Shown here: piece by piece, positions 1 to 64,000 of the stretch | Layout of the letters: each line of letters opens with the position of its first letter | How positions within the stretch are numbered: position 1 is the first letter of the stretch | Origin: a virus | Lineage: Duplodnaviria > Caudoviricetes | Reading direction: 5' to 3' (one strand) | DNA length: 64,000 nucleotides | Virus record (IMG/VR): IMGVR_UViG_2974623298_000001 | Span: 12,262 to 76,261 of that record | The notes under the pieces: generated by a model | What the model saw: the letters and a program-made list of their open reading frames with translations, nothing else | Told to the model about the DNA's origin: nothing | The model's database searches: none | Program-made: the position numbers and the translations under genes

Positions 1-1
1 C

Positions 2-154
2 GGCTCCGGCTGGAGTAATATTGTCCACGCAACTGACGTGACAGACCTCGGTATTGTGGGCAACCAGTGGGAAGGTGCGTTCACGGTATCCCCCCTGTCC
101 GGAACGAGGGTTACGAACTTCGTATCAGCTGGAAACTCCAGCGGCAATACCTAA
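2..154 (+). CDS. 3' end of a truncated upstream gene (hypothetical)
   Basis: Frame 2 is open from the window edge to TAA at 152-154 (GSGWSNIVHATDVTD...GNT). Confidence 0.35.
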   Translation, partial: GSGWSNIVHATDVTDLGIVGNQWEGAFTVSPLSGTRVTNFVSAGNSSGNT

Positions 155-170
155 CACAGAAATTGGTGCC

Positions 171-476
171 ATGAAACCAGAGTCGAGACACCCACTGAGG
201 TGTACGTGCAGGACACAGCCGCTGTTGGCTTACTACGGCAGGAACAGTAGAGGTCGGGCGTTTGTTCATGTAGCTTCATTCAAGAACAAGCGTCCGATCT
301 CGCAGGTATATACCACTGCACCCATATCAATTTGGTGTCCATCGTGCGGCAAGTGGTGGAACATCTTCGTGAAGAACGAGAAGCTCACCGCGGAAGAACG
401 ACAGAGTGCTCCCCCGGTCCCCGAGCAAAAATCCAAATCGCGGGTATTGCTGGACAACCCGCCGGACGACCAGTAA
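171..476 (+). CDS. Hypothetical protein, CxC/CxxC zinc-ribbon-like
   Basis: Inside ORF 54..476; ATG at 171; CTC and CPSC motifs. Confidence 0.5.
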   Translation: MKPESRHPLRCTCRTQPLLAYYGRNSRGRAFVHVASFKNKRPISQVYTTAPISIWCPSCGKWWNIFVKNEKLTAEERQSAPPVPEQKSKSRVLLDNPPDDQ

Positions 477-490
477 GGTTTGGTGACATT

Positions 491-1720
491 ATGACAACGG
501 CCACACTATCGCCCGCACAGAGGCGGAATTGTGTCTTTGTTCGGAACCTCGGTGCGCCGACGAAGTCCTACACCAAACAGGTGGACGACAAGTCTGGCAG
601 CGGCGGAACCGTCGAAGCGCTCATCGTTGAGGGCAAGCCGATCTTCCGAAGCGGCACGTTCTCCGACAGCATGGGCATCGAGCACACCTGGGAAACGCTG
701 CACATGAACCAGATGGTGGATCATGCGGCGCTGCTTTCCAGTCGCGGCATCTTCGAAGACGTGCCGGTACGCAAGGGGCATCCCGATTGGGGCGGCCTGT
801 TCAGCGATCCGGTTCGCAACGCGATGGACGAACTCATCGGGTACATGGGCAACTTCCGTACCGAAGAGCGGGTCAACCCGGCCGACGGGCAGACCTACAC
901 ATACTTGCTCGCAGACCTCGAAATCCTCGAGGAGAACGCGATCAAGAACATCAAGTCCGGTCTCTGGCGGAACGTGTCCGCTGAGATCAGTACATACGTC
1001 ACCAACGGTAATGCCGAGTACTGGCCTGTCATGTATGGGGTGGCCTACGTAGACATCCCAGCTGTCGAGGGTCTCAAGGCTCAGCACTCCAAGGCGGCGA
1101 ATCAATTCAGCATCATTCTGGAGGAAGACATGGGACCGACGCCCACCAACCCGAACCCCCCGGTTCCGAACGAACAGGGCAACAGCGGCGAGCAGAACAA
1201 CCAGGGCAACAGCCAGCACAGCGCTCCGGCTCCGGCCGCCCCCGCCGCCCCCGCTTTCTCGTTCAGCATCGGCGGCAAGCAGACCACCGACTTCTCGGCA
1301 GTGCAGGCGCACATCAACGGTCTCGAGACCGAGAACGGTGTGCTCAAGCAGTTCAAGCAGGAGTCGGTCGAAGCCGGTCGCGCCGCCTTCGTGAAGTCGC
1401 TCGTCGAGACCAACCGAGTCCCCGCGTCCGAGGAGCAGAAGTTCCTCGACTATGCGAAGAAGCAGAGCGACGAAGACTTCGCAGAGTGGAAGGCCATGAT
1501 GGAGATGATTCCAGTCATGGGCATCGCCACCCCGCAGGGCGCGGGCTTCTCGCAGAGCCACGACCAGACCCAGCAGACCGATGCCAAGGCCGAGCGCATC
1601 GACGTGCTCAAGTCCATCGTGTCCTCGCACAAGCTGGGCAACCGCATGACCACCGCTCAGATCATGGAGCAGCCCTCGTACAAGGAGCTCCTCCAGCTCG
1701 ATCCGACCTTCACCCTCTAG
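491..1720 (+). CDS. Capsid maturation protease with C-terminal scaffold-like region
   Basis: ATG at 491 within ORF 332..1720; GHP and VSAE motifs, Pro/Ala linker and coiled coil; lies upstream of the capsid genes. Confidence 0.7.
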   Translation: MTTATLSPAQRRNCVFVRNLGAPTKSYTKQVDDKSGSGGTVEALIVEGKPIFRSGTFSDSMGIEHTWETLHMNQMVDHAALLSSRGIFEDVPVRKGHPDWGGLFSDPVRNAMDELIGYMGNFRTEERVNPADGQTYTYLLADLEILEENAIKNIKSGLWRNVSAEISTYVTNGNAEYWPVMYGVAYVDIPAVEGLKAQHSKAANQFSIILEEDMGPTPTNPNPPVPNEQGNSGEQNNQGNSQHSAPAPAAPAAPAFSFSIGGKQTTDFSAVQAHINGLETENGVLKQFKQESVEAGRAAFVKSLVETNRVPASEEQKFLDYAKKQSDEDFAEWKAMMEMIPVMGIATPQGAGFSQSHDQTQQTDAKAERIDVLKSIVSSHKLGNRMTTAQIMEQPSYKELLQLDPTFTL

Positions 1721-1756
1721 GTTCGCGGCCACCCTCAAGAAGAAGGAAGAAACACA

Positions 1757-2227
1757 ATGGCTGATTTCGTCAAGGGCCGCGAAGAGTACGCGGTCCACGG
1801 GAAGCGGAACATTCTCCGCCACGCCCACCCCGGCTCGTTCACGGTGGTCTCCAAGACCATCTCGCACGAAGCCTTCCCGGTGGCCGAGGATGCAGACGGC
1901 AACCCCGACTACGTGCTGCAGGAGGGCGAGGTCCTCGTCAACCTGACCTCCGGCCCGCACGCGGGCAAGTGCGTCCCCTTCCAGCTGGACCCGGCGTCGC
2001 CCTTCACAGACGGTCGCTCGACGGTCGCCAACCTGGTCGGCGTCTGCAAGGACTACTTCGGCTGGGAGCTCTCCGAGCGCGATGTCGAGGCAGGGGTTCT
2101 GGATCGTGGGCACCTGATCCAGAACTGGTGCACCATCCGAGACGCGGACGGCAACCGTGTCACCCTGACCAACACTGTTGCGGACGCTCTCCGTAGCAAG
2201 AAGAACCTCGACATCCTCTTCTCGTAA
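1757..2227 (+). CDS. Probable capsid decoration protein
   Basis: 156 aa between protease and major capsid (lambda gpD-like position); good RBS. Confidence 0.55.
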   Translation: MADFVKGREEYAVHGKRNILRHAHPGSFTVVSKTISHEAFPVAEDADGNPDYVLQEGEVLVNLTSGPHAGKCVPFQLDPASPFTDGRSTVANLVGVCKDYFGWELSERDVEAGVLDRGHLIQNWCTIRDADGNRVTLTNTVADALRSKKNLDILFS

Positions 2228-2239
2228 GGAGACGAACAA

Positions 2240-3439
2240 GTGACCGCATCACTGGGCATGTTCAACAAGCCCCAGCCCACTGCCCATGGCGCGCAGCCAC
2301 TGGACAAGCTCATCCGCAAGGAGGTGGCGCTCGGCGTCATCAAGGAGATCGTCAAGCCGGAGGACCACCTCGGCCTGACCCTCTTCCCCTTCAAGGACGT
2401 GCCGACCGACGACTACATCTTCTCGTACGTCAAGGGTCTGACCACCGGCCTGGCACCCGCCATCGCCGAGTCGGCCGAGTCGGAACTGGCCCAGAAGGAC
2501 AGCGGCCTGGCCAACCAGGGTCGTGCGTCGATCATCGACTGGCGCCTCAAGGACCACTACGACGCCGCCGACGTGCAGCGTTTCCTGGACCTGCAGCTCC
2601 TGGCCGAGGCCAACCAGTTCGGCCCGTACGGCCTGCCGAACACCCTGATGGGTGACATCAATCAGCTGCCGCAGCGGATGCAGCGCGACACCGAAGAGCG
2701 TCGTCGCCGCCTCGACAACCGAGCCGAATGGCTCATCATGCAGTCGCTGTCCAACGGAGGCATCGCTTACAACGACGGCAACATCAAGTTCTCCGTCGAC
2801 TGGAAGCGTCCTGTTGATCAGCAGGCTCAGACGCCGGCCTCGGGCACCTACGCCAGCACGACCCACGATCCCATCGGGGACATCAACAAGATCAAGCGAC
2901 TGATCTACAACCGCTACGGCGTGCTGATCACTCGCGCGATCTGCTCGAACAAGTTCCTGTTGAGCCTCATCAATTCGGACAAGTTCATCCTCCGTGCAGG
3001 ACTGGGCACCGCAGCGAACTCGGGCATCGGTCAGTCGGACATCCCCTACCTGATCAACGGCTGGGGTCCGCAGGTTGCCATCGACATCGTCGAGCAGCAG
3101 ACCGGCATCAAGTTCATCGAGTACGATTCGGGCTACCGCAGCAAGCCCGACTTCGCTCAGGGGCCGGTCACCTTCAACCGGTACCTGCCCGAAAACCGGG
3201 TCATCTTCATGCCGGACGACAACGCGATGGCCGAGTACGACTCCTCGGACATCGGTCTCGGCAAGATGCTGACCAGCCCGCACAGCATGGGCAACGGGTC
3301 CGCAGGGTTCTACATGTGGGAGCAGGACACCACGGACCCCTGGGGCAAGAACGTGGGAACCGGGATCAAGATGTTCCCGCTCTTCCCGCACATGGAGCTC
3401 ACGTACACAATGGACGTGACCCTCCCCGCCGATCTCTGA
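2240..3439 (+). CDS. Major capsid protein
   Basis: 399 aa, AAGGAG RBS, synteny, strong GC3 bias. Confidence 0.85.
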   Translation: MTASLGMFNKPQPTAHGAQPLDKLIRKEVALGVIKEIVKPEDHLGLTLFPFKDVPTDDYIFSYVKGLTTGLAPAIAESAESELAQKDSGLANQGRASIIDWRLKDHYDAADVQRFLDLQLLAEANQFGPYGLPNTLMGDINQLPQRMQRDTEERRRRLDNRAEWLIMQSLSNGGIAYNDGNIKFSVDWKRPVDQQAQTPASGTYASTTHDPIGDINKIKRLIYNRYGVLITRAICSNKFLLSLINSDKFILRAGLGTAANSGIGQSDIPYLINGWGPQVAIDIVEQQTGIKFIEYDSGYRSKPDFAQGPVTFNRYLPENRVIFMPDDNAMAEYDSSDIGLGKMLTSPHSMGNGSAGFYMWEQDTTDPWGKNVGTGIKMFPLFPHMELTYTMDVTLPADL

Positions 3440-3458
3440 TCGAAAGGAAGTAAGCGAC

Positions 3459-3653
3459 ATGGCCTCGAAGAGCACAGTCGTCGTCAAGAAGAAGGGCGCC
3501 CGAGGTGGCGTCAACCCCGGCACTGCGGGCACCGGGGCAGGCCTCCTGCCCTACGGCGCGCAGACCGGTGGACAGTCCAGCGCCGATCCGGTCAAGTCGG
3601 TGAAGGCGACGCAGGACAAGAACCGCCGCGCCATCGGCTACGGCCAGCGCTGA
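3459..3653 (+). CDS. Small basic hypothetical protein
   Basis: 64 aa with GAAAGGAAG RBS after the capsid gene. Confidence 0.6.
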   Translation: MASKSTVVVKKKGARGGVNPGTAGTGAGLLPYGAQTGGQSSADPVKSVKATQDKNRRAIGYGQR

Positions 3654-3659
3654 CAGACT

Positions 3660-3702
3660 CTACGCCGACCGAGTGGCCTTCCCCAGCACTCGGTCGGCGT
3701 AG
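3660..3702. terminator. 16-bp perfect hairpin (no U tract)
   Basis: CTACGCCGACCGAGTG / CACTCGGTCGGCGTAG, intergenic. Confidence 0.55.
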
Positions 3703-3725
3703 TCTCGCATCCGCAAAGGAGAATC

Positions 3726-4043
3726 ATGCCAGAGAACACCGAGGCTTCGGTCAAGGCCGAAGCCGAAGACGACAAGCCGATCGGTCGTCCCGACTCGCCG
3801 AACGCAGACGAGCCCGCCAACAAGGCAGACGCGATCATCTACTCGGACGAGGAGCGCGAGGACTACGAGCGCTTCGGGGCAACCCCGCCGCCCGAGCATC
3901 CGAACTTCGGTGCCACGTACTTCGACAACAAGTCGGAGGACAAGGACTCGGACAAGGAGTCCGAAGAGGAAGTCAAGGTCGAGCCCAAGCAGAGTGCTCC
4001 GACCCCTCCGCCCGCACCGCCCGCACCCAACGCAAAGGGATAG
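3726..4043 (+). CDS. Acidic, Pro-rich hypothetical protein
   Basis: 105 aa with AAGGAG RBS. Confidence 0.65.
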   Translation: MPENTEASVKAEAEDDKPIGRPDSPNADEPANKADAIIYSDEEREDYERFGATPPPEHPNFGATYFDNKSEDKDSDKESEEEVKVEPKQSAPTPPPAPPAPNAKG

Positions 4044-4050
4044 CTGACAG

Positions 4051-4566
4051 ATGCCGAACCGCCCCGTGTACTGCACAACGGCTGCAATCCAGACGCATGT
4101 GCAGAACATCAAGCTCCCGCAGAATGCAACCTGGGAGAGCTTGGCCGAGACTGCCTCGAATGAGATAGACTCGCGTCTCGGTGTGCGGTACGTCACTCCG
4201 TTCCAGGTATCCCCCAGCGATCCAGCTCAGCGCGCCGCCGCCTTCTGGCTGCAGAACGTCACCAGCATGGTGGCGGCGGCGCGTCTGATGCTGTCGATCG
4301 CAGCGCCGGGATCGCAAGACAGTGCCAACAGCTATGGCCAGTACCTGTTGCGTAACGTCAATGAACTGGTCAACGATGTCATTTCCGGCAAGGTAGACCT
4401 AGCCGGATGTGAGGAAGTCGGTGCGAATGACTCGGTCATTCAAGGCCCGACGATTCTCAACGAAGATGCTTTTTCCCAGGTCGATGTGTTCTACGACAAC
4501 TTCGCACCTGAAGGAATCATGCCTGGCCTCAAGCCTCGACCGAGGGGCAATCCGTGGCCGACATAG
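4051..4566 (+). CDS. Head-to-tail adaptor
   Basis: 171 aa; N-terminal YCT..I motif and position after the capsid genes. Confidence 0.6.
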   Translation: MPNRPVYCTTAAIQTHVQNIKLPQNATWESLAETASNEIDSRLGVRYVTPFQVSPSDPAQRAAAFWLQNVTSMVAAARLMLSIAAPGSQDSANSYGQYLLRNVNELVNDVISGKVDLAGCEEVGANDSVIQGPTILNEDAFSQVDVFYDNFAPEGIMPGLKPRPRGNPWPT

Positions 4567-5048
4567 TTCTCGAGACGATTGTTGACATCAGTCGTCCGAC
4601 ACTCAGAATCAAGGCGTACCAGGATAAGGTAGAGGGCGCATCCCTTGCTGCATTCATGCAGGGATTCGCTGCCCCTCTTCTCCAGGAACGAGCAAGTGAT
4701 CGCTTCGACAACGAAGGCGATTCGGCGTCGGGCAAGTGGAGATCACTCCAGCCCTCGACCATCGCCCGCCGCGAGAAGGCCGGTCACGTACCAATCAAGA
4801 TCAACGACAGGACCGGCGCCATGCGGGCCTGGGTGGAGAGTGCGCAGGGCAGGATCACAGCTGTCAAGTACGCAGCGGTACTCGAGTGGCCTGGCACTCC
4901 GGCCAACCGTACGATCGGACGCAAGCTCAAGGTTGCTCAGATGGGCTTGCCCACGCCGTACACACCTCCGCGTCCTGTCGTGGCAATCGAGGGTGAAGAC
5001 TTGCTGACGATTCTCGTTGCAATGGAGAACTGGATTGGAGCACCATGA
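4554..5048 (+). CDS. Virion morphogenesis / neck protein
   Basis: 164 aa; RF..EG....GKW..L..ST..R pattern of the phage virion morphogenesis family; synteny. Confidence 0.6.
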   Translation: MADIVLETIVDISRPTLRIKAYQDKVEGASLAAFMQGFAAPLLQERASDRFDNEGDSASGKWRSLQPSTIARREKAGHVPIKINDRTGAMRAWVESAQGRITAVKYAAVLEWPGTPANRTIGRKLKVAQMGLPTPYTPPRPVVAIEGEDLLTILVAMENWIGAP

Positions 5049-5530
5049 TTGAGAGTCCTGGTGACACCTTCTTTCCATACAACGTAATTGAGAAGCTCGA
5101 GAACGCCGTGCGTGCGTATATCGACTCGTCGCTGAACTTCGAGCGACGCAGACTTCTGGTGACGGACCCCAACGACACTGTGGGAATCATACCCATCAGC
5201 TGGAATCCGTCAGCAGGGGAGATCGGCAGAGTTGAGTCTTCGATTCAGCTCTACACGATTTACATTCAGACGTTGATCGTTGATCCCGACGAGGCGCGAG
5301 GACTGCAAACGCACTCCTACTTCGCTAAGCGCATGAGGGAAATGCTTGTGCGCAACCCGGTCCTTCGTGTAGCGTTAGGGAAACTCGAGACGGTTGACCC
5401 GGCGGGCGTGAAAGAAAAGACTCTGAACGTCACTGTTGGCGAGCAAGTCTTCCACAACCAGGAGACCGACGGTAACTGGCGGTACCTGAGTACGCTTGAG
5501 CTTCGGCTCGAAACCCAGATCAGTAACTAG
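5045..5530 (+). CDS. Tail terminator / head-tail joining protein
   Basis: 161 aa with ATGA overlap, upstream of the major tail gene. Confidence 0.55.
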   Translation: MIESPGDTFFPYNVIEKLENAVRAYIDSSLNFERRRLLVTDPNDTVGIIPISWNPSAGEIGRVESSIQLYTIYIQTLIVDPDEARGLQTHSYFAKRMREMLVRNPVLRVALGKLETVDPAGVKEKTLNVTVGEQVFHNQETDGNWRYLSTLELRLETQISN

Positions 5531-5543
5531 TAAGGGAGTTGTA

Positions 5544-5912
5544 ATGGCTGAAGCGCCAACCCCCGATGAGCTCGCAGCCAAGCGCCGCGAGCTCAAGGAG
5601 CTGCGTCAGCAGAACGCTGACACGCAGGTCAATCGGGATCAGAAGGCCGCCGAGGAGCGTCGCGTTCGCGAGATGGAGGCGATCCAGGCGGAGATCAACT
5701 ACGAACTCCAGGCGCAGGCGATCCTCGAAGGCAAGCCGCTGCCGGACTTCAACGAGCCGCCGACCAACGAGCCGCCGGACAACTCCAGCGTTCCGGCCTC
5801 CACCGACCAGTCCAACACCGACGACAAGACCGACGAGCAGGCGGCATCACAGACGCCACAGGCTCCGCAGGTCAACCTCGGCGGGGACGACGACAACCAG
5901 GAAGGGGCGTAA
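5544..5912 (+). CDS. Hypothetical protein (coiled coil plus acidic tail)
   Basis: ATG at 5544 with AAGGGAG RBS. Confidence 0.6.
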   Translation: MAEAPTPDELAAKRRELKELRQQNADTQVNRDQKAAEERRVREMEAIQAEINYELQAQAILEGKPLPDFNEPPTNEPPDNSSVPASTDQSNTDDKTDEQAASQTPQAPQVNLGGDDDNQEGA

Positions 5913-5915
5913 GTC

Positions 5916-6935
5916 ATGGGCGTCAGTTCACAGCAGGGCGTCTTCGGACTCAAGACCCAGTCCGCCCGAGGTGTCGCTGCCACCAACATCGGTACCACTG
6001 GCCTTGCCATGTACCGCACCGGCGGCTCGATGACTCCGAACCGGGAACTCATGATCCCGGACGCGGAGATCGGCGGCGGTCGAGACGTCCCCGACGCACT
6101 CCTCGGACCCATCTCGTTCGGTGGCGACATCGAGTACTACACTCGATTCAACTCCATCGGCATCCTGTTGAAGGCTGCACTCGGAGCCCCCGTCAGCGCG
6201 GCTGGCACGGCAACCGGCACCAACGTTCACACCTTCACCCCGACGGACGCCACCACGCTTCCGTTCCTGACGGTGTACGAGCGCATCGGTGCAGACCTCG
6301 AGCGCATCCTCTACACCGACGTCGTGGTGAACACGCTGCATCTCGAGTCGGACGCCGACGGGTACCTCACCGGCACCGCAGGTCTCATCGCCTGCCGTGG
6401 CCTGTTCGGAACCCCGGACGTGGACGTTTCGCAGGTGCTCGACGAGACCACCATCACGGTCGGCACGAACATCCAGGTGCTCTACGACGGCGCGAACATC
6501 AAGCCGAAGTCGTTCAGCATCGACATCAACAACAACTTCGAGGACGACGACTTCCGTCTCGGCTCCTTCTACCTGGAGGACCTCACCCCGAAGCGTCGAG
6601 AGGTCAACGGGTCGCTCACCCTGCGGCACGAGACCAAGGACCTCATGCGGCAGGCCCTGCTCGGCTCGTCCTCGTCCACCCTGGCCGGCGGTCTCACCAC
6701 CAAGAAGCCGATCGAAATCCAGATCGACACCTACGGCGAGATCGAGGGTTCGGCTCCGGCCACTCCGTACTCGCTGAATCTGGAGTTCGGCAAGACGGTG
6801 TTCGAGCCGTTCGGCTTCGAGCCCTCGGGCGATGACATCCTCGAGTCGGATGTCACCTTCCAGGCGCTTCGCCCGGTCGCCGAGGACCCGGTCATGACCG
6901 CGATCCTGACCAACGGCCTCGCCGCCATCCCGTAA
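5916..6935 (+). CDS. Major tail (tube) protein
   Basis: 339 aa, beta-rich, upstream of the chaperone and tape measure. Confidence 0.8.
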   Translation: MGVSSQQGVFGLKTQSARGVAATNIGTTGLAMYRTGGSMTPNRELMIPDAEIGGGRDVPDALLGPISFGGDIEYYTRFNSIGILLKAALGAPVSAAGTATGTNVHTFTPTDATTLPFLTVYERIGADLERILYTDVVVNTLHLESDADGYLTGTAGLIACRGLFGTPDVDVSQVLDETTITVGTNIQVLYDGANIKPKSFSIDINNNFEDDDFRLGSFYLEDLTPKRREVNGSLTLRHETKDLMRQALLGSSSSTLAGGLTTKKPIEIQIDTYGEIEGSAPATPYSLNLEFGKTVFEPFGFEPSGDDILESDVTFQALRPVAEDPVMTAILTNGLAAIP

Positions 6936-6960
6936 GCCCCCCGGTTACCTCCTGGGGAAC

Positions 6961-7006
6961 CAGACTCCCGCATCGAGACCGGCGAACCTCTCGGTGCGGG
7001 AGTCTG
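6961..7006. terminator. Long hairpin immediately upstream of the tRNA
   Basis: CAGACTCCCGCA / TGCGGGAGTCTG arms, extendable to ~18 bp with one G-U pair. Confidence 0.55.
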
Positions 7007-7011
7007 TCCAT

Positions 7012-7085
7012 TCAACCATAGCTCAATTCGGCAGAGCGCCCGACTGTTAATCGGGTGGTTGTAGGTTCGAGTCCTACTGGTTGAG
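7012..7085 (+). tRNA. trnN: tRNA-Asn (GTT)
   Basis: Acceptor TCAACCA/TGGTTGA; D arm GCTC..GAGC; anticodon arm CCCGA-CTGTTAA-TCGGG; T arm GTAGG-TTCGAGT-CCTAC; CCA not encoded. Confidence 0.95.
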
Positions 7086-7125
7086 CGCAGTACAGATGTC
7101 AACTAAGACCAGTGAAAGGGTCACC

Positions 7126-7719
7126 ATGACACACGCAGGAATCCCGACCGCCACCCAGGACACGAGCGACTTCGACGGTCGTCCCGAGGTGGAACGTGCC
7201 AACCAGGCAGCGGTTGCCGCTGGCGAGAAGATCGAAGAGAAACAATTCGTCGATTACTTCGCCGCGCCCCTCCCGAAGCGTTGGTACCTGCCCGACGGCG
7301 TTCAGTACTTCGAGTACCAGGAACTCCGCGAGGGCGGCAAGTCGGCTTACGAGAAGCTGACGAACAAGGACATCCGCGTTCAGCGGTCCACCGGCGACGC
7401 ACGCCTGTCGGTCGATCCGGCGATCCAGCGCCAGTCGCTGATCCGCTTGTCGGTCACCGATGTCTACCTCCTGCAGAAGGATTCGGGCGGCAATCCGCAG
7501 CCCATGCCCTTCAACAAGGAGCGTCCCGGCAAGTTCTGGGAGAACCTGTTCACGTTCTTCCCGGCCGCACTCATCGACAAGCTCCACCAGGAGATCGTCG
7601 ACGTCAACGCCTGGCTCGCCGCCGACGACGACGTCGAGGCCCTCAAGGAGGAGCGCGAGCGTCTCGACGAGCGCATCCAGAAGGCCGAAGAGGAGCAGGC
7701 AAAAAAGCTCTCCTTGTAG
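7126..7719 (+). CDS. Tail assembly chaperone (G-like)
   Basis: ATG at 7126 after GAAAGG; lies between major tail and tape measure; ends just after A AAA AAG. Confidence 0.8.
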   Translation: MTHAGIPTATQDTSDFDGRPEVERANQAAVAAGEKIEEKQFVDYFAAPLPKRWYLPDGVQYFEYQELREGGKSAYEKLTNKDIRVQRSTGDARLSVDPAIQRQSLIRLSVTDVYLLQKDSGGNPQPMPFNKERPGKFWENLFTFFPAALIDKLHQEIVDVNAWLAADDDVEALKEERERLDERIQKAEEEQAKKLSL

Positions 7720-7994
7720 AACAGGCCGCCGACTTCGTCAAGGGAAATCGGATAGCCAACCCTCATCCCGCCCTGCTCATCTACGGCAGACTCGAGGCGA
7801 TGAAGTGGTCGATACCCTACACGCCAGGTGGGCTTGAGGATCAGAGCGTGATGCTGCTGAGATGCTTCGATGTGATCAATCGGGTCAAGGCAGAACACGA
7901 ACGACAAGAACAGAAGAAGCGCGAACAAGAGTCCAAGTCGAAACGTCCCAATCCAAGGGGCGGTTCTCGACCAACGGGCAAGCGCAGAAGGTAA
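7701..7994 (+). CDS. Tail assembly chaperone -1 frameshift extension (GT-like)
   Basis: In-phase A AAA AAG at 7701-7707; the -1 frame is open to 7994. Confidence 0.8.
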   Translation, partial: KKALLVEQAADFVKGNRIANPHPALLIYGRLEAMKWSIPYTPGGLEDQSVMLLRCFDVINRVKAEHERQEQKKREQESKSKRPNPRGGSRPTGKRRR

Positions 7995-8031
7995 CAACGA
8001 GGGCGGTGCTTGCGGGCACCGCCCTCGTTGT
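7994..8031. terminator. 16-bp perfect hairpin before the tape measure gene
   Basis: ACAACGAGGGCGGTGC / GCACCGCCCTCGTTGT. Confidence 0.55.
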
Positions 8032-8099
8032 GTATCATGGACAGCACTCAACGGGCACACGAGGCCCATTCCAATGGACCTCGAAGTCTGGAGTAAGCG

Positions 8100-11000
8100 T
8101 TGAACACGACTGCGGCGAATATCCTCGTCACCGCACAGGCCCGCCAGGCTCAAGCAGTTCTGGCCCGCGCACAGGCTGCGCTGCGTGGTCTTCAGTCGAC
8201 GGCACAAGGTGCCAACGCTGCCCAGGCTACCGCTGCGAATGCTGCTGCAAAGCAGATCGAAGCGGCTGAGGCCCGCAAGGCTTCGGCGGCTGCCAAGGCA
8301 TCTCTGGCAATTGAACAGGCGAATCTTCGCCAGATCAAATCTGAACAAGCGGCGTCTGTGGCCGCGGCCAGATCGGCAGCCGCCATATCTCTCTCTCAAA
8401 CAAAGGCGGCTGGTGCCGCCGAAGCGTCCGCCGCCAAGCAGGCGGCAGCGGCAGCGAAGATGTCGGCGGCAATGGAGCTCTCCGCCATGAAGCAGCAGGC
8501 TGCTATGGCGCAGCTCACGCTGGTTCAAATGCGTCAGCTCGCGCAGATGGAAGCGGCCTCGGCTCGTCAGATCGCCGCTGACAATCGCGCCGCGATGTCC
8601 GCAGCCAAGTCCGCTGCGCAGCAGGCTGCCGCACGCGAGTCGCTCACGATCGCTACACTTCGGGCGGTCGCCCGCGAAGAGGCTGCATCGGCACGCAAGA
8701 TCGCTGCCGATGCACGGGCTGCACTGCAGGCACAGGTGCTGGCGAATGCCGAGACCGGCAATCAGAATCGCGTAGTCACCGCACGCCTTCGCGCCGCAGC
8801 GCAGACCGCGTCTGCCAATGCAGCGAAGATCAACTCGGACAACGGCGCTGCCATCGCTGCCGAGGTTGCCGCCAACCGCGAGATGAGGGCAGCTCGCGAG
8901 GCTTCGCTCGCCGACATGGATCGCGCCATGAAGGCGCAGGCTGCGAACGCACGCAAGGCAGCATCGGACGCGCAGGCTGCAGTTAACGCGCAGGCAAACG
9001 CGATCAAGGAAGCTGCGGCAATGTCTGTCGCCGACACCGCACGCATCAAGAGTGCCGCAGTCGCCGCAGCCGAGAACGCACGCAAGATTGCATCAGACGC
9101 CGCCGTGGCAAACACGGCGGCTATGACTGCTGGTCGCGAGTCGGTTGCAAACGCACAGGCCGCTGCATCTGCCCGCATCGGCGCGCAGCAGAAGGTTGTC
9201 GCTGACGCACAGGCCAACGCCTCGCGAATGAATGCAGCAGCCGTTGCCGCAGCAGAGGCGTCGAAGATCGCTGCCGCCGAGGCGCGCGCCGCTGCAGCGG
9301 CCGAGAAGGCTGCCATTCAGATCACCGCCGCGAAGCAGCGCGAGATCGCAGCGAACGCGGCAGCCACCGGATCGAACCGCACCTGGTCGGCCAGCATGAC
9401 TGCAGCCGGTTCGCGTATGCAGTGGATCGGTCGCCAGCTGTCACAGAACTTCACCGCACCCATGCTGCTGGCTACAGGCATTGGCGTCAAGTTCGGGTTG
9501 GACATGGAGAAGTCCATGACCCGACTCGAGAAGGTGTACGCCGACCAGGGCCTGATCCGCGAGGCGGAAGCCAAGGGTATCAACCTTGTTCGCAACGAGG
9601 TTGATGCTCTCGAGCGCTCGTTCATTGCGCTGTCGAACAAGTATGGCGTGCAGGCTGACGAGGTTGCCAATGTCGCAGCCGAGTGGGCAGCTGCTGGTGC
9701 GTCCGGTCAGGCGCTTGCGCACCAGACTGACCTGACAATGAAGACCATGGTCCTCGGCGAGATGGATGCCGAGGAAGCAACGAAGTCCCTCATTGCCATT
9801 CAGTCCCAGTGGGGTGCGGTTACCGAGACCAACGCAGACCGCATGGGCAAGCTCTCCCTGGGCACCTCGGGACTCGCTAGCGATCAGCTCAGCCTTACCA
9901 CGATTCTCCGTCAGCTGAACGCAGTGGAGAATGAGACCGGCACCACGATGAACGACCTCGTTGTTGCGTTCTCGCGCGCATCGGGTGTCGCCCGCACTGC
10001 CGGCCTCGATACTGCACACCTTGCTGCAGCCACTGCAGCCCTCGTTCCCGCAGCCGGTAGTGCGGCTGAAGCGGGCAACGCGCTCAAGACGATCATCAGC
10101 CGTACCCTCACGCCCACTCGTGAATCTGCCCAGATCATGAACCTGATGGGCATTAACACCAGCAAGGCTGCATGGCAGAGCCTCAACGCAGGGCAGCGTC
10201 TCGAGGAGCTGTCCCGTCGGTTCGGCACCCTGACCGGCGCACAGAAGGCGCAGGTCTCGGCATCGCTTGGTTCCCGCTACCAGGTTAACAAGCTCGAGGT
10301 TCTGTTCTCCTCGATGGCGAACACAACCGGCTACTATCACAAGGCTCTCGCCAAGTTGGCGAACGAAGCTGACGTGGTGAAGATCGCCGAGGACGAGCTC
10401 AATACAGTCCTCGAGTCGCAGCCGCAGATGCTCAAGCAGGCTGGCGTCATCATTCAGAATAGTCTCATGAAGACTATGGTTCCGCTGATCCCGGTTGTCA
10501 TTCAGTTGACTCAGTGGATCGGCAAGGCGTTCGACGCGTTCTCGAACCTTCCCACTGGCGTACGTACCACACTCATTGGTCTCGGCCTGTTCCTCGCAAC
10601 AGTCGGCCCAATCATCATCTTCCTGGGAATCTTCAAGCTGGCCCTCGGTCAGCTGACCCCATTCTTCCTGGCACTCGGTCGAGCGATACTGTTCCCGGTT
10701 ACGGGACTCCTGAAGTTCGCTGGACTTCTACTCAAGCCGATCGCGGGTCTCGCGAAGCTGCGCGGAGCGCTGGCACTCACCGCACGAGCTTTCATGCTGA
10801 TCCCGGCCACCGCAGCCCTGATGCTGCGGGTCATCTCGTTCGCAATGGCGGGTACGCAGGCCGCAGTCGTCGTCGGTATGGCAGGCGTCAGGGCCGCATG
10901 GGCCACCGCCTGGGCGGCGATGATAACCTTCCAGACAGTCATGGGTATCGCCATGACTACTCGGCAGCGCATCATCTTCACGATCATGCTTGCAGCTCAG

Positions 11001-14000
11001 AACATCTGGGCAGCCGCATCGCTTGCCATCCAGCGCGGATGGGCTGCAGCCAGCGTCGTTGTCATGGCGGCATGGGGTGCAGCGTCTGCGCTTGCGCAGG
11101 GCGTGTACCACGCGATCATGCTTGCACGTCAGCGTGCGTGGCACGCGGCAGCACTGGCCCTGTCTGTCGGCTGGGCAACGGCTAGTATTCTGATTCAGAA
11201 GGCTTGGGCAGCGGCCTCGATCATCCTCACTGCAGCTTTCTGGAAGCGCATGTGGGTCGTCTTCGCGGCGGGCAACAAGGGTCTTCTGTCTATTCTTCTA
11301 GCAGGCGGCAAGGCGATTGTCGCACTGTTTGCTTCGCCTTGGGCAATTGCCATTGGCATTGTCATCGCACTGATCGTTCTGTTCCGCGATCAGATTGCAC
11401 AGGCCTGGAACAACATCGTCAACTACTTCAAGAACCTTCCCAAGGAAACAGCATCCGCGCTGTCGCCCCTTGCTAACATCTTCATACGAGCACGCAACGC
11501 TGTCGTGGGAGCATTCAACTCGCTGCCCGAGGGCGTGAAGGGTGCGCTCCTCAAGGTCGTTGCGATTGTTCGCGCAGCCGCCATGAAGGTGTACGAACTC
11601 TTCAGCTACCTCAACCCGTTCGCCCACCACTCGCCTTCGCTGGTCGAGAACGTGACGAACGGCATGGCTGTCGTTAACGCCCAGTTCGCCAACGCCTCGC
11701 GCAATGCGCAGTCGCATATCGGAAAGCTGCACAAGTCCATCAAGCAGTTGCAGGACTTGAGTTCGCCGATGCAGGCGCAGAACGACAAGGCGAAGGACGA
11801 CGAGTTCCGCGCAACGGCCACCAAGGCTGGCGCGGCCGGATCGCTGCCTGCATACGACGCGCTCAACGCTGACGTAAAGGCAGCGAAGAGCTACATGGAT
11901 CAGCTCAACAAGTCCATGGAGGCTCAGGAGCAGCGGCTCAAGGACATCAAGGCTGGTGTCGAGGCGTACGACGCAGCCATCGAGCAGATGAACTCTGCAC
12001 TCGAGGTTACCAAGGCTATCCAGGCCGACGTCAACACCGCCCTGGATGGAGCCAAGGCGCGTTACGACCGCTATGCCAACGCTCAAATCAAGGGCACGCG
12101 CGCCGCAGAGGACGCGCTGTTCGATAACGAGATGGCACAGAAGCGACTGCAGCTTCAGATCGCCAAGATGCAGGAAGAGTCCGGCACCGTAGATGACGTG
12201 ACAGACTCTTACTCGAAGCTCCAGGGCGAGATCGAAACACTGACCGCGAAGCAGACCGAGCTTCGTAAGGCTGGCGCTGGTTCGGATGTGCTGGGCACAT
12301 ACGACAAGATGATCGCCGACCTGAAGAGCCAGCAGTCCGGGCTCATGACTGGTGGTGCCGACAGTCCTGCTGGCAAAATCGCTGCACTCAACACTTCTCT
12401 TCAGGCGCTGCAGCGGCAGGCCGAGATCATGGACCTCGAGAAGTCCCTGAAGTTCGATTCGCTGAACCGCAAGATCGAGCAGTTCACCAACAATGTTGAA
12501 GAGCTGCCATACGGTCAGATCATGTCGGGGCTCGACGCTTCGCGCACCTCGATCAATGCACTGCAGTACTCCTATGATCAGCTCGACATGGTCATGGCGG
12601 GGCAGCAGGCTCGCATAGACGCCACCCAGGCGCAGCGCGATGCACTCCAGCAGACCTACGACTCTGAGAGTAAGCGCCTTGAGACCGTCCGCGAGAAGTA
12701 CGAGGCGGTTGAAGAGGCCGTTCGTAGCGGCGAGGAAGCACTCGAGTCGTTCTCGTCTGCGTCCGAGGAAGTCGTTCGTCGCCAGGAAGAGGCGGCGCGC
12801 GCAGCAGAAGAGGCCAGCAAGAAGCTCAAGAAGAAGAAGGGCGGCGCTGGCGGCGACAGTGGCGATGAGCTGACCCCTGGTGCACAGAACTTCCTTGAGG
12901 GTGCGGCTGGTGACTTCGAGACCTTCGGCGGAATGTCCACCGTTGGTCGTGAGGGCGCAGGTCTTGATCAGTCTGCACAGATCGACGAGTTCACCAACAG
13001 CCTTACCGCCGATCTTGAGAAGCAGCTCGGTGGCCTCAATCCGTTCTCGGGATTGAAGAACGCTTGGAACAAGACGGTCGGCTGGTTCAAGGGCATGATG
13101 CCCGGCTTCGGCGACATCTTCAAGAACGTCGGCAGTGGGATCGGCAGTGCGTTCTCGTCTGACAAGAATGAGAACGTCAAGCGGTTCGGTGACGCACTCT
13201 CTAACTCCGTTGAGGCTTTGAAGAATGTTTGGGAGTGGATCAAGAAGGGCGGGTCCATAATTGGAAAGCTCTTCGGTCCAGACTTGCAGGCAACCCTTCA
13301 GGGGCTCGGTGACGGGTTCAAGACCGTCATGGATAAGATTGGCCCACCGCTGTCGGAGCTCGGTAAGGTTGCGATCCCGTTCCTGACCACCGCATTCCAG
13401 CACCTGTCGCCAGTCATTGGCGTATTTGTTGCGGCCCTTGAGGTTGTCTGGGAAGTTATCAATGGCGCCATCGGCCCAGTGTTCAGCTGGCTTGGCGACC
13501 TGATCAGTTCGATCATCCGCATCATCACTGGTATTGTGAAGATCCTCATGGGTGCCATGAAGGTGATTCAGGGTGTCATCATGGTGGTCGTCGGCATCAT
13601 CAAGGGTGTCATCGGACTGTTCATGGGCGAGGGCCTGTCGGGCTTCAGTATGTTCGGCGACGGACTGAAGAAGATCTTCGGCGGGTTCGGTGACATGTTC
13701 GGCGGTATCGTCGACATCGTCAAGGGCATCTTCACGGCAATCTGGAGCACGATCAAGAATGCCGTTAAGCTGATCTGGAACGTTGTCTGGGGTCTCGTCA
13801 AGGGCATCATCGACTTCTTCAAGACGATGTGGGACGTTCTCGTCGGACACTCGATTGTGCCTGATACGATCAATGCGATCATCGACTGGTTCAAGGAGCT
13901 GCCCAGCAAGCTGCCTGGTATGGTGTGGGGACTCATCACCAAGGTGATTGGCTTCTTCCTAAAGCTGCCGATCATGATTGGCCAGGCTCTAATAAAGCTT

Positions 14001-17000
14001 GGCGGGTTCCTGTTCGGAGCGTTCACGTCTGCAATGGCGTGGCTCCTGCCGAAGCTGCCGGGGTTCATCTGGAATATCGTCAAGTTCTTTGCGGCACTGC
14101 CGTTCAAGATCATCGGCGCACTCGTCGGGTTCGGGGCCAAGCTCCTCGGCTGGCTCGGACAGGCCATCGCCTGGCTGGTGCCCCAGCTCCCAGGCATTGT
14201 GTGGAATATCATCACCTTCTTCGCAACGCTCCCATTCAAGATCATTGGAGCACTGCTCGGGTTCGGCGCCAAGCTGTTCGAGTGGGCGAAGAACGCATTC
14301 ATCTGGCTAGCCCAGAATCTGCCAGGAGTGATCGGCAACGTCATCAGCTTCTTCGCTGGCCTGCCAGGGAAGCTGATCGGAGCGCTGCTCGGCTTGGGCG
14401 CGAAGCTGTTTGAGTGGGCGAAGAACGCATTCATCTGGCTAGCGCAGCGTATGCCTGGAATCGTCCAGGGGATTGTCGATTACTTTAAGGAGTTGCCTGG
14501 TAACTTTGTTCGAGGCCTTGGGGTCATCGGCAAGTTCCTGTGGGAGTGGATGAAGAGGGGCTGGGACTTCCTGGTCAACGAGCTCCCCGGCATTGTCGCT
14601 GGGTTCCTGAAGTGGATCGGCGGCATTCCTGGAATGTTGCTGGGCAAGCTCGGCGACGGCGCCAAGGTGCTGTACAACTACGGCAAGGACATGATCCAGG
14701 GCCTGATGAATGGCACCGCGGGTCTGCTCAAGAAGCTCGGCGACTGGTTCCTCGACAAGATTCCCGGCTGGATCAAGACGCCGTTCAAGAAGGCGCTCGG
14801 CATTGCATCGCCATCAAAGGTGTTCGCTGGCTACGGCGTGAACATCGGCGAAGGTCTTGTCAAGGGTATTGGCAGTATGCAGGGGCAGGTTGAATCTGCC
14901 TCGGTCGCAATGGCTGCCGCTGCCGACAAGGGCGAGGTCGGAGGCATGGCGATCTCGGCCGTTGCTGACACTTCATCGGTGGGTGGCTCCGTGTCCGCGC
15001 TAGGGGATGCCGTTGCAGCATCCGGCCCGGTGGGGGTCGATACGGCGGCGGAGCCGACCGCCGACATCGCGCCGATGCTCGCCGCAGCCGAAGCAGCGTT
15101 CGATGCCTTTGACGCATCCATGAAGACGAAGATGGCAGCCTTCACTGCCGCAGTGACAGTCATGTTTGCTGCGATGGTGACAGGGGTCTTGTCGTCCCTT
15201 GATCAGGTGAGCATCGGTGGAACTGCATCGTTCACCTCGATGCAGGCATCGGTTGTTGCCATCGTGACCGCGATGGTCTCGACAGTGCAGGCGCAGCTCG
15301 CGCTACTGATCAGCCACGTAACTCAGTTTGGACTGGCATTCACGGCAGCCTGGGCTGGCGCATGGAATGCCTGGAAGGACAGCACCACAACCGGCGTCGA
15401 TCACACTCTGTCTGAGTGGGAACGCATGGCGACGGGTATGCGAGACATCACAGACAACAGCATCAAGCCTGTGTTTGACTCGCTTGCACTGATGCTGACG
15501 AACGCGGAGACAGGCTTCGGCCAGGCTGTAACAAACATCGGAGAAAGCTGGAAGGGCCTCCGCTTCGGCACCGGCGAGCCGGTCAACTTCACCATCACAG
15601 ACGTGTACGGCAAGGGCCTCCTGCCAGTCTGGAACGCGGTTGCTGACCTCATCGGCGGCAACAAGATGAGCCCGATGAATCCGATCGCCCTGGCAACAGG
15701 TGGTTTTGTTCGCGGACCAGGCACGGAAACCAGCGACTCGATCCCGGCAATGCTGTCGCGCGGCGAGTTTGTTCTGAACGCTCGGGCAACCGAGGCGGCT
15801 GGCGTCAACAACCTGATGACCTTCAACAACTTGAACGGTCGCGGCGGACCTGGCGCATTGCAGGGCATGTTCGGTATCGGTGGGGACATGCGGGTGCATC
15901 TCGCAACCGGTGGTCCCGCAGACCCCGGCTCGCCTGCATGGAAGGCGCTTGCACGAGGCCACGAGTTTGCACGACGCATCTCGCCCGGACCCTACAGCCT
16001 TGGCGGTAGTTCGGGCGGCACTAACGCAGGCTACACCGACTGCTCTGGCTTCCAGTCGGAAGTTGCAGACGTCATCATGGGCGGGCCTGGCGGTTCGCGC
16101 AAGTGGGCAACCGGCAGCTTCCCCGGAGGCGGCGGTGCTCAGGGCGGCGTCGTCAACATCGGCAATCAGATGTGGGTCAAGGGCCTTGGTGCCGGGCACT
16201 CCATCGGTATCAGCGTTCCGCACGCGGCGGGCACCCTGGGCGGCGTACCCGGCCTGCCTACAGTTAACATCGAGTCCGGTGGTGGAACCGGAGGCGGTGC
16301 GACTTATGGTGGCCGAGCGACCGGAGCAAACGATCCTCAGTTCCCGACACAGTACCACCTGAACGTCATTGACGGTATGTTCGTTCCGGCGACTGGTGGA
16401 GCTGGTGCCAGCATGGTCGACATACTCAAGGGTATGAGCGACGGTGGGCTCAAGCACATGGTGCAGCTTGCCCGCGATTACCAGGGCAAGGGCAACGCTG
16501 GAAAGGTTCCGCTACTTACTGCACAGTACTGGGACAAGGGCACTCGAGCCAAGATCGAGACCGAGGGTAAGCGGATGGATGCCGCTGGCCCTGCCGTCGC
16601 AGGCGACATCGCAGGTGTCGAACGCTGGCGTCCGATGGTCATTGCAGCCCTCAAGCGCAACGGATTCGCTGGTACCAAGCGTGAGCAAGACCTCATGCTT
16701 GCGCAGATTCAGTCGGAATCTTCGGGCAACCCCGGTGCCATCCAGCAGGTCCAGGATGTGAACTCGGGCGGCAACGAGGCGGCAGGTCTTCTACAGATCG
16801 CCAAGGGCACATGGCCTGGCGTGCGCGACCCGTCGCTGCCTGACGACAGGCTTAACCCCTGGGCCAACATGAACGGTGCTCTGCGCTACTACAGGCAGAC
16901 CTATGGTGACGACCTCGGCACACACTGGGGCAAGGGCACGGGCTACGACTCGGGCGGCGTTCTGCCTCCGGGCTTCACGCTGGCCAACAACCAGACCGGT

Positions 17001-18149
17001 GGACCTGAGGCTATCCTCACGGCAGCTCAGTGGAGCGCGATGTTCGCTATCGCAGCGAAGCCGCCTCTGGATGAGGATACGATCCAGGGCGCAATGGAAG
17101 CTGCGAACATCGCAACGGGCAACACTGACGACGCGACCACGGCAGCTATCATCAAGGGCATGGATGTCTGGTCCTCGGCCTGGACTCCGGAGATGGTTGA
17201 CTCCACCAAGGCTGCTACCGATGCCTCGGAGAAGGTGGCCGACGCTGCGGACAAGCAGAGCTCCAGCACGGTACTGTTGAGCAAGAGCCTCGGCAAGTAC
17301 GACGCGCAGATTGCATCGCTGTCCAAGGTTCTCACTGCGTTCTCGAACAGCGCGCAGCAGTCCGTGAAGGTTACGGTCAACGTCACCAACGGTACAGCCA
17401 CCACTGGCAATACCTCGACGGTGGGCACGAACTCGAAGGGCGAGCAGACCATTACGGTCGAGCAGCCAACCTTTGAGCAGTGGGCACCGACCCTGAACGC
17501 GCTGGCAGACTTCTTCGATACTCTGCCGTACGCGGAGCGGGACTGGCAGGCCGACAACCCGGTCGCAGGCGAGACCGAGCAGCAGCGCAAGGCTCGTATT
17601 GCGCAGAATAACCTGACCAACTTCGCAAAGGGTGGATACAATATCCTGCGAGATGTTGGCCCTGTCATGCTGCGTCACACGGCGATCATCGGTACTGCGA
17701 TCGAGCGGTTGGCAAAGGAAGATGGACCCGCATGGAGTGCAGCACTTGCGGCCATCGCGGCCAACAACCCCGCTGGTTACGCTGTGGCTGCACTGCTAGC
17801 GTTCAAGACGATCGCAACGATGTTGCCTTTGATCCTCGCCGCGATCATGGACATTGTGCCCGCGTTGATCCGTGCTATCGTTAGGTTCCTCACCCAGTTC
17901 ATGCCGGATTCAGTGTTCGCTTACGCGGACATGGCAGCAGCCGAGGCGGCTGTCACTGAACAGCAGGCGGGCGGCGAGGTCGCTATGGGCCAGGGCCAGC
18001 GGTACCCAACAGATGCAATGTCAACTGCGAGTGGCAACGAAAGTATCACACTGAACATGTACGGAGACTTGGTCATGCCGAATGTCAGCGACGGTAGCGA
18101 TGCAAACGACTTCGTCGAGCAGCTCAAGCTGTTGGCGGCGGGCTCATGA
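8100..18149 (+). CDS. Tape measure protein with C-terminal peptidoglycan-hydrolase domains
   Basis: 3349 aa; Ala-rich coiled coil, TP901-type TMP core, Trp/Phe amphipathic repeats, DCSG motif, SLT-like QIQSESSGNP...GLLQI. Confidence 0.95.
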   Translation: MNTTAANILVTAQARQAQAVLARAQAALRGLQSTAQGANAAQATAANAAAKQIEAAEARKASAAAKASLAIEQANLRQIKSEQAASVAAARSAAAISLSQTKAAGAAEASAAKQAAAAAKMSAAMELSAMKQQAAMAQLTLVQMRQLAQMEAASARQIAADNRAAMSAAKSAAQQAAARESLTIATLRAVAREEAASARKIAADARAALQAQVLANAETGNQNRVVTARLRAAAQTASANAAKINSDNGAAIAAEVAANREMRAAREASLADMDRAMKAQAANARKAASDAQAAVNAQANAIKEAAAMSVADTARIKSAAVAAAENARKIASDAAVANTAAMTAGRESVANAQAAASARIGAQQKVVADAQANASRMNAAAVAAAEASKIAAAEARAAAAAEKAAIQITAAKQREIAANAAATGSNRTWSASMTAAGSRMQWIGRQLSQNFTAPMLLATGIGVKFGLDMEKSMTRLEKVYADQGLIREAEAKGINLVRNEVDALERSFIALSNKYGVQADEVANVAAEWAAAGASGQALAHQTDLTMKTMVLGEMDAEEATKSLIAIQSQWGAVTETNADRMGKLSLGTSGLASDQLSLTTILRQLNAVENETGTTMNDLVVAFSRASGVARTAGLDTAHLAAATAALVPAAGSAAEAGNALKTIISRTLTPTRESAQIMNLMGINTSKAAWQSLNAGQRLEELSRRFGTLTGAQKAQVSASLGSRYQVNKLEVLFSSMANTTGYYHKALAKLANEADVVKIAEDELNTVLESQPQMLKQAGVIIQNSLMKTMVPLIPVVIQLTQWIGKAFDAFSNLPTGVRTTLIGLGLFLATVGPIIIFLGIFKLALGQLTPFFLALGRAILFPVTGLLKFAGLLLKPIAGLAKLRGALALTARAFMLIPATAALMLRVISFAMAGTQAAVVVGMAGVRAAWATAWAAMITFQTVMGIAMTTRQRIIFTIMLAAQNIWAAASLAIQRGWAAASVVVMAAWGAASALAQGVYHAIMLARQRAWHAAALALSVGWATASILIQKAWAAASIILTAAFWKRMWVVFAAGNKGLLSILLAGGKAIVALFASPWAIAIGIVIALIVLFRDQIAQAWNNIVNYFKNLPKETASALSPLANIFIRARNAVVGAFNSLPEGVKGALLKVVAIVRAAAMKVYELFSYLNPFAHHSPSLVENVTNGMAVVNAQFANASRNAQSHIGKLHKSIKQLQDLSSPMQAQNDKAKDDEFRATATKAGAAGSLPAYDALNADVKAAKSYMDQLNKSMEAQEQRLKDIKAGVEAYDAAIEQMNSALEVTKAIQADVNTALDGAKARYDRYANAQIKGTRAAEDALFDNEMAQKRLQLQIAKMQEESGTVDDVTDSYSKLQGEIETLTAKQTELRKAGAGSDVLGTYDKMIADLKSQQSGLMTGGADSPAGKIAALNTSLQALQRQAEIMDLEKSLKFDSLNRKIEQFTNNVEELPYGQIMSGLDASRTSINALQYSYDQLDMVMAGQQARIDATQAQRDALQQTYDSESKRLETVREKYEAVEEAVRSGEEALESFSSASEEVVRRQEEAARAAEEASKKLKKKKGGAGGDSGDELTPGAQNFLEGAAGDFETFGGMSTVGREGAGLDQSAQIDEFTNSLTADLEKQLGGLNPFSGLKNAWNKTVGWFKGMMPGFGDIFKNVGSGIGSAFSSDKNENVKRFGDALSNSVEALKNVWEWIKKGGSIIGKLFGPDLQATLQGLGDGFKTVMDKIGPPLSELGKVAIPFLTTAFQHLSPVIGVFVAALEVVWEVINGAIGPVFSWLGDLISSIIRIITGIVKILMGAMKVIQGVIMVVVGIIKGVIGLFMGEGLSGFSMFGDGLKKIFGGFGDMFGGIVDIVKGIFTAIWSTIKNAVKLIWNVVWGLVKGIIDFFKTMWDVLVGHSIVPDTINAIIDWFKELPSKLPGMVWGLITKVIGFFLKLPIMIGQALIKLGGFLFGAFTSAMAWLLPKLPGFIWNIVKFFAALPFKIIGALVGFGAKLLGWLGQAIAWLVPQLPGIVWNIITFFATLPFKIIGALLGFGAKLFEWAKNAFIWLAQNLPGVIGNVISFFAGLPGKLIGALLGLGAKLFEWAKNAFIWLAQRMPGIVQGIVDYFKELPGNFVRGLGVIGKFLWEWMKRGWDFLVNELPGIVAGFLKWIGGIPGMLLGKLGDGAKVLYNYGKDMIQGLMNGTAGLLKKLGDWFLDKIPGWIKTPFKKALGIASPSKVFAGYGVNIGEGLVKGIGSMQGQVESASVAMAAAADKGEVGGMAISAVADTSSVGGSVSALGDAVAASGPVGVDTAAEPTADIAPMLAAAEAAFDAFDASMKTKMAAFTAAVTVMFAAMVTGVLSSLDQVSIGGTASFTSMQASVVAIVTAMVSTVQAQLALLISHVTQFGLAFTAAWAGAWNAWKDSTTTGVDHTLSEWERMATGMRDITDNSIKPVFDSLALMLTNAETGFGQAVTNIGESWKGLRFGTGEPVNFTITDVYGKGLLPVWNAVADLIGGNKMSPMNPIALATGGFVRGPGTETSDSIPAMLSRGEFVLNARATEAAGVNNLMTFNNLNGRGGPGALQGMFGIGGDMRVHLATGGPADPGSPAWKALARGHEFARRISPGPYSLGGSSGGTNAGYTDCSGFQSEVADVIMGGPGGSRKWATGSFPGGGGAQGGVVNIGNQMWVKGLGAGHSIGISVPHAAGTLGGVPGLPTVNIESGGGTGGGATYGGRATGANDPQFPTQYHLNVIDGMFVPATGGAGASMVDILKGMSDGGLKHMVQLARDYQGKGNAGKVPLLTAQYWDKGTRAKIETEGKRMDAAGPAVAGDIAGVERWRPMVIAALKRNGFAGTKREQDLMLAQIQSESSGNPGAIQQVQDVNSGGNEAAGLLQIAKGTWPGVRDPSLPDDRLNPWANMNGALRYYRQTYGDDLGTHWGKGTGYDSGGVLPPGFTLANNQTGGPEAILTAAQWSAMFAIAAKPPLDEDTIQGAMEAANIATGNTDDATTAAIIKGMDVWSSAWTPEMVDSTKAATDASEKVADAADKQSSSTVLLSKSLGKYDAQIASLSKVLTAFSNSAQQSVKVTVNVTNGTATTGNTSTVGTNSKGEQTITVEQPTFEQWAPTLNALADFFDTLPYAERDWQADNPVAGETEQQRKARIAQNNLTNFAKGGYNILRDVGPVMLRHTAIIGTAIERLAKEDGPAWSAALAAIAANNPAGYAVAALLAFKTIATMLPLILAAIMDIVPALIRAIVRFLTQFMPDSVFAYADMAAAEAAVTEQQAGGEVAMGQGQRYPTDAMSTASGNESITLNMYGDLVMPNVSDGSDANDFVEQLKLLAAGS

Positions 18150-20677
18150 GTCGCATACTGCACAGGCCGAACCAGGCTGTAGACTACGGAACAGTTGAGA
18201 CCAACGGCGCTGGAAACGTACTCGGCGACAACAACAACGACACTCGGAAGCAGTACTACGAGGACTCGGGCAGTATCCTGCTGTACCCGACCTTCGATCC
18301 GACCGTCATCCCGCCGGGGCGCGAGATCATTGCCGTGCGCGCAGGCCATCGCCATGAACAGGGTGGATCGCTGATTGCCCTGCACAACGGTTGGGTCATG
18401 GGCTTCCTGCGTGTGTCCAACCAGCGGCTGGCCAACTCGCGTGCCTATAAGCAGGACGGGTACAGTACGACTGCGCGGGCGGTCGAGGGTCCGGCGATCT
18501 ACAACTCGGCGTTCAAGCCCTGGCTGGCGTCCGACATCAACAAGATGACCACCGATGTCGGCGCAGCCACCGGCGAGTTCGGGCCGAACAAGAAGAAGCT
18601 GTGGTGTATTGCTACAGAGGCGTACATCGTTCTGGTTCTCAACGATGATGTCGCTGTGCCTACGATCAACTACCCAGCGAACAATGCAGTCATTGCGACT
18701 AGCTCGGTTGATTTCAAGGGCAACGTCACGGTTACTCAGGAGGAGCAGCCGGTTGCCTGTGTGTTCCAGGTCAGTCGATCATCCAGCTTCAATGACGACA
18801 CAGTCGACACTTTCGTTGGTGGACTGGTGCAGACTGCTGGGCAGACGAGTAACTACGACTCGATTGTGGGCAAGGACTCCTACTCGAACCTGGGTCCAGG
18901 CCAGTGGTATGTCCGAGTCAAGGGCAAGGACTACCGTGGCGTAGAGTCTGCATGGGGTGCGACGACTTCGTTCACCATCACGCACGCAGCACTTCCTGCG
19001 CCGCAGATGACCAACCCCGCCGACGATGCAGTGCGCAACACTCCGTACGGATACCGCGAAGCGAACATTCCCAGCACCCCTCCCGGCGAGCGATACGTCG
19101 GCATCGAGTGGCAGTTCTGCCAGGCCTCTAACTTCACTGGCACAATCGTGTCGTGGAAGAACAACAAGGTTGGACGCTACAACGCAGGTGTCATTGGATA
19201 CTTCTCTGACCCCAACCCCGAGGTGGAGCCGGAGCAATACGGAGACAAAGTCTCGACCGACGACCCCGATCAGTACTTGAAGCAGGGCGTATGGTACGCT
19301 CGTGCTAGGTGTGTCGACGTATGGAATCAGGCCGGACCTTGGTCTACGGTTGTCGACTTCACTGTCACTCACCCGCCCGTCGTGAATCAGCCTTGGCCCA
19401 GTGGCGGCGCAGGGTTCGACGATGACGCTTTCCCTGTGCGCTGGCAGTTCGGTGACGCATGGACTGGTGACGCTCAGAGCGCTTACCGCGTGATTGTTCG
19501 TGATCCCTCGAACACTACAGTCATCCACGACACCGGCAAGATTGCGAGTCCCTTCAACAATGTGAAGGTGATCATCCCTGATAACTGGAAAGAGCAGACG
19601 CTCAACCTGTCTATCCAGTTGTGGGATCGAGATGATGTAGCCAGCCCTATATGGACCGGCACCTTCCGGCACTCGACCGCACCAGTCATCACCCTGCCGT
19701 ACCCAGCGGCCGACGAGGTCGTGATCACCGGCCAGCCGAACCTGACCTGGACGGCGGTCTACGCTCCTGGGCAGTCACAGAAGGCTTACCACATCGCGTT
19801 CATTCGGCGCGATACAGGTGTGGTTGAGTGGAAGACAACCACCACGCAGCTGTCTACCAATAACTTCTGGAACGCACCCTCGGTCATTCTGAAGAACGTC
19901 TCGGCATACCAGCTGGCGCTGACAATCACAGACACGCAGGATTTGTACACCACCCTGCTTCGGAACTTCAGCACAGACTACGTCCGACCTCCGATGATCT
20001 ACTGCTCCGCGTACGTGAACAACTACGAGGAAGCTGGGTACGTACAGATACTGTGGCCAGCTACTGAGGTGGCTCCGCAGTTCGTGGAGTTCCGTTTGTA
20101 CAGGCGCAACGTTGACATTCCCGGTTCGGACTGGGAACATATCGGTACGGTCGCCGATCCAGAGGTCTGGGAGTTTCACGACTGGAGTAGCTCGGGCCAC
20201 TACCACTACCAGTATGCGATCACGCAGGTCGTCATGCTTTATGGTGCGCTTGTCGAATCGCTGCCGGACGAGTACGGCGAGTCGCTGCTGATTCAGTCGA
20301 GCCACTACTGGCTTATCTCTCCGAATGATGAATCGCTCAACACTAAGCTGTACCACATCACCGATGACAAGTACGTTCGTAAGATCGAGAAGTCTCGACA
20401 CACGATCATTGGTGGCGGAGAGCGATTCAACTTCGGCAAGCCCATCGGCATCGAGGGTACGCTGTCCGGACAGATCAAGGGTGGCTCGCCGGTGACTGTG
20501 CGGCAGGCTCGCGAGCGGATTGAAAGGATGCAGCTGGAGATGGCGTACTGCTACCTGCGCGATCCTTTCGGCAACTACACCAAGATCGTGATTGACGACA
20601 TCTCGATCGGACGTATTGCAGGTGTGGGCACCTCTGAGTTCGTTGACATCGAGATTCCATACATCGAGGTGAAGTGA
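18146..20677 (+). CDS. Minor tail protein (Ig/FN3-like repeats)
   Basis: 843 aa, ATGA overlap with the TMP, recurring W..RV..D...W motifs. Confidence 0.8.
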   Translation: MSRILHRPNQAVDYGTVETNGAGNVLGDNNNDTRKQYYEDSGSILLYPTFDPTVIPPGREIIAVRAGHRHEQGGSLIALHNGWVMGFLRVSNQRLANSRAYKQDGYSTTARAVEGPAIYNSAFKPWLASDINKMTTDVGAATGEFGPNKKKLWCIATEAYIVLVLNDDVAVPTINYPANNAVIATSSVDFKGNVTVTQEEQPVACVFQVSRSSSFNDDTVDTFVGGLVQTAGQTSNYDSIVGKDSYSNLGPGQWYVRVKGKDYRGVESAWGATTSFTITHAALPAPQMTNPADDAVRNTPYGYREANIPSTPPGERYVGIEWQFCQASNFTGTIVSWKNNKVGRYNAGVIGYFSDPNPEVEPEQYGDKVSTDDPDQYLKQGVWYARARCVDVWNQAGPWSTVVDFTVTHPPVVNQPWPSGGAGFDDDAFPVRWQFGDAWTGDAQSAYRVIVRDPSNTTVIHDTGKIASPFNNVKVIIPDNWKEQTLNLSIQLWDRDDVASPIWTGTFRHSTAPVITLPYPAADEVVITGQPNLTWTAVYAPGQSQKAYHIAFIRRDTGVVEWKTTTTQLSTNNFWNAPSVILKNVSAYQLALTITDTQDLYTTLLRNFSTDYVRPPMIYCSAYVNNYEEAGYVQILWPATEVAPQFVEFRLYRRNVDIPGSDWEHIGTVADPEVWEFHDWSSSGHYHYQYAITQVVMLYGALVESLPDEYGESLLIQSSHYWLISPNDESLNTKLYHITDDKYVRKIEKSRHTIIGGGERFNFGKPIGIEGTLSGQIKGGSPVTVRQARERIERMQLEMAYCYLRDPFGNYTKIVIDDISIGRIAGVGTSEFVDIEIPYIEVK

Positions 20678-22911
20678 TGCCTCAGCCACCTCGGGAAGAT
20701 ATTCAGCTCGCGTTCGTTGCGCCTACCGTCCAGGTCATTCGGCGTATCGAGATCTACGAGCAGGATGGCACTACCCCATGGATGCAAGAGGCGTGGGACG
20801 AGCTCCTCATCAATGGCACGGTGAGTCTCGACTACAACCGCGATGAGCGTCGTGCGCTGGAATGCGAGCTCGACAACTCGTACGGAGACCTCAATCCTGA
20901 GAACGGTGGACTCTGGTACGACAAGCGATTCAAGCTGTTCTACGGGATCGAGCTAGATCAGGATGATCGTGGAGTGCGCGCGGCGATTGTCGAGGAGTAC
21001 CTCGCCCCAGGACAGGCGGCTGCCATCAAGCAGCACCTGTCCGCGAATGGCATCAGTCAGGTTCACTTCCTTCCGTCGGCCACCGAGTACGACCACATCA
21101 AGGACTACGACGTACTCGTTGCCATCTCGTCGACCAGTCTGCAGAAGCTGGCATTCTTGACTCAGTGCTACAACAAGGGCAAAGGAATCATTACCTTTGC
21201 TAATGACCAGACATCCGCGTCGATGCCGTCTATGATAGGTAGTGCGGGTGCAGCGACGGTGATCGCTGGCCAGCAGCTTGCCTATGCTCCGGTCGCCGGG
21301 GCGTCCGACCTATCCGTGGGGTGGGACGATTGGAGTGCAGAAGTTGTATCAGACAACATCGTTACCTGGGGAAACCAGGGAACCTTCGAAGGCTTGGCAG
21401 AAGGTTCGTGGCCAGGTGGTCACGCTGGGCACACGGTAGTCACAGTCCAGAATGGCCCCAGGGGCATCCCGACTAAGGTGCTTAATGCTCCGAGTACCGG
21501 AAACTATGTCTCGACTCCAGCACTGTTTACCATAACAGCGCAGCCTGGAGATGAGTACTATTTCGAGGTGTGGGTTCGTAAGCTGACCACAGGCGTAACT
21601 GGAGCGCTAGCCTTTGTTCGCCGCACCACTGAGCCGGGAGGCGCCAACCCGAACTACTCGGGTATCAACCTGAACATGAGTGCCATGGTTCAGAATCAGT
21701 GGTACAAAATGTCCGGCACTCTGGTTATCTCGCCCACTCGCACCATCCTCAATCCGTATCTTCAGGTCGCCAACAACGTTCCAGCGGGAGACGTTATTCA
21801 GTGGGATGACATTGTGGTAAGGAAAGTTAATCCCGAGGATACATACCGTAAGATACTTGCGCCTGCGGCGGGTGCCACGTCTGTAGCTACACTGAGCGAC
21901 AGTAACAATGGGGACTCGATTGCCGCCGTCAGCAAGGTAGGCTCGGCGGGGCAGCGGTGGGTACACACTGTCGCGTCGGATTTCAAGGCCGACAACCTGG
22001 GCGGCGAGTACGAGAGTTTCGGCCGCTATGTTTCACGCATTGTATCTTGGGCTTCTTCGTACCAGGCCCTCGACTACTGGGAGATTCAGCTCGGCGAATT
22101 CATGGCCGACTCGATCTCACTCGGAGGTTCCTATGCAACGGTCGCCATATCGGGACGCGATCTCACTAAGCTGTGTCAGCAGTCGAAATTTGTAGCATCG
22201 ACTACGTTTACAAAGAACACGCCTATTGAGAGTGTCGTCAAGACCGTCGCAACGAACGCAGGGATTTCCAAGTTCAAACTGCCGATCACCGGCAAAGTCT
22301 TAGACAAGGACATGACTTGGGAGCGAGACACTGCTCGCTGGGATGTGATTCGTGATGTATCAAACTCAAACAGCTACGAGGTATTCTTCGATAACGAAGG
22401 GTATCTTGTCATGCGTGAGTTCCGCGATCCGCTCACCACTCCGGCCACTCTTGAGCTTAGCGTTGGTGTGGGAGGTAATCTCATATCTCGTGGAGGGAAG
22501 ACTTCCGACGCAAATCTTTTCAATCACGTTGTTGTTGTTGGCGAATCTTCTGATTCATCGACTCCACCTGTCTACGCAGAGGCAATTAATTCTGCAGCGA
22601 CTTCGCCAACCAGCGTGCAGGAGATTGGCGACCGGGTCTCGATAATCACATCGAGTCTGGTTACCAGTGTCGCACAAGCACAAGAGTACGCCAATGCACT
22701 CCTAGCCGTATCGGCACTGGAGGAGTTCGAGCTCTCCTTTGAGTCGACACTTCTTCCGTGGATCGAGGTCGGCGACATAGTGGAGATGAAGAACTCTGAC
22801 GATCGTTACTGGGGACCAGACCGTTACTTGATGACGAGCCTGACGTTCCCGCTCGACCTGAGTCCCATGTCAGGTGCGGGTAAGAGAACGGAAAAGGTGG
22901 AGGGTAAGTGA
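20674..22911 (+). CDS. Minor tail protein (hub-like) with a carbohydrate-binding-like insertion
   Basis: 745 aa, synteny; central WGNQGTFE...WYKMSG...WDDIVV segment. Confidence 0.75.
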   Translation: MMPQPPREDIQLAFVAPTVQVIRRIEIYEQDGTTPWMQEAWDELLINGTVSLDYNRDERRALECELDNSYGDLNPENGGLWYDKRFKLFYGIELDQDDRGVRAAIVEEYLAPGQAAAIKQHLSANGISQVHFLPSATEYDHIKDYDVLVAISSTSLQKLAFLTQCYNKGKGIITFANDQTSASMPSMIGSAGAATVIAGQQLAYAPVAGASDLSVGWDDWSAEVVSDNIVTWGNQGTFEGLAEGSWPGGHAGHTVVTVQNGPRGIPTKVLNAPSTGNYVSTPALFTITAQPGDEYYFEVWVRKLTTGVTGALAFVRRTTEPGGANPNYSGINLNMSAMVQNQWYKMSGTLVISPTRTILNPYLQVANNVPAGDVIQWDDIVVRKVNPEDTYRKILAPAAGATSVATLSDSNNGDSIAAVSKVGSAGQRWVHTVASDFKADNLGGEYESFGRYVSRIVSWASSYQALDYWEIQLGEFMADSISLGGSYATVAISGRDLTKLCQQSKFVASTTFTKNTPIESVVKTVATNAGISKFKLPITGKVLDKDMTWERDTARWDVIRDVSNSNSYEVFFDNEGYLVMREFRDPLTTPATLELSVGVGGNLISRGGKTSDANLFNHVVVVGESSDSSTPPVYAEAINSAATSPTSVQEIGDRVSIITSSLVTSVAQAQEYANALLAVSALEEFELSFESTLLPWIEVGDIVEMKNSDDRYWGPDRYLMTSLTFPLDLSPMSGAGKRTEKVEGK

Positions 22912-24923
22912 ATACAGGGTTCGGCAACTGGGGCAATAGCGTCAAGGCGCATAGTGTCCTGCGTGAGATTGCCAGGAAAGAAATCGAGCGCCTGCGTCCA
23001 CCGTCTCGCCTTGCCGAGGTAACCTCTATCGTCCCTGCCGAGAAGAAGGTGCTGGTCCGGTTCGTCGGCGAGACGAACGTGGTCCCAGTACCGTACACCT
23101 CGACAGCTCCTGCGAACGTGGGTCAGTGGGTTCGCATTGGCGGCACGACTCACGATCGCTACGTCGAAGATGTCATTGGCACAACACTCACTGAGGCGCG
23201 ACTGGAAACAGCCGAGAGTCGAATCGGCTCACTCATGGAGAGTGTTGTCGGCGAGGGCTGGGAAGATGAGGACGATGGGGAGCCGGGAACCTTCACCGGC
23301 ATCATTAGTCAGTACTTCGGCGACATCGAGGGCAACGCTACCGAGGCCCTCGGCCTGGCCGGACAGGCGGATACGAAAGCTGATCAGGCTCAGACGACTG
23401 CCGACCAGGCGAACACCGTTGCGGGCCAGGCTCAGACAACCGCTGGTCAGGCACAGACGACTGCAGATCAGGCGAACACTACTGCTGGACAGGCGCAGAC
23501 GATTGCTGATCAGGCGAATGCTGCCGTCGGTGGGGCTGTAACTGCGGCTGAGGAAGCTGACGAGAAGGCGACACTCGCACAGGAGATCGCCGGTCACATC
23601 ACTGACAATATCAATGCCCTGGGTCAGGGTGTTGCAGCTGGTGTAGATGAGGTTGCGCAGGTCTTCAACACCATCGCTGGCATCTTCACGACAGCAAACA
23701 CTGCTGAGCAAAAGGCTGTGGATGCGCAGACAGCTTTGCAGAACCTGATCAACCAGAACGAAGGCGCCGCAGCTGGTGGTCGATCTGGGCAGGATAACTT
23801 TGATCGACCGAACTCAGCAACACTTGGAAGCGGCTGGGTCTCTACTGGGTATGGAAATATCCGGGCAAACATTGACGCCAGTGGTCGAGTTAACTTCCCT
23901 TATAACACCAGTCCCAGTGGTGATGAGGGTGGTCTTATGTACCACCAGTGGAACGGCGAAGTATCGGTTGGTGACTACTTCCAGAGCACGATCGTATTCG
24001 GTACCGCGTTCAGTGGCAATGGCAACCCTGTGGCGTACCTGTTCAACCGCTGGGATGGACTGTTCGGAACCGCCAATGGGATCAACACTACACCACTGAA
24101 CTGCTGGGCAGTTCGCATCACTCGAGCGGGCGGTCTGACTCTATACCGAGTTGTCAATGGTGTGATGACTTCTGTGGGTACGGGTGATGTAGCCAACATC
24201 ACCTCTGGTGACGCTATCTCACTGCGGTGTGGTTCACTTGCTGGTCCAGGTAACATTTCTGTTGTGGTCAATGGCAATGTCGAGATAGCACACCCCGATC
24301 CGGGCGTAGGCATGATTGGCGCTGCTTATCGTAAGCACGGATTCTCTGGCTATGCAGAGAATCAGGGCTTCCTGGGATGGCAGCAGCCTGCGAGTATTGC
24401 TTCGTACAACTGGTCTGACATTCCCGGTGGCGGCATTCTGCTCGGCAAGGGATTCAGGTTCGCACGAACTTCAACCACTCAGTTCAACATGGTGCAGAGC
24501 GCCCAAGTGCCGGCCAGCACTTTCCAGACTGCTGTATACAGTGAGTCGTGCAAGCCTCTGGCGGGTTCAACACTCAATGCTACCAGGGGCGAGTTCGCTA
24601 TTCCTTTCGAGGGTTGGTGGAACTTTACGTTCGGATTCTATGGACAGACTCCTACTATCACTGCCAACACCAATCGTCGAGTTGATGTTGTAATGTACAA
24701 TGGCCAGGGAGCCTTGTCTACAGCTATACCCATAGGATCGAGTCGTCATCAGCAGGGCTCCACCGCCGCTCGAGCGACGGTGCACGAGGCACACACGTTC
24801 CGAAAGTACTGCCTAGTAGGCGAGCGTGTGGCTCCAGGCTTTGGGGCCGAGCGACTCGATTACATGAATGCCGACGCTGGCGGACATACCTGTTATTTCA
24901 GTGGAGTACTAGAGACCCCTTAG
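22908..24923 (+). CDS. Minor tail protein / tail fibre
   Basis: 671 aa; 7-aa coiled-coil repeats, DNFDRPN lectin-like segment, beta-rich C-terminus. Confidence 0.75.
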   Translation: MNTGFGNWGNSVKAHSVLREIARKEIERLRPPSRLAEVTSIVPAEKKVLVRFVGETNVVPVPYTSTAPANVGQWVRIGGTTHDRYVEDVIGTTLTEARLETAESRIGSLMESVVGEGWEDEDDGEPGTFTGIISQYFGDIEGNATEALGLAGQADTKADQAQTTADQANTVAGQAQTTAGQAQTTADQANTTAGQAQTIADQANAAVGGAVTAAEEADEKATLAQEIAGHITDNINALGQGVAAGVDEVAQVFNTIAGIFTTANTAEQKAVDAQTALQNLINQNEGAAAGGRSGQDNFDRPNSATLGSGWVSTGYGNIRANIDASGRVNFPYNTSPSGDEGGLMYHQWNGEVSVGDYFQSTIVFGTAFSGNGNPVAYLFNRWDGLFGTANGINTTPLNCWAVRITRAGGLTLYRVVNGVMTSVGTGDVANITSGDAISLRCGSLAGPGNISVVVNGNVEIAHPDPGVGMIGAAYRKHGFSGYAENQGFLGWQQPASIASYNWSDIPGGGILLGKGFRFARTSTTQFNMVQSAQVPASTFQTAVYSESCKPLAGSTLNATRGEFAIPFEGWWNFTFGFYGQTPTITANTNRRVDVVMYNGQGALSTAIPIGSSRHQQGSTAARATVHEAHTFRKYCLVGERVAPGFGAERLDYMNADAGGHTCYFSGVLETP

Positions 24924-24932
24924 GAGGGTACA

Positions 24933-25199
24933 ATGATTGAGCAGCAAACAGTAACGTTCGACACTCTGCCCGGAGTGACGATACGCCTGACTCGTGGACA
25001 CGAGGAGTACGGCGACGACTTCATCACAGCAGAGGCGTTCGACCAGAACATGAACATCATTCCCGGCGGTGGAGGTGGGTTCAGAGGTCCATCACCTCAG
25101 GCCCCGGTGATTGTGGAGCCGGACCCCGAACCAGAGTCCGAGGCCCCCGATGTGCCACCCGAGGAGGTGTTGTACGCCAGCGAAGAGGGTAATGCTTGA
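24933..25199 (+). CDS. Hypothetical protein
   Basis: 88 aa with GGAGG RBS. Confidence 0.6.
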   Translation: MIEQQTVTFDTLPGVTIRLTRGHEEYGDDFITAEAFDQNMNIIPGGGGGFRGPSPQAPVIVEPDPEPESEAPDVPPEEVLYASEEGNA

Positions 25200-25249
25200 C
25201 CTGTAGTACCAACGCCTGCTATCATGGGCACATCTTACCAGGAGGTAGT

Positions 25250-25717
25250 ATGACCAACAACTTGCCACAGGCTCCCGGCTCGGTGCCGGTTGTCGGGCCG
25301 AACATCTTCAACATCCGCTCGAAGAACGATTTCATCGGGCTGCTGTATTACTTCATCCCGCTCACGATGGGATTGCTCGTTCTCTACGGAGCGCTCGACA
25401 ACAACACGGCACTCTTCTGGGGTGGCGCAGCCACCTCGCTGATCCAGCTGGTGTTCCAGTACACGCGGACCCAGGAGTTCGCACGGCGAGCGATCTATCT
25501 CGTGCTGAACCTGATCAACGCCGGACTGCTGGTCTACGTCGCGGGCTGGACCCCGCAGCACCTCGAGAACCTGATGCCCCTGCTGTCCCTCCTCCTGGGC
25601 GGAAGCGCCGCAGGTATCGCCAGCCAGAACGTGAACACCTCCGGTGACGGGACTGTGGTCCGGGTGGTCGAGGGTTCTGTCGTGGACGAGCCCCCGAACG
25701 CCCCCGGCTCTTACTGA
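25250..25717 (+). CDS. Holin-like membrane protein
   Basis: ATG at 25250 after AGGAGG; about 4 hydrophobic helices; precedes the lysins. Confidence 0.65.
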   Translation: MTNNLPQAPGSVPVVGPNIFNIRSKNDFIGLLYYFIPLTMGLLVLYGALDNNTALFWGGAATSLIQLVFQYTRTQEFARRAIYLVLNLINAGLLVYVAGWTPQHLENLMPLLSLLLGGSAAGIASQNVNTSGDGTVVRVVEGSVVDEPPNAPGSY

Positions 25718-25731
25718 GCGAGGGCGAAACT

Positions 25732-25773
25732 CCAAACGCGGATCAGGGTCCCCCCGCCCTGGTCCGCGTTTGG
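25732..25773 (+). terminator. Hairpin after the holin
   Basis: CCAAACGCGGATCAGGG / CCCTGGTCCGCGTTTGG. Confidence 0.5.
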
Positions 25774-25797
25774 TCTATCAGACGCTAGGACAAAGAC

Positions 25798-26121
25798 ATG
25801 ATTGTCTACCACAGAAACAATTACAAGCCGGAGTCTTATCCCGAGACCGAGCACCACGTGCGGCAGCACATCTCTGCTATTGCCAGCCCCTCGGATGATC
25901 CGACAGAGTTCTACGACGCCGTCGAGATCGAGACGAGCGAGATTGATGGCGGTGGCATCCGCGTGTACGGACAGCTCGATCGCGACCCAGCCTGTGACTA
26001 CACAGTGCCCGATGACTTCGAGATGCCCGACGAGTCCGAGTACCAGCAGGGCTTCGGTGTCCGCGATATGACGCCCGAAGAGCTGGAACAACACCTGATC
26101 GAGAAGGAGAATCGCAAGTGA
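25798..26121 (+). CDS. Acidic hypothetical protein in the lysis cassette
   Basis: 107 aa; its stop overlaps the amidase start. Confidence 0.65.
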   Translation: MIVYHRNNYKPESYPETEHHVRQHISAIASPSDDPTEFYDAVEIETSEIDGGGIRVYGQLDRDPACDYTVPDDFEMPDESEYQQGFGVRDMTPEELEQHLIEKENRK

Positions 26122-26750
26122 ACGGTGTCGAAGTCGTCGGCGCCATCGCGCGCAGGTTCGTTCAGCTCGGAGGTAAGTCCGTCTACACGCGCGGCTGGGA
26201 GCGCAGAGGTAACGGCCAAGCCCCTGCCTACGAGGGCCTCGTCATTCACCACACTGCCGGAGGTCGCAATGTCAACATCGACCAGATCCTCATTGACGGA
26301 CGCTGGGACCTCCCCGGTCCGCTCTGCAACTTCTGCATCATGTATGACGGCGACCTTGGTATCATCTCTGCGAACCCTGCGAACCACGCTGGCGCAAGCG
26401 GCGGTTGGGATACTGCGCCGCTTCCGCGAACAGGTCTCTTCAACAGCAAGGTCCTGGGTTGCGAGGTCCAGTACCCCGGTGTCGAGCCCATGGCCCAGGT
26501 TCAGTACGAGTCCTGCAAGCGCCTTTCGGTTGCCACGATGGAGGTTCTCGGTCGCCCCGGCCAGTTCGACCGGGTGAAGTTTCACCAGGGAACATCCATC
26601 GAGGGCAAGTGGGACCCCGGCTACGCGAACGGTAAGACCTACGGCATCTCCCAGTTCCGCAATGACGTTCGAGGTATGCGCCAGGGCGAGGACGAGAACA
26701 GTGCTGACTGGCTCGACAATCAGCGCCAGCTGTTTGGATACCCACAATGA
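26118..26750 (+). CDS. Lysin A, N-acetylmuramoyl-L-alanine amidase (Amidase_2)
   Basis: HHTAG, NHAG, CEV and FHQ...KWDPG motifs. Confidence 0.85.
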   Translation: MNGVEVVGAIARRFVQLGGKSVYTRGWERRGNGQAPAYEGLVIHHTAGGRNVNIDQILIDGRWDLPGPLCNFCIMYDGDLGIISANPANHAGASGGWDTAPLPRTGLFNSKVLGCEVQYPGVEPMAQVQYESCKRLSVATMEVLGRPGQFDRVKFHQGTSIEGKWDPGYANGKTYGISQFRNDVRGMRQGEDENSADWLDNQRQLFGYPQ

Positions 26751-27583
26751 CAACGCGCTACCACCCCCTGAAGAAAGGGTATGTGGTTACCAGCCCGTTC
26801 GGTTGGCGCACGTGGGACAATGCAGTGCACTACGGCATTGACTTCGGAGCCTCTAACGGTACCGCCGCCGGATGGGACGTGTACGCCATACAGGCTGGCA
26901 CGGTATTGCATTCCGGCGCAGCGATCGGCTACGGTGGGCCGGACCCTGCGGGCTGGATCGTGATTGATTCGGACGACTCGCAGGGCAGTGGTGTGTTCGA
27001 GTACGGCCACATCGTCCGCGAAAGCTGGGTCAAGCCGGGTGCACGCGTCGCTGCCGGTCAGAAGATCGGTCGGGTCAACGGCTCGAAGCTGACCAACGGC
27101 AACGTGGACCCACACCTGCATGTCTCGTACATGCCTTACGAGTACAACCCGAGCAAGAAGATGGACTTCGCGCCACGCCTCAGGGGTGCTCTCTACGCGG
27201 GCGAAAAGCCTGCACCCGCACCGGCACCCAAGCCTGTGCCAAACGAAGGAGGAACTATGAGTCACGCATCGGATGTGCGCGTCCAGCTCAGAGGACCAGG
27301 CGACAACGGGTGGGTAGCACTCGCCCCACAGCCCGATGAAAAGGGCAATCGCTTCAGCATCTTCAAGGGCAAGAACGTCACCGCCCAGACGGTGGTCGAG
27401 GGTCTCGCGACGGTGATCTTCGAACTCACCTATCGCCTGCCGAACACGGGTCGAGGCTTCGAGAACTACCGGGGCCGCAAGGGCGACACCGTCCTCGGCC
27501 TGGCCGGAAACGCAGCTGCGATCGCCGCAGAGAACCAGGAGATTCTGCGGGACATCCAGCGCAAGCTCGACGCGCAGGCATAG
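26747..27583 (+). CDS. Lysin A, M23 peptidase with C-terminal domain
   Basis: HYGIDF, YGH and PHLH zinc motifs. Confidence 0.85.
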   Translation: MTTRYHPLKKGYVVTSPFGWRTWDNAVHYGIDFGASNGTAAGWDVYAIQAGTVLHSGAAIGYGGPDPAGWIVIDSDDSQGSGVFEYGHIVRESWVKPGARVAAGQKIGRVNGSKLTNGNVDPHLHVSYMPYEYNPSKKMDFAPRLRGALYAGEKPAPAPAPKPVPNEGGTMSHASDVRVQLRGPGDNGWVALAPQPDEKGNRFSIFKGKNVTAQTVVEGLATVIFELTYRLPNTGRGFENYRGRKGDTVLGLAGNAAAIAAENQEILRDIQRKLDAQA

Positions 27584-27586
27584 GGA

Positions 27587-28033
27587 ATGGCCAGGGGGAT
27601 GGGGCCATTCAAGAAAGTCCCGGAAGCGCGTGACAAGGTGGAAGCCTTGCGCGTTTTTCTTGCGATCGAGGCTTACGCACTGAGCCTGTTCGCTATCTAT
27701 TACGGCACACTGACGTTCAGGTTTAGCGATAGCCTGTGGCCTCCGAACCGGAGTGCCTCGTCCGTGCCGTATGCCCCAGAGTCCTGGGGTACTGTAATAA
27801 TCATTATCGCTGTGCTTACCATCATCGTCTCCTCGCGGAGGCTGAAGTGGTCTAAGTACGTGTCATGGACAATGAGAACGATGTGTCTGGTATGGGGAGT
27901 CTTCTCCATCACGTTCTTCGTTGACATCATGAATGGAGCGCCACCAACAGCTTACCCGCCAATGGGATCGTACCTCCTCCTGGCAGTGGTGTGCGCTAAC
28001 AGAGCTAGCCTGGAGGATCAATGGAGAGAATGA
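27587..28033 (+). CDS. Membrane protein (lysis-associated)
   Basis: 148 aa, 4 hydrophobic segments. Confidence 0.65.
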   Translation: MARGMGPFKKVPEARDKVEALRVFLAIEAYALSLFAIYYGTLTFRFSDSLWPPNRSASSVPYAPESWGTVIIIIAVLTIIVSSRRLKWSKYVSWTMRTMCLVWGVFSITFFVDIMNGAPPTAYPPMGSYLLLAVVCANRASLEDQWRE

Positions 28034-28572
28034 AGCGCGCCGTCCGTGTTGGCGCAGGTACATTTCGCAAGACAATACGAGCTGTATTTGGTCACACGAG
28101 GATCGTTGCTTCAGGCTCATACCCCCTATACAGGTTGATCTGTATAGGGGGCGTTATATCAGCAGTACTCACACTGTCATACAGGTCTTGGCCAGCATCT
28201 TTTGCCGAGACAACCGACGACAGTACTGTTGCAGGTGTAATCTTCAGTGCAATGCAATTGGCAGGGTGCGTTTCAGTTCTCGCTGGAATGTACTTCCATG
28301 CGGACGCCGATCCGCTGCCATCGAAGGTTCAGAAGTCGCTGGCAATCGAGCGGTTCGGAACCGTTCTACTGATTCCAGTAATCGCCGCCTACACCTACGG
28401 CGTCATCAAGTCCAACGGTGGGCCACCCACCACTTGGGCCACGCTGTGTCTAGCGGCCTTTGGTATTTATCTTGTGCTCAGGTTCCTAGAAATAGGGAGA
28501 GCACTCGAGGAGGTGCAGCGTCCAATTGAGCAATGTGACGGACACGACTGCAAGGAGCTGAGGAGTGAATGA
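28021..28572 (+). CDS. Membrane protein (lysis-associated)
   Basis: 183 aa, 4 hydrophobic segments. Confidence 0.65.
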   Translation: MERMKRAVRVGAGTFRKTIRAVFGHTRIVASGSYPLYRLICIGGVISAVLTLSYRSWPASFAETTDDSTVAGVIFSAMQLAGCVSVLAGMYFHADADPLPSKVQKSLAIERFGTVLLIPVIAAYTYGVIKSNGGPPTTWATLCLAAFGIYLVLRFLEIGRALEEVQRPIEQCDGHDCKELRSE

Positions 28573-28897
28573 CATCATCACTCTGCTGCTTGGTGGGGGG
28601 CTCGCCGCGAGTGTCATCGAAGCAATCAAGTTCGTTACAACACGCAGACAGGTAAAGCGTAAGGACGAGGCTGCATCTCAGAACGAAGAGGCCTCAGCCC
28701 AGGCCACAATCGGCGGGGCATGGAAAGATCTCTGGCAGACTAACGATCAGTGGAACCAGCAGCTGAACGGTCTACTACAGAGGGAAAGGGAGAAGGGCGA
28801 ACTGTACGTGGATATTATCCAGGCTGCAGCCGACCTTCTCCCTCCCGACAAAGCTGATCCGATACTCGATCGGATGTACAAGGTGCGTCGGACCTAG
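28565..28897 (+). CDS. Single-TM coiled-coil membrane protein
   Basis: 110 aa; last gene of the rightward operon. Confidence 0.65.
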   Translation: MNDIITLLLGGGLAASVIEAIKFVTTRRQVKRKDEAASQNEEASAQATIGGAWKDLWQTNDQWNQQLNGLLQREREKGELYVDIIQAAADLLPPDKADPILDRMYKVRRT

Positions 28898-29133
28898 TAT
28901 TCAGAGTCCATACGGTGTCGAGGCTGGGGGGTCTCGTCCCGAACGAGCGGGCCACGGCGGCTGAAGTCGTGGCCCGCTTCTTCTGTGCAATTCTTGTCGG
29001 TGCCCTCTAGGTGCCCGCAGTGGCTGCAATACTTCTTCATTACTGTCACCCCCAATACTCGGTTGAGAAACAGACCCAGTGTGACCATGCCGCCGATGAT
29101 GCAGCAATAGAGCACTAAGGCATACCAGTTCAT
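28894..29133 (-). CDS. Small membrane protein with CxxC
   Basis: 79 aa; N-terminal TM, CSHC; its stop overlaps the convergent gene. Confidence 0.55.
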   Translation of the reverse strand: MNWYALVLYCCIIGGMVTLGLFLNRVLGVTVMKKYCSHCGHLEGTDKNCTEEAGHDFSRRGPLVRDETPQPRHRMDSEY

Positions 29134-29135
29134 TA

Positions 29136-30341
29136 CTACTCCTTGATGAGCCGCTGCACTACCTTGGGCTTGGGCTCGCCGATGCTCTCCTGGACGGAAG
29201 AACGAAGCCTCGATTTCTGAGCCGCGTTCAGTGCGTTGCCATTCAGGAGCTTGTCAATTTCACTGTTGTTGATTCTGCCAAGTGCTGCGAAGAGGTTATC
29301 TCCGATGATCTCGCGTACGGTAGCAGGATCGTAGGACTTCCGACGCGACGACTTGAACACAACATGGAAGTCATCCGTGTCATACTCGGTCTCGTCGGAG
29401 TCCATTGCATCTTCGATCAGCTTCTCCATCACTTCTTCGATGGCGTACTTGATCGCCTTCTGTGCACCCTCGAGTTCGAGGTACCGCTTCGCCATCTCGT
29501 TGCGGTCGCCAGCCAGGGCCATTATCCCGCCTGCCTGAACGTTCTTCGTCAGGACGGGGCACGTAGCTTTCACTACGCAGAACTGGCATTCCGCATTGAG
29601 CGTACGCTTGCCGGGCTCGGGCTCTGCGATGATACGCTCGGCCACCCGACGCACGTACTTCCAAGTAGCCACGTTGTCGTCGCGGGTGAACTTCACTTCG
29701 ACCGGGTCATACCGGAGCTGATCGAAGCAAACCCAAATCTCGTCGGGCTCCAGCTCGAACCCGAGCTCCTTGGCGATCTCGTTCTTGGCCAGCATGATAG
29801 CCAGTCCATACAGGCGACCCTGCGCCTTCTGTCGCAGACCCTGCGGCGTGAGGTGCTGACGCCAGGTCTTGTAGTCGACGACCCGAACAATCTTCTTGCC
29901 GTTCTCCTCGAACATGTCGAGGCGGTCGAAGATGAAAGTGTAGGGCACCTCACCGATCGAGGTCTTAATGGTGACCCTGATCTTGCGCTCGACCATGAGC
30001 ACCTGCACCTTTTCAAGATCGGTGCGGGAGAACCAGCGTTCGAGCATGTCGATGCCGTCGTTGTACATGTCGTCTTTGGAATCTGGAATGCGCATGAATT
30101 GCTTCATGAACTCCTGCTTGAAGTAAGCAACGAGTACGTTCCAGTCTAGCTCGTCGCGGGTCTTGCTGATGAACACTTCATCAATGATCCGCTCGAGAAC
30201 GTCGTGCACGGCGGACCCCAGCTTAGCTGGGTCCGAGCTACCCCCTGGACTCGGCGTGCGCTTAACCATCTCAGCGTGGTATCGGAAGGTACAACCCTCG
30301 AACACCTGGATGGAGGATGCCGAGATGGTTTTGAGTTCCAC
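29136..30341 (-). CDS. Cas4/RecB-family PD-(D/E)XK exonuclease
   Basis: GTG at 30341 overlaps the WhiB stop; CTFRY, DRLD, VDYKT, Q..LY and CQFC.....C (1+3 Cys). Confidence 0.85.
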   Translation of the reverse strand: MELKTISASSIQVFEGCTFRYHAEMVKRTPSPGGSSDPAKLGSAVHDVLERIIDEVFISKTRDELDWNVLVAYFKQEFMKQFMRIPDSKDDMYNDGIDMLERWFSRTDLEKVQVLMVERKIRVTIKTSIGEVPYTFIFDRLDMFEENGKKIVRVVDYKTWRQHLTPQGLRQKAQGRLYGLAIMLAKNEIAKELGFELEPDEIWVCFDQLRYDPVEVKFTRDDNVATWKYVRRVAERIIAEPEPGKRTLNAECQFCVVKATCPVLTKNVQAGGIMALAGDRNEMAKRYLELEGAQKAIKYAIEEVMEKLIEDAMDSDETEYDTDDFHVVFKSSRRKSYDPATVREIIGDNLFAALGRINNSEIDKLLNGNALNAAQKSRLRSSVQESIGEPKPKVVQRLIKE

Positions 30342-30733
30342 TACTTGTTTCCCCTCTTCGTAGTTATGCCGCCCCAGATACCGTCGGTCGAACCAGTGCG
30401 TTCTCGATAGTCGAGGCACTCGAGTTTCACTGGGCAGCTCATGCAAATCTTCTTCGCGCGGTTAGCGCGGGCCGCTTGTCCCCGGCCAGGGAAGAAGGCG
30501 TCCGGGTCGTGATACCCTACACAGAGGGCGCGGCGGGTCCACTCTTCGGGGGCGAGACTGAAGGCGGCTTCGGGGGCGTCGGCTCCGGGCTCTCCGAACT
30601 CTTCTCCTTCTCCACAGTCGCAGGACTCTCCTGTTCGATCGGGTCGAAGAGCGAGGGCTGCGCAGATTCCGTTGCACCTAAAGGGCGGCGGCCCCCGGAC
30701 ATCTCGAGCTCGAACGCTGTCGTCGGTTCGCCA
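30341..30733 (-). CDS. whiB: WhiB-family transcription factor domain (open frame lacks ATG/GTG/TTG)
   Basis: Manual translation: WTRRALCVGYHDPDAFFPGRG...AKKICMSCPVKLECLDY...GIWGG; absent from the ORF track. Confidence 0.85.
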   Translation of the reverse strand, partial: WRTDDSVRARDVRGPPPFRCNGICAALALRPDRTGESCDCGEGEEFGEPGADAPEAAFSLAPEEWTRRALCVGYHDPDAFFPGRGQAARANRAKKICMSCPVKLECLDYRERTGSTDGIWGGITTKRGNK

Positions 30734-30939
30734 TCACCGAGAAGCTCGTCAGCGTCAGCTTCGGCATCGGCCTTGGCCTTCTCTTCCGACTGAAATGCCG
30801 TCTGTTGCAGGTGCTGCTCGAAGGCGGTTTGTGTGGGAGCCTTGGCTCGGAAGTCCTGATACCCGTCCTGATCCATCCCTCCGCGTACGGGATGCAACTC
30901 GTTGGGTCCAGCGGGCATCTTGAACTGCTGTTCAGTCAC
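30517..30939 (-). CDS. Hypothetical protein (possible N-terminus of a WhiB fusion)
   Basis: 140 aa, AAGGAG RBS, overlaps the WhiB frame. Confidence 0.65.
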   Translation of the reverse strand: MTEQQFKMPAGPNELHPVRGGMDQDGYQDFRAKAPTQTAFEQHLQQTAFQSEEKAKADAEADADELLGDGEPTTAFELEMSGGRRPLGATESAQPSLFDPIEQESPATVEKEKSSESPEPTPPKPPSVSPPKSGPAAPSV

Positions 30940-30999
30940 TGCGTCTCCTTGTAGGTGGTGCTAGGGGGTGTCCGGTTACGTTAGCATACCGGCGCGGGG

Positions 31000-31131
31000 T
31001 TAACCCACAAATGCCGCGCGGCGCTCCACGATGTCCCAGAAATACTCTTGCATGAATGCACCCAGCATCACTCGTGCCCGCCTCTCGGGAGAGGTCCACC
31101 AGTGCTTGCGGTGCTTACTTCGTTTGAACAT
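31000..31131 (-). CDS. 43-aa hypothetical protein
   Basis: MFKRSKHRKHWW...; TAATG coupling and GAGGAGG RBS. Confidence 0.5.
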   Translation of the reverse strand: MFKRSKHRKHWWTSPERRARVMLGAFMQEYFWDIVERRAAFVG

Positions 31132-31508
31132 TACTTCCTCCTCGATACCCCGGACGGACCCTTTGGCGGGATACGGCTCGGAGGCTTAGGTGGGTTGTGT
31201 GTGGGGAACTTGAACAGGGTCCATCTGCCGTTGAAGTTTATATTCCTACTGTTCATGTACTTGCGGCGCAGTTTCTTGGCCTTGCGTCGATCCCGCCAGG
31301 TCATTTCGGATTCGTGCCACCACTCCCCCTTAGCAATGAACACCGCGCCACATTCGGGACACAGCCAGAACGAGTCGCGTGGAGCTTTAGGTTCGAAGAA
31401 CGGATGCCAAAATCCATTCTCGTCAACGTCTTCGCCCCACTTCGGAGGTGTGCAGTCCTCGCCGGGGTACCGCTCTACTTTCTTCTTGGGTGACCATACG
31501 ATAGGCAT
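31131..31508 (-). CDS. Hypothetical protein (CPEC)
   Basis: ATG at 31508 within ORF 31131..31691. Confidence 0.55.
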   Translation of the reverse strand: MPIVWSPKKKVERYPGEDCTPPKWGEDVDENGFWHPFFEPKAPRDSFWLCPECGAVFIAKGEWWHESEMTWRDRRKAKKLRRKYMNSRNINFNGRWTLFKFPTHNPPKPPSRIPPKGPSGVSRRK

Positions 31509-31510
31509 GG

Positions 31511-31606
31511 TCACCCCAATGCTGACAAGCCGATGCCGATGCTGACACCAGCGACGATCATGAGTATGGCCAGCTTGAGTACCAGACTCCAGGTCAACCA
31601 GTCCAT
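31511..31606 (-). CDS. Small membrane peptide
   Basis: MDWLTWSLVLKL...; TAATG-coupled. Confidence 0.45.
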   Translation of the reverse strand: MDWLTWSLVLKLAILMIVAGVSIGIGLSALG

Positions 31607-31740
31607 TACAGTCTTCCCATCTTCCGTAGCCGTTCGATCTCGAACACGCCGAGCTGCTTCCAGCCCGCCATACGCTTCCAGTGAGACCCACAGACGGGGC
31701 ACTGAACCACGGTGCCCTCGTCCTCGGTCTCGCGTGCCAT
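31606..31740 (-). CDS. 44-aa CxxC peptide
   Basis: MARETEDEGTVVQCPVCG...; manual translation. Confidence 0.45.
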   Translation of the reverse strand: MARETEDEGTVVQCPVCGSHWKRMAGWKQLGVFEIERLRKMGRL

Positions 31741-31759
31741 GACTACCTTGTCACAGCAC

Positions 31760-32482
31760 TCACGCAAAGTCGGCGAACATGTCATCGCCTTCTTCCTCCA
31801 GCTTCTTAGCGGACTCGAGGAAGTTGCGCTCGTCTAGCTCGATCGCAACGGCATTGCGACCACAGTTGCGAGCGGCCCGCACGAGGCTTCCCGACCCACC
31901 GAAGGGGTCCACGAGGAACGCACCCTCCTGGGTGGAGTGCTTGATAAGAGTCTCCAGCAAAGCCGGTGGCTTCTCGTGCGGATGAATGAGCTCATTCGGC
32001 CGGAGCTGCGAGAAATGCAGTACACCGTTGCGCCGCTTGGCGTAGCGAGGCGCACGACCCTTCTTGAAGAAGATGATGAACTCATGACCCTGTCCCCATG
32101 ATTCAAGATCGCCCATTCCAGGGCCATCCTTCTCCCATACCAGGACAGCCTTGCGAACAAAGCCGAACTGCGCGCAGAACTCGTCGAGCATGACCAGCCA
32201 GTCCGAGAGAACCTGGTACGCGGTGAAGACGTAGAGGTCGCAGTCGGGCTTGGTCTTGGTGAGCAGGACCGACATGACCTCCTTGAACACCTTGATTGCG
32301 ATCTCGGGGGACTCATCATTGGCGATCTTGCGCGCATACTTCTTGCCGCCCTCCGTGACGGCCATGTTGGAGAGGTTGTCGACTCCGAAAGGAGGGTCGG
32401 TGATGATGCAATCCACCGAGTTCTCATTAAAGACTTTACAGAGTTCTGCGGAGTCGCCCTGCCAGATCTGATGAATCTTCAC
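31760..32482 (-). CDS. DNA methyltransferase (N6-A/N4-C, beta class)
   Basis: DPPF (motif IV) precedes HPHEKP and DPFGGSGS (motif I). Confidence 0.9.
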   Translation of the reverse strand: MKIHQIWQGDSAELCKVFNENSVDCIITDPPFGVDNLSNMAVTEGGKKYARKIANDESPEIAIKVFKEVMSVLLTKTKPDCDLYVFTAYQVLSDWLVMLDEFCAQFGFVRKAVLVWEKDGPGMGDLESWGQGHEFIIFFKKGRAPRYAKRRNGVLHFSQLRPNELIHPHEKPPALLETLIKHSTQEGAFLVDPFGGSGSLVRAARNCGRNAVAIELDERNFLESAKKLEEEGDDMFADFA

Positions 32483-32483
32483 G

Positions 32484-32879
32484 CTACCTCGTGTTCCCTG
32501 TCTTGTGGAAGAAGTCGTAGTCGTCGAGCGCAGCCATGCGGTGCGTGACCTTCTCGGTCAGGCGCATCATGTTCTCTGCCCCAACTTCGAGCTTCGCCAT
32601 CCGACCCTTGTTGGTGTCAGTCACGAGAACCGTTACCTTGAAGGGTGGGTCGTTCGTATCATTACTCATGTCAACCTCTTCTAGTGTTGCTCTTGCTAGC
32701 TTGCCGCTCGAATCCACGTAGCTGGGGAATATACAGCACACGAAGTTATGTTCGTGAATCCACTTATTCCGTATGTGGGGTGGAGCTTTCTTGATTGGAT
32801 AGCCGCATATTGCGCAGCAAGGGGAAGCCGGCCTTGCCCCTACCGGCTCGTGTGTACCCTCAACTTCCACTTTACACAC
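32484..32879 (-). CDS. Hypothetical protein (start uncertain)
   Basis: 131-aa ORF; internal RBS plus ATG at 32669. Confidence 0.45.
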   Translation of the reverse strand: MCKVEVEGTHEPVGARPASPCCAICGYPIKKAPPHIRNKWIHEHNFVCCIFPSYVDSSGKLARATLEEVDMSNDTNDPPFKVTVLVTDTNKGRMAKLEVGAENMMRLTEKVTHRMAALDDYDFFHKTGNTR

Positions 32880-32891
32880 CGCCCAGCGCGA

Positions 32892-33170
32892 TCAGTCGTC
32901 GATCTCGATCTCTTCGTCCTCTTCGATCTCGAGTTCCTCGAGCTTGATCTCGGTGACCCGCCCGCCGAGGTAGTCGGTGAGAGCCTCGGTCAGCTCCGCG
33001 CCCTCGTTGTCGATGAAGTCCTCGAGCGTGGAGGTGGCGACCTCCACCTTCTGGTCGGTGGTCAGCTCCTCGGTGTCCTCGATGTCGTTGTCGGACATGA
33101 GGTCTTCGAGCAGGTCGTCATCGAGGGTGATGGCGCCTTCTTCGACCTTGATCTTCAGGGTCACGATCAT
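32892..33170 (-). CDS. Highly acidic hypothetical protein
   Basis: ATG at 33170 after AGGAGG; about 40% D/E. Confidence 0.65.
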   Translation of the reverse strand: MIVTLKIKVEEGAITLDDDLLEDLMSDNDIEDTEELTTDQKVEVATSTLEDFIDNEGAELTEALTDYLGGRVTEIKLEELEIEEDEEIEIDD

Positions 33171-33171
33171 T

Positions 33172-33399
33172 TCAGTTACCTCCTGTGTTGGTTGCGATCT
33201 CGTCAATGGACAAGACCTTTACGGTGACATCGCCACCGAAGTTGTAGATGACATCTTCGAGCGCGACCTCGCCGGACTCGAACATGTCAAGGTCGTACTT
33301 GACAGCTTCCTCGGGAGTGCGGACCGGAGTCTCGGCGCACTTGTAGTTGTCGAGGTCGATCTTCGGGTCTTCGATCTCGACGATCAGGTTGATCTTCAC
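33172..33399 (-). CDS. Hypothetical protein
   Basis: 75 aa, coupled to its neighbours. Confidence 0.6.
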   Translation of the reverse strand: MKINLIVEIEDPKIDLDNYKCAETPVRTPEEAVKYDLDMFESGEVALEDVIYNFGGDVTVKVLSIDEIATNTGGN

Positions 33400-34256
33400 T
33401 TGGACTCCTTGGGTTCCATCTCCATGAGCTTATGTGCGATGTCGGCGGCGATCCACTCGGGGACAGTCTTGCCGTCCACTATGTACCTGCCATACGACGT
33501 GTGCACATTGCTCGTGATGTACTTGATCCCCCGATCAATGGTGCGCCTGAGCTTCGACCTGAAGCGCAGGTACCCCGTCACCCCGTTGTATCCGTACTCG
33601 TCGCGAATCTTCTTCTGGAAGCTCGCACTGTTGAGAACGGACAGCGAATACCCGATCCAGCCGAGCACGTCACCAACCCAGAACTTGTTGGTGAACACGC
33701 TGATCTCCTGGAACAGGTCCAGGCCTGGGTCCGAGCTGGCAATGATGTCGCCCGGTGCGCAGAACTGGAACACCCGACCGCGTGCCCAGCGCCAGTCTCC
33801 ACGAGGTCCGGTGATGCCCTGCCCGCCAGGGTCCGGGCCGATGACCTTGTCGTTGTGGTTGCGGCGCGGGTCCGAGATGCCATAGTAGGCGATGAGGTTG
33901 TTGTCGAGCTCGGGGTCCGGGTGGCTGTCCAGAACCCACTCCATGAACACGTCGCCGCCGATGGTGGCACCTTGCGAGTATCCCACGATGAAGACTGGGA
34001 TGTTCGGCGGGATGGCCCTGAGCATCTTGCGCAGGTTGGTCACACCCTTGTGAACCGAGCTCTCGTAGCTCGCCTTGTCGCCGTATCCCGAGGTGTACGG
34101 CACAGACCAGTGCGTGATGGCCCAGTCTCGATTGTTCTCCATGAGTCGACCGAGTGCGGAGCTGATCAGCTTGGTCATCCCAGTGGGCGGCAGCGGATTC
34201 GGAGCGTCGTGCGTCTCCGAAGTGCCGGGCACCAGGATTAGATATGCCTCTCTCAT
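33396..34256 (-). CDS. Cutinase-like alpha/beta hydrolase (lysin B-like)
   Basis: VPGT, GYSQGA nucleophile elbow, GDII acid, H near the C-terminus. Confidence 0.85.
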   Translation of the reverse strand: MREAYLILVPGTSETHDAPNPLPPTGMTKLISSALGRLMENNRDWAITHWSVPYTSGYGDKASYESSVHKGVTNLRKMLRAIPPNIPVFIVGYSQGATIGGDVFMEWVLDSHPDPELDNNLIAYYGISDPRRNHNDKVIGPDPGGQGITGPRGDWRWARGRVFQFCAPGDIIASSDPGLDLFQEISVFTNKFWVGDVLGWIGYSLSVLNSASFQKKIRDEYGYNGVTGYLRFRSKLRRTIDRGIKYITSNVHTSYGRYIVDGKTVPEWIAADIAHKLMEMEPKESK

Positions 34257-34762
34257 GCGATCTTGCCGTGCTTGTAGGGCCTGGTGTGGTTGTAGCGGAG
34301 CTTGTAGATCACCGCTTCGGCCAGGGATGCGTTGGCTCCGTCACGCTGGAGTTCCTCGGCCGCGTCTCCGAGTCGAATGATCTCGTCGGCGAACTCGGCG
34401 AAGATTCCCTCGGCCTTTCGGATTGAACCGTCAGGATTGTAGGGGTCCGGGTGGCGATTCTCTCCGACCCGCTTGTCGTTGAACCACAGCGGCGGCTCAT
34501 TGTTGCGCCAGGACTCGAATGCCTCGCTGATCTCCGAGTGCAGGAGTGCGGTGACCTGGCCGAAGTTGCGGGGTTCGCCGCCCTCTTCGTGGAAGCCGTG
34601 CGCGTCGGTGGTCGTCCAGCAGCAGGCCTGCAGTAGGTCCAGTGCTGTGGCGATGAGGGACTCGCCCTCGGTGGTCAGCTGCCCCGTCTGTGGGTTGTAC
34701 AGGTGATCGACGGGTCGACCGGCCAAGAACGCTTCGGCCTGGTCGTGGGAGGGGTATGTCAC
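34253..34762 (-). CDS. mazG: MazG-like nucleotide pyrophosphohydrolase
   Basis: LLHSEISEAFE, EFADEIIRLGD and KLRYN motifs. Confidence 0.8.
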   Translation of the reverse strand: MTYPSHDQAEAFLAGRPVDHLYNPQTGQLTTEGESLIATALDLLQACCWTTTDAHGFHEEGGEPRNFGQVTALLHSEISEAFESWRNNEPPLWFNDKRVGENRHPDPYNPDGSIRKAEGIFAEFADEIIRLGDAAEELQRDGANASLAEAVIYKLRYNHTRPYKHGKIA

Positions 34763-34774
34763 TTGGGTCTCCTT

Positions 34775-35338
34775 CTAGGGGGTCCACTCGTTGTCGGCGA
34801 TTTCTCCACCACCGAGTTCATTCTTCAGCATGGCTTCCCATGCTTCTTGTCCCTCCGGCGAGAACAGTTCTTCGATCGGGCAGATCGCTGTCTCCTTCGG
34901 ACGGAAGCCTTGGATGCTGTGGCGTATCTCGATCACCACATAGGGCCAAGTCGTGATCTCTTGCGACGACACCAGGCGCGACATGTTTTGGATGACCGCG
35001 CGGTCGTTGGGCAGGAACACCCCCTGCAGGGCGTCCTCCGTTCCCTTTTGCATGTTGGTCACATCGGCCCAATTGCGGGTTACAGTTTTTGCCCGCGTCT
35101 CGTATTGAGTACGCTGTCGGCTAAACGAGTACCGAATTGAGTAGTACGGACCCGGCAAACTCTCGGCACCACCCTCGAGAAGCTCCGCAACCAGTGCGTC
35201 CTGGTAGGACTTGAGGGTCTTGTTCGGCGTTACCTTGGGCCATGGCTTGCGACCCTTGGTGATGACCTGAACATCTCCCATTGCCCACGGCTCAGGGTTG
35301 AGATTCAGTGCCGCTGCCACGATGTTCGGGTAGCTCAC
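34775..35338 (-). CDS. rusA: RusA-like Holliday junction resolvase
   Basis: ADVTNMQKGTEDALQG...NDRAV (DxxNxxKxxxDAL). Confidence 0.75.
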   Translation of the reverse strand: MSYPNIVAAALNLNPEPWAMGDVQVITKGRKPWPKVTPNKTLKSYQDALVAELLEGGAESLPGPYYSIRYSFSRQRTQYETRAKTVTRNWADVTNMQKGTEDALQGVFLPNDRAVIQNMSRLVSSQEITTWPYVVIEIRHSIQGFRPKETAICPIEELFSPEGQEAWEAMLKNELGGGEIADNEWTP

Positions 35339-35439
35339 CGTTAGCCTCCTTCTCTGCAAGGAATCTTGCATACCCATACGGGTACTCGTCGGGCATCTTC
35401 AGGGCGAAGTCTCGAACGCGTTGCTCGAACTCATCTTTA

Positions 35440-35802
35440 TCAGACACGAGTATCTCCGTACTGTGTGCGCATGAGCTTGAATGTTTCGTTGATCTTCCAC
35501 ACGCGCATGTTCAGGAAGATGGCAATATCAAGCTCCATCTGAGCGCCACGCGATCCGCCCCAGCCAGGCATGAGGACGAGGTCCGTGCAGTCGAGCATCT
35601 CCTTGAGGTCCGCGCGGACGTAGTCCTGATAGGGCAGGTCGCCCGGATTACCGGGAAGAGTGCGGGCAATCTCGGCAGGGCTGACCACATCGTAGCCCTG
35701 GTTGCGCAGCTCCTTGGTGAACAGGTCGAACCGCGCGAAGTTGTGACCTTCGATGCCGGTCATCGGACCTGCGATGTAGAACTTCCGGGAAAGCTGCACC
35801 AT
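35440..35802 (-). CDS. DUF4406 / nucleoside deoxyribosyltransferase-like protein
   Basis: YIAGPMTG, VVSPAE and WGGSRGAQME motifs. Confidence 0.75.
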   Translation of the reverse strand: MVQLSRKFYIAGPMTGIEGHNFARFDLFTKELRNQGYDVVSPAEIARTLPGNPGDLPYQDYVRADLKEMLDCTDLVLMPGWGGSRGAQMELDIAIFLNMRVWKINETFKLMRTQYGDTRV

Positions 35803-36935
35803 TACTTGTCGCCCCTGTCTTTTGGAATGTCCACGCGCGGCATGACGCACGCTTCGAACCCCTCGTCTGCCGTGAACTTGACCATCGCGGTAGTCTTGGA
35901 GGGGTTGTAGTGCATCGTGAGTGTCTTGCCTGGCGCCTTGGAGACGACATCAGTGAAGGTCTCGAGCGAGAACAGATACTTCACTGGATCATGAGTTGAC
36001 TCAACCTCAAGCATCAAGGACTCTTCGATCTCTTCAGAGGAGTCGCGGTCCTTGATTGCGAGTGTCAACATGTCTCCGGCGATCCACACATCTAGGGCGA
36101 TCTGCCGGTCAGACGAGCCGATCTTCGACACCCTAGATAGTACACCGACGATAGTTTCTTTGTCAAACGAACACGAGTCCTCGTGCGGTTTGTCCATCAT
36201 TCGACTCACCGGGTCGAACTTCTCCTCGAACAACGAGCACTTGATGTAGATGTCCTCGGTCGGCGAGACGACGAGGTTCGACCCGAGAACTCCGACCTCG
36301 CACTCCTCGATGGTACGCAGCACCGGGCCGATGAGGTGGTAAGGGATCACCACATTGCTGCGTCCGTCGGCGAACTTGTAATCGTTCGGCACGCGCATGG
36401 CGACCTTGCCATTGGATGAGCACAGGTATTCCTCGTCCATGTACAGGCCTGCCCTGGGCGGAAGGCCGTCAGTGTTCACGCCCCACCCGATCAGCTCCAT
36501 GCGAGCACCGAGTCCCTTTGTCGGGTACATTCCGTCAGGGTCAAACATGAACTGCTCGGGAGTTGGGTAGTCACCGCCTCGAAGGAACGGAGTGCTGGCC
36601 CTCATGCGACCGCTGGTGATGCGGAGCTTTCCACCTTCGTCCTTGAACTTGGACTGTCCGTTCACCGGGAGGTTGGTGACAATGCCATGAGTCGAGAACG
36701 AGGACACCCGCCAGGTGGCCGGGGCATCGCACTCGATGTCAATGGGGTAGAGGAACTCGGTGTAGTACAGCGAGCCATTGGTGGTACGCAGGGTGACGTA
36801 CTCATCAGTCGGATTGATGTCGAAGACGAACCCCTTGAACATATCGAAGTCACGACCACGAGTCGGGGCTACGATGTTCGCACGCTTGATGGCATCCGCA
36901 AGCGTTGCGTTGTTGAACTGCACAGAGGTTGTCAC
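35802..36935 (-). CDS. dnaN: DNA polymerase III beta sliding clamp-like protein
   Basis: 377 aa, three-domain size, GGDYP motif, C-terminal ACVMP. Confidence 0.7.
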   Translation of the reverse strand: MTTSVQFNNATLADAIKRANIVAPTRGRDFDMFKGFVFDINPTDEYVTLRTTNGSLYYTEFLYPIDIECDAPATWRVSSFSTHGIVTNLPVNGQSKFKDEGGKLRITSGRMRASTPFLRGGDYPTPEQFMFDPDGMYPTKGLGARMELIGWGVNTDGLPPRAGLYMDEEYLCSSNGKVAMRVPNDYKFADGRSNVVIPYHLIGPVLRTIEECEVGVLGSNLVVSPTEDIYIKCSLFEEKFDPVSRMMDKPHEDSCSFDKETIVGVLSRVSKIGSSDRQIALDVWIAGDMLTLAIKDRDSSEEIEESLMLEVESTHDPVKYLFSLETFTDVVSKAPGKTLTMHYNPSKTTAMVKFTADEGFEACVMPRVDIPKDRGDK

Positions 36936-36936
36936 A

Positions 36937-37143
36937 TCACGTCCTTACTGACAGTGTCACTGTCACCTGATCCGAGCCGCCCCGGTCTGCCTTGACGATA
37001 CTCACGTCTACCTTGACGTCGTGCTCGTCATCGAGTCCCTGAATGAAGCCGTCGAGATCACCGATTGTCAGGCCACCATACTGCGGGTGGTTGCTGCTGA
37101 ACTTGAGCTGACGATAGCTCTCTGACTGTGCCATGTCAGGCAC
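36937..37143 (-). CDS. Hypothetical protein
   Basis: 68-aa ORF. Confidence 0.55.
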   Translation of the reverse strand: MPDMAQSESYRQLKFSSNHPQYGGLTIGDLDGFIQGLDDEHDVKVDVSIVKADRGGSDQVTVTLSVRT

Positions 37144-37762
37144 CCTGCAGGTCGGCGCACGCGGCAGCCGGTCCGGTGACCCACTTCTGAAGTCGTCGCT
37201 CCAGGTCGATCGAGTGCATCAGGTCCTCGAGCGCACGGTGATTCGGCTTGTCAGCCGGGCTGACGTACTTCGTGGGGTCTTTGTCGATCTTCTTCCACAG
37301 CTCGGGCTGGGTTGCCTTGAGACGCTCCATGTCCGAGCTCGAGTCGACGACCCGGTAGTGGAAGTAGTCGTTGAGGGTGGGCATCTTCTGCTCGAGAAAC
37401 TTGCGGTCGAAGTGAACCGAGCTACCCCACACCGGCAGGCCCTTGACCTGGAACCCGCTGATGGAATCGAGGATGCGCTTCTCGATGTCCTCGTACTCGC
37501 GAGGTGGTGTGTTGTTCTCCATGTACCCGCGCAGCCGGGGGAACAGTCCGTTCTTGTTGTGCATCTCGCGAACCGGCTTGACGAACGAATCGTCGTGCAG
37601 GCGCAGCACGATCTGCGGGGTGAAGAGAATGCCCGTCAGCTCCTTGCCCGGAACCGGCGTCCAGGTCTGGGTATCCACCACCACGATGGCGAACTCGATG
37701 ATCTCCTCGGTGACCGGGTTCAGTCCCGTGGTCTCGAGGTCGATGAATACTGCGTTGCTCAT
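37136..37762 (-). CDS. orn: Oligoribonuclease-like DEDDh 3'-5' exonuclease
   Basis: IDLETTGL, VHFDRKFL, YFHYRVVDSSS, HRALEDL; ATG at 37762. Confidence 0.8.
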   Translation of the reverse strand: MSNAVFIDLETTGLNPVTEEIIEFAIVVVDTQTWTPVPGKELTGILFTPQIVLRLHDDSFVKPVREMHNKNGLFPRLRGYMENNTPPREYEDIEKRILDSISGFQVKGLPVWGSSVHFDRKFLEQKMPTLNDYFHYRVVDSSSDMERLKATQPELWKKIDKDPTKYVSPADKPNHRALEDLMHSIDLERRLQKWVTGPAAACADLQGA

Positions 37763-37959
37763 TGGTTCTCCTTCTCCCTGCTGATGATGTAGTCGTGCAC
37801 GTCCTGACGTGGGATCAGGTAACCCCTGCCCGGACGATGAGCGTTCGGGAACTTGCCGGCCTTGATCAGCTCCCTCACGTGCCCCGGAGTCACCATGAGT
37901 ATCTCCGCCACCTGGTCGGTGCGCAGTAGATCTTCTTGCGGCACGGTCCTCACGGTCAC
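37759..37959 (-). CDS. Excisionase-like HTH DNA-binding protein
   Basis: LLRTDQVAEILMVTPGHVRELIKAGKFP..GRGYLIP; GAAAGGAG RBS. Confidence 0.8.
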   Translation of the reverse strand: MTVRTVPQEDLLRTDQVAEILMVTPGHVRELIKAGKFPNAHRPGRGYLIPRQDVHDYIISREKENQ

Positions 37960-37962
37960 TCC

Positions 37963-38221
37963 TTTCGTAATAACTGTCTATCAAGGCAGATTCCTTGATG
38001 TCGGCCTCAGCAAGGACTTCTACTTGATTGGTACAGTCCTCGCATATGTATCGTTTTCTTTTTTGAGATGGCGCGTTCCGATAGTGTCGATCGTATTCGA
38101 TCCAGTATGTCATCTCGAACTTACCGCTGACATACTCCACCAGAACCGGGGTTATCTCTGCGTACCGATCACGCGGAAACTTGCAACCCCTGCGTCTCCA
38201 CGCGCAGCCTGTAGCCTTCAT
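37963..38221 (-). CDS. Cys-motif hypothetical segment with no own stop (in frame with orn)
   Basis: ATG at 38221 coupled to the upstream stop; CAW...C and CEDC; frame stays open to 37136. Confidence 0.45.
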
Positions 38222-38502
38222 CCCCCCAGATGCACACGCTGCATGATGGCGTTGAGGTCGCCCATCAGTCCGTCGACCACCTTGATAGTAGCCTTGCGAA
38301 TCTCGTATTCCTCCATGGCCTTCTCGATCTTGACCTTCGACCCGCTGTTCCTGGAAGCGTCGCGCATGTCGGCCTCGGCGAGGGACAGCTGCGCCCGGCT
38401 GTCCACTGCCAGGTCGATGAGTCGCTGCTCGAAGAGATCGAGCACCCGCTTGTTGCGGTCCTCGAACAACTTACCTACGTTCATCAGTGCGGTTCGGATC
38501 AT
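38218..38502 (-). CDS. Coiled-coil hypothetical protein
   Basis: ATG at 38502, ATGA overlap with the helicase stop. Confidence 0.6.
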   Translation of the reverse strand: MIRTALMNVGKLFEDRNKRVLDLFEQRLIDLAVDSRAQLSLAEADMRDASRNSGSKVKIEKAMEEYEIRKATIKVVDGLMGDLNAIMQRVHLGG

Positions 38503-40286
38503 AGCGTGCCCTCCAGTGCGTCGTTGAGCTTCTCCATGAAGCTCGAGTCCACGGAACCCTTGGCCCCGTTGCGGATGATGGTGTCGAACGAGAACTCTTT
38601 GTCTTTGATGATCTGTTCGACACGATACTCCGCCGAGTTGCGGACCATGTAGTCGAACACCTGGATCGAAGAGTGGTGCTCCGATCCGACGCGGCGCATA
38701 CGTCCCACACACTGGTCATTCAAGCCGGGGCTGAACTCCTTGCCGATAAACTGCCCGTGATTTGCGGCAGTCATATTGAGTCCCACACCCATAGCCTTGA
38801 TGATCCCGATGATGACGCCTGGCTCTTTGTCTGCCGTCCAGTCCTTCACCACCTGCTGGCGCTTGTCCTTGTTGATCTTCCCATGAATCTGGTAGACCGG
38901 AGTGCCAGGGCGAGCCTCCTCGAGGCGACGCATGTATGCCTTGATTATCGGCATGAACTGGGTGAACACAATGAGCTTGTGCCCATTGTCCAGTATCTCG
39001 CACGCGTCCTCGATGGCGAGGTCTAGCTTCGGTGACTCGTCCCAGTCAGGCAGCAGCGTGCATGTTGAGGCACAGATCTGCCGCAGCCGTAGCTGCCTCA
39101 CCATCGGCCACTCCAGCGCCTCGTCCTGTTCGTCAGTGAACGAGGGCACGTACTTCTGTAGCTTGTGTTCGGTCGCCAGGTAGTTGTACATCTCACGAGG
39201 CTTGTCCACCAGGGACACCATGCGCTTGATGACCTGGACCTCAGGCAGGTCGATGACGTTGTCGATCTCACGACGCAGCATAACCTGCGACAGGCGAGCG
39301 GTGAGCTGTCGCTCGTTCTTGACCGCAGTCACCTGCTTGCCGTTGAATCCACCGAGCACACAGTACTTCGCCTTGAAGCCTGCGAACGTGCCCCATTGTC
39401 CCGGCGTCACCCAGTCGAGCAGGGTCCACAGGTCGTCGACCTGGTTGGTCATCGGCGTCCCGCTCATGGCGAGGCGACGACCGGCAGCCAACTGACTGAT
39501 GTCCTTATATGCGTTGGTCTCACGGTTCTTGATGATGTGCGCTTCGTCGGCCACGAGGTAGTCGATGCCCATCGAGTTGAGCTGCTGAATGTGGTACGAC
39601 AGCGCCTCGTAGTTGATGACCAGAATCTTGTGGTTGTCGATGCGCTTGAACTCTTCAATCTGCTTGAAGCGATCAACCAGGTCACCAGTCACCACGCAGT
39701 ACTCTAGCTTGGTGAACTTGGTGATCTCGTCTGCCCAGTTCATGCGCAAGGAGGCGGGCACCACAGCCACCATGAGGCACCGCTTCTGTGGGTCCTTCTT
39801 GACCGACGACCAGATGTGCATACCAAAGGTGAACAGCGCCTGGATAGTCTTGCCGAGACCCATCTCGTCGCCGAGGATGGCACCCTTCTTGTTCTTCAGC
39901 CAGCGCACGCCCTCGTCCTGGTAGGGCTTCAGCTCAACCTCAGGACGAATCCAGTAGTCGAGTGAACCCCTACTGCGAGGGCCCTGCGTACCCGAGAGCG
40001 TGTTCAGTTTTTTCGCTGAACCGGCGCTCAAGGGTGCTGACGAAGGGCGTTCGTTCACCGTTGTCACTGAGGATCTCCCACTTGATTGGTACTGTTTCAC
40101 CGAGATCGTTGGTGCCTTCGATGAACTCAATTCGACAGTCAGGGAAGTGGCGCTCGACCCAAGCGATGTAATCGAGTGCGTCACTGACTGTTCGGGGGAC
40201 TGAAGTGTTCCAGACTTCGGACAGACCTGCCTCACGGTAGCGGTAGGCCTTGTAGGTACGGTGTACGTCCTCTTCTTTCGGAACAA
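38499..40286 (-). CDS. SNF2-family DNA helicase (start unresolved)
   Basis: LKPYQ, GDEMGLGKT, DEAH, SGTP, VFTQF, GLN and GRMRR motifs. Confidence 0.9.
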   Translation of the reverse strand: MFRKKRTYTVPTRPTATVRQVCPKSGTLQSPEQSVTHSITSLGSSATSLTVELSSSKAPTISVKQYQSSGRSSVTTVNERPSSAPLSAGSAKKLNTLSGTQGPRSRGSLDYWIRPEVELKPYQDEGVRWLKNKKGAILGDEMGLGKTIQALFTFGMHIWSSVKKDPQKRCLMVAVVPASLRMNWADEITKFTKLEYCVVTGDLVDRFKQIEEFKRIDNHKILVINYEALSYHIQQLNSMGIDYLVADEAHIIKNRETNAYKDISQLAAGRRLAMSGTPMTNQVDDLWTLLDWVTPGQWGTFAGFKAKYCVLGGFNGKQVTAVKNERQLTARLSQVMLRREIDNVIDLPEVQVIKRMVSLVDKPREMYNYLATEHKLQKYVPSFTDEQDEALEWPMVRQLRLRQICASTCTLLPDWDESPKLDLAIEDACEILDNGHKLIVFTQFMPIIKAYMRRLEEARPGTPVYQIHGKINKDKRQQVVKDWTADKEPGVIIGIIKAMGVGLNMTAANHGQFIGKEFSPGLNDQCVGRMRRVGSEHHSSIQVFDYMVRNSAEYRVEQIIKDKEFSFDTIIRNGAKGSVDSSFMEKLNDALEGTL

Positions 40287-40293
40287 ACTTCAC
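39970..40293 (-). CDS. Hypothetical protein (possible helicase N-terminal domain)
   Basis: GTG at 40293 coupled (GTGA) to the upstream stop; overlaps the helicase frame. Confidence 0.6.
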   Translation of the reverse strand: MKFVPKEEDVHRTYKAYRYREAGLSEVWNTSVPRTVSDALDYIAWVERHFPDCRIEFIEGTNDLGETVPIKWEILSDNGERTPFVSTLERRFSEKTEHALGYAGPSQ

Positions 40294-40958
40294 CCCCACT
40301 TCATCTTGTTCTGGCATCCCTTGCACCCCCCGTCGCGGTCAATGTGCTCCCGCATGTCTGCGACAGAGGCGTAAGGCTTGCCGCATTTGCTGCACATCAA
40401 CGGTTGCTTGCCGATCTTTATTCCGACCACGCCGTGATTGAAGTTGTAGGTCTCGGTCTCCTGCGTAGGCGGGACCGACTTCAGCTTCGGCTGCGGTTCG
40501 GGAAGGTCGGCGATGTCGCTCTCGAAGAACTCTCCCTCGAGAGGACCAGCATACTTGATGTCCTCGACCTCCACCTCCGGTTCATCTTCGGGCAGCTCGT
40601 CGATCGCCTTGCTGATCTTCTCGAAGACGTGATCGCCGGGCTTCTCATCGTCGCCGCCCAGGCCGAGGGCCGCTTCGTAGGTCTGCCCGTCCACCATGCG
40701 GCCGCGCCGGTAGACTCGCGCGCCGACGATGATGCCCTGGAGTTTGAAGGCGTATGCGGTCTGTCCAAGCTCGCCGATCAGGTCGTGCAGGAAATCCATC
40801 TGGTCGTTGGTGAGCTCGTCGATGAAGGAGCTGAACGCGGCGAGGTCAGCGTTGTGGCTCTCTTCCTTCTGACGAGATGCCTCTTCGTACTGCTTCTGCT
40901 GGAAGCGCTGGAACTCCACAGCCTGGCGGAACTCTTCGGGAATGTCATTGTCGGACAT
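40290..40958 (-). CDS. Hypothetical protein with C-terminal zinc-finger-like motif
   Basis: ATG at 40958; CSKC...H...CKGC. Confidence 0.7.
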   Translation of the reverse strand: MSDNDIPEEFRQAVEFQRFQQKQYEEASRQKEESHNADLAAFSSFIDELTNDQMDFLHDLIGELGQTAYAFKLQGIIVGARVYRRGRMVDGQTYEAALGLGGDDEKPGDHVFEKISKAIDELPEDEPEVEVEDIKYAGPLEGEFFESDIADLPEPQPKLKSVPPTQETETYNFNHGVVGIKIGKQPLMCSKCGKPYASVADMREHIDRDGGCKGCQNKMKWG

Positions 40959-40983
40959 GCGTTTATCCTTCCTGTAGGCACTA

Positions 40984-41021
40984 TAGTAAGGGGACCGCAC
41001 CACAGCGCGGTCCCCTTACTA
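40984..41021. terminator. 15-bp perfect hairpin
   Basis: TAGTAAGGGGACCGC / GCGGTCCCCTTACTA. Confidence 0.55.
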
Positions 41022-41072
41022 TCCTTACCCTAGTGATCAGCGGGTGATTGGCACCCTAGCGGGGAAGCCTGA

Positions 41073-42191
41073 TCAGAAGGGAGGTTCTTCGTCCTCGTCG
41101 ATCTGCACCGTGCCTGCGGCGGGTGCCGTGTTCGAGAGGGGCTTGACTTTGCCCTTGGTCGAGATGACCTGCTCCTCGGCGGGGGCGGGCGGCGGTGTCG
41201 GCGGAGTCGGCTCGGGCGTCGGCTCCGGCTGCACCCGCGTCTGCGCCTGTGGCGGTGCAGGTTGTGCGGGCTGCGGAGTTGGAGTCGGTTCCGGCTTGGG
41301 CTCGTCCGGCACCACGTCAGCGTCGATGACGTTGCCCTCGATGTCGCCGTCGGGCACGGTTGCCGCAGCCTTGGCGGCTGCTGCCTCCTTGTCGTCGTCA
41401 TCCCTCGGCATCGGGTACTGCAGCAGGAATCCCTGCGCCGACTTGAAGGAATCGAAGTAGTCCTGGTAGGACTCGGGATTGGTCTTGGCAACCTTGGTGA
41501 AGATCGGCGTGCAGAACTTCACCATGCCACGCTTGTTCACGTCGAGCGTGAGCTTGGTTGCGACCGTGAAGATCGGGGTCTTCTTGGAGGCGAACGGCGT
41601 GACGTACTGGCGAGCCGGCTTGATGCCCGACCGCCGGATGGTGAACAGTGCGGGCACCCAGACCTCGGGGTCCTCCGGGTCCTGGTACAGAAGGGGGAAG
41701 GTCCACTCCTCGGAGCACCACGGCTTCTTGCCCGACGGGTCGGTGTTCCACTCCTTGAAGTGGCAGTCCTTGCATCCGATGCTGGGCATCGTGAGCAGAT
41801 TCTGTTCCGGTCCGACGAACAGCGGTGATGCATCCGCCGGTGAGTACACGTCCTGCGCTTCCCATGGGAACTGCTTGCTCGTGGGGAGCTCGGTGTCCAT
41901 GTTCGGGAAGCCGTTGCGCATGTCCGGCGACTTGCAGAGCGGCGGGTCCTGATCGTCGCCGTCGCTCATCTCGCCCCACATGATGCGGGACTTGTGCAGA
42001 CCGAGGAGGATCACGGTGAGCTCGTTGAACAGCTCGTCGGTCTGACTGTTCTTGAATGCCGCCTCGGGATGGTCGATCGAGAGGCGGGGCATCGTCAGGT
42101 CATTGGTATCGAAGTCCTCGAGACCGGTCTCCAGACCGTCCCAAGCGACGACATCGGTACCCGTCGTCTGACTGGGCTGCAAAGAAGTCAT
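41073..42191 (-). CDS. Probable ssDNA-binding / annealing protein
   Basis: 372 aa; PPLCKS and CKDC motifs, Pro-rich linker, acidic tail DEDEEPPF typical of SSBs. Confidence 0.55.
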   Translation of the reverse strand: MTSLQPSQTTGTDVVAWDGLETGLEDFDTNDLTMPRLSIDHPEAAFKNSQTDELFNELTVILLGLHKSRIMWGEMSDGDDQDPPLCKSPDMRNGFPNMDTELPTSKQFPWEAQDVYSPADASPLFVGPEQNLLTMPSIGCKDCHFKEWNTDPSGKKPWCSEEWTFPLLYQDPEDPEVWVPALFTIRRSGIKPARQYVTPFASKKTPIFTVATKLTLDVNKRGMVKFCTPIFTKVAKTNPESYQDYFDSFKSAQGFLLQYPMPRDDDDKEAAAAKAAATVPDGDIEGNVIDADVVPDEPKPEPTPTPQPAQPAPPQAQTRVQPEPTPEPTPPTPPPAPAEEQVISTKGKVKPLSNTAPAAGTVQIDEDEEPPF

Positions 42192-42269
42192 GTAGGTAGA
42201 CTCGTTTCTTGTTGTCTTGCAGTTTCATCGGTTCGCTGTTTTGTTACCGGTATTCCTACCGATCTCTAT

Positions 42270-42298
42270 ACATTACTACATATCGGGATCGTTGTCAA
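42270..42298 (-). promoter_or_regulatory. SigA-like promoter TTGACA-N17-TAATGT
   Basis: Read on the - strand upstream of the SSB-like gene. Confidence 0.55.
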
Positions 42299-42594
42299 CC
42301 GAAACTTTGCGGACGTTTACTCGCCATCAATCGCGCGTTGCGCTGCTCGGTATACCTTATCCCCTTCCCCTTCAACCAGATCTTGAAGTCCGTTTCTGCT
42401 ACACGCCAGATGGGCTTCTCTTCCGGTGCGGATATGTTGACGACCCTGAGCCTGTGCTTCAGTGACCCAGTGGATCGGCCGGCAAAGTACAGGACACGTT
42501 CCTCGAGGTACGACCGAGAACAGTCCAGCATCAGGGCCACCTGCTGAACCGTGTAGAAGAACTCCCGCGCAGGGAAGTGCACCTCGGAGGTCAT
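42295..42594 (-). CDS. HTH DNA-binding protein
   Basis: FYTVQQVALMLDCSRSYL...WRV. Confidence 0.7.
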   Translation of the reverse strand: MTSEVHFPAREFFYTVQQVALMLDCSRSYLEERVLYFAGRSTGSLKHRLRVVNISAPEEKPIWRVAETDFKIWLKGKGIRYTEQRNARLMASKRPQSFG

Positions 42595-42614
42595 GATGTC
42601 CTCTTGGAACGAGT

Positions 42615-42968
42615 TCATCGGGTGATCGCGGACTGGTCGGCGGTACGGATCGGAGTCCAATTGCGACTGCGCACCTCATCCATGATGCCACCGCTGCGCG
42701 TGACACCGAACATGAGTGCATTGCAGTACGCCTTGATCTGCTCGGCCACCCAGGGGTTGACCATCAGTGCGTATGCACCATGCCCGGTCTCGCGGAGGCC
42801 CTTGTTGTGGATGTGATGAAGCTCGGTCATCATGTCGATGATCTCGACGGGCGCACCGTGCGCAACAGAGTGACTCTCGAAGCGGACGTACACGTACTTG
42901 CAGTCACCGAAGGTTTCGGTACCGCTCCAGACCACATTGTCGGGCGGCTGGGGAATGGTGAGACTCAT
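42615..42968 (-). CDS. Hypothetical protein
   Basis: 117 aa, AGGAGG RBS. Confidence 0.65.
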   Translation of the reverse strand: MSLTIPQPPDNVVWSGTETFGDCKYVYVRFESHSVAHGAPVEIIDMMTELHHIHNKGLRETGHGAYALMVNPWVAEQIKAYCNALMFGVTRSGGIMDEVRSRNWTPIRTADQSAITR

Positions 42969-42978
42969 TGGTTACCTC

Positions 42979-43242
42979 CTATGAAATGTGCTTGACGGCG
43001 TTCGAGGGTGTGGATGTGAAGGCGATGGACTTGTCGCGCGGGGTTGCACCAATCAGCCACTGGAAAGATTCGTTGGTGCCGGGGAACAACGTGTTGATAG
43101 ACTCGACAGCTTGTACTGCGCTGTCAAACGAGCCCATCGACTCGGCCTGGCCGTTGCCCATCTTGTCGGTGATTCGCCAGTACCAGCGGTGAGCTGTCGG
43201 TCGGTTGTATGTACCGCCTCGCTCAATCCGTATCCGTCTCAT
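42979..43242 (-). CDS. Hypothetical protein (YegP/DUF1508-like)
   Basis: WYWRI...NGQAESMGSF pattern. Confidence 0.55.
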   Translation of the reverse strand: MRRIRIERGGTYNRPTAHRWYWRITDKMGNGQAESMGSFDSAVQAVESINTLFPGTNESFQWLIGATPRDKSIAFTSTPSNAVKHIS

Positions 43243-43373
43243 CTGCCAGTTCTCTTCCTCTTGGCCCGCGCCTTGCGCTTCTTCTTGTAGAAACGCTCGG
43301 CACGCTTCTCGGTCTTGCGGTCCTCCTTCTCGATCTTCTTGATGTACTCGTCGTAGTCACCTTCGAAGGTCAT
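43239..43373 (-). CDS. Small highly basic protein
   Basis: MTFEGDYDEYIKK...KRKRTGR. Confidence 0.5.
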   Translation of the reverse strand: MTFEGDYDEYIKKIEKEDRKTEKRAERFYKKKRKARAKRKRTGR

Positions 43374-43374
43374 G

Positions 43375-44001
43375 TCATCCTCTCTTTGCGCGCCTACGCA
43401 AGGCCTCGAGCCCGTCGCGCATACCCTCGACCGTGAGGTGCTGAAAGTACAAGGGCTTGCGGTGAATCTTGGCGTACCCGATCCGCTCCCAGCGATTGAA
43501 CACTGCACCGATAGCTCCGGTACTCGGCGGGTTCTCGTGGTCGATGAGCTCGGCGATGACTTGCGGTGTCATGAGCTCATCGAACTCGCCCATCATGGCA
43601 CGGTGACAGACCTGCTGGACCTCGGCTTCGAGCTGCCCGCGCTGCCGTTGGCCGGTCGGCGTGCCGGTGTAGACGGGTGCCAATTCCAGTAGGCCAGGAG
43701 CCGATTCGCTCGGACGTTCGCGGGGCACGCGGGCATCGACACCCACCGACAATGAAGCGCCCTCGAGTTCGACTGTGGGAGTCAGGTATTCCGACAGGTC
43801 GGGGTACTGATACGGCACGTAGTTGGGGTTCTGATGAACCCTTCGCTCCGTGTTCGCCATCTTGTACATGCGATCGAACTTGGTGTGGCAGCTGCACTCA
43901 CATATCTCATGCATGGTGCACACCTTCATCGGCTTGCCCGAAGGGCTGACCGGAGCGGTTCCCTCGCAGCTTCCGATGTCACAGAAACCTGTCTTATACA
44001 T
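43375..44001 (-). CDS. Cys-rich N-terminus plus C-terminal wHTH-like protein
   Basis: ATG at 44001 after GGAGG; C..C..C...HEICECSCH. Confidence 0.65.
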   Translation of the reverse strand: MYKTGFCDIGSCEGTAPVSPSGKPMKVCTMHEICECSCHTKFDRMYKMANTERRVHQNPNYVPYQYPDLSEYLTPTVELEGASLSVGVDARVPRERPSESAPGLLELAPVYTGTPTGQRQRGQLEAEVQQVCHRAMMGEFDELMTPQVIAELIDHENPPSTGAIGAVFNRWERIGYAKIHRKPLYFQHLTVEGMRDGLEALRRRAKRG

Positions 44002-44012
44002 GATGCCTCCTC

Positions 44013-44564
44013 TCATTCGTCCTCGGGGGAGTCCGCGAAGCTCGTGTCCTCGTCGAGGTCTTGTGCAATGGTTGTTGGTGGGACAAAGGGTACATGCACC
44101 TTCGTTACCACGCTTGCGTGTGGCCCCTCCCACGTGTCCCTGAGTACCGGGTTGGTTACCCAGCGCTCACCCTCTCGCTTCCACAGGACGGCGGGGTCTC
44201 GGAAGGATCGTGAGTAGTCAGCCTCCCCCGACTCCATAGCCTGTGCCGCGTGTGCATCACGCAGTGCGCAGGTATGATATGCCTCGGCAAAGGCGATGTC
44301 GAACGCACCCTTCAGTGCGGTGAGCTCGTCCACCCTCAGATTGGTCAGCTCGAGGGTGGTGCGCCCGAACTGATTGACGAGATCGAGGTTCACGTCACCA
44401 CCAGGCTCAACCCCCTTGGGCTCGGGGAGCAATCGAACGATCACCTGGGTGGTGAATACCTTTACCCAGGCACGCCGACCCTCGCCGAACACGCCAGGTG
44501 CAACGCCCTTCTTCTTAAGCGTCTCGGCTTTCTTTTTCCCTGGCCCTCGCTGCGGCAGCGGCAT
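44013..44564 (-). CDS. Hypothetical protein
   Basis: ATG at 44564 within ORF 44013..44756. Confidence 0.6.
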   Translation of the reverse strand: MPLPQRGPGKKKAETLKKKGVAPGVFGEGRRAWVKVFTTQVIVRLLPEPKGVEPGGDVNLDLVNQFGRTTLELTNLRVDELTALKGAFDIAFAEAYHTCALRDAHAAQAMESGEADYSRSFRDPAVLWKREGERWVTNPVLRDTWEGPHASVVTKVHVPFVPPTTIAQDLDEDTSFADSPEDE

Positions 44565-44772
44565 TACGCATCCTCTCTGTCCTCGAGATGTCTTTCGGGT
44601 AGTTGTAGTCAGGGTCCTGACCGAGGCAGGACTCGCACAACCAGTCGACCACCCTCGACCTGAACACGGTGGTTGCGTTGCCGATGCCCGCAAACAGAAC
44701 CTTCTTGCTCGAGAGCTGATCCCTCGGTAGGTCCTTGCCGCAACGGGTGCAGGCATACATTGGCTCTGGCAT
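44515..44772 (-). CDS. Zinc-finger-like hypothetical protein
   Basis: CTRC and CESC motifs. Confidence 0.6.
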   Translation of the reverse strand: MPEPMYACTRCGKDLPRDQLSSKKVLFAGIGNATTVFRSRVVDWLCESCLGQDPDYNYPKDISRTERMRNAAAAARAREKESRDA

Positions 44773-44784
44773 TGTCTCTCTTTC

Positions 44785-45660
44785 TTAGAAGGGCGCTGGA
44801 ACTGAATCAGGGAAGTTCGGAGCTTTTGATTCGATACAGGTTCGGCATTTGCCTAGAGTCGCTAACAGTGCGCGGTCACTACTGCCCGGATCGAGTGCGG
44901 AGTAGCTGACATTGCATTGATCGCAGTCATAGTCGAAACCTATGCCCAGGTCTACCACTCCATCCAGGGCGGCCATGTACCCCTCAATGAGGACTCCAAG
45001 AGTAGGGATGTAGTCGAGTGGGAACTCGCCGATGTTAAGCGTGATCGTATCGACCACCCTGATTGGAGCCGAGGGTGGGGTGGGGTCGAGGAAGTATGGT
45101 CGACACAGGGCTACCAGCTTGACCATGTTAGTCTCGCTATCTTCCAGCGCACGGAATCGTGCATACCCAGTGATAAGGCTGTGGTTAGGGTCAAAGACCT
45201 GGGCGATCGGCATGTCAAAGAAGCACTGGCTTCGCAGCATACCGTAGATTGCAACTTCGGTCACAGCCTCGAAGTGACTACCCGCGTCGGTGATGCTACA
45301 GAAAAACACCGGCACCCTGGCCGCAGCTCCGTACGCTCTGGGGTACATGTCGGTGATGAACTCTTTATTAACAGCAGTCGACATCACCCGCTCCATTGCC
45401 ATGCGAGTCACTGGAGCTCCGGATTTTGACTCTAGTATCAGAGCTGCGTCCGAGACTCCAGCGGGCTGGCGGTTGCGAATAATCGGCGAGCCTCCATGCG
45501 AAGGCTTTGCTACAACGAGGTCTCGAGTATAGTACTTGGACCAGGCCAGCATGATTGCTCGCAGATCACCAACGTTAGGTGCATAAGCGTTGTGCTCAGA
45601 CACATCGTAGAGGGGTTCCTCAAGTCTGGCTAGCGCCTTCCTCAGGCCATTGATTGACAT
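44785..45660 (-). CDS. Hypothetical protein (C-terminal CxxC pairs)
   Basis: ATG at 45660 after GGAGGAG. Confidence 0.65.
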   Translation of the reverse strand: MSINGLRKALARLEEPLYDVSEHNAYAPNVGDLRAIMLAWSKYYTRDLVVAKPSHGGSPIIRNRQPAGVSDAALILESKSGAPVTRMAMERVMSTAVNKEFITDMYPRAYGAAARVPVFFCSITDAGSHFEAVTEVAIYGMLRSQCFFDMPIAQVFDPNHSLITGYARFRALEDSETNMVKLVALCRPYFLDPTPPSAPIRVVDTITLNIGEFPLDYIPTLGVLIEGYMAALDGVVDLGIGFDYDCDQCNVSYSALDPGSSDRALLATLGKCRTCIESKAPNFPDSVPAPF

Positions 45661-46108
45661 GATCGTCTCCTCCTTCAATGTGTCTGCTTGCGAGGGCTCC
45701 GGACAGGGGAGGATCAAGGACATCTGCGTATAGCTTCCGTTGGGACTCGTCCAGTAACCCTGCCATATCGAACGACTGTATTGCTCGATGCTCTTCAATG
45801 GGTCGAGTCCCCAGGCGACGCTTCCGTCGCTTAGCTTTAGCTCCGCTACCGTTCCCGGAAGAGCTCCAGAGGGAGGACCCATCACTTGCGGCGCTCGCTC
45901 CCACGTCTCCCGGTTGAACCACCCCGACTTGCGGTTCTTGCGGGGCTTCTTTGTTTGCTTCCGCCCCTCTATCAGCCGCTGTCTTTCCTGCCGTCTTTGC
46001 TGTTCGCTTTCGCGGAGCTGCTTTCCGCTGCCGAATTGCCACAGCCCCTTCGCACTCACAGGGTGCCGCCTCGCAAAACATGCACAGCTCTGGTCCCTTC
46101 TTCCCCAT
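45620..46108 (-). CDS. Hypothetical protein (N-terminal Cys cluster)
   Basis: CMFC...CEC; TAATG-coupled. Confidence 0.55.
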   Translation of the reverse strand: MGKKGPELCMFCEAAPCECEGAVAIRQRKAAPRKRTAKTAGKTAADRGAEANKEAPQEPQVGVVQPGDVGASAASDGSSLWSSSGNGSGAKAKRRKRRLGTRPIEEHRAIQSFDMAGLLDESQRKLYADVLDPPLSGALASRHIEGGDDHVNQWPEEGASQT

Positions 46109-46278
46109 TACTCCACCGGCTTGATGAGTGCTACGTTCTTCCCGTCCATGCGCTTGATGTCGCCGGTTGGTTCGTACAGCTTCCCCTCCTGTGGGTGGAA
46201 CAGGTACACCGACTCGGTACCCGAACGATGCTTGCAGGCGAGCTTGACCAGCCCTTCCTTGAAGTCGAACAGTCTCAT
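46108..46278 (-). CDS. 56-aa hypothetical protein
   Basis: MRLFDFKEGLVKL...; coupled at both ends. Confidence 0.55.
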   Translation of the reverse strand: MRLFDFKEGLVKLACKHRSGTESVYLFHPQEGKLYEPTGDIKRMDGKNVALIKPVE

Positions 46279-46559
46279 ACCGGACCTCCCATCTGCATGG
46301 TGTGGTACCCCGCAGCGTAGCCGGCCAGTCCTACGGCCTCGGCGTGGGTGCCGCCGATCAGCGTTGATCGGTATTGCTCTTTCGTATCGAACGGCGACGA
46401 CAGACGCAACGAGATCACCATGCTGGCAATCACATGGGAATCATCGGCAGCGTCCGCTGCCACGAGGTAAGCGTGCACAGCCTCTTGCACCCTGCGTTCG
46501 TGCTCTTCCAGGTTACTCAATGGTATGGCCTCCTTCAGTTGATAAGTGAATGGTACCAT
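46275..46559 (-). CDS. Hypothetical protein (start uncertain)
   Basis: 94-aa ORF. Confidence 0.55.
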   Translation of the reverse strand: MVPFTYQLKEAIPLSNLEEHERRVQEAVHAYLVAADAADDSHVIASMVISLRLSSPFDTKEQYRSTLIGGTHAEAVGLAGYAAGYHTMQMGGPV

Positions 46560-46578
46560 ACGCGGTACTAGTTGTCAA
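46550..46578 (-). promoter_or_regulatory. SigA-like promoter TTGACA-N17-TACCAT
   Basis: Perfect -35; the spacer contains the recurrent ACTAGTACC motif. Confidence 0.7.
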
Positions 46579-46581
46579 ATC

Positions 46582-47310
46582 CTAGAGCTTGCTGATCTCG
46601 TGGTCGTACTGTTCCTGCGAGATCTTCAGCATTCCCATGATAGGACCAGCCGGAATCCCCTTGCCATGCATGTTAATCAGGTGCTGGCGCTCGTCATCGT
46701 TGAGCGCCTTGAACTTGCCGGTCTTGGGATCGGACGCAGGCGAGGACGCCTTGGGCTGAGGTCGTGCCGACTTGATCTCCCTGGACGGAGGAGGCATCGG
46801 GTTGTACCCCTGACACCCTGGTGTGTCCATGAAGTCGATCTGTCCGGTGTTCATGTGGTACCGCTTGAGTGCCCACTTGCTCACGGCTGCAACGTCCGCG
46901 AAGTGGGGAACACTCATCAACTGAATACAGGTTGCAAGGCCGATTGCCTGACCCTGCAGCTTGAAGTAACCCTCGAGTTCGTCGGGAGTCATCTCGTCAT
47001 TCTTGAACCGGGGTCGCTGTTCCAGGATTCCCTTGGTCACACGGTCCAGCTCATCCCACATCTTCTCCAAGATGCTTGGTCCCTTTGGCACTAGCCTTCC
47101 CTCCTCGCCGAACCCGTACGCTATTCCAAGGTACGGGCACTGATCTGTGTCGTGGTGATGACGCTTCTCTGTGCGAGCGCCTTCCTTGCTGCGGTGGTAG
47201 GTCATCCACCGACAACCAGGCGCACCACACTCGAACGTCCAGTCGAGGTGGTGCTCATGGTCTGGCTGGTTCAGTGTCGGATATATCTCCGGCCAGGTGG
47301 GGTATGTCAC
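46582..47310 (-). CDS. Hypothetical protein
   Basis: 242 aa, AGGAGG RBS. Confidence 0.7.
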   Translation of the reverse strand: MTYPTWPEIYPTLNQPDHEHHLDWTFECGAPGCRWMTYHRSKEGARTEKRHHHDTDQCPYLGIAYGFGEEGRLVPKGPSILEKMWDELDRVTKGILEQRPRFKNDEMTPDELEGYFKLQGQAIGLATCIQLMSVPHFADVAAVSKWALKRYHMNTGQIDFMDTPGCQGYNPMPPPSREIKSARPQPKASSPASDPKTGKFKALNDDERQHLINMHGKGIPAGPIMGMLKISQEQYDHEISKL

Positions 47311-47317
47311 TGTCCTC

Positions 47318-47461
47318 CTAGAGCATCGCGTCGATGATTTCTTCCTCTTCCGGCGTGACGGGGACGCTCAGGTCACCCCAGTATTCGGAGTGACTGAGCA
47401 TCGCCACGTCTAGCTCGAACTCTGGATCATACGGCCCGTAGTAATAGTCAGGGCCGAACAT
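47318..47461 (-). CDS. Small acidic hypothetical protein
   Basis: MFGPDYYYGPY...; TGATG-coupled. Confidence 0.5.
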   Translation of the reverse strand: MFGPDYYYGPYDPEFELDVAMLSHSEYWGDLSVPVTPEEEEIIDAML

Positions 47462-47883
47462 CAGATGCAGTAGGTGAAGGCACCACTCGAGCCGCCGATG
47501 TCGGACGACTCGCTGACCATCTGCCCGTTGCGGTAGATCGCGCAGTAGATCTTGCCCGGCTTGAAGGACTCGATACTCGCCGACAGTCCGGCGATGCCGT
47601 ACTCGGGGTACACGGTGTAGTCCCAGGTAGCACACTTCCAGCCGGGGATCGAGGTGTTGCCGATGATGTCCACGTGATCGGTCTCGTCGTTGCCGTACTG
47701 GTTCGTGCGCTCGAGGACGACCGGGTTGGTGCGCGCCTCGGTACAGGTGACGAGTCGGATGCTGTCCCACTCGTCGGCGATGACGGCACCTGCGGGTGCC
47801 GGGACCAGCGATGCACCGGCGATGACGCCGACGACTGCAGCTCCGGCGATCAGGTGGGACTTCATGTTCTTCAGGACGCTCAT
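47461..47883 (-). CDS. Secreted protein (signal peptide)
   Basis: MSVLKNMKSHLIAGAAVVGVIAGASLVPAPAGA; contains Cys pairs. Confidence 0.7.
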   Translation of the reverse strand: MSVLKNMKSHLIAGAAVVGVIAGASLVPAPAGAVIADEWDSIRLVTCTEARTNPVVLERTNQYGNDETDHVDIIGNTSIPGWKCATWDYTVYPEYGIAGLSASIESFKPGKIYCAIYRNGQMVSESSDIGGSSGAFTYCI

Positions 47884-48020
47884 ATTGATTCTCACTTTCG
47901 TTTGTTGTTGACGAACCTCTGCAACAAGTTGATCATCTCGCGCGCCTTCCGAGCATCGGTGATCTCCTCGGCGCAGTCGTTGCCCGCTAACCATAGCGTC
48001 AGCGAACCGTTTGACTCCTC

Positions 48021-48070
48021 GCCGAGTGTCAATTGGTGATCGCTCATGGCGTCACCAATTGACACTCGGC
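48021..48070. terminator. 19-bp perfect hairpin containing TTGACA arms
   Basis: GCCGAGTGTCAATTGGTGA / TCACCAATTGACACTCGGC. Confidence 0.55.
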
Positions 48071-48088
48071 CAACTAGGCGTCCGATGA

Positions 48089-48406
48089 TCAGTCCTCGGC
48101 CGGAACTTCAGGCTCGGTCGGCTCGGCCGGCTTGTCGAAGTAGTCCGGGCGCTCGTAGCTGTAGTCCGGGCCGGTGCGGGGCAGGTCGCCCATGCTGATC
48201 GGGTCGGTGTTCGCACCTCCGCCGATCTGATCGCCGTTGGTCGAGACGATCGGCGGCGGGCAGGGTGCCGGGCCGGTCGGCGTCGAGATCGTGCAGGCGA
48301 GGGTGACGTTCGCGGGGGCGGGCGTCGGGCTGGCGATTGCGGCTGCCGGTGCTCCGAGTGCGAGTGCGAATGCCGAGGTGATTGCGATCTTGCGGAAGAT
48401 GTTCAT
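48089..48406 (-). CDS. Secreted Pro-rich protein (signal peptide)
   Basis: MNIFRKIAITSAFALALGAPAAAIA; AAAGGAG RBS. Confidence 0.75.
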   Translation of the reverse strand: MNIFRKIAITSAFALALGAPAAAIASPTPAPANVTLACTISTPTGPAPCPPPIVSTNGDQIGGGANTDPISMGDLPRTGPDYSYERPDYFDKPAEPTEPEVPAED

Positions 48407-48467
48407 GTGTGTTGCTCCTTTGTTCTGTGTTGTGAGGTCGAACTAGTACTACTAGAGGTTCGGAATA

Positions 48468-48498
48468 AGCCCGAGCCGTGATCCATACGGCTCGGGCT
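48468..48498. terminator. 12-bp hairpin
   Basis: AGCCCGAGCCGT / ACGGCTCGGGCT. Confidence 0.5.
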
Positions 48499-48622
48499 AT
48501 CCGACAGCCTTTCAGCTGACCGACCAACCCCTCATTGACAGGGTGCGTTACTTCCCAAGGCTGGTTACGCCTGACCACTGTCCCCCGAGTTTACCAATTG
48601 GGAGTGACTCGCGGGCTCGGGG

Positions 48623-49051
48623 TCAGTCTTGGGCCGGCTCTTCCTTGCCCTTGTCCTCGCCCTTGTTGGCGGGCGGGTCGGCGTGGAAGTGCGACAGCGG
48701 GGTGTGGTCGATCCCGTCGTGGAAGCTGAGCGCCTGCTCCGGGGACATCGCATTGATGTCTGCGAGAGCGTAGCCATGGCGGTCCACGAGGTGACGCTTC
48801 ACCGAGTCGAGGTTGACGATGTTGAGGCGGCGAGCCTTCATGTCGGCCTCGGACTCCGGCGCGATGCGAATGTCCTTGATCTGATCGGCGGGCACCAGTG
48901 TCAGGGACGAGCGTCCCTTCTCCTTGAAGGCGATGGCCTGCGGCGAGGCAGAGGCGACGGTGCCGGTGACGTAGTCCTCGGCTTCGGTGGTGAGAAGTTC
49001 GACACGCTTGTCCGCGTAATCGGTGAGCGCGAGCTCGGTTGCTGCGGTCAT
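48623..49051 (-). CDS. Hypothetical protein (Sm/SH3-like N-terminus possible)
   Basis: 142 aa, AGGAGG RBS, very high GC3. Confidence 0.75.
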   Translation of the reverse strand: MTAATELALTDYADKRVELLTTEAEDYVTGTVASASPQAIAFKEKGRSSLTLVPADQIKDIRIAPESEADMKARRLNIVNLDSVKRHLVDRHGYALADINAMSPEQALSFHDGIDHTPLSHFHADPPANKGEDKGKEEPAQD

Positions 49052-49108
49052 GATGTCCTCCTATGTAGCGTTTCCGGTGGTCAGGGCGGGTGTCCGCCGT
49101 ACCCGTTA

Positions 49109-49138
49109 ATAGTACCACGGGCACGGCGGAATCCGCAA
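49109..49138 (-). promoter_or_regulatory. Promoter TTGCGG-N18-TACTAT
   Basis: Upstream of 48623..49051; TG extension present. Confidence 0.5.
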
Positions 49139-49173
49139 CCCCGAAAACCCCGCAACTTTCGGGGGACGGAACT

Positions 49174-49743
49174 CTACCCGGCGCGCAGGACCTCGAGAGT
49201 CTTGAGGCCTTCGAGCCCCATGAACTTCACGAGCTCGGACCAGGGCATCGGGGCGATCGCCCTCTTGCCGACAGTGACGTACCACATCAGGCGCACGCCG
49301 AGGATGTCGCAGTCCGGGTGCTCGGTACTGCGCCTCACGTACTCCTCGGGAATGCCGATGGAAACGTACTCGTACGACTTCGCGCTCGCGTCCCTGGTGT
49401 AGCGCTTCTTGAAGGCGACGACCGGACTCGCGCCCTCGGCGGTGGGCTTCGGCTCCCGGTGCAGCATCTCCCGAGTCAGCGCCTCCTGTGCCAGCTCGGC
49501 GGCGCGCTGATGCTCCTCGACCCGAGCCTCGGCATAGCGGAGGGACTCGAGCGACGACGCCAGCAGGTTGGCGAGCTGTCCGACACTCATGCCGTCGCCG
49601 GTGGTGTTCATGCCCAACTCGGGAACCGAGGTCTCGACACGCTCGCCCTGGCTGGAGTGCTTCGCCCGACACTTCGCTCGCTCGTGCGAGGTTGCGGGAT
49701 GCGCGCAGTACTTGTGACTCATGCGCTTCTTCTTGTTCGCCAT
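49174..49743 (-). CDS. Hypothetical protein
   Basis: 189 aa, AGGAGG RBS. Confidence 0.7.
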   Translation of the reverse strand: MANKKKRMSHKYCAHPATSHERAKCRAKHSSQGERVETSVPELGMNTTGDGMSVGQLANLLASSLESLRYAEARVEEHQRAAELAQEALTREMLHREPKPTAEGASPVVAFKKRYTRDASAKSYEYVSIGIPEEYVRRSTEHPDCDILGVRLMWYVTVGKRAIAPMPWSELVKFMGLEGLKTLEVLRAG

Positions 49744-49746
49744 TCG

Positions 49747-49968
49747 TTACCTCCTCGTTCGTTCGGCCTGGAGTCTGATCTTCAGTCCCAGGTACTGCTC
49801 GGCAGGTACTTCCTCATACTTGCCGGTGTCCTCGTTCTTCTTCTCGATGGTCGTGAAGATGTACCGATTATCTATCTCGATCATCGCTCGCACAGCGTCC
49901 TCAAGCTCCGGCCAGGTCTGGGGTGTGACCAGCTTGTAGGGCGTGTGGAGTATGGCGCAGCGGTACAT
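49747..49968 (-). CDS. Hypothetical protein
   Basis: ATG at 49968, TGATG-coupled. Confidence 0.55.
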   Translation of the reverse strand: MYRCAILHTPYKLVTPQTWPELEDAVRAMIEIDNRYIFTTIEKKNEDTGKYEEVPAEQYLGLKIRLQAERTRR

Positions 49969-50267
49969 CAGAGGTCCCGATCCAACGAGTCGATGTAGTC
50001 GGCGGCGATGAAGCACTGGGGTGTGATTCTTCGCATGGCTGCGGTCAGCACCGCCACGACATCGCGCGCCTTCATGTTCACGCGCACATCAGACCCGTCG
50101 ATCATGCGAATGAGGGCGCTCGATCCATCACCAGCCGACTGAACCATCACAGTCTTGTCGAGGGATACGAACACGTAGTCGCTGGACTCGCGTTCCTTTG
50201 TGCCCAAGCTGGGCTGACCCAACCTGGTCGACTGCCACAGCTCGAACTGCACGAAGTGATTATGCAT
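49968..50267 (-). CDS. Hypothetical protein
   Basis: 99 aa, GGGAGG RBS. Confidence 0.65.
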   Translation of the reverse strand: MHNHFVQFELWQSTRLGQPSLGTKERESSDYVFVSLDKTVMVQSAGDGSSALIRMIDGSDVRVNMKARDVVAVLTAAMRRITPQCFIAADYIDSLDRDL

Positions 50268-50280
50268 TACTTACCTCCCT

Positions 50281-50577
50281 TCATACTTCATACGGCGGGA
50301 TGGGCGGGTGATCCGGCGGGTCAGTGTGTGGACCCTCGCCTGGCGGATCAGGCACGATGGTCACCCCACCTCGGTTGCCGACCTCTGCGGTCATGGCGTC
50401 CATGATCTCGCGAGTACGCTTGAGGCGCTCCTCGTTGTCCTCGAGCTTGGCGATGCTGTTGAGCGCACTGGCACCCAGTGAGATGAACTCATCCTGTCGG
50501 ATGGTCCGCTTGCTGGTGAAGAACTCAACCCGGAACTCTTCTTCGTCGTCATCTTCCAGCTCGAAATTGATACGCAT
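50281..50577 (-). CDS. Hypothetical protein
   Basis: 98 aa, TAATG-coupled. Confidence 0.65.
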   Translation of the reverse strand: MRINFELEDDDEEEFRVEFFTSKRTIRQDEFISLGASALNSIAKLEDNEERLKRTREIMDAMTAEVGNRGGVTIVPDPPGEGPHTDPPDHPPIPPYEV

Positions 50578-51086
50578 TAGGTGTCCTCGATTCGTCTTGT
50601 CTGGTTGCGGTACTCGGGTGGCGGTAGCAGGCGCTCGTCGGTAGGATCGAAGTTCCGTGGACGCCAGGGCTTTATGCCTGGCCCAGTGATCGGCCCGTTG
50701 ATCGGGTAGCTCCCGACCACTGCTGCTTTCTTTCTCTGCTTGGCCAGTATCCTTCGGCCTCGCTTGTTCCTACCTTGCTCGGTGTTCGTGCGGCGAAGCC
50801 ACTGTTCCTCGGTCTCGTCATACCAGCGCCCTATTTCCTTTGGCCCCACCCAGATGGTGCGCTCGGGGAGTCGGTGGCCCCGCCTCCTGTTGCACAGCAT
50901 GTGCGTTGGCCTCAAGTTTGACTTGCTGTCCGTGCCGCCGAGAAACTTTGGTATATAGTGATCCGCGTTGAAGTACCAGTATCCGGTAGTAAGAGTGTAG
51001 TCGATCTCCTCTCCACATATCCAGCACGGCGGCTGGAGCAAGCGACACTCGCGCTTGAAGCTCATGATGGGTCGGAGTTCGGTCAT
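50577..51086 (-). CDS. HNH endonuclease
   Basis: CWICG, DHYIP..GG, SNLRPTHMLCN; ATG at 51086. Confidence 0.85.
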   Translation of the reverse strand: MTELRPIMSFKRECRLLQPPCWICGEEIDYTLTTGYWYFNADHYIPKFLGGTDSKSNLRPTHMLCNRRRGHRLPERTIWVGPKEIGRWYDETEEQWLRRTNTEQGRNKRGRRILAKQRKKAAVVGSYPINGPITGPGIKPWRPRNFDPTDERLLPPPEYRNQTRRIEDT

Positions 51087-51370
51087 CCGAAACCGCCGGA
51101 CTCCATCACCTTCAACCGCACCTTGCCACGCTGCGCACGGTCGAGCCCACCCTTGACGTGGTAACCCTTGGGGTAGGTGTATGTGCGTCTCGTGATGAAG
51201 CCCGTCCGACGCTCGACCAGCGCACGTCGGCGAAGCCCACACCGCAGGCACCCGAGTGTTTCCCAGTACCCTTCGGCACTGAAGATGATGTCACCCACTG
51301 CATCCCAAGCGTGGCCGTAGGTGCGGCAGCGTGCGTGATCATCGTCGAGTGTGACCTTACCTATCTTCAT
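51083..51370 (-). CDS. Hypothetical protein (Cys/His motif)
   Basis: CRTYGHAW...CLRC. Confidence 0.65.
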   Translation of the reverse strand: MKIGKVTLDDDHARCRTYGHAWDAVGDIIFSAEGYWETLGCLRCGLRRRALVERRTGFITRRTYTYPKGYHVKGGLDRAQRGKVRLKVMESGGFG

Positions 51371-51373
51371 GCA

Positions 51374-51718
51374 TCACCTCCATTGCTTTGAGGGCTCATC
51401 CCACACCTTGACGCCCGACTCTGGATACTCCAGGTACGTGTCGAGCCTTTCGTGGTAGTCGTACTCGGCGGTTACCACTTGCCCCTGGTTGAGTACCACC
51501 AAGCCAGCGTTGCCGTGAGGGGTGGGCGGGAACAGGTGGGCGATGCGCAGCTCTCCGATCTCGCAGCTGTCTACATCGGCTCCGTCGAGAACGATCTCGT
51601 AATCGTCGGGCACGTCGGCAAGCGCGGCCTTCATCTCGCCAACCGAGGCGGACCACTTGTTGGACCACTTCATGTTCTCGGGATCATCGCCCACAGGTTC
51701 GGGCATGAACATTCCCAT
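51374..51718 (-). CDS. Hypothetical protein
   Basis: 114-aa ORF. Confidence 0.6.
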   Translation of the reverse strand: MGMFMPEPVGDDPENMKWSNKWSASVGEMKAALADVPDDYEIVLDGADVDSCEIGELRIAHLFPPTPHGNAGLVVLNQGQVVTAEYDYHERLDTYLEYPESGVKVWDEPSKQWR

Positions 51719-51719
51719 C

Positions 51720-51959
51720 TCAGTCCTCCTTGTACTTGACGTCCGCGTTGAAGAAGCCGTTGCCCAACCCGCTCACATACGCAGACCAGGCGTCGACCTG
51801 TTGACCACCTCGGTGGTACACCATGCCAGCACTGCGTGCGTAGTTCTCGATCGTTGAGATGGCACGGAACTTCTCCATGTTGCAGTACCCACACCCACCT
51901 TCGAGGCAGGTTGCATCTGGGGTGGGCCAGCAGATACGACGTGCAATAACCTCGGACAT
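51720..51959 (-). CDS. Hypothetical protein
   Basis: 79 aa, C..C...CGYC. Confidence 0.6.
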   Translation of the reverse strand: MSEVIARRICWPTPDATCLEGGCGYCNMEKFRAISTIENYARSAGMVYHRGGQQVDAWSAYVSGLGNGFFNADVKYKED

Positions 51960-52384
51960 TAGTTCTCCTCGTCTAGTGGCTTGAGTCCACCGAGTGCTAG
52001 CCTCAGCTTCTCGGGTGTGACACCCTCGGGTGATTCGAGCATCTTCATGTATACATCTGGATACATCTGGTATAGACGCTCGTGCATAGCCACCTCGTCC
52101 AGGCTCTCAACCTCCCACTTGCTTTCGGGGTCGGGATTGAGGCCGGCTAGTGCCCATCGAACCTTCGCTGGATCGAGACCCTCGGGTGACTCAAGCAGCT
52201 TCATGTACGAGATGGGGTCTAAGTTCCACAGCCTGACCTGGTTGGCTATCTCTTTCTCGGAGTACTGGGTACCGAGGGGGCGCGGCAGGGGCTTGGGCTT
52301 GTGGGCAATGAACACTTTCCATGCCACGGTGGCAAAGAATACCATGATCCACAGTGGAACTATGACGTACCATTCAAGTACCAT
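51959..52384 (-). CDS. Membrane-anchored protein with an internal duplication
   Basis: N-terminal TM; YMKLLESPEGLDP and YMKMLESPEGVTP repeats. Confidence 0.65.
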   Translation of the reverse strand: MVLEWYVIVPLWIMVFFATVAWKVFIAHKPKPLPRPLGTQYSEKEIANQVRLWNLDPISYMKLLESPEGLDPAKVRWALAGLNPDPESKWEVESLDEVAMHERLYQMYPDVYMKMLESPEGVTPEKLRLALGGLKPLDEEN

Positions 52385-52386
52385 CG

Positions 52387-52698
52387 CTACCCCCTGACTG
52401 TGGTGATCTGCTCCACCTTGAATCCCGAGTGTCGGGAGATTACTCCATACACCCAGCGAACAGCGCCGTCATTGCCGCCACCCGGATCGGCAGCGAAGCG
52501 ATAGATGCTGCCGATACCTCGAGCGATACCTGCTGACACGCTCAGAATCACATCACAGTCCCACCCTCCCGATGGGTTCTCAATGATCCTCGCCGTGTAG
52601 TTGCCGATCTCCAGAACGTACATTCTCTCGGTCTGGTTGACCGACTGATTGACAGCCTGCCACTCGCCCTGCACACTGAGTACTACCTTGGTGCTCAT
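52387..52698 (-). CDS. Hypothetical protein
   Basis: 103 aa, GAGGGG RBS. Confidence 0.6.
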   Translation of the reverse strand: MSTKVVLSVQGEWQAVNQSVNQTERMYVLEIGNYTARIIENPSGGWDCDVILSVSAGIARGIGSIYRFAADPGGGNDGAVRWVYGVISRHSGFKVEQITTVRG

Positions 52699-52712
52699 GG
52701 TTGATCCCCTCT

Positions 52713-54641
52713 CTACTTCAATCGCTTGCCGAGGTGCTGCACTACCTTGCGGTAGTCCTCTGGTCCGTCCACCTGGCAGGTGTCGAAGCCATGGTCACGA
52801 GGGGAGTCGACCCCCATCCCTACTGCCATCAGTGTGATGTTGTTCTTCCTGCAGTACGCGATCTCGGACTTGAGTACCCGGAGCTCTTCGGTGTAGTTCG
52901 AGGCAGGCATCGCTCCGTCTGTGTAGTACATGAGAATGTGATCGGTTGCACGCATGGACTCGAGACGCTTGCGGTAGAACTGCAGTGTGTGTCCATCCAG
53001 GTTGCCCGACGACGAGTCGATACGTCGCAGCGTGTCCCTGGTCTTGTCGCCCCAGGGCGTACCCGCTTCCTTAATCATGTACAGGGCGGGCCGATCCTGG
53101 TAGTCACCACCCTTCTGTGTGTACTCCGACGTGTGTGCCCACACCTCGAACTGGATACCGAGCCGGTGCAGTACATCAGCCATTGCCATGACTGCAAACT
53201 TCTCTTCGAAGAGTGTCTCGCCTGACGTTGATCCCGAGATGTCCATGCCGATGACCACTGCATAGTCCTTCTTGTCAGGCCGTACACGCTTGGCGAACAG
53301 CCTGTCATCACCGAAGGGCACACGCTTGGCGAGCGTCCGACCCGACACCCGACCGCTGCGCTGGTTGCGGATGCGCTGGGAGCGGGAGTTGTCACCGAAA
53401 GCAACACGAGCCTGCGTCAGCGCGGGTGCGAGGTTGCGCTCGTCGGACTTGAATAGGTACGCTGCGATGTTACTGCTGCGCCCGTATCCACCGTATGCAG
53501 CGCCCTGCAGGGGTGCGTAGATGATCGGAGCCCCGACGTTCTCGGGCACGTGGTCGAGATTCTTGAGTGCCTCGAGTGCATCACGAATGTCCTCGGGACG
53601 CAGGCCCTGGTTGTTGCCACCAGAACTGTTGGACGAGCCTCCGATGCCACCTGCACCGGTGCTCTCGAAGTCATCGTCAGCTTCGTCCGGTCCCTTCATC
53701 TGGATACCGTGCCCGAACATCGCCTTCAGTAGCTCCTGAATAGCCTTGAGCAGCTCCATCAGCTCCTCATCTTCCTCAGGCTTGGCGAGGTACCCAGCCT
53801 TGCGGAACACCGACAGCGCATTGGCTGCTAGCGCGAAGGTCTCGACCGAGTCGATAGCCTCGAGCGATGACTCGACAATGCTGCGAACAGACTTGGTGCC
53901 GACGAGTTCGAGCAGGTCCTCCTGGAAGTAACCGTCGAGCTCGTCCACCGTGAACCGTGACGAGAACAGGTATGCCATGCACAGCTGCATGTCATCTTCC
54001 ATGTCGATGTACTTGACCGTGTCGCCCTCGATCTTATCGACACCGTTGATCAGGTAGCTCATCGACACTGCATCGAACACTTCCTGCTCGGCCGGATCGA
54101 AGTTCATCCGGGCTGCATCACAGCGCATGTCCTCGCCGATCAGCATGAGCATACTCAACCAAGGATCACGAGCCGAGTTGACTGCGGCAACCATCGTCGT
54201 CGCACTGTAGATAGCGTTACCGATCGCACTGACTGTGTCGGTGTCGAGGTCATGAGTGTACCCCTTGCGCCCCATGACAGCGTCGTGTGCTCGAATGACA
54301 TCGAACTTGTCGAACGAGCCGTGCACAATGTGACCGATCTCGTGATTGAGAATCTCCATCACCTCGGCCTGGGTGGCACACGCTGGGCATACAGACATGC
54401 CGTCTGCCTTCGTGTTACACATACCGTTGTGTCGCTGAGGTAGACCCAGCTTGAGCGGCGGCTCCACCCAGATGGTCTTGCCGTCAGTCAGGCTGTTCGG
54501 TCCGGCCTTGAGTATCAGCGCCGGGTTGCCCGACACCTTGCGTGCGTGGCTGCGCAGCGCCGGGATCATGCGCTGGAACTTACGAACGGCAGCCTCGGCT
54601 TGCTTCTTGCGTGCGATAGTGGCAGCGTCAGTCACATCCAC
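52713..54641 (-). CDS. VWA (MIDAS) domain protein, CobT-like
   Basis: DISGST MIDAS, YYTDGAMP; N-terminal HEIGH metallopeptidase-like motif. Confidence 0.85.
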   Translation of the reverse strand: MDVTDAATIARKKQAEAAVRKFQRMIPALRSHARKVSGNPALILKAGPNSLTDGKTIWVEPPLKLGLPQRHNGMCNTKADGMSVCPACATQAEVMEILNHEIGHIVHGSFDKFDVIRAHDAVMGRKGYTHDLDTDTVSAIGNAIYSATTMVAAVNSARDPWLSMLMLIGEDMRCDAARMNFDPAEQEVFDAVSMSYLINGVDKIEGDTVKYIDMEDDMQLCMAYLFSSRFTVDELDGYFQEDLLELVGTKSVRSIVESSLEAIDSVETFALAANALSVFRKAGYLAKPEEDEELMELLKAIQELLKAMFGHGIQMKGPDEADDDFESTGAGGIGGSSNSSGGNNQGLRPEDIRDALEALKNLDHVPENVGAPIIYAPLQGAAYGGYGRSSNIAAYLFKSDERNLAPALTQARVAFGDNSRSQRIRNQRSGRVSGRTLAKRVPFGDDRLFAKRVRPDKKDYAVVIGMDISGSTSGETLFEEKFAVMAMADVLHRLGIQFEVWAHTSEYTQKGGDYQDRPALYMIKEAGTPWGDKTRDTLRRIDSSSGNLDGHTLQFYRKRLESMRATDHILMYYTDGAMPASNYTEELRVLKSEIAYCRKNNITLMAVGMGVDSPRDHGFDTCQVDGPEDYRKVVQHLGKRLK

Positions 54642-56194
54642 ACCTTACCCTTCGTGTTCTGCTCGACCACGTTGTTGACCATCGCCTTGGTCTCGGGCTC
54701 GAGGTAGTCGAGCACCGCCAGGTTGTACGCCTTCTCGATCGGGAACCAAGCGGTTGCCCGAGCGACCTTGATCTGGTTGCGGATACCCCAGGTCAGCGGC
54801 ACCTCGTCGTTGTTGCTCATCTCTCGGATCGTCGCAGCGATCTTCATGATTGCGTCGAGCGTCTGCTTCGGGATGTCGTACCCGTCGAGGCTGCACCGCT
54901 CCTCGATGATCTGCCGCTCGAGTGGCTCGGGTGGCATGTCCACGAAGATGTGCATGAGACGTGATCCATCAGCGTCACCGATGACCTGCGCGCCGACGTT
55001 TCGATGATCCCAGGCAGGGTTCATTGCCATGCCGAGGAAGCAGAACTGGTTGCGCTCCACCGGCTCGCCTTCGTTGGCATCGTTGATCAGCTGCTTGCTG
55101 TTGTCAGTGAGTGGACGGATGAACTGCCACACCTCGGGCGGTCCTGTGTTCGGCTCATCGAGCACCACCACGTTGGGCTTCTTCCAGGCGGCGACGATGC
55201 GCCCGTCTTTGAACACGGTCTCGTTGTTCTCGAAGAACATCTTGCCGGCCAGGTCGTCCTTCTCGGACTCGCCGGTGATCGAGATGCGCTCGAACGGAAT
55301 TTGCATGAGCCATGCCATGTACCGGAAGAACTCCGTCTTGCCTGTGCCCGCCTTGCCATGCAGTGCCGGGGTCTCGTCGAGCTTGAACCACAGTGCGGCG
55401 ACGGTGAACGTCAGCCCCATGTGGTCGATGTAAGTCTCGGGATGTTCCTGATCACCAGTCGCAGGGATCTTGGCCTGCTCCTCCGGCGAGAAGATCTCGC
55501 GCTTGAAGATGGGGATGTACACCTCGCGATCGTCCTGTGTGATGCGCCGCCACGCTCGGATGCCAGCCTGATCCTGCTTCTCGCTGACCGGCTGATCAGT
55601 CGGGTAGGTACTGGGCTCGAGTGATGTGTCCACCGAGTCCTTGTTCCACAGCTTCGGACCGACACCGCCGGGCACGTCGTGCGGGGTGAGGTACTTGGCC
55701 AGGCCCGGATCGAGTGTGATCGAGTCGAGCATTGCCTCACGGTGGGCAGTCACGTCGGTGACCTCGCCGCGCTTGGCTTCGCTGCACTGGCGTGCGATGT
55801 CAGCTGCACGCTGGTCCGGGATCAGCTTGCCGAAGAATGCACACGCTCCCATGGGAAGGCTGAACCTCTCGCCAACCGCAACGGGTGCGATGTAGAAGTA
55901 GCACGCCTTGCAGGTCTTGGCACGACCACTCGATGCGACAGGTCCCTTGGGTACACCGATGCCGATACTCGGAGCGATGATGACATCGCTTGTGTTCTTG
56001 CTGTGCATCTGGCACACGCTGCCGAGGGTTTCCATGCGCTCGTTGATCTGCGCCGAGGTCATCGACTGTGTGCCGATGACCAAGCCACGGGCACGGCATG
56101 TCATCATCTGAACAGGTCGGCCGTAGATGCGGGTCTGCTGTGCAGTGTCCTGCATTTCCACGAGGTGTGGGCATGTGCCACAGGTCTTCGACAT
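54632..56194 (-). CDS. MoxR-family AAA+ ATPase (CobS/CbbQ/NirQ-like)
   Basis: Walker A GKAGTGKT, Walker B VVLDE, AMNP, IRN. Confidence 0.85.
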   Translation of the reverse strand: MSKTCGTCPHLVEMQDTAQQTRIYGRPVQMMTCRARGLVIGTQSMTSAQINERMETLGSVCQMHSKNTSDVIIAPSIGIGVPKGPVASSGRAKTCKACYFYIAPVAVGERFSLPMGACAFFGKLIPDQRAADIARQCSEAKRGEVTDVTAHREAMLDSITLDPGLAKYLTPHDVPGGVGPKLWNKDSVDTSLEPSTYPTDQPVSEKQDQAGIRAWRRITQDDREVYIPIFKREIFSPEEQAKIPATGDQEHPETYIDHMGLTFTVAALWFKLDETPALHGKAGTGKTEFFRYMAWLMQIPFERISITGESEKDDLAGKMFFENNETVFKDGRIVAAWKKPNVVVLDEPNTGPPEVWQFIRPLTDNSKQLINDANEGEPVERNQFCFLGMAMNPAWDHRNVGAQVIGDADGSRLMHIFVDMPPEPLERQIIEERCSLDGYDIPKQTLDAIMKIAATIREMSNNDEVPLTWGIRNQIKVARATAWFPIEKAYNLAVLDYLEPETKAMVNNVVEQNTKGKVWM

Positions 56195-56248
56195 ATGTGG
56201 TGCACTCCTTACGGTAGTGAGATTGTGTTGGTAAGTTTCACGGTCGTG

Positions 56249-56278
56249 ATACTACCATAGTTTGACAGCTATTGTCAA
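56249..56278 (-). promoter_or_regulatory. SigA-like promoter TTGACA-N18-TAGTAT
   Basis: Upstream of the ATPase; the -35 is one arm of a palindrome. Confidence 0.65.
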
Positions 56279-56931
56279 ATGGTTTCTTGTTCGCGGTTGC
56301 GTTGCTGCTCGTAGTTGCGCTTGCGCTCGTGTCGTTCGCACATGGGCACGACTCGATGCGGGTTCACCTGCACCAGCGGGCAGCCCGTCCCAACCCTGGG
56401 GTCGTCGATGTCCATGACTTGCTCGCCGGCCTCGACAAACTTCTCGACGATCTCTCGCACGCACTCAACACACTTGCGCGAGGGGTGCACGAGCATGTAG
56501 CTGAACTTCTTCTGCGCTGCGAAGATCGGGTTGGGCACCAACTCGTACGGGTACGTGCCCTGGTAGGTGGCGAGCGTGTTGAGTATGCGCTTGACTCTAC
56601 TGATCTTGACGTAGTAGTCTTGCCACACCGCCTCCCCTTCGCTCTCCACCATGCCAGCCACGGTGACCGGGAACACTGGCTCACGATCCTCGGTGTGCAT
56701 CGAGCCATTGAAGATGCGCGCACACTGGGTGGTGTCCTCGTCGTCCCAGATGTCGGAGAAGATTGACTGCAACCAATGGTAGTGAGTGATGGTGTAATCT
56801 CCGACGTTCACCTCCGTGAAGGTGGGCTCGATCGGCATGTCCATCACCATGATCTCGAGACGAGCGGGCTGGCTGTAGTCACCGGACAGCGCCGGGTCAT
56901 ACACCTCCGCAGCCGTAACGCTGAGGCTCAT
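56275..56931 (-). CDS. Hypothetical protein (C-terminal Cys motifs)
   Basis: ATG at 56931, ATGA-coupled. Confidence 0.6.
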   Translation of the reverse strand: MSLSVTAAEVYDPALSGDYSQPARLEIMVMDMPIEPTFTEVNVGDYTITHYHWLQSIFSDIWDDEDTTQCARIFNGSMHTEDREPVFPVTVAGMVESEGEAVWQDYYVKISRVKRILNTLATYQGTYPYELVPNPIFAAQKKFSYMLVHPSRKCVECVREIVEKFVEAGEQVMDIDDPRVGTGCPLVQVNPHRVVPMCERHERKRNYEQQRNREQETI

Positions 56932-57152
56932 CCCTGCATCGCCTCCCGTACCACGTCGACCTTCCCCTCGCGCACGAGGTGGAACCAGGTCACGTCGCGC
57001 CTCCCTGTGTCGGTCGGCACGTTGCAGGGCTTGCCCGCCCGTGCGTAGCACGCCTCGCACTCGAAGTTCAGCGGCGTGATCTCCGTGCCGTCGGGCATGG
57101 TGTACTTCTTGACTGTTCTGTGCAGCGTCACTGTTCCTCCTACTTGAGACAT
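56928..57152 (-). CDS. Zinc-finger-like hypothetical protein
   Basis: CEAC.A..GKPC...H..R motif. Confidence 0.6.
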   Translation of the reverse strand: MSQVGGTVTLHRTVKKYTMPDGTEITPLNFECEACYARAGKPCNVPTDTGRRDVTWFHLVREGKVDVVREAMQG

Positions 57153-57565
57153 GGGTTACCGTCCCGCTCGTATCTATCTATCTTTGAGTTAGCATCACCG
57201 ATCGCAACCCAGGCGTTGTTCATCTCGTTCTGCACACTCTTCATCTGACCCTGAAGTTCCTTGATCTTGAACGGGTCTTGCGTAAAGACATTCAATTGCA
57301 TGTCATCAAGCATCTGCTTCATGCGACCCTTAGCAAGGGACAACTGCCACTGACCATCGACTAGGTTGTCCACTTCCTCGAGGTACCATTTGCATTGCTC
57401 GCTTACCTTGCGTGGCACCTCCTTCTCTACCTGTTCAGTCACGTAGACTTTCATAGGCTCTTGTGGTTCGACACTCGGCTGGGTTGCACTGGAAGACTCG
57501 GCCACCCAGATGGCTCCCATCATGGATGCACCGAGTACAAATCCCAGTAGCTTCTGCTTGTTCAT
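57140..57565 (-). CDS. Exported / membrane-anchored coiled-coil protein
   Basis: N-terminal hydrophobic helix. Confidence 0.65.
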   Translation of the reverse strand: MNKQKLLGFVLGASMMGAIWVAESSSATQPSVEPQEPMKVYVTEQVEKEVPRKVSEQCKWYLEEVDNLVDGQWQLSLAKGRMKQMLDDMQLNVFTQDPFKIKELQGQMKSVQNEMNNAWVAIGDANSKIDRYERDGNPCLK

Positions 57566-57568
57566 GCC

Positions 57569-58465
57569 TCAGTCTCGGGACGCAGCTCCCGGAACCCACA
57601 CTCCGAAGGTGTCGTCAACGTACTCCACGATCTCGGGTCGTCGAGTGATGCACTCGGAACCGAGACGGTAGTACCGTGACTTGTCATCGGTCAGCTCCCT
57701 TCCGCAGTTCACGCACTCCTTGAAGCGCGTACCGTAACGGTCAGCGCACCCGGCCTTGTCCATCATGACCTGCACCAACAGGTCGGCGACCACCGAACCA
57801 TGCACCTCGTTGCGCCCGGTCACCATGCCCGACTGGTAGAACTTCTGCAGCTCGAGCCAGTCATCGCTGGACTTGTAGCGCAGGTCACGGTATTCTTCGG
57901 GGTCACCCTTGTAACGCTTGCGTGTGGCCAGCTTGAGGAACACCGTCTGCTTACCGTCGTCAGCTGTCACCGCATACCTACCGTCAGGTATCATGCGCAG
58001 AATGTTCATGTCCAGCTTGTCGGTGACTGGTATCGGTTGTGCAGGCTGCGGCGTGCCCGATGCCACCGCACCTGTGTAGTCTCGGTCGGCCTCGTCCACG
58101 TTGCCCAGCACCTTGAGCTCGGCGATGACCTGGCTGGCTTCCAGCATGGTGCTGATCGCTGGCTCCACGCGTGCGAACTTCTCGTCACACAGCTTCTCGA
58201 TGAAGTGTCGCTGCTTGGCAGTCACCGAGAACCTGCTGCGTCCATCGCTCGGATTGATCGGACCAGCGCTGACCACACGCTGTCGCACCTTGCTACTCCC
58301 ACCAGGGGCGGGTGTCGGTGTGGTCAGTGTTGCAATCTTGTTGCTGACCTGATCAATCAGCGTGAGGTAGCTCGCCAGCACTGTGTTGTGTCGACGGTTC
58401 TCGGTCTCGATGTAGTCGCGCAGTTGCGCAACCTCTTTGAGGAGGTCACCATGTGGATCACTCAC
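57569..58465 (-). CDS. Hypothetical protein with C-terminal DUF6011-like zinc finger
   Basis: CVNCGRELTDDKSRYYRLGSEC; GTG at 58465 after GGAGG. Confidence 0.7.
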   Translation of the reverse strand: MSDPHGDLLKEVAQLRDYIETENRRHNTVLASYLTLIDQVSNKIATLTTPTPAPGGSSKVRQRVVSAGPINPSDGRSRFSVTAKQRHFIEKLCDEKFARVEPAISTMLEASQVIAELKVLGNVDEADRDYTGAVASGTPQPAQPIPVTDKLDMNILRMIPDGRYAVTADDGKQTVFLKLATRKRYKGDPEEYRDLRYKSSDDWLELQKFYQSGMVTGRNEVHGSVVADLLVQVMMDKAGCADRYGTRFKECVNCGRELTDDKSRYYRLGSECITRRPEIVEYVDDTFGVWVPGAASRD

Positions 58466-58802
58466 CGCGCACCTCCTCGATGAGTGCCGAACCGAGGACA
58501 GTACCGTCGTGGTCTGTGACGTAGAACTCACAGAAGCTGTCGGTCTCGAGGATCAGCTGGATGCTCACGTTGTCGCCGAGCTTGACCATGAGCTGGTCCT
58601 GTAGCTCACGCTTGGCTGCGCGGTATTCGTGATGGCAGTCGGTTCGGAAGAACTCCGTTGCGTTCGTACCAGCGTGCTGCCTGCATGTTGCTTTACCGAT
58701 CCACGTCGGTGACACGCGGACCGCTAGAGCGTCGGGCTCCGTTGCAGCGGGCGGGCAGCGATCGGTGGTCGTCGGGTGGTTCGGTTCGATCGGGTCGGAC
58801 AT
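58458..58802 (-). CDS. Hypothetical protein
   Basis: ATG at 58802 after AAGGAG. Confidence 0.6.
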   Translation of the reverse strand: MSDPIEPNHPTTTDRCPPAATEPDALAVRVSPTWIGKATCRQHAGTNATEFFRTDCHHEYRAAKRELQDQLMVKLGDNVSIQLILETDSFCEFYVTDHDGTVLGSALIEEVRGE

Positions 58803-58967
58803 GTGCACTCCTTGCGGTAGTGAGGTGTGTGTAGTTGTGGTCAGTCGTGCGATGACTCGAGCGCCGCTAGACACCCGTCACACAGGTAGTTCTGCTGGTG
58901 ATCGCACCAGTCAAAGACCGGATGCACCAGCTCCCCGCAGCTGTTGCATCGAGGGTAGACAGTCACG

Positions 58968-59072
58968 TCATCCCTTCTTGTAGTTCACCTTGTTGCCGAC
59001 ACGCTTGGTGTAGTCGATTGTCGTCGGTCGCTTGCGGAGGTTGACCTTCTTGGTCAGGTTCACGTTGCTCAT
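58968..59072 (-). CDS. 34-aa basic peptide
   Basis: MSNVNLTKKVNLRKR...; GAAAGGGG RBS. Confidence 0.5.
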   Translation of the reverse strand: MSNVNLTKKVNLRKRPTTIDYTKRVGNKVNYKKG

Positions 59073-59165
59073 GGTGCATCCCCTTTCGGTGGTGGTGGTA
59101 GTGCGGAGTGGAAACAGGCCGGGTCACTGTTACGTGACCCGGCCTGTGTCGGTGTGACCTCGCGG

Positions 59166-60146
59166 TCAGTTCTTCGTGGCGCCCTTGGTCCCGGCGTCGT
59201 TGGTGCCCGGCGTGATGCCCTCGACGTTGCACTTGGACGCGTCACCCTGGGGGAACAGGCGTGCCGACACTGCGCCCGAGCTGGGTGCGTCGTCGCCGTA
59301 CTCCTCCGAACGGTGCTTGACGATCTCGGACACGGTCAGGAAGGTGCCCGACTCGACGCCCTCGAACGCGCTCGAGATGTGGTTGCCCACGTTGCGACGA
59401 ACTCCGGTGAAGGGCTGGCGCGGACCGGTGGCTCCGCCTGCCCGGCGACCGCCGATGCCCTTGCCCTGGAAGACCTTCACCGCTGCGGCTGCGATGCCCG
59501 ACAGTTCGGGCTCCTCGCCACGCGTGGCCTCGTCGGCCTCGAGCCAGTCGAGGTAGGCGCTGGCCTGGCTGTAGGCGACCTCGGTGGAGGGGACCTCGTA
59601 GTCCTCGGCGTCTTCCGGGACGCGATCGGTCAGGAGCGCCAGCCCCAGCTCGATCACGGCGACGCGCTCGCCGAACGCTTCCTTCGGGTCCACCTTCGGT
59701 GCGGCCGCCTTCGGCGCGGGCTTGGTGGTGCGGAGCTTCTCGCTGACCTCGTTGTACGAAACGGCCTTGATGTACTCACCGGCGGGCAGCGCGGCCTTCA
59801 TCGACTCGTCGACGAAGTCCTTGGCGAGGTTCTTGTACTTGATGCCACCGGTCACGCCCCGGTAGGCCTCGGCGACCTTGTCGAGGTCGGCCTCGGACAC
59901 GGTGCCCGTGCTCGGGTCGGCTGCCTCGACGGCTGCGGTCACGACGGACTTGAACGTCTCGACGTTGGGCAGGTGCTCGGCATCGGCTGCGGCCTGCTTG
60001 GCGGCCTTGTCCACGTCGCTCTCGACGGGCTTGGTCTCGGTGGTCGGTTCGGTGGTCGGTTCGGTCACGGTGGCCTCCTGGTTGGTCTCGGTGTCCGCCA
60101 CGTCTGCGGCAGCGGTGGTCTCGTCGAAGATGTCGGTACGTGCCAT
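59166..60146 (-). CDS. Acidic Ala-rich protein with C-terminal wHTH-like domain
   Basis: 326 aa, AGGAGG RBS, very high GC3. Confidence 0.8.
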   Translation of the reverse strand: MARTDIFDETTAAADVADTETNQEATVTEPTTEPTTETKPVESDVDKAAKQAAADAEHLPNVETFKSVVTAAVEAADPSTGTVSEADLDKVAEAYRGVTGGIKYKNLAKDFVDESMKAALPAGEYIKAVSYNEVSEKLRTTKPAPKAAAPKVDPKEAFGERVAVIELGLALLTDRVPEDAEDYEVPSTEVAYSQASAYLDWLEADEATRGEEPELSGIAAAAVKVFQGKGIGGRRAGGATGPRQPFTGVRRNVGNHISSAFEGVESGTFLTVSEIVKHRSEEYGDDAPSSGAVSARLFPQGDASKCNVEGITPGTNDAGTKGATKN

Positions 60147-60205
60147 GATGTTTACCTCCTGGTTGGTTGGGCCGGGTGGCCCGCGTGTGTTTTCGTGATG
60201 TGTTC

Positions 60206-60235
60206 ACCCTACCCTGACGAGTAGGGGCAATGCAA
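60206..60235 (-). promoter_or_regulatory. Promoter TTGCAT-N18-TAGGGT
   Basis: Upstream of 59166..60146. Confidence 0.55.
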
Positions 60236-60266
60236 CTGCTTCGGTACTACTACGGTGTGATCTAGG

Positions 60267-60554
60267 TCACACGCGGTCGTCGGTGACGTATGCGACCGTA
60301 TCACCGTCGCGCCATACAGCGAACGAGAGTTTCAGCTCCTTCCCTAGACGCGTCCACACCAGCTCCCGCGTAGTGTTCGGATTGGACAGGCGTATCCACG
60401 CCTCGGTACCACCGATCGCTCCGGCGAGCGTCACGTAGGTATCCGACTGAATCAGCTGCCCGTTGCGCCACGTTGCAACGCGATAGGCACCGATTCTGGG
60501 CCAGTCGTTCGGCACCAGGTGATCCGGCAGCTTCTTGACGTTGGGTAGTGGCAT
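60267..60554 (-). CDS. Hypothetical protein
   Basis: 95 aa, TGATG-coupled. Confidence 0.6.
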   Translation of the reverse strand: MPLPNVKKLPDHLVPNDWPRIGAYRVATWRNGQLIQSDTYVTLAGAIGGTEAWIRLSNPNTTRELVWTRLGKELKLSFAVWRDGDTVAYVTDDRV

Positions 60555-60838
60555 CAGATCACCGCCAACAGATCGCCGATTGACGCGAGGTCACCGTCGA
60601 GCTGCCACAGGATCACATTGTCACCCTGGAGCCAGGCGATCAGGTCACGCGTGTTGTCAAACCACGCGTACTGTTCACGGTCGCCCTTGTTGGTGGTCCA
60701 CGCCGACCAGCCCGTGCGCCAGCCGAACTCGTACCACGTCAGCTCCACGTCCTGGTCGGGACTGCCGTAATTGCTGTTGCGACGCGCGAACGCGTACGTG
60801 ACGGTCGCGGTCAGTTTCGGTTTGGTCTCGGTCACCAT
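60554..60838 (-). CDS. Hypothetical protein
   Basis: 94 aa, AGGGAG RBS. Confidence 0.6.
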   Translation of the reverse strand: MVTETKPKLTATVTYAFARRNSNYGSPDQDVELTWYEFGWRTGWSAWTTNKGDREQYAWFDNTRDLIAWLQGDNVILWQLDGDLASIGDLLAVI

Positions 60839-60933
60839 GTCAATTCTCCCTTTTTGCCAGGCAGGCGTAAACGATCACAGCAATGACAGCCACCATGAAC
60901 AGGTGACCACCGTTGAAAACTACATCGAACATG

Positions 60934-61086
60934 TCACAGTTCCCCAGGCTTCTTCGCGCCGGGACCACACGCACCATTGCCCATGGTGGCGCAGTCCCAG
61001 AACAGGTTGTCTTCGTAGATGGTCGGGTCACCGGCCTGGGTGGCCAGTGCGTACAACGTCGCGAGCAATTCCCACAATGTGCTCAT
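60934..61086 (-). CDS. 50-aa peptide with WDCATMGN.xCG motif
   Basis: Manual translation; ATGA-coupled; I recall this motif from other actinophage small proteins. Confidence 0.5.
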   Translation of the reverse strand: MSTLWELLATLYALATQAGDPTIYEDNLFWDCATMGNGACGPGAKKPGEL

Positions 61087-61247
61087 GCGTTGCCACGCTC
61101 CGCGCTCGAGCGGACCCAGCCGACAATGGGCTGCACACCGACTGCCGACATGCGTTCGAGCTCACGCAGTTCCGACGCGCGCAGTCGTCGTCCACGGTGA
61201 ATCTGGTTGGTGCCACGTGCGCTGTTTCGCTTGATTGTTTTTGCCAT
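61083..61247 (-). CDS. Small basic hypothetical protein
   Basis: ATG at 61247 preceded by a conserved start-associated motif. Confidence 0.5.
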   Translation of the reverse strand: MAKTIKRNSARGTNQIHRGRRLRASELRELERMSAVGVQPIVGWVRSSAERGNA

Positions 61248-61342
61248 GATGCAACCCTTTCGGTGCTGTGTGTTTGGTGCGAGCCAGGCGACTCCCACGG
61301 TCACACGCGACGTTTGCCGCGCGTGCCGGTGGTACGTCTGGA

Positions 61343-61717
61343 TCAGAACGCCTGCCGATCGCCCACGTAGTACACAACCCACGATGCACTTTCACCCTCG
61401 TGGTGCACACCCGGCGGGTTGCCCTTCCATCCGTGGGCGAAGTTGCGGTCCTGGTCGGACTGGACGATGCCTTCGGCGTCAATCCACACGTTCGCCGACT
61501 GAATTTCCCACTCGCCGTTGCGGTAGAATTCCATCACCACGCACCGACCGTCACCAACTTTCAAGTCGTCAATGTGCCCGTGCACCACGTTGGACAGTTC
61601 CCACCCGACATTTGTCATGTATTCCAGACACGCTATCACGCGATCCATTTGGGGACTGGTGCGCGTTTCGGTGAACGCGTCGACGATGAGATCCTTCTTG
61701 GCATTGATGTCGAACAT
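61343..61717 (-). CDS. Hypothetical protein
   Basis: 124 aa, same start-associated motif. Confidence 0.65.
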   Translation of the reverse strand: MFDINAKKDLIVDAFTETRTSPQMDRVIACLEYMTNVGWELSNVVHGHIDDLKVGDGRCVVMEFYRNGEWEIQSANVWIDAEGIVQSDQDRNFAHGWKGNPPGVHHEGESASWVVYYVGDRQAF

Positions 61718-61813
61718 TGTGCAACCCTTTCGGTGCTGTTGGTTGGTAGTGCTAGGTTACCACGCGGTCAGCGTGGACACTTCTTCTAGTTCGTTGAATG
61801 ACGGTTCACCGCG

Positions 61814-62218
61814 CTAGCGTGCGCGACGACGTGCCAGTTTTGCGGCCGCTTTTTCGCGTTTTGCGGCGGCGTTTTCACGTGCGATACGTTGCGGCGACTT
61901 TGTGTCGACGGTCCGGACCGGTACGGTGGTCAATTTCGGCGCGCGGAATTGCGTGTTATTGAATTCTTTCATTTCACGGTCGGCGTAGAATTCGCGCCAA
62001 TTCGTATCGGGATCATAACAATCCAGTTTTCCATCCACGTGCCAATTGTTCTCGTTTGCGGCTTCGCGGATATTGGCATCCATTTGGTTCAATTCCGCGC
62101 CGGTATGTCCAAGATTTTTCGATAGTGCCGTGCCACGCGATGCCGTTAGTGACTTTCGTTCGGTCACGCGGACATCACGCATGATTCCGTATCCGCGACC
62201 GGTGATGTTATGTTGCAT
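61814..62218 (-). CDS. Hypothetical protein (first gene of the leftward operon)
   Basis: ATG at 62218 after AGGGG. Confidence 0.6.
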   Translation of the reverse strand: MQHNITGRGYGIMRDVRVTERKSLTASRGTALSKNLGHTGAELNQMDANIREAANENNWHVDGKLDCYDPDTNWREFYADREMKEFNNTQFRAPKLTTVPVRTVDTKSPQRIARENAAAKREKAAAKLARRRAR

Positions 62219-63144
62219 ATCTTTTCCCCTAATGTGTAGGAATTGTGCCACGCTAGCTATTCGTAATTCTTTTACGAATTACTAGCGCGAAACAATTCGG
62301 TTAATGGATCTAATCGAATTGTATCGCTAATTTGTCTGATTCATTAGTTCGCATTTAATGGTACTAGCTATATTCCCATTAACCTAACAATTCAGACACA
62401 ACATAATGTAGGCCGTTCACGGATACCTAGGACATGTCAACTAGTAGTGCCGCTATCCCCTACGCTACGTTTCATTTTTCGCACCATATCCGCGTGATCG
62501 CTACCGACATCTAACATCGGCGATCATCCAATTTTTCGGACGCCCGTGTACGATTGTCTAGTCCACCGCTAACCCGTAGGTGCGCTAGTGGTACTAGTTG
62601 TTAGTGGCGCTAGCGGTGGCGCGTACCGGGACCGGTCGACCGCGCGTCGGCCCGACCGGGACGACCACCGAACTAACTAACGACTAACAACTAGAACACT
62701 ACGCCCGGTGGTACTAGTTGTCTATAATCAAATCGTTATGATCGGAAGTCGGAAAAATCTTGACATGTAGTACTAGTAGGGTGTATCGCGCACATGTCGC
62801 GGTAGGGATAGGTAGGGGCACTTGGTACAAGGGTTGGTACAATCGCGATCGGCCGGCCGAATAGTTGCATAGCTCAACTAACGAGTTGTGATAGTGAATA
62901 CTGAATGCGCTATAGCAAAGATGTACCATAGTGAATGTTCTTTGTGATACTGGATTTAATTGGTGATAGTGAACTTAATTTGAGATAGTGCATTTAATTC
63001 AGTGTAGTAAAGAATGTTTGTGATAGTGAATGTTCTTTACTACAGCGGATTATATGTGTGATAGTGAACGTTCTTTGTAATACTGAATTAAATGTAGGAT
63101 CATGAATATCTTTGTGATACTGGATTAGATGTAGGGTAGCAAAG

Positions 63145-63163
63145 ATAGGGTAGGCTTACCTAT
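63145..63163. promoter_or_regulatory. IdeR/DtxR-like iron box (16/19)
   Basis: ATAGGGTAGGCTTACCTAT vs TWAGGTWAGSCTWACCTWA. Confidence 0.55.
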
Positions 63164-63254
63164 GTGTAGTGAGCATATGTACCAGTCGTTGTAGTGGTAC
63201 ATGGCTTGGTACAATGAATAGTTGTATCGTGCAACTACTATGACTCGTTGTATA

Positions 63255-63273
63255 GTAGGTAAGCCTAACCTAA
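63255..63273. promoter_or_regulatory. IdeR/DtxR-like iron box (18/19)
   Basis: GTAGGTAAGCCTAACCTAA vs TWAGGTWAGSCTWACCTWA. Confidence 0.75.
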
Positions 63274-63920
63274 GTAGACATGTGTCTAGACATCCGTCCA
63301 GGCGGGTGTATGTACCTACCGTTGTAGCAGGTACAATGGTAGGTACAAACGAGAATTGACGCGCATCTAACCATATGGCAATGGTGGAAGTCAAATCGTG
63401 ACTCCCAACATGTGGGATTAGAACGTGTTCATCGGATGTTACCGAACGAGTGGTGTAACGGGTCAATGCCGTGGTCAACGTGGTACTAGCGTGTTACCCG
63501 ATCGGTCTGTATCGAACGCTAGCGGCCGAAAATTGGGTTAGTGGTACTAGGACGACCAAACGGGGGTCTAGCGCGTCTACGGGCCATCTAGGGGCGAGAG
63601 CAAACATTCTCGATTTTGTCAAATCGGGCCCAAAACCCTAGACCTAGGGTTGAGTGTTGACAACGCGGAAAAAGTGTGCATCGCGCCAAAACCGATAGTT
63701 GCATCAAGCAACTAAATATCTTGAATCGTGCAACGTGGACTTTGCGATAGTGAATGTTGTGATAGTGAAACTGAGATGTGTTATCTCAAAGCATAGCTAT
63801 GCGTCGTAAGTGCATCTTTATTCAGACGACGCCCGTGTTCAGTTGAGCATTGCAACGACTTTTAGTTGCGTGTTGCATCTGATAACGTTGAAGGTCGCAA
63901 CTAATTTTCGCCGACCAGAG

Positions 63921-63939
63921 CAAGGTAAGCCTAACCTAA
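63921..63939. promoter_or_regulatory. IdeR/DtxR-like iron box (18/19)
   Basis: CAAGGTAAGCCTAACCTAA vs TWAGGTWAGSCTWACCTWA. Confidence 0.75.
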
Positions 63940-64000
63940 CTTTGCTAGCGTGGATTTGGGATGCAACTTTGGAAAGGGTGTGTGCTAGCGTGAAGCTCTC

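Follow-up and report, generated by a model that had tools for sequence, protein, structure and literature searches.

The locus raises the question of how a complete WhiB domain is translated from a reading frame that offers it no start codon. It lies on the minus strand of the window, the 64,000-nucleotide stretch of Gordonia phage DNA that was analyzed, in an early DNA-metabolism block with a methylase on one side and Cas4 on the other. The answer is very likely a programmed -1 ribosomal frameshift at the heptamer C CCT TTA that makes a WhiB fusion, a reading that rests on comparative sequence evidence without direct protein evidence. The genes and reading frames concerned are the following:

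30517..30939, minus strand: ORF A, the zero-frame gene, with an AAGGAG Shine-Dalgarno (SD) sequence 5 bases 5' of its GTG; the first 87 codons are common to the predicted frameshift product
30341..30679, minus strand: -1-frame part of the putative trans-frame gene, 112 codons plus TAG; the first codon, AGG, re-reads A30679
30356..30541, minus strand: WhiB (Wbl) domain with four Fe-S cysteines and a GIWGG turn, residues 49-110 of the -1 reading
30341..30442, minus strand: ATG-started stub of 33 aa without the first Fe-S cysteine and the conserved Trp, labeled "WhiB family transcription factor" in several GenBank records
29136..30341, minus strand: Cas4-family exonuclease gene; its start has a counterpart in BenoitCattle, and relatives match PF12705

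ORF A runs from GTG 30939 to TAG 30519-30517 and encodes 140 aa. The WhiB frame is shifted by -1 relative to ORF A and is open from 30733, directly after TGA 30736-30734, to TAG 30343-30341, which shares one base with the GTG of the Cas4-like gene (TAGTG). The sole ATG, GTG or TTG codons before the end of this frame are ATG 30442, from which the stub would start, and then GTG 30430. Because the frame has no usable start before the first cysteine of the domain, the complete WhiB domain would be made only via the frameshift. This anatomy is shown, and a preliminary description of the locus held in these respects: the start-less frame, its coordinates, the four cysteines, the GIWGG turn, and the coupling of the TAG to the Cas4-like GTG are all found where it had placed them.

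The domain is a member of the Wbl family. It matches Pfam PF02467 with 60.6 bits (cutoff 23.6, E 2.2e-16) and contains the motif C...C-x2-C-x5-C followed by the G[IV]WGG turn. In an alignment, C55, C81, C84, C90, G102, and W104 are invariant. Matches in the PDB include the WhiB chain 8dy7_H and WhiB1, 3, 4, and 7, of which 8dy7_H and WhiB1 are the closest. The AF2 model of the -1 part predicts the WhiB domain with a pLDDT above 90; the cysteine linker preceding it is modeled with a pLDDT of 56-61 and is uninformative. Coordination of a [4Fe-4S] cluster and binding to region 4 of sigma-A are inferred from family membership only.

The proposed shift site and the elements that flank it are located as follows:

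30679..30685, minus strand: slippery heptamer C CCT TTA of the pattern X XXY YYZ, in phase with ORF A, where CCT TTA encodes Pro86 and Leu87
30692..30696, minus strand: SD-like GGGGG, 6 nt 5' of the heptamer, a possible weak stimulator by inference only
30662..30676, minus strand: first linker cysteine pair, C-N-G-I-C as read in the -1 frame, with an invariant Arg before it
30605..30622, minus strand: second linker cysteine pair, C-D-C-G-E-G in the -1 frame, invariant in 21 loci

In the proposed mechanism, ribosomes would initiate at GTG 30939 and read ORF A to the heptamer, which places CCU in the P site and the rare UUA in the A site. A fraction would slip back by one base, so that tRNA-Pro pairs with CCC instead of CCU, and tRNA-Leu with UUU instead of UUA. 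It is also possible that tRNA-Pro alone slips while the A site with the rare UUA stays empty. Slipped ribosomes would continue in the -1 frame to TAG 30343-30341 and release a product of 87 + 112 = 199 aa, composed of the shared 87-aa N-terminus, a four-cysteine linker, and the complete WhiB-like [4Fe-4S] transcription-factor domain. Unslipped ribosomes would stop at TAG 30519-30517 and release the 140-aa protein. The slip itself and its efficiency are inferred. By analogy with other Wbl proteins, the fusion may regulate host or phage transcription via sigma-A.

The slippery pattern is conserved across relatives. In total, 23 loci were compared: eight are on metagenome contigs, and the others come from Gordonia, Tsukamurella, and Rhodococcus phages of no fewer than 10 named genera or lineages. 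At the homologous site, each of the 23 has a heptamer of the X XXY YYZ pattern in phase with the zero frame, which reads CCCTTTA, CCCTTTC or CCCAAAA. CCCTTTA is found in Monty-, Woes-, TIN-, GTE7-, and Demosthenes-like phages and in metagenome contigs. The contigs L012/L013 and L014 carry CCCTTTC, which changes the zero-frame Leu to Phe and retains the slippery pattern. CCCAAAA is used by the Orchid-like phages, GMA3, GordTnk2, Jumbo, Camerico, and the Rhodococcus phages Mbo2 and ReqiDocB7. The -1 frame is open from the heptamer through the end of the WhiB domain in every locus except one truncated contig. The same split is present in the 90 phage records that match the region (65 of them covering at least 80% of it).

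Purifying selection passes to the -1 frame directly after the heptamer, as is shown most clearly by the codon table of 21 loci. In the -1-frame module R-C-x-G-x-C ... C-x-C-G-E-G, all four named residues of the first half and all five of the second are invariant, and the C-x-C-G-E-G half is also found in both Rhodococcus phages. Synonymous codon changes occur at every invariant residue, and the same bases read in the zero frame encode variable residues. The Arg is encoded by AGG, AGA, CGT or CGC, both TGC and TGT are used at all four cysteine positions, and the Gly residues use three to four codons. Upstream of the heptamer, dN/dS in the zero frame is 0.10-0.14, and the zero-frame periodicity of third-position substitutions ends abruptly at the heptamer. 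The WhiB domain has a dN/dS of 0.07-0.11 in the -1 frame. Taken over the whole overlap, the values (0.90 in the zero frame, 0.59 in the -1 frame) are ambiguous on their own, and the motif-level codon table is decisive.

The base composition resembles zero-frame coding from about 30655 to 30565, as does part of the substitution pattern. The linker is therefore either dual-coded or weakly constrained outside its two cysteine motifs.

The base composition of this stretch also supports a rival explanation, in which the frame changes in the RNA through slippage of RNA polymerase, or by a ribosomal shift at another site nearer 30575. A run of five G just 5' of the heptamer in the window phage can likewise be cited in its favor. 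However, the homopolymers at the locus do not exceed 3-5 bases, and the G run is not conserved, being replaced elsewhere by GGTGG, GGAGG or AGGAG. Near 30575, no in-phase slippery site is conserved. The invariant cysteine motifs at 30676-30662 and 30622-30605 are located upstream of 30575 and are therefore already read in the -1 frame. This rival is considered very unlikely.

A second rival holds that the split is a sequencing or assembly indel, or that the WhiB gene is a decaying pseudogene without a functional product. The arrangement does resemble a disrupted gene, and several annotators left the region empty. Against this stand the recurrence of the same split in more than 100 independently sequenced records plus the eight metagenome contigs, the low dN/dS of the WhiB segment, and indels of 18-61 codons between the cysteine motifs through which the -1 frame stays open. 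An error or a dead gene is ruled out by these comparative data.

The third rival is that the WhiB domain is translated alone, from a noncanonical or internal start or by reinitiation, and that heptamer and cysteine motifs are incidental. Some lineages lend themselves to it. In GMA3, GordTnk2, Jumbo, Hollow, and Demosthenes, an in-frame ATG or GTG lies 4-8 codons before the first WhiB cysteine and was used by the GenBank annotators, and internal ATG or GTG codons able to yield a free WhiB domain are also present in Mbo2 and ReqiDocB7. In Hollow, translation from this start would omit an invariant Trp, which has a counterpart in solved WhiB structures. These internal starts are not conserved, and no start codon in the -1 frame is conserved across lineages. 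An ATG, GTG or TTG before the first WhiB cysteine is absent in the window phage and in all Monty-, Woes-, TIN-, and GTE7-like phages, and the 183-codon -1 ORF of Camerico contains none at all. The lineages with an internal start still carry the heptamer and the cysteine module. The stretch in which a start would have to fall is short: a -1-frame stop lies 0-1 codons 5' of the heptamer in RobinSparkles, GMA3, GordTnk2, and Jumbo, and six codons 5' of it in the loci L012, L016, L018, and L019. This entry window of 0-6 codons before the heptamer contains no near-cognate start. Nor can a separate start account for the -1-frame selection on R-C-x-G-x-C right after the heptamer. Independent translation of the domain is thus judged to be very improbable.

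The frameshift at C CCT TTA remains the preferred reading. The preliminary description had proposed this shift, with the junction GRRPL-RCNGIC joining the ORF A N-terminus to the cysteine linker and WhiB, and is supported by the comparison with relatives. Its remark that codon bias points to a switch nearer 30575 held as a statement on composition (to about 30565-30575) and failed as a location of the switch. The single indel and the non-AUG start that it had left as alternatives both failed. As a refutation it had named a separate, normally started whiB in relatives that lack a conserved heptamer; no such case was found among the relatives checked, which always keep the heptamer and the cysteine module.

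Several features of the heptamer bear on how the slip might be promoted. CCCTTTA occurs a single time in the window, counting both strands, and TTA is the rarest Leu codon, with 0.34 per 1000 codons. C_CC.U_UU.A and C_CC.U_UU.C have been shown experimentally to be shift-prone in E. coli (PMC4066793). A role for the rare UUA or AAA codon in the A site, or for the upstream SD-like element, is inferred and no more than possible. In the CCCTTT lineages, the element takes the form GGAGG, GGTGG or GGGGG, and in contig L012 it remains AAGGAG although the encoded residues are Arg-Ser and no longer Gly-Gly. This conservation does not extend to the CCCAAAA lineages. The element overlaps Gly-Gly codons and lies only 6 nt from the heptamer. 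No conserved hairpin or pseudoknot was found downstream: RNAalifold on 16 sequences gives -2 kcal/mol without covariation, the minimum free energies of single sequences downstream of the heptamer compared with shuffles have z-scores of -2 to +1, and the fold of the window phage has a z-score of +0.9. A hairpin about 16 nt 3' of the heptamer is confined to the Monty-like phages.

The function of the ORF A product is less clear. It matches PHROG 6890 and no Pfam family, and has no significant match among PDB sequences (best E 0.33). The endonuclease label given by PHROG 6890 and RefSeq is unsupported, with no recognizable nuclease domain or fold. The AF2 model (pTM 0.21) predicts one long helix and is otherwise mostly disordered, without a functional clue. 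The N-terminus shared by both predicted products bears three TAF motifs, and the tail of the 140-aa protein is rich in Pro, Ser, and Glu.

None of 15 ORF A homologs in the protein collection is joined in frame to WhiB. An exhaustive phmmer search with the -1 part against 1.84 billion representatives returned no called protein that spans the linker, except for a truncated call in RobinSparkles (P0142), and the four-cysteine module was not found in any called protein of that collection outside these phages. A 203-aa protein (P0047) was considered as a single-ORF homolog and rejected, being an ordinary WhiB with an unrelated acidic N-terminus.

The arrangement resembles that of IS3-family elements (IS911, IS3, IS150), in which a short upstream OrfA overlaps a start-less downstream ORF, the two are joined into OrfAB by a programmed -1 frameshift at an in-phase X XXY YYZ heptamer, and both proteins share their N-terminus. 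Low-efficiency motifs are tolerated in this family (PMC4066793). The WhiB locus differs in lacking transposase and HTH domains (ORF A has no Pfam match), in its heptamers, which are C CCU UUA/C or C CCA AAA instead of A AAA AAG, and in its surroundings: a defined SD-like element accompanies a stem-loop or pseudoknot in IS911 and IS3, and no such conserved structure was found here.

Tail assembly chaperones of the G/GT type (lambda, actinophages) likewise combine a conserved phage -1 frameshift with a short and a C-terminally extended product. Here, the extension is a transcription-factor domain and not a tape-measure-binding domain. Identity as a G/GT locus was rejected, given the location between a DNA methylase and Cas4 and the lack of a chaperone family match. 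It had been stated beforehand that programmed shifts in these phages are mainly known from tail chaperones; these are the only annotated frameshift class in the related-phage records examined. E. coli dnaX (tau/gamma) shares the -1 shift on a canonical heptamer and an upstream SD-like element as possible stimulator, with a spacing of 10 nt in dnaX compared to 6 nt here. In dnaX, the shifted frame stops almost immediately and the frameshift product is the shorter one, whereas here the shift would add 112 residues with the main functional domain.

Recoding linked to a rare UUA codon has also been proposed for terminase genes of Streptomyces phages, whose hosts are likewise high-GC actinobacteria; the mechanism suggested there is bypassing (PMC10732093). 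The WhiB locus differs by its proposed one-base slip on a canonical heptamer. Sister lineages have UUC or AAA in place of UUA, so this particular codon is dispensable.

The predicted fusion shares PF02467, the four Fe-S cysteines, the GIWGG turn, and a basic C-terminus with cellular Wbl proteins (WhiB1-7, WhiB/WhiD). A phage-encoded Wbl is exemplified by WhiB of mycobacteriophage TM4. Two features set it apart from other Wbl proteins: the domain lacks its own start codon, and it is preceded by an N-terminal extension of some 135 aa in which the extra invariant four-cysteine module is found. Binding of a metal by these additional cysteines is inferred and remains a possibility.

A bolder reading, which we regard as unlikely, is that the frameshift is a regulated switch and not a fixed-ratio device. 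Apart from two lineages, the A-site codon of the heptamer is always UUA or AAA, A-ending codons that are rare in high-GC hosts; therefore, the slip fraction could report the tRNA supply or translational state of the host. That fraction would set the ratio between the short N-terminal protein and the N-terminus-Cys4-WhiB fusion. The two products could compete for one partner through their shared TAF-motif region, and the four-cysteine module might serve as an additional center for metal binding or redox chemistry.

If the frameshift is real, it represents a second conserved and apparently obligatory -1 frameshift class in actinophages, with a transcription regulator as its target, and defines a new Wbl architecture, distinguished by the additional four-cysteine module. 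It would provide recoding research with a compact natural test set of three heptamers without an obvious stimulator, and phage biology with a testable handle on the dosing of a sigma-factor-binding regulator by these lytic phages. No paper on a WhiB frameshift was found in the literature searched. Annotation would have to be corrected in more than 100 public records of Gordonia, Tsukamurella, and Rhodococcus phages, as judged from 18 records of related phages whose public annotation was read. In these 18, the WhiB locus is represented by the 33-aa stub, by an internally started or truncated WhiB, or by an empty gap.

The WhiB domain at this locus is very likely expressed through canonical −1 programmed ribosomal frameshifting (PRF) at the slippery heptamer C CCT TTA, as had been proposed in the preliminary description; comparison with relatives supports this reading, and direct protein evidence is missing. 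The locus as first described, an ORF A overlapping a start-less WhiB frame with the heptamer in phase, held in every detail:

30939..30517, minus strand: ORF A, the zero-frame gene, with a GTG start and AAGGAG five bases 5′ of the start, 140 aa
30733 to TAG 30343-30341, minus strand: open WhiB frame, encoding a complete WhiB domain
30685-30679, minus strand: C CCT TTA, in phase with ORF A

Relative to ORF A, the WhiB frame is −1, and its earliest ATG, GTG, or TTG is ATG 30442; a product started there would be a 33-aa stub that misses the first cluster cysteine. In the −1 reading, residues 49-110 match Pfam WhiB (PF02467; 60.6 bits), and the alignment to solved WhiB structures starts at the Trp just ahead of the first Cys. 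CCCTTTA occurs only once in the whole 64-kb window, and TTA is the rarest Leu codon (0.34 per 1000 codons).

What relatives conserve at the homologous site is the slippery pattern, as seen in 23 loci in which both frames were read. The first group has an in-phase CCCTTTA and includes Montyvirus, Woesvirus, Tinduovirus of Tsukamurella, the GTE7-like Austin, Demosthenesvirus, and most metagenome contigs. Contigs L012/L013 and L014 carry CCCTTTC instead, which changes the zero-frame Leu to Phe and retains X XXY YYZ. The second group has an in-phase CCCAAAA at the homologous position (Orchidvirus (RobinSparkles), GMA3, GordTnk2, Jumbo, Camerico, and the Rhodococcus phages Mbo2 and ReqiDocB7); its five Gordonia loci have a GC content of 46-53%. 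Frameshifting on −1 heptamer motifs of this type was assayed in E. coli by Sharma et al. 2014 (PMC4066793), where C_CC.U_UU.A, also avoided in E. coli genes, and C_CC.A_AA.A are on the same shift-prone list and C_CC.U_UU.C is a high-level frameshifter. L014 was used for the heptamer region only. Its WhiB-like sequence is lost in the −1 frame shortly after C-x-C-G-E-G (L014:1755-2015, ERZ724032 NODE_23199) and the contig, probably a truncated or chimeric one, ends ~260 nt past the heptamer.

Stops in the −1 frame directly abut the heptamer on its upstream side in RobinSparkles and GordTnk2 (TGA), lie one codon upstream in GMA3 and Jumbo (TGA), and six codons upstream in four further loci (L012, L016, L018, and L019), while the 183-codon −1 ORF of Camerico contains no ATG, GTG, or TTG anywhere. 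Entry into the −1 frame must therefore take place no more than a few codons from the heptamer, and these codons include no start or near-cognate start codon.

Upstream of the heptamer, substitutions cluster at zero-frame third positions (dN/dS 0.10-0.14), a periodicity that stops sharply at the heptamer; within the WhiB domain, the clustering is at −1-frame third positions (dN/dS 0.07-0.11). Immediately 3′ of the heptamer, the −1 frame encodes an invariant R-C-x-G-x-C, followed after 18-61 codons by an invariant C-x-C-G-E-G. Every invariant residue of this Cys module is synonymously varied in the codon table of 21 loci: Arg is encoded by AGG, AGA, CGT, or CGC, both TGC and TGT are used at each of the four Cys positions, and three or four codons encode the invariant Gly. 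Read in the zero frame, the same bases give varying residues (e.g., G/D/V/A/S/F/Y and A/V). The two Arg codon families follow the last base of the heptamer (A or C), the hallmark of selection acting on the protein read in the −1 frame. Initiation of the WhiB domain independently of ORF A would leave this selection unexplained and is very unlikely, as the window phage and most lineages have no start codon. The many independent genomes and the strong purifying selection rule out a sequencing error or pseudogene.

Between the Cys motifs (about 30655-30565), linker length is variable, the −1 frame has a dN/dS of 0.59 and the zero frame one of 0.90, and base composition remains zero-frame-like. This agrees with an earlier remark, which held, that zero-frame-like codon bias persists towards 30575. 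The bias is explained by dual coding or by a linker that is overprinted and loosely constrained, rather than by a later shift site. A frame change by transcriptional slippage or by a ribosomal shift near 30575 is highly improbable: the former lacks a homopolymer, and the latter is ruled out because Cys motifs lie upstream of it and no conserved site exists near that position. The alternatives initially kept beside −1 PRF (an indel, a non-AUG start, or a switch nearer 30575) thus failed on the relatives' loci and the Cys-module selection. In the metagenome contig L015 (L015:1035-1397), the zero-frame stop in the region of the first WhiB Cys codon has disappeared (TGT GTA GGG to TGC GCA GGC), which lengthens ORF A by ~50 codons over the WhiB domain; since the stop was lost here, zero-frame tail length is evidently unconserved.

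The Cys linker was never found behind an ordinary start among 1.84 billion representative proteins. An exhaustive phmmer search of this set with the 114-aa −1 part gave 17,566 WhiB-domain matches, of which a single called protein, P0142 (N-terminus MGGRCKCGEG), reaches into the Cys module. It is RobinSparkles gp47, a truncated call of the same frameshift architecture.

Under −1 PRF, ribosomes that do not shift would make the 140-aa ORF A protein, and those that shift would make a 199-aa protein (87 + 112 residues) composed of the shared N-terminus, the four-Cys linker, and the WhiB domain. AlphaFold models the WhiB domain at pLDDT >90 and ORF A as one long helix (residues 39-67) in an otherwise disordered chain (pTM 0.21). 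PHROG 6890 and many RefSeq records label ORF A "endonuclease," which is unsupported because it has no Pfam match and no significant match among solved-structure sequences (best E 0.33); the label is likely a propagated error. The shared N-terminus (30679-30939, minus strand, alignment A3) contains three invariant TAF motifs (QTAF, TAF, TAFE.E) and an invariant D-F-R. From sequence alone, the TAF motifs resemble repeated linear binding motifs. In CCCAAAA lineages, the TAF region is absent and, by eye, a DF[RT]P-like motif is retained just ahead of the heptamer. WhiB-like (Wbl) proteins carry a [4Fe-4S] cluster and interact with sigma-A region 4. The fusion is inferred from this family knowledge to do the same, and metal binding by its extra linker cysteines is likewise an inference.

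No conserved frameshift stimulator was identified. RNAalifold found no conserved downstream RNA structure (−2 kcal/mol, no covariation), and the folding stabilities of individual sequences are indistinguishable from those of shuffled ones. An SD-like GGNGG 6 nt 5′ of the heptamer is confined to the CCCTTT lineages; L012 retains it as AAGGAG although Gly-Gly is changed to Arg-Ser. Evidence for it as an upstream stimulator is weak, though suggestive. Apart from the two CCCTTTC contigs, every lineage has a rare codon ending in A (UUA or AAA) in the zero-frame A site, and a tRNA-limited pause could plausibly contribute to the slip; recoding linked to rare UUA has been proposed for Streptomyces phages (PMC10732093). 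Monty-like phages alone (Diabla, Monty, Woes, PokyPuppy) have a hairpin GCGCAG...CUGCG with an inner stem (window 30605-30660, minus strand). It starts ~16 nt 3′ of the heptamer, too distant for a classical stimulator, and is unconserved in other lineages.

IS3-family OrfA/OrfAB and phage G/GT frameshifts likewise involve an overlapping −1 ORF that lacks a start and yield two products with a common N-terminus, but the ORF A/WhiB system belongs to neither gene family. No paper describing it was found in the literature searched. Canonical −1 PRF is known; the gene context and Wbl architecture appear new, with direct protein evidence still lacking.

The window phage is a Montyvirus-like Gordonia phage with 99% identity at this locus to BenoitCattle, and the same ORF A/WhiB split is present in 90 phage records that match the region. 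Among 18 records whose annotation was examined, nine have no feature from ORF A to Cas4, four have the 33-aa stub alone (called WhiB in two, "hypothetical protein" in Monty and Woes), and the remainder annotate WhiB from an internal start. None of the 15 ORF A homologues in a large protein collection has a WhiB domain, and their metagenome contigs show an uncalled gap of ~100-210 nt before the Cas4/PDDEXK gene. In Hollow and Demosthenes, the GTG annotated for a 66-aa "WhiB" (L007:877 and L011:877) falls after the invariant Trp preceding the first Cys; it is probably wrong or secondary because both the heptamer and the Cys module are preserved upstream of it.

The TAG of the WhiB frame and the GTG of the Cas4-family gene overlap by one base (TAGTG, window 30339-30343, minus strand). 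From this overlap it is inferred that ribosomes finishing the frameshifted frame could possibly reinitiate on Cas4. GAGGGG, ~9 nt upstream of the GTG, is a possible SD of Cas4's own.

Follow-up and report, generated by a model that had tools for sequence, protein, structure and literature searches.

A gene-free region beside the terminal repeat of a Gordonia siphovirus: conserved operator-like words, IdeR-like boxes and inward promoter candidates

The gene-free end of the genome

We analysed a window of 64,000 nucleotides from the 76,261-bp record of a lytic Gordonia siphovirus (cluster CS, Montyvirus-like). The 3' end of the window is the physical right end of the phage genome, and positions 63810-64000, which repeat genome positions 1-191 exactly, are a direct terminal repeat (DTR) of 191 bp. 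A DTR of 191-192 bp has been reported for cluster CS (PMC4982279, PMC5559632), and the physical right end together with the DTR is consistent with PMC4982279. The last ~1.8 kb of the window hold no annotated gene. The left genome end is also gene-free, for 642 bases, and the two form a 2.4-kb junction region around the DTR, of which our stretch is the right-hand two-thirds. This is the largest gene-free block in the genome and takes up ~3% of each related phage genome. The end word AGCTCTC|TGCT is kept in three genera. A first-pass annotation had suggested, among other roles, a genome-end control region; the window does stop at a physical end and its last 191 bases are the DTR, so that part stands. 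Its account left out the DTR itself, the gene-free continuation at the left end and three conserved inward promoter candidates.

The region is bounded by the rightmost gene, which is the first of the leftward early block (Table 1). Its product is a homologue of BenoitCattle gp109 and matches PHROG 10038 (unknown function); a Pfam search with it gave no match. Homologues of this gene are found only in the same 65 phages that carry the region, and a search of IMG/VR with the protein for further relatives returned one locus, Hotorobo. These phages belong to two genera, Montyvirus and Woesvirus, and in both the region is conserved and unannotated: none of the 65 related records has an annotated gene in it, and it is undescribed in the papers found, which are genome announcements and the 2017 Gordonia survey. 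The lack of annotation contrasts with the good sampling of cluster CS, for which the collection searched contains 65 related genomes.

Might the region nevertheless encode something, or be a neutral expansion of repeats at the concatemer junction? We regard a non-coding RNA gene, a small protein gene and neutral expansion as highly improbable explanations. Fifteen stop-free stretches of at least 40 codons occur in the region, none of them intact in all relatives. The best, 47 codons on the minus strand (63497-63637), stays open in 16 of 17 relatives, which could speak for a gene, but its start is not conserved, it is frameshifted in PokyPuppy and it is conserved at the level of DNA words; we rejected it. 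An Rfam search with permissive filters gave no family at the gathering score, its sole match being a miRNA model (E = 0.62) on the inverted repeat of the 5'-UTR, which we take as a chance match. ARAGORN found no tRNA or tmRNA in the region. RNAalifold, applied to both strands of the conserved core, predicted short local palindromic hairpins and no consensus fold. The exception to this absence of a conserved RNA fold is the hairpin in the 5' leader of the last gene, whose inner stem shows compensatory changes (GTAATTC/GAATTAC, GCAATTC/GAATTGC, CGATTC/GAATCG). As for neutral expansion, the first units of the Woesvirus array are near-identical, which suggests recent duplication. Against it, diverged units retain a common core and the syntax of sites is constant across genera. 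A large segmental duplication was rejected because self-BLAST of the junction gave short motif matches only.

Repeated words, iron boxes and promoter candidates

The density of repeats is far above what shuffling produces. Compared with 300 dinucleotide-preserving shuffles, the region has 40 8-mers that occur at least three times (1.5 +/- 1.4 in shuffles), 512 bases covered by repeated 10-mers (62 +/- 35) and 17 palindromes with 6-nt arms (4.7 +/- 2.8). CTAG occurs 22 times against 5.7 +/- 2.3, and these copies are 22 of the 94 in the genome, within 2.3% of its length. The word families other than the IdeR-like boxes are CTAG-rich and are avoided or unused by the host order, so that they are probably read by phage-encoded proteins; most of the words are probably phage-private rather than host words.

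All the motifs named in the first-pass annotation are present where it had placed them. It had counted at least five families; they are real and the count is too low, as we distinguish at least ten. The repeated order that it had pointed out, a GGTACAA pair followed by a TAGTTG-N7-CAACTA palindrome at 62824-62880 and again at 63196-63237, with an IdeR-like box after the second (63255-63273), is a composite module that is conserved and recurs in Woesvirus too. Of five word families scanned genome-wide, four are restricted to the terminal regions. Save for a few mismatched matches, iteron, palindrome and IdeR-like words are limited to the gene-free ends, where GGTACAA is enriched, with 5 of its 10 genome copies.

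Table 1. Features at the right end of the window, in order of position (strand as annotated; a point marks features given no strand)
Feature	Position	Strand	Remarks
Last (rightmost) gene, 134 aa	61814-62218	-	First gene of the leftward early block; bounds the gene-free region
Hairpin (inverted repeat) in 5' leader of last gene	62240-62298	-	27-nt arms, 81% complementary
GTGGTACTAG-family site a (ATGGTACTAG)	62358-62367	+	TGGTACTAG invariant in 15 Montyvirus phages
P_L2, candidate promoter	62531-62560	-	TAGACA-18-AAAAAT; consensus scan
GTGGTACTAG site b	62588-62597	+	Invariant in 15 phages
(ACTAAC)n heptamer-like run	62670-62697	+	Period 7 by Tandem repeats finder; kept in both Montyvirus and Woesvirus
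P_L1, best-supported candidate promoter	62696-62724	-	TAGACA-17-TAGTGT; site c in spacer
GTGGTACTAG site c	62708-62717	+	In P_L1 spacer
TTGACA-N4-GTACTAG-N6-GTATC block (site d)	62760-62789	+	Conserved in both genera; no canonical -10
Module 1	62824-62842, 62862-62880	+	GGTACAA-N5-GGTACAA pair, then TAGTTG-N7-CAACTA palindrome
19-nt iteron array	62885-63127	+	Core cTTTGTGATAsTGaAT; at least 9 recognisable copies; 31.7% G+C
IdeR/DtxR-like iron box 1	63145-63163	.	15/19 to TTAGGTTAGGCTAACCTAA; position conserved in Montyvirus
Module 2	63196-63237	+	GGTACAT/GGTACAA pair (63196-63214), then palindrome (63219-63237)
IdeR/DtxR-like iron box 2	63255-63273	.	16-17/19 to TTAGGTTAGGCTAACCTAA
Block GTAGACATGTGTCTAGACATCCGTCCAG	63274-63301	.	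Overlapping TAGACA/TGTCTA palindromes; near-invariant in 13 phages of two genera
Third GGTACAA pair	63330-63348	+	
Palindromes TCCCAACATGTGGGA and GTTACCGA-N7-GTGTAACG	63393-63460	.	Conserved; local hairpins only predicted
GTGGTACTAG site e	63480-63489	+	
GTGGTACTAG site f	63541-63550	+	
Nested palindrome TTGTCAA .. AACCCTAG-N-CTAGGGTT .. TTGACAA	63614-63663	-	Contains P_L0
P_L0, candidate promoter	within 63614-63663	-	TTGTCA-17-TAGGGT; inside nested palindrome
Third TAGTTG-type palindrome and two iterons	63696-63714, 63741-63773	+	Directly before the DTR
DTR	63810-64000	n/a	Contains iron box 3 and 3-4 TGCAAC-type half-palindromes
IdeR/DtxR-like iron box 3	63921-63939	.	Inside the DTR

The arrays are the most variable part. 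Among Montyvirus phages the iteron array has 3-10 copies, and its units are flipped in PokyPuppy, RoyalG and Diabla; such flips and copy numbers fit binding sites in double-stranded DNA rather than RNA or coding sequence. Woesvirus lacks the array and has in the same place 7-9 palindrome-bearing units, mostly 35 nt apart, so that array content differs by genus while the order of sites is retained. The GGTACAA pair of module 1 is inverted in Hotorobo-type phages, and every Montyvirus phage keeps the palindrome of module 2. Just before the DTR an iteron-like GTGAATGTT is retained even in Woesvirus, and three degenerate copies of the TAGTTG-N7-CAACTA palindrome lie within the DTR. As a host operator the TAGTTGCA-N3-TGCAACTA palindrome was rejected: of 61 genomes, 10 contain it and 9 contain the control.

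The word GTGGTACTAG is polar. On both sides of the DTR it is oriented toward the nearer genome end: on the plus strand of the right region there are 6 copies in Montyvirus, 3-4 in Woesvirus and 2 in GTE7, and in each of them 2-3 on the minus strand of the left region (one exception, in Woes). Besides the terminal regions, GTGGTACTAG-like words have a few internal sites in the genome. Only 4 matches to GGTGGTACTAG were found in 31 host-order genomes, against 2-24 per genome for the reversed control. A chi-like site that protects ends was considered. In three genera the word does have the orientation of such a site, reading 5' to 3' on the strand that has its 3' terminus at the nearer DNA end, but it is avoided in host-order genomes, and we rejected this role.

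One site family is, at the level of sequence, indistinguishable from the operator of the host regulator IdeR. The 19-bp IdeR/DtxR box has the consensus TTAGGTTAGGCTAACCTAA (PMC4598388), from which each of the three boxes differs by 2-4 mismatches. Sites with at most 4 mismatches occur in the 76 kb at these three boxes only (four places, because the DTR copy is also at the left end), where 0.05 would be expected, and extending the limit to 5 mismatches adds none. Iron box 2 is the one conserved in every phage of both genera, with a near-invariant core TAGGTAAGsCTwACCT; in several of the phages, not all, a TANNNT read from the sequences abuts it on the minus strand. There are three or four strong boxes per Montyvirus genome, only one in Woesvirus and none in GTE7. 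Of 201 Mycobacteriales genomes, 90 contain the core word TAGGTWAGSCTWACCTA with at most 1 mismatch and 3 contain the reversed control (one of the 201, G008, is unpublished, and the result does not depend on it). The core word usually occurs 1-4 times per host-order genome, and in a species-wide scan it was seen almost only in Actinobacteria. Operator words of Zur, Rex, CRP/GlxR, DosR, NrdR, KstR, HAIR, CIRCE, CsoR-like, AmtR, McbR, parS and DnaA boxes, all scanned as known actinobacterial consensus words, are not enriched in the region. Of the words scanned, the IdeR word in the region and, in the left-end region, a LexA box are the only ones that stand out. Of the several host or phage regulators for which the first-pass annotation had imagined a landing pad, one host regulator is matched at the level of sequence; most of the words are probably private to the phage.

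P_L0, P_L1 and P_L2, three promoter candidates of sigma-A type, are all directed inward, to the leftward block of small early genes. By sigma-A type we mean a -35-like hexamer, a spacer of 16-19 nt and a TANNNT -10, kept across relatives. The evidence is best for P_L1: TANNNT lies 17-18 nt after TAGACA or TGGACA in 20 of 21 phages of three genera (the 21 include GTE7; Sticker17 gave no row in the two scans), in ten versions of spacer and -10 that have four different -10 hexamers. All 20 sequences from Montyvirus and Woesvirus carry the P_L0 signature, nTGTCA-17-TAGGGT; GTE7 does not. Because the P_L0 -10 belongs to a palindrome, something other than promoter function could explain why it is conserved, and transcription from P_L0 to the first gene would require a 1.4-kb leader. 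At the P_L2 position the PokyPuppy/RoyalG/Diabla group has AGGACA-18-AAAAAT. Woesvirus has AGGACA-18-TAGGTT, where TAGGTT replaces AAAAAT at unchanged spacing; some Montyvirus members do not match. The hexamers TAGACA and AAAAAT make two of the three promoters weak in this respect. At least one minus-strand candidate is present in each Montyvirus or Woesvirus sequence, and plus-strand candidates recur only within a few related phages. The mirror version of P_L0 on the plus strand is without TANNNT, and rightward promoters at the conserved TTGACA blocks at 62760 and 63655 were rejected, since none of the phages has a TANNNT at promoter spacing there. Consensus promoters of this type also precede other leftward genes, at window positions 56278, 46578, 42298 and 36166; the one at 46578 has TTGACA and ACTAGTACC laid out as in P_L1.

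Early transcription and the rival functions

Because three conserved promoter candidates point inward, control of early transcription is the best-supported function. The best reading, to which we give about an even chance, is a multi-operator early-promoter region that possibly also serves replication or packaging. If, as we infer, this end is the first to enter the cell, host RNA polymerase would start at P_L0, P_L1 or P_L2 and transcribe the early genes. The throughput of transcription, and its timing, would be set by phage proteins and iron-loaded IdeR sitting between or over these promoters. The sites proposed for phage proteins are the iterons, the GGTACAA pairs, the TAGTTGCA-N3-TGCAACTA palindromes, GTGGTACTAG and the further palindromes. 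The resulting complex of DNA and proteins may also label the concatemer junction for replication or for packaging. As candidate binders, Pfam and PHROGs searches of the annotated DNA-binding, early and left-end proteins yielded no more than two HTH_17 proteins and one AEP primase. A single promoter region needs neither ~1.8 kb nor ten site families, and other functions therefore probably coexist. The absence of iteron, palindrome and IdeR-like words elsewhere in the genome suits an origin or a packaging site equally to regulation.

Could the region be a replication origin, as the first-pass annotation had also proposed? The AT-rich iteron array and the TAGGAATGTTT repeats across the DTR would then bind a phage initiator and open the DNA. 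If at least three tandem direct repeats of 17-22 nt are taken to define iterons, the at least nine units of 19 nt qualify, with 31.7% G+C in a genome of 58.6%, and iteron arrays often vary in copy number. On the left side, 170-460 nt beyond the DTR, there is a second repeat family that shares GAATGTT; it is immediately downstream of the AEP primase/helicase operon, which the region adjoins in the concatemer map. A spacing of 21-23 nt places initiators on one face of the helix, however, and here the period is 19 nt. The units change orientation within an array and are inverted in PokyPuppy, RoyalG and Diabla, the iterons are absent from the same place in Woesvirus and GTE7, and the left-end repeats are replaced by other sequence in BenoitCattle, RoyalG and Woes. 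Pfam and PHROGs recognised no initiator-like domain in the neighbouring proteins or the DNA-binding candidates, there is no cluster of DnaA boxes, and GC skew, with its extremes inside the tape-measure gene and at the strand switch, gives no signal here. We consider an origin rather unlikely, and this part of the earlier proposal found no positive support, in contrast to the genome-end control region and the dense set of operator-like sites. Somewhat less likely still is a packaging signal, in which terminase or an end-binding protein would read the mirror-image, phage-private words and cut at both DTR boundaries. The arrangement of GTGGTACTAG, on the plus strand to the right and on the minus strand to the left of the DTR, would suit this, and as the word is avoided in host-order genomes it would be a specific address. 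The DTR is also filled with TGCAAC half-sites, and the end word AGCTCTC|TGCT is common to three genera. The polarity of GTGGTACTAG also matches the inward direction of transcription at both ends, though, and its sites are 460-1640 nt away from the right end, much more dispersed than known terminase sites; some copies are in promoter spacers, including that of the internal promoter at 46578, and no small terminase subunit was identified.

The first-pass annotation had also raised the idea of a sponge: multiplied IdeR boxes and arrays would titrate host IdeR or a phage regulator during replication. If correct, this could switch on host iron uptake for the benefit of phage iron-sulfur proteins. 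The phage does encode WhiB and Cas4-type proteins, families that carry iron-sulfur clusters; the strong boxes of Montyvirus genomes, three or four in each, adjoin no cargo gene, and the arrays tolerate changes of copy number. Yet Woesvirus manages with a single box and GTE7 with none, and the boxes are fixed in position relative to other conserved blocks, which a pure sponge would not need. We think this role very improbable.

Likeness to known systems

A comparable arrangement is that at the left end of T7, where promoters A1-A3 stand beside a 160-bp terminal repeat, all inward. Both phages have a short DTR, an adjoining gene-free stretch and several tandem promoters for the host polymerase (here candidates) that point inward. 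T7 is a podovirus with an end region of <1 kb, without iteron arrays or host-regulator boxes, and the order in which its DNA enters is known. Lambda ori, P1 and plasmid iterons are known iteron-type origins, and they share with our region tandem direct repeats of ~19 nt that are AT-rich and close to replication genes; here the period is 19 nt, unit orientation is mixed and the motif is swapped between genera. Terminase sites made of repeated boxes that flank the cut are lambda cosB, SPP1 pacL/pacR and P1 pac. There, as here, short repeated words stand on both sides of the cuts; our candidate words are in mirror image and spread over >2 kb, some within promoters. A further comparison is with the untranslated terminal-repeat region of T5 with its injection stop signal (Davison, bioRxiv 10.1101/866236). 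It too is an untranslated end region of a siphovirus with terminal repeats, conserved in relatives, with boxes for host proteins and a function that is inferred rather than proven. In T5 the region is inside a ~10-kb repeat and the host boxes are DnaA boxes, whereas ours is mostly outside the 191-bp repeat and has IdeR-type boxes and, on the left side, a LexA-type box, DnaA boxes not being enriched. Injection in two steps is not known for these phages.

A DtxR operator on phage DNA is known from the tox promoter of corynephage. Like IdeR/DtxR boxes generally, ours are 19-bp inverted repeats that agree with TTAGGTTAGGCTAACCTAA at 15-17 of 19 positions, likewise on phage DNA. They differ from the tox operator in that there are 3-4 copies, in a strictly lytic phage, one of them inside the terminal repeat, and that none of these predicted sites precedes a cargo gene. 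Operator words of a host global regulator in a lytic phage suggest that infection is tuned to the iron status of the host. The LexA-type box on the left side lies over a putative promoter. A more specific proposal, which we offer tentatively and hold to be considerably less probable than not, is that this lytic actinophage wires IdeR and LexA boxes around its DTR and that GTGGTACTAG marks both ends for a phage protein. If true, the timing of early transcription, replication or packaging would depend on the phage reading the iron and DNA-damage state of its host, or on its titrating IdeR.

Whatever the function is, the region supplies concrete candidates for the early promoters, operators and end-recognition signals of these phages. 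The genus-specific arrays in a kept order of sites (19-nt iterons in Montyvirus, 35-nt palindrome units in Woesvirus) amount to a natural experiment that could pair DNA words with the phage proteins that read them. Beside the iteron, the GGTACAA pair, the palindrome and GTGGTACTAG, TAGACATGTGTCTA is a further candidate binding word.

Organization of the genome ends

The window covers bases 12262-76261 of a 76,261-bp virus record. The first 191 bases of that record recur at its end, meaning that the end of the window is a direct terminal repeat and its last base the physical right end of the genome. Its closest relatives are the Gordonia phages BenoitCattle (95.5% identity), BigShaq and Linetti, with the Monty/Hotorobo group next. 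Matches were found in a total of 65 GenBank records, from the genera Montyvirus and Woesvirus, and none has any annotation under the stretch. The published notes on this cluster describe terminal repeats of 191-192 bp and lytic growth without integrase or repressor, and do not mention the gene-free region (PMC4982279, PMC5559632).

According to a relative's annotation, genes 1-8 at the left end, including an AEP primase and a helicase, run leftward, the structural and lysis genes run rightward, and a block of some 70 genes, most of them small, runs leftward in from the right end. Past the repeat, the left end has 642 gene-free bases. A concatemer junction would thus hold 1591 + 191 + 642 = 2.4 kb without genes, flanked on one side by the primase/helicase operon's terminator and on the other by the gene that opens the leftward small-gene block. 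The primase has an archaeo-eukaryotic primase domain match (PF22548); for the protein that relatives' records call a DNA helicase, Pfam gave nothing at E <= 0.01.

Coordinates of features at the two genome ends and in more distant relatives
Feature	Sequence	Position	Strand	Detail
Start of last gene	window	62218		
Leader hairpin	window	62240-62298	minus	in 5' leader of last gene
P_L2, candidate promoter	window	62560-62531	minus	Woesvirus: TAGGTT in place of AAAAAT, spacing unchanged
P_L1, candidate promoter	window	62724-62696	minus	TAGACA-17-TAGTGT; strongest of the three
Iteron array	window	62885-63127		19-nt unit
IdeR-like boxes	window	63145, 63255, 63921		19-mers, 2-4 mismatches
KstR-like match	window	63419-63432		TAGAACGTGTTCAT
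Best stop-free stretch	window	63497-63637	minus	47 codons
P_L0, candidate promoter	window	63663-63635	minus	TTGTCA-17-TAGGGT; in 20/20 Montyvirus and Woesvirus sequences
Terminal repeat	window	63810-64000		191 bp
Promoters of other leftward genes	window	56278, 46578, 42298, 36166	minus	clean sigma-A type, from scan
Left gene-free region	genome (L147)	192-833		
SOS (LexA-type) box	genome (L147)	338-353		ACGAACATATGTTCGA
Helicase	genome (L147)	1800-4067	minus	755 aa
Primase	genome (L147)	4583-5521	minus	312 aa
Promoter ahead of primase operon	genome	5601	minus	near-consensus: TTGACA, 17-18 nt, TANNNT
Demosthenes gene-free end	L148	2293-3074		782 nt, 63% G+C
GTE7 junction	L149	4253-5436		1.18 kb

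Searches of the right region returned no Rfam family at gathering score, no tRNA, no consensus RNA fold beyond short palindromes and no conserved ORF. The best stop-free stretch was rejected as a gene: its start is not conserved, PokyPuppy carries a frameshift in it, and its conservation is that of DNA words. G+C content is 45% in the region and 31.7% in the iteron array, against 58.6% in the genome. Montyvirus phages show three versions of the leader hairpin's inner stem, which compensatory changes preserve; an RNA element and a palindromic operator are both possible readings of the hairpin.

A conserved mosaic of motifs

The first-pass annotation saw here a mosaic of at least five motif families. 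Every motif position that it named was found, and repeats and palindromes lie far above chance in comparison with 300 dinucleotide-preserving shuffles. The mosaic stands; the number of families is higher, at least ten. No large duplication was found beneath them. Within the genome, iteron, palindrome and IdeR-like words are confined to terminal gene-free DNA, GGTACAA has 5 of its 10 copies there, an enrichment, and words resembling GTGGTACTAG have a few internal sites besides the terminal ones. CTAG is also strongly concentrated: window 62219-64000, 2.3% of the genome's length, holds 22 of the 94 copies, and most of the conserved words carry it (GGTACTAG, GCTAGC, TCTAGAC, CCCTAG).

We retrieved and aligned the right ends of 19 relatives. 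Both genera share one order of 12 elements: leader hairpin; GTGGTACTAG sites; (ACTAAC)n run; TAGACA block; TTGACA-GTACTAG-GTATC block; repeat array; GGTACAA pairs with palindromes; IdeR-like box; near-invariant block GTAGACATGTGTCTAGACATCCGTCCAG; several more palindromes; nested palindrome around AACCCTAG..CTAGGGTT; and terminal repeat. The GGTACAA pair followed by a palindrome is a composite module conserved in both. In Montyvirus the array consists of 3-10 iterons, with PokyPuppy, RoyalG and Diabla mixing the two orientations. The corresponding array in Woesvirus lacks 19-nt iterons and is built of 7-9 units that each bear a TAGTTG-N7-CAACTA palindrome and mostly lie 35 nt apart; a single iteron-like GTGAATGTT is retained directly ahead of the terminal repeat. 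Double-stranded sites for protein binding behave in this way, with orientation mixed, copy number variable and the core conserved while units diverge; RNA elements, genes and neutral satellites do not.

The left gene-free region exists in two versions, with nine TAGGAATGTTT repeats in this phage and Hotorobo and an ACTATAAT-rich stretch in their place in BenoitCattle, RoyalG and Woes. These versions are discordant with right-end relatedness, so the two sides are mosaic. The more distant Demosthenes and GTE7 also have gene-free ends, with different content. The Demosthenes end has three palindromic words with a CCCCTAGGG core and no IdeR box; the GTE7 junction retains P_L1, mirror-image GTGGTACTAG and the SOS box, and lacks IdeR box and iterons.

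Candidate promoters and host-regulator boxes

Scanning the gene-free region for a TTGACA-like hexamer, 16-19 nt and TANNNT gave at least one minus-strand candidate in every Montyvirus and Woesvirus sequence; no plus-strand candidate recurs beyond a few related phages. For P_L1, whose scans hold no row for Sticker17, TANNNT lies 17-18 nt past TAGACA or TGGACA in 20 of 21 phages from three genera, including distant GTE7. Its spacer and hexamer occur in ten versions (hexamers TAGTGT, TAACGT, TAGATT, TAGGTT), and survival of the signal through such turnover is good evidence that the predicted promoter functions. P_L0 weighs less because its -10 belongs to a palindrome. Since all three candidates are directed to the leftward small genes, the region would be at least an early-promoter region. 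P_L1 and the predicted promoter at window 46578 both have ACTAGTACC in the spacer.

The three 19-mers matching the IdeR consensus (PMC4598388) are the genome's only sites at <=5 mismatches, where 0.05 would be expected. Montyvirus has 3-4 such boxes at fixed positions, one within the repeat; Woesvirus has the central box only, and GTE7 none. In a species-wide scan the 17-nt core word matched almost only in Actinobacteria. Within the order to which Gordonia belongs, 90 of 201 genomes contain it and 3 of 201 contain the reversed control word; one unpublished genome, G008, is part of this count, and the result does not depend on it. In sequence terms the three are genuine iron boxes and putative IdeR sites.

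No other host operator was found in the right stretch with a panel of operator consensus words. TAGAACGTGTTCAT agrees with the KstR operator word, TAGAACnnGTTCTA, at 10 of 12 positions; being conserved in part of Montyvirus only, it could be a chance match. On the left, ACGAACATATGTTCGA differs at one position from the actinobacterial LexA/SOS box, TCGAAC-N4-GTTCGA. BenoitCattle, Hotorobo, RoyalG, Woes and GTE7, from three genera, all conserve it, and it overlies the -10 of a rightward, inward-facing promoter-like site, TTGATA-16-TATGTT.

What the region may do

All that follows about function is read from sequence. There is about an even chance that this is a terminal control region, with early transcription as its best-supported function, in which inward promoters would be interspersed with putative operators for host IdeR and several phage proteins. 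Additional functions at the concatemer junction are suggested by its size, by its many site families, which are absent elsewhere in the genome, and by the mirror polarity of GTGGTACTAG. Several alternatives can be considered. A replication origin, as the first-pass annotation suggested, is improbable given the 19-nt iteron period, the mixed orientation of array units, and the swapping of the array between genera, with no initiator recognised and no DnaA-box or skew signal. That the region is a packaging site we consider somewhat less probable again, and least probable is a decoy for regulators, also proposed there.

GGTGGTACTAG is avoided in host-order genomes (4 matches in 31 genomes; control word, 2-24 per genome), and words absent from the host are potentially good private addresses for phage proteins. 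The TAGTTGCA-N3-TGCAACTA palindrome (10 of 61 host-order genomes, control 9 of 61) was ruled out as a word of those genomes, its frequency being like the control. GTGGTACTAG lies on the plus strand on the right (Montyvirus, 6 copies; Woesvirus, 3-4; GTE7, 2) and on the minus strand on the left (2-3 copies each, with one exception in Woes). A Chi site acting on a nuclease that enters at DNA ends would have this geometry, but that reading fails because the host genome must be rich in Chi and host-order genomes avoid the word. The polarity fits a mirror-image end-recognition system, and equally well an element read along inward transcription.

Two known systems come close. Phage T7 has tandem inward early promoters beside a short repeat, a close likeness. 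The closest described case is T5, where the untranslated region of the terminal repeat contains eight DnaA boxes of the host along with many repeats and palindromes and has a proposed role in holding entering DNA (bioRxiv 10.1101/866236). Unlike both, the present region has IdeR- and LexA-type host boxes, genus-specific arrays and a polar private word.

Follow-up and report, generated by a model that had tools for sequence, protein, structure and literature searches.

IdeR-type iron boxes in the gene-free terminal control region of a lytic Gordonia phage and in other actinophages

Why would an apparently lytic phage keep sequences that resemble the operators of a bacterial iron repressor in a part of its genome that has no genes? 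The question is raised by a stretch of 64,000 nucleotides (hereafter, the window), which is the right part (positions 12262-76261) of a virus record that is 76,261 bp long and has direct terminal repeats. A preliminary description of this DNA had pointed to three boxes of the actinobacterial IdeR/DtxR type near its right end. We scored 19-bp palindromes against the IdeR/DtxR consensus (TTAGGTTAGSCTAACCTAA) in a pattern search that allowed up to three mismatches, and the search recovered the three boxes at the positions and with the scores reported before: box A at 63145-63163 (16/19, three mismatches), box B at 63255-63273 (18/19, one mismatch) and box D at 63921-63939 (18/19, one mismatch). 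Box A directly follows an array of repeats phased at 19 bp, and box D lies inside the terminal repeat and starts 80 bases before the right end of the genome.

The right 1.7 kb of the window matched the right ends of 63 Gordonia phage records, all matches stopping at the last base of the record, and the closest relative in this region was BenoitCattle (95% identity). The phage belongs to cluster CS2 (Montyvirus) of the Gordonia phages and is of the lytic type, as had been supposed from the window itself; phages of this cluster lack integrase and repressor genes and are regarded as lytic (PMC4982279). The genome begins and ends with the same 191 bases, the identity not extending to 192, and the right copy of this direct terminal repeat is at 63810-64000; a repeat of 191 bp is known for cluster CS2 phages (PMC5559632). 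The right end had been described as non-coding, and indeed no gene is annotated within 62290-64000 in any relative. This gene-free, AT-rich control hub is located upstream of a leftward early and replication arm of ~36 kb. Its GC content is 45.6%, compared with 58.6% for the phage and ~68% for the host, with troughs of 32-36%, and boxes A and B are situated at the edge of the deepest trough. The first gene of the leftward arm (61814-62251, minus strand) encodes a hypothetical protein and is a homologue of BenoitCattle gene 109. In BenoitCattle, all the genes from 39 to 109 are oriented leftward, away from the right end, the final ~1.78 kb is without annotation, and the leftward order begins with small hypothetical genes, followed by those for an ASCE ATPase, a CobT-like protein, helicases, a clamp, DnaQ, a Cas4 exonuclease and WhiB. 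The likely metal clients that had been named for the window (WhiB, a Cas4-like nuclease and an ATPase) thus all have a counterpart in the closest annotated relative. At least four DNA-binding proteins are also annotated in BenoitCattle. The left end of the genome has ~830 bp of gene-free DNA, followed by leftward helicase and primase genes.

Such boxes are very unlikely to arise by chance in DNA of this composition. At up to three mismatches, exactly three sites were present in the 64-kb window and none in 100 dinucleotide-preserving shuffles of it, and in simulated hubs of the same dinucleotide make-up 0.0047 sites (~0.005) would be expected against the three observed. The whole 76,261-bp genome contained only one further site, at 112-130, which is the left-end copy of box D since this box sits in the terminal repeat; virion DNA therefore has four boxes. 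A scan of the genome and its relatives had been proposed in the preliminary description; by the pattern search, the genomic sites were confined to terminal DNA, and sites were present in all 16 relatives. It has been reported that each of the four quintets of an IdeR box requires a T as its third base and a C as its first or second base (PMC8464063), and boxes A, B and D each have four of four quintets valid by this minimal rule. The full consensus is also known, together with dissociation constants of 30-200 nM and base contacts made by Ser37, Pro39, Thr40 and Gln43 (PMC10317159). In length, palindromic form and the presence of four CCTAA-type quintets, the phage sites agree with the actinobacterial IdeR/DtxR boxes (PMC10317159; PMC8464063), and the regulator of the host has an identical recognition helix. 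Judged by sequence, the three sites in the window are IdeR-type iron boxes.

What distinguishes them from the classical iron boxes is their place, which is not a promoter for iron homeostasis but a gene-free terminal hub on the DNA of a lytic phage. The distance from the boxes to the first leftward gene is 0.9-1.7 kb, and no gene lies within 900 bp of them. In agreement with the earlier remark that neither an iron gene nor a toxin accompanies the boxes, the neighboring genes are small leftward hypothetical genes, a helicase and a primase. No promoter of an iron-uptake, iron-storage or iron-dependent gene was found at the boxes, and no box overlaps the promoter of a cargo gene.

The host genome that we examined was that of G. 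terrae B62 (5.3 Mb). Its IdeR (234 aa; L135:991-1695, minus strand) matches M. tuberculosis IdeR 1FX7 with an E-value of 5e-104, and the two N-terminal DNA-binding domains are almost identical: the base-contacting residues Ser37, Pro39, Thr40 and Gln43 are all present, and the segment QSGPTVSQTV is the same in both. Only seven sites with up to three mismatches were found in the 5.3 Mb, none of them with fewer than two mismatches. Three of the seven are located beside a divergent NRPS/adenylation pair, a siderophore-interacting protein gene and an MspA/adenylation pair, and the motif therefore marks iron genes in G. terrae. Phage boxes B and D are closer to the consensus than any of these host sites; box A, with its three mismatches, is level with the weakest. 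The host carries at least four genes of the Lsr2 family, the phage none.

The hub in which the boxes are embedded is a mosaic of further operator-like motifs. An iteron-like array (62885-63130, plus strand), built from a 13-nt unit at 19-bp or 38-bp spacing, occupies the deepest GC trough (32-36%). We counted seven to nine copies of the TGTGATAGTGAAT-type unit in these most AT-rich 250 bp, and related units recur at 63741-63773. Together with a GCAAAG flank, boxes A and D make up the arms (63137-63161 and 63923-63947) of a 25-bp inverted repeat; these arms are 92% complementary and 761 bp apart. A second family of 19-bp palindromes (TAGTTGCA-N3-TGCAACTA) has one member at 63219-63237 and other copies at 62862-62880, 63696-63714 and 63863-63881, which makes four copies where 0.1 would be expected; about seven copies were seen in phage Woes. 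We also considered whether this second palindrome could be the box of a global regulator of the host, and this is probably not the case: matches in the host were no more common than those of a reversed control, and only one good site was found. Between boxes A and B, an extended -10-like motif, TGGTACAAT, points rightward (63207-63215, plus strand), with similar copies at 62835 and 63329. Relative to the putative start site of this motif, box A would lie ~60-77 bp upstream and box B ~33-51 bp downstream. The motif at 63207 is retained as TGnTAnnnT in 14 of 17 phages. In a scan of the hub for sigma-70 consensus promoters, the result was no better than chance, with fewer sites than in shuffles, and all candidates from a search for extended -10 and -35/-10 motifs were ambiguous.

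We compared 16 relatives that are 75-95% identical to the window phage over the hub, which gave an alignment of 17 phages. Absence of the boxes from relatives had been named beforehand as an outcome that would speak against an IdeR site, and what we observed was their presence at corresponding positions in 16 of 16, near -850, -740 and -80 relative to the right end, a fourth box near -303 being present in many of these phages. The counterpart of box A was located between about -845 and -900 in all 16 relatives. Box B was perfect (no mismatch) in nine of the 16, with its core 15 positions 98% conserved. Box D started 80 bases before the right end in 15 relatives and 81 bases before it in Poland, and its right half has drifted in four relatives, still within the minimal rule. 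The order of elements in the aligned hub was phased repeats, GCAAAG flank, box A, GTACC/GGTAC and TGGTACAA motifs, second palindrome, box B and TAGACA palindrome. We had also tried conservation as such as a discriminator for the boxes and dropped it: the hub is strongly conserved throughout, with a mean column conservation of 0.84 in the 17 phages, and 23-33% of its 19-mers are conserved at least as well as the boxes. Conservation is therefore a sign of constraint on the hub and not on the boxes in particular. To judge from these alignments, the evidence specific to the boxes is that their variation obeys the IdeR rule. Flips of the central GCC/GGC and changes at outer positions all stayed within the consensus, and in every scored variant at sites A, B and D, all four quintets kept to the minimal rule. 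This scoring used exact 19-nt extracts only, extracts of 20 and 42 nt from the alignment being left out, and it covered all variants of site D and some of those at A and B.

The relatives also differ in how the boxes are combined with the promoter-like motifs. In Hotorobo-type phages, 2 bp separate the end of box B from a TGGTACAAT motif, and two such motifs directly follow the box; in these phages box B would cover approximately positions -36 to -18 of an extended -10 promoter. The clade of the window phage lacks the corresponding 23-bp piece, and here boxes A and B stand on either side of another such motif, that at 63207. At the fourth site, Hotorobo-type phages have an IdeR-type box just downstream of a conserved TTGACA element, and the clade of the window phage has the second palindrome (the copy at 63696) in place of an IdeR-type box. 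Such a swap of one operator for another argues for a regulatory role. Outside subcluster CS2, phage Woes (CS3) keeps a single box, which adjoins the second palindrome and lies ~700 bp before the right end, a distance similar to that of box B. The boxes were absent from the sister subclusters CS1 (GTE7 and GMA7) and CS4 (Katyusha) and are therefore not essential to this type of phage.

The explanation that we favor, to which we give about an even chance, is that the boxes are genuine IdeR operators held by selection, which would couple transcription from the hub to iron, most likely in a positive sense. We infer the binding of IdeR, the promoters affected and the sign of the effect from the arrangement of the sites. 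In an iron-replete cell, Fe2+-IdeR would occupy the boxes, two dimers on each, and the bound regulator would determine how active the hub's own promoters are. The start of the infection program would thereby be tied to the supply of iron. The most likely sign is positive, as at bfrB of M. tuberculosis, and IdeR might act by countering silencing by Lsr2; classical repression or a roadblock would be the alternative. Genes activated by IdeR tend to carry several boxes, and at bfrB there are four, one of which overlaps the -35 region, where IdeR displaces Lsr2 (PMC10317159). IdeR is the only Lsr2 counter-silencer that has been studied, and a single inserted repressor operator is able to activate silenced AT-rich prophage promoters (PMC7002338). 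Multiple boxes at the edge of a trough of 32-36% GC and Lsr2 genes in the host would fit a context of the bfrB type, the assignment of promoters being uncertain. What speaks against control of the hub by IdeR is the long distance between the boxes and the first leftward gene, the chance-level outcome of the promoter scans, the strong conservation of the hub as a whole and the absence of boxes from CS1 and CS4.

The comparison with bfrB (Kurthkoti 2015, as summarized in PMC10317159 and PMC7002338) rests on multiple IdeR boxes in AT-rich DNA, the presence of Lsr2 in the host and, in Hotorobo-type phages, a box immediately adjoining the -35 region that belongs to an extended -10-like motif. On the other hand, the phage boxes are spread over ~800 bp and are not in tandem (those of the Rhodococcus phage Trina are), and a role of Lsr2 in the hub is a proposal of ours. 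CgpS-silenced prophage promoters with an inserted GntR operator provide a second precedent, in which one host-repressor operator in an AT-rich phage promoter turns the repressor into an activator (PMC7002338); that system is engineered and belongs to Corynebacterium, whereas natural use of the principle by a lytic phage is without description.

The closest working analogues of the phage boxes are the DtxR box of corynephage tox and the Spo0A boxes of phi29 and Nf. The tox operator of corynephage beta is a DtxR box on phage DNA, and the phage sites described here resemble it as operators of a host iron repressor carried by a phage. However, tox has a single box over the promoter of one cargo gene in a temperate phage, whereas here there are several boxes and no cargo gene, in a lytic one. 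In phi29 and Nf, a lytic phage has several sites for a global regulator of the host at early promoters and near the genome ends, and uses these Spo0A boxes to adapt the lytic program to the state of the host (PMC2731898). The Gordonia phage likewise has several boxes of a host-regulator type at its early control region and ends. The regulator, the signal (sporulation versus iron) and the host phylum are different, and binding and effects have been demonstrated for phi29 but are predicted here. The type of site is classical, but its placement, in a terminal control region of a lytic phage with no iron gene, is not. In the literature on the box sequences, on IdeR and phage, and on Gordonia, cluster M and Rhodococcus phages, we found no mention of IdeR boxes there; the work on cluster M repeats (CR1-CR4; J Virol 2014) was outside the scope of this search.

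Boxes of the same type recurred in phages unrelated to the window phage. When box dimers were compared by BLAST with GenBank phages, boxes in unannotated terminal DNA were found in three groups: Gordonia phages of CS2/CS3, cluster M mycobacteriophages and large Rhodococcus phages. The carriers in cluster M were Rey, MrMagoo, Aziz, Estes, GenevaB15 and GardenSalsa. Rey has a single box with one mismatch (L160, positions 416-434), ~415 bp from its right end and within a gene-free right end of 1.7 kb upstream of leftward genes, and the 18-nt core of this box is identical in the five other phages. Among the Rhodococcus phages, Trina, NiceHouse, Francesca and Dorin had boxes at the same distance from the genome ends. 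The terminal repeat of Trina (L161, positions 296-394 and 2742-2834) contains five head-to-tail boxes with an exact period of 20 bp and three more with a period of 37 bp; these are duplicated at the other genome end, which amounts to 16 boxes per virion.

We also scanned IMG/VR for perfect boxes, which gave 38 stretches. Single perfect boxes may be due to chance because the collection is large, and only contigs with more than one box were counted as evidence. Several unrelated low-GC contigs had gene-free stretches longer than 1 kb beside terminase and portal genes, and these stretches held two or three perfect boxes. The multi-box contigs were L024 (4047-4150), L030 (12433-12918), L034 (7202-7591) and L038 (1276-1943), each with two to three perfect boxes. 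In L024, L030 and L034, the boxes lie in long, gene-free, repeat-rich stretches that adjoin a gene for a terminase, a portal or an HTH protein; in L038, two boxes flank a dual-specificity phosphatase gene, which itself adjoins the terminase gene. Their portal and terminase proteins indicate that the freshwater contigs are actinophages. No boxes were found in the cultured relatives of these contigs (DSL-LC01, Pumpernickel, Atuin and GodonK). When the hub of the window was compared with the cluster M, Rhodococcus and freshwater loci, similarity was confined to the box itself.

We tentatively consider it possible, and well short of probable, that arrays of IdeR operators in terminal non-coding hubs are a general device that phages of Mycobacteriales and of other Actinobacteria evolved convergently. 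With such arrays and boxes of other host regulators (a LexA-type box is found in the same junction region here), lytic phages would break Lsr2 silencing of AT-rich early regions only in an iron-replete host, or would act as a sponge for the regulator. The lineages behind this proposal are the Gordonia phages of CS2/CS3, the Mycobacterium phages of cluster M, the CE-like Rhodococcus phages and the freshwater actinophages. The recurrence in unrelated phages of Mycobacteriales, the box in the terminal repeat, the mosaic hub with its operator-like motifs and the bfrB/Lsr2 precedent all go beyond what the preliminary description had noticed.

Among the alternatives to iron-dependent control of the hub, an unlikely one is that the boxes have no role on phage genes and serve as a sponge for IdeR. 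Replication would then produce hundreds of high-affinity boxes, which would titrate Fe-IdeR, derepress the siderophore and iron-uptake genes of the host and thereby feed the Fe-S proteins of the phage (WhiB and the Cas4 nuclease, both annotated in BenoitCattle). The tandem arrays of Trina, with their 16 boxes per virion, speak for such a decoy, and two of the three phage boxes are nearer to the consensus than the seven best host sites, box A tying the weakest; in addition, no recognizable gene start was found beside the boxes. However, three boxes per genome are few. Their positions are fixed within a few bases throughout the genus, beside promoter-like and operator-like motifs, which would be needless for a pure decoy, and the induction of iron uptake would presumably be slow compared with the lytic cycle.

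Still more doubtful is an architectural role, in which IdeR would bend or anchor the DNA, either to help fire an origin at the iteron-like array or, in packaging, to help the terminal repeat to be recognized and processed. Box A abuts the 19-bp-phased repeats in the deepest AT-rich trough, the near-constant distance of box D from the physical end (80 bases in 15 of 16 relatives, 81 in Poland) would suit a terminal function, and the pairing of boxes A and D as 25-bp inverted copies, including the GCAAAG flank, could be read in the same way, as could the location of the boxes in freshwater contigs between terminase and portal genes. There is also a precedent in host Spo0A, which binds the terminal origins of phi29 and Nf (PMC2731898). 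On the other hand, four relatives show drift in the right half of box D, even if within the minimal rule; CS1 and CS4 share the genome plan but have no boxes; and a metal-dependent protein would be an odd choice for an obligatory structural step.

We regard as similarly improbable that a dimeric DNA-binding protein of the phage itself recognizes the palindromes, their likeness to iron boxes being coincidence or mimicry. Several other palindrome and repeat families in the hub probably do have phage-encoded binders, at least four DNA-binding proteins are annotated in BenoitCattle, and at the fourth box position the clade of the window phage holds a different palindrome. The preliminary description had named binding by a phage protein as a result that would contradict its reading, and we found no DtxR-like protein encoded by this phage. 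No Fe_dep_repress domain was detected in it at E-values up to 10, and none was detected at E-values up to 1 in Woes, Rey, Trina and the IMG/VR contigs L030 and L038, the last two being fragments that are 9% and 24% complete, respectively; a DtxR-type domain is thus absent from every phage examined. Homologues in both Rey and Trina were detected for none of the ORFs of the window phage, so that no ORF was common to the three box-carrying lineages, yet all of their hosts have IdeR. Similarity limited to the box, with no common ORF, points to a host factor as the common one, since all hosts are Actinobacteria with IdeR. It is also very unlikely that a chance match of 18-19/19 would be kept in 16 phages under the quintet rule. 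A phage-encoded binder is therefore unlikely, remote structural homologues being possible. Finally, that the boxes are neutral leftovers, such as captured host promoter DNA with no present function, might be suggested by their absence from CS1 and CS4 and by the loss of the fourth site in some clades, but it is highly improbable given that the boxes hold their positions while the flanks diverge to 75-80% identity, that their variants remain within the consensus and that boxes arose independently in other phage lineages.

Coming back to the operator reading, the sequences suggest that the box-carrying phages probably read or exploit the iron state of the host. If IdeR does occupy these boxes, lytic actinophages would be connected to the iron sensor of the host, and the supply of iron would alter the success of infection. 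This would bear on the ecology of phages in soil and water that are poor in iron. As the box is found in cluster M phages, it would also matter for how far phage therapy against mycobacteria depends on iron. Such a connection would also be the first natural use by a phage of a host repressor as an Lsr2 counter-silencer.

Several further elements of the terminal DNA were noticed. An extended -10-like motif, TGGCACAAT, is present on the minus strand at 62242-62250, within a 27-bp inverted repeat (62240-62298), and is a candidate early promoter with an operator because it lies just upstream of the annotated start of the first leftward gene in the relatives. A perfect 18-bp palindrome (AACCCTAG-N2-CTAGGGTT) at 63634-63651 is kept in all relatives and in Woes and overlaps a leftward -35/-10-like pair. 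In an Rfam scan of the hub, the sole match was a chance microRNA below the threshold. Of all ORFs of the phage, a homologue in mycobacteriophage Rey (35% over 81 aa) was detected for only one, that of a hypothetical protein of 95 aa (51083-51370, minus strand) without a Pfam match. In the left-end non-coding DNA, a near-perfect actinobacterial box of the LexA/SOS type is located at genome positions 338-353, 147 bp past the terminal repeat, with the arms CGAAC/GTTCG and one mismatch to TCGAAC-N4-GTTCGA; ~0.28 such sites would be expected per genome. The box was found at the same place in Hotorobo and in BenoitCattle, where the spacer differs.
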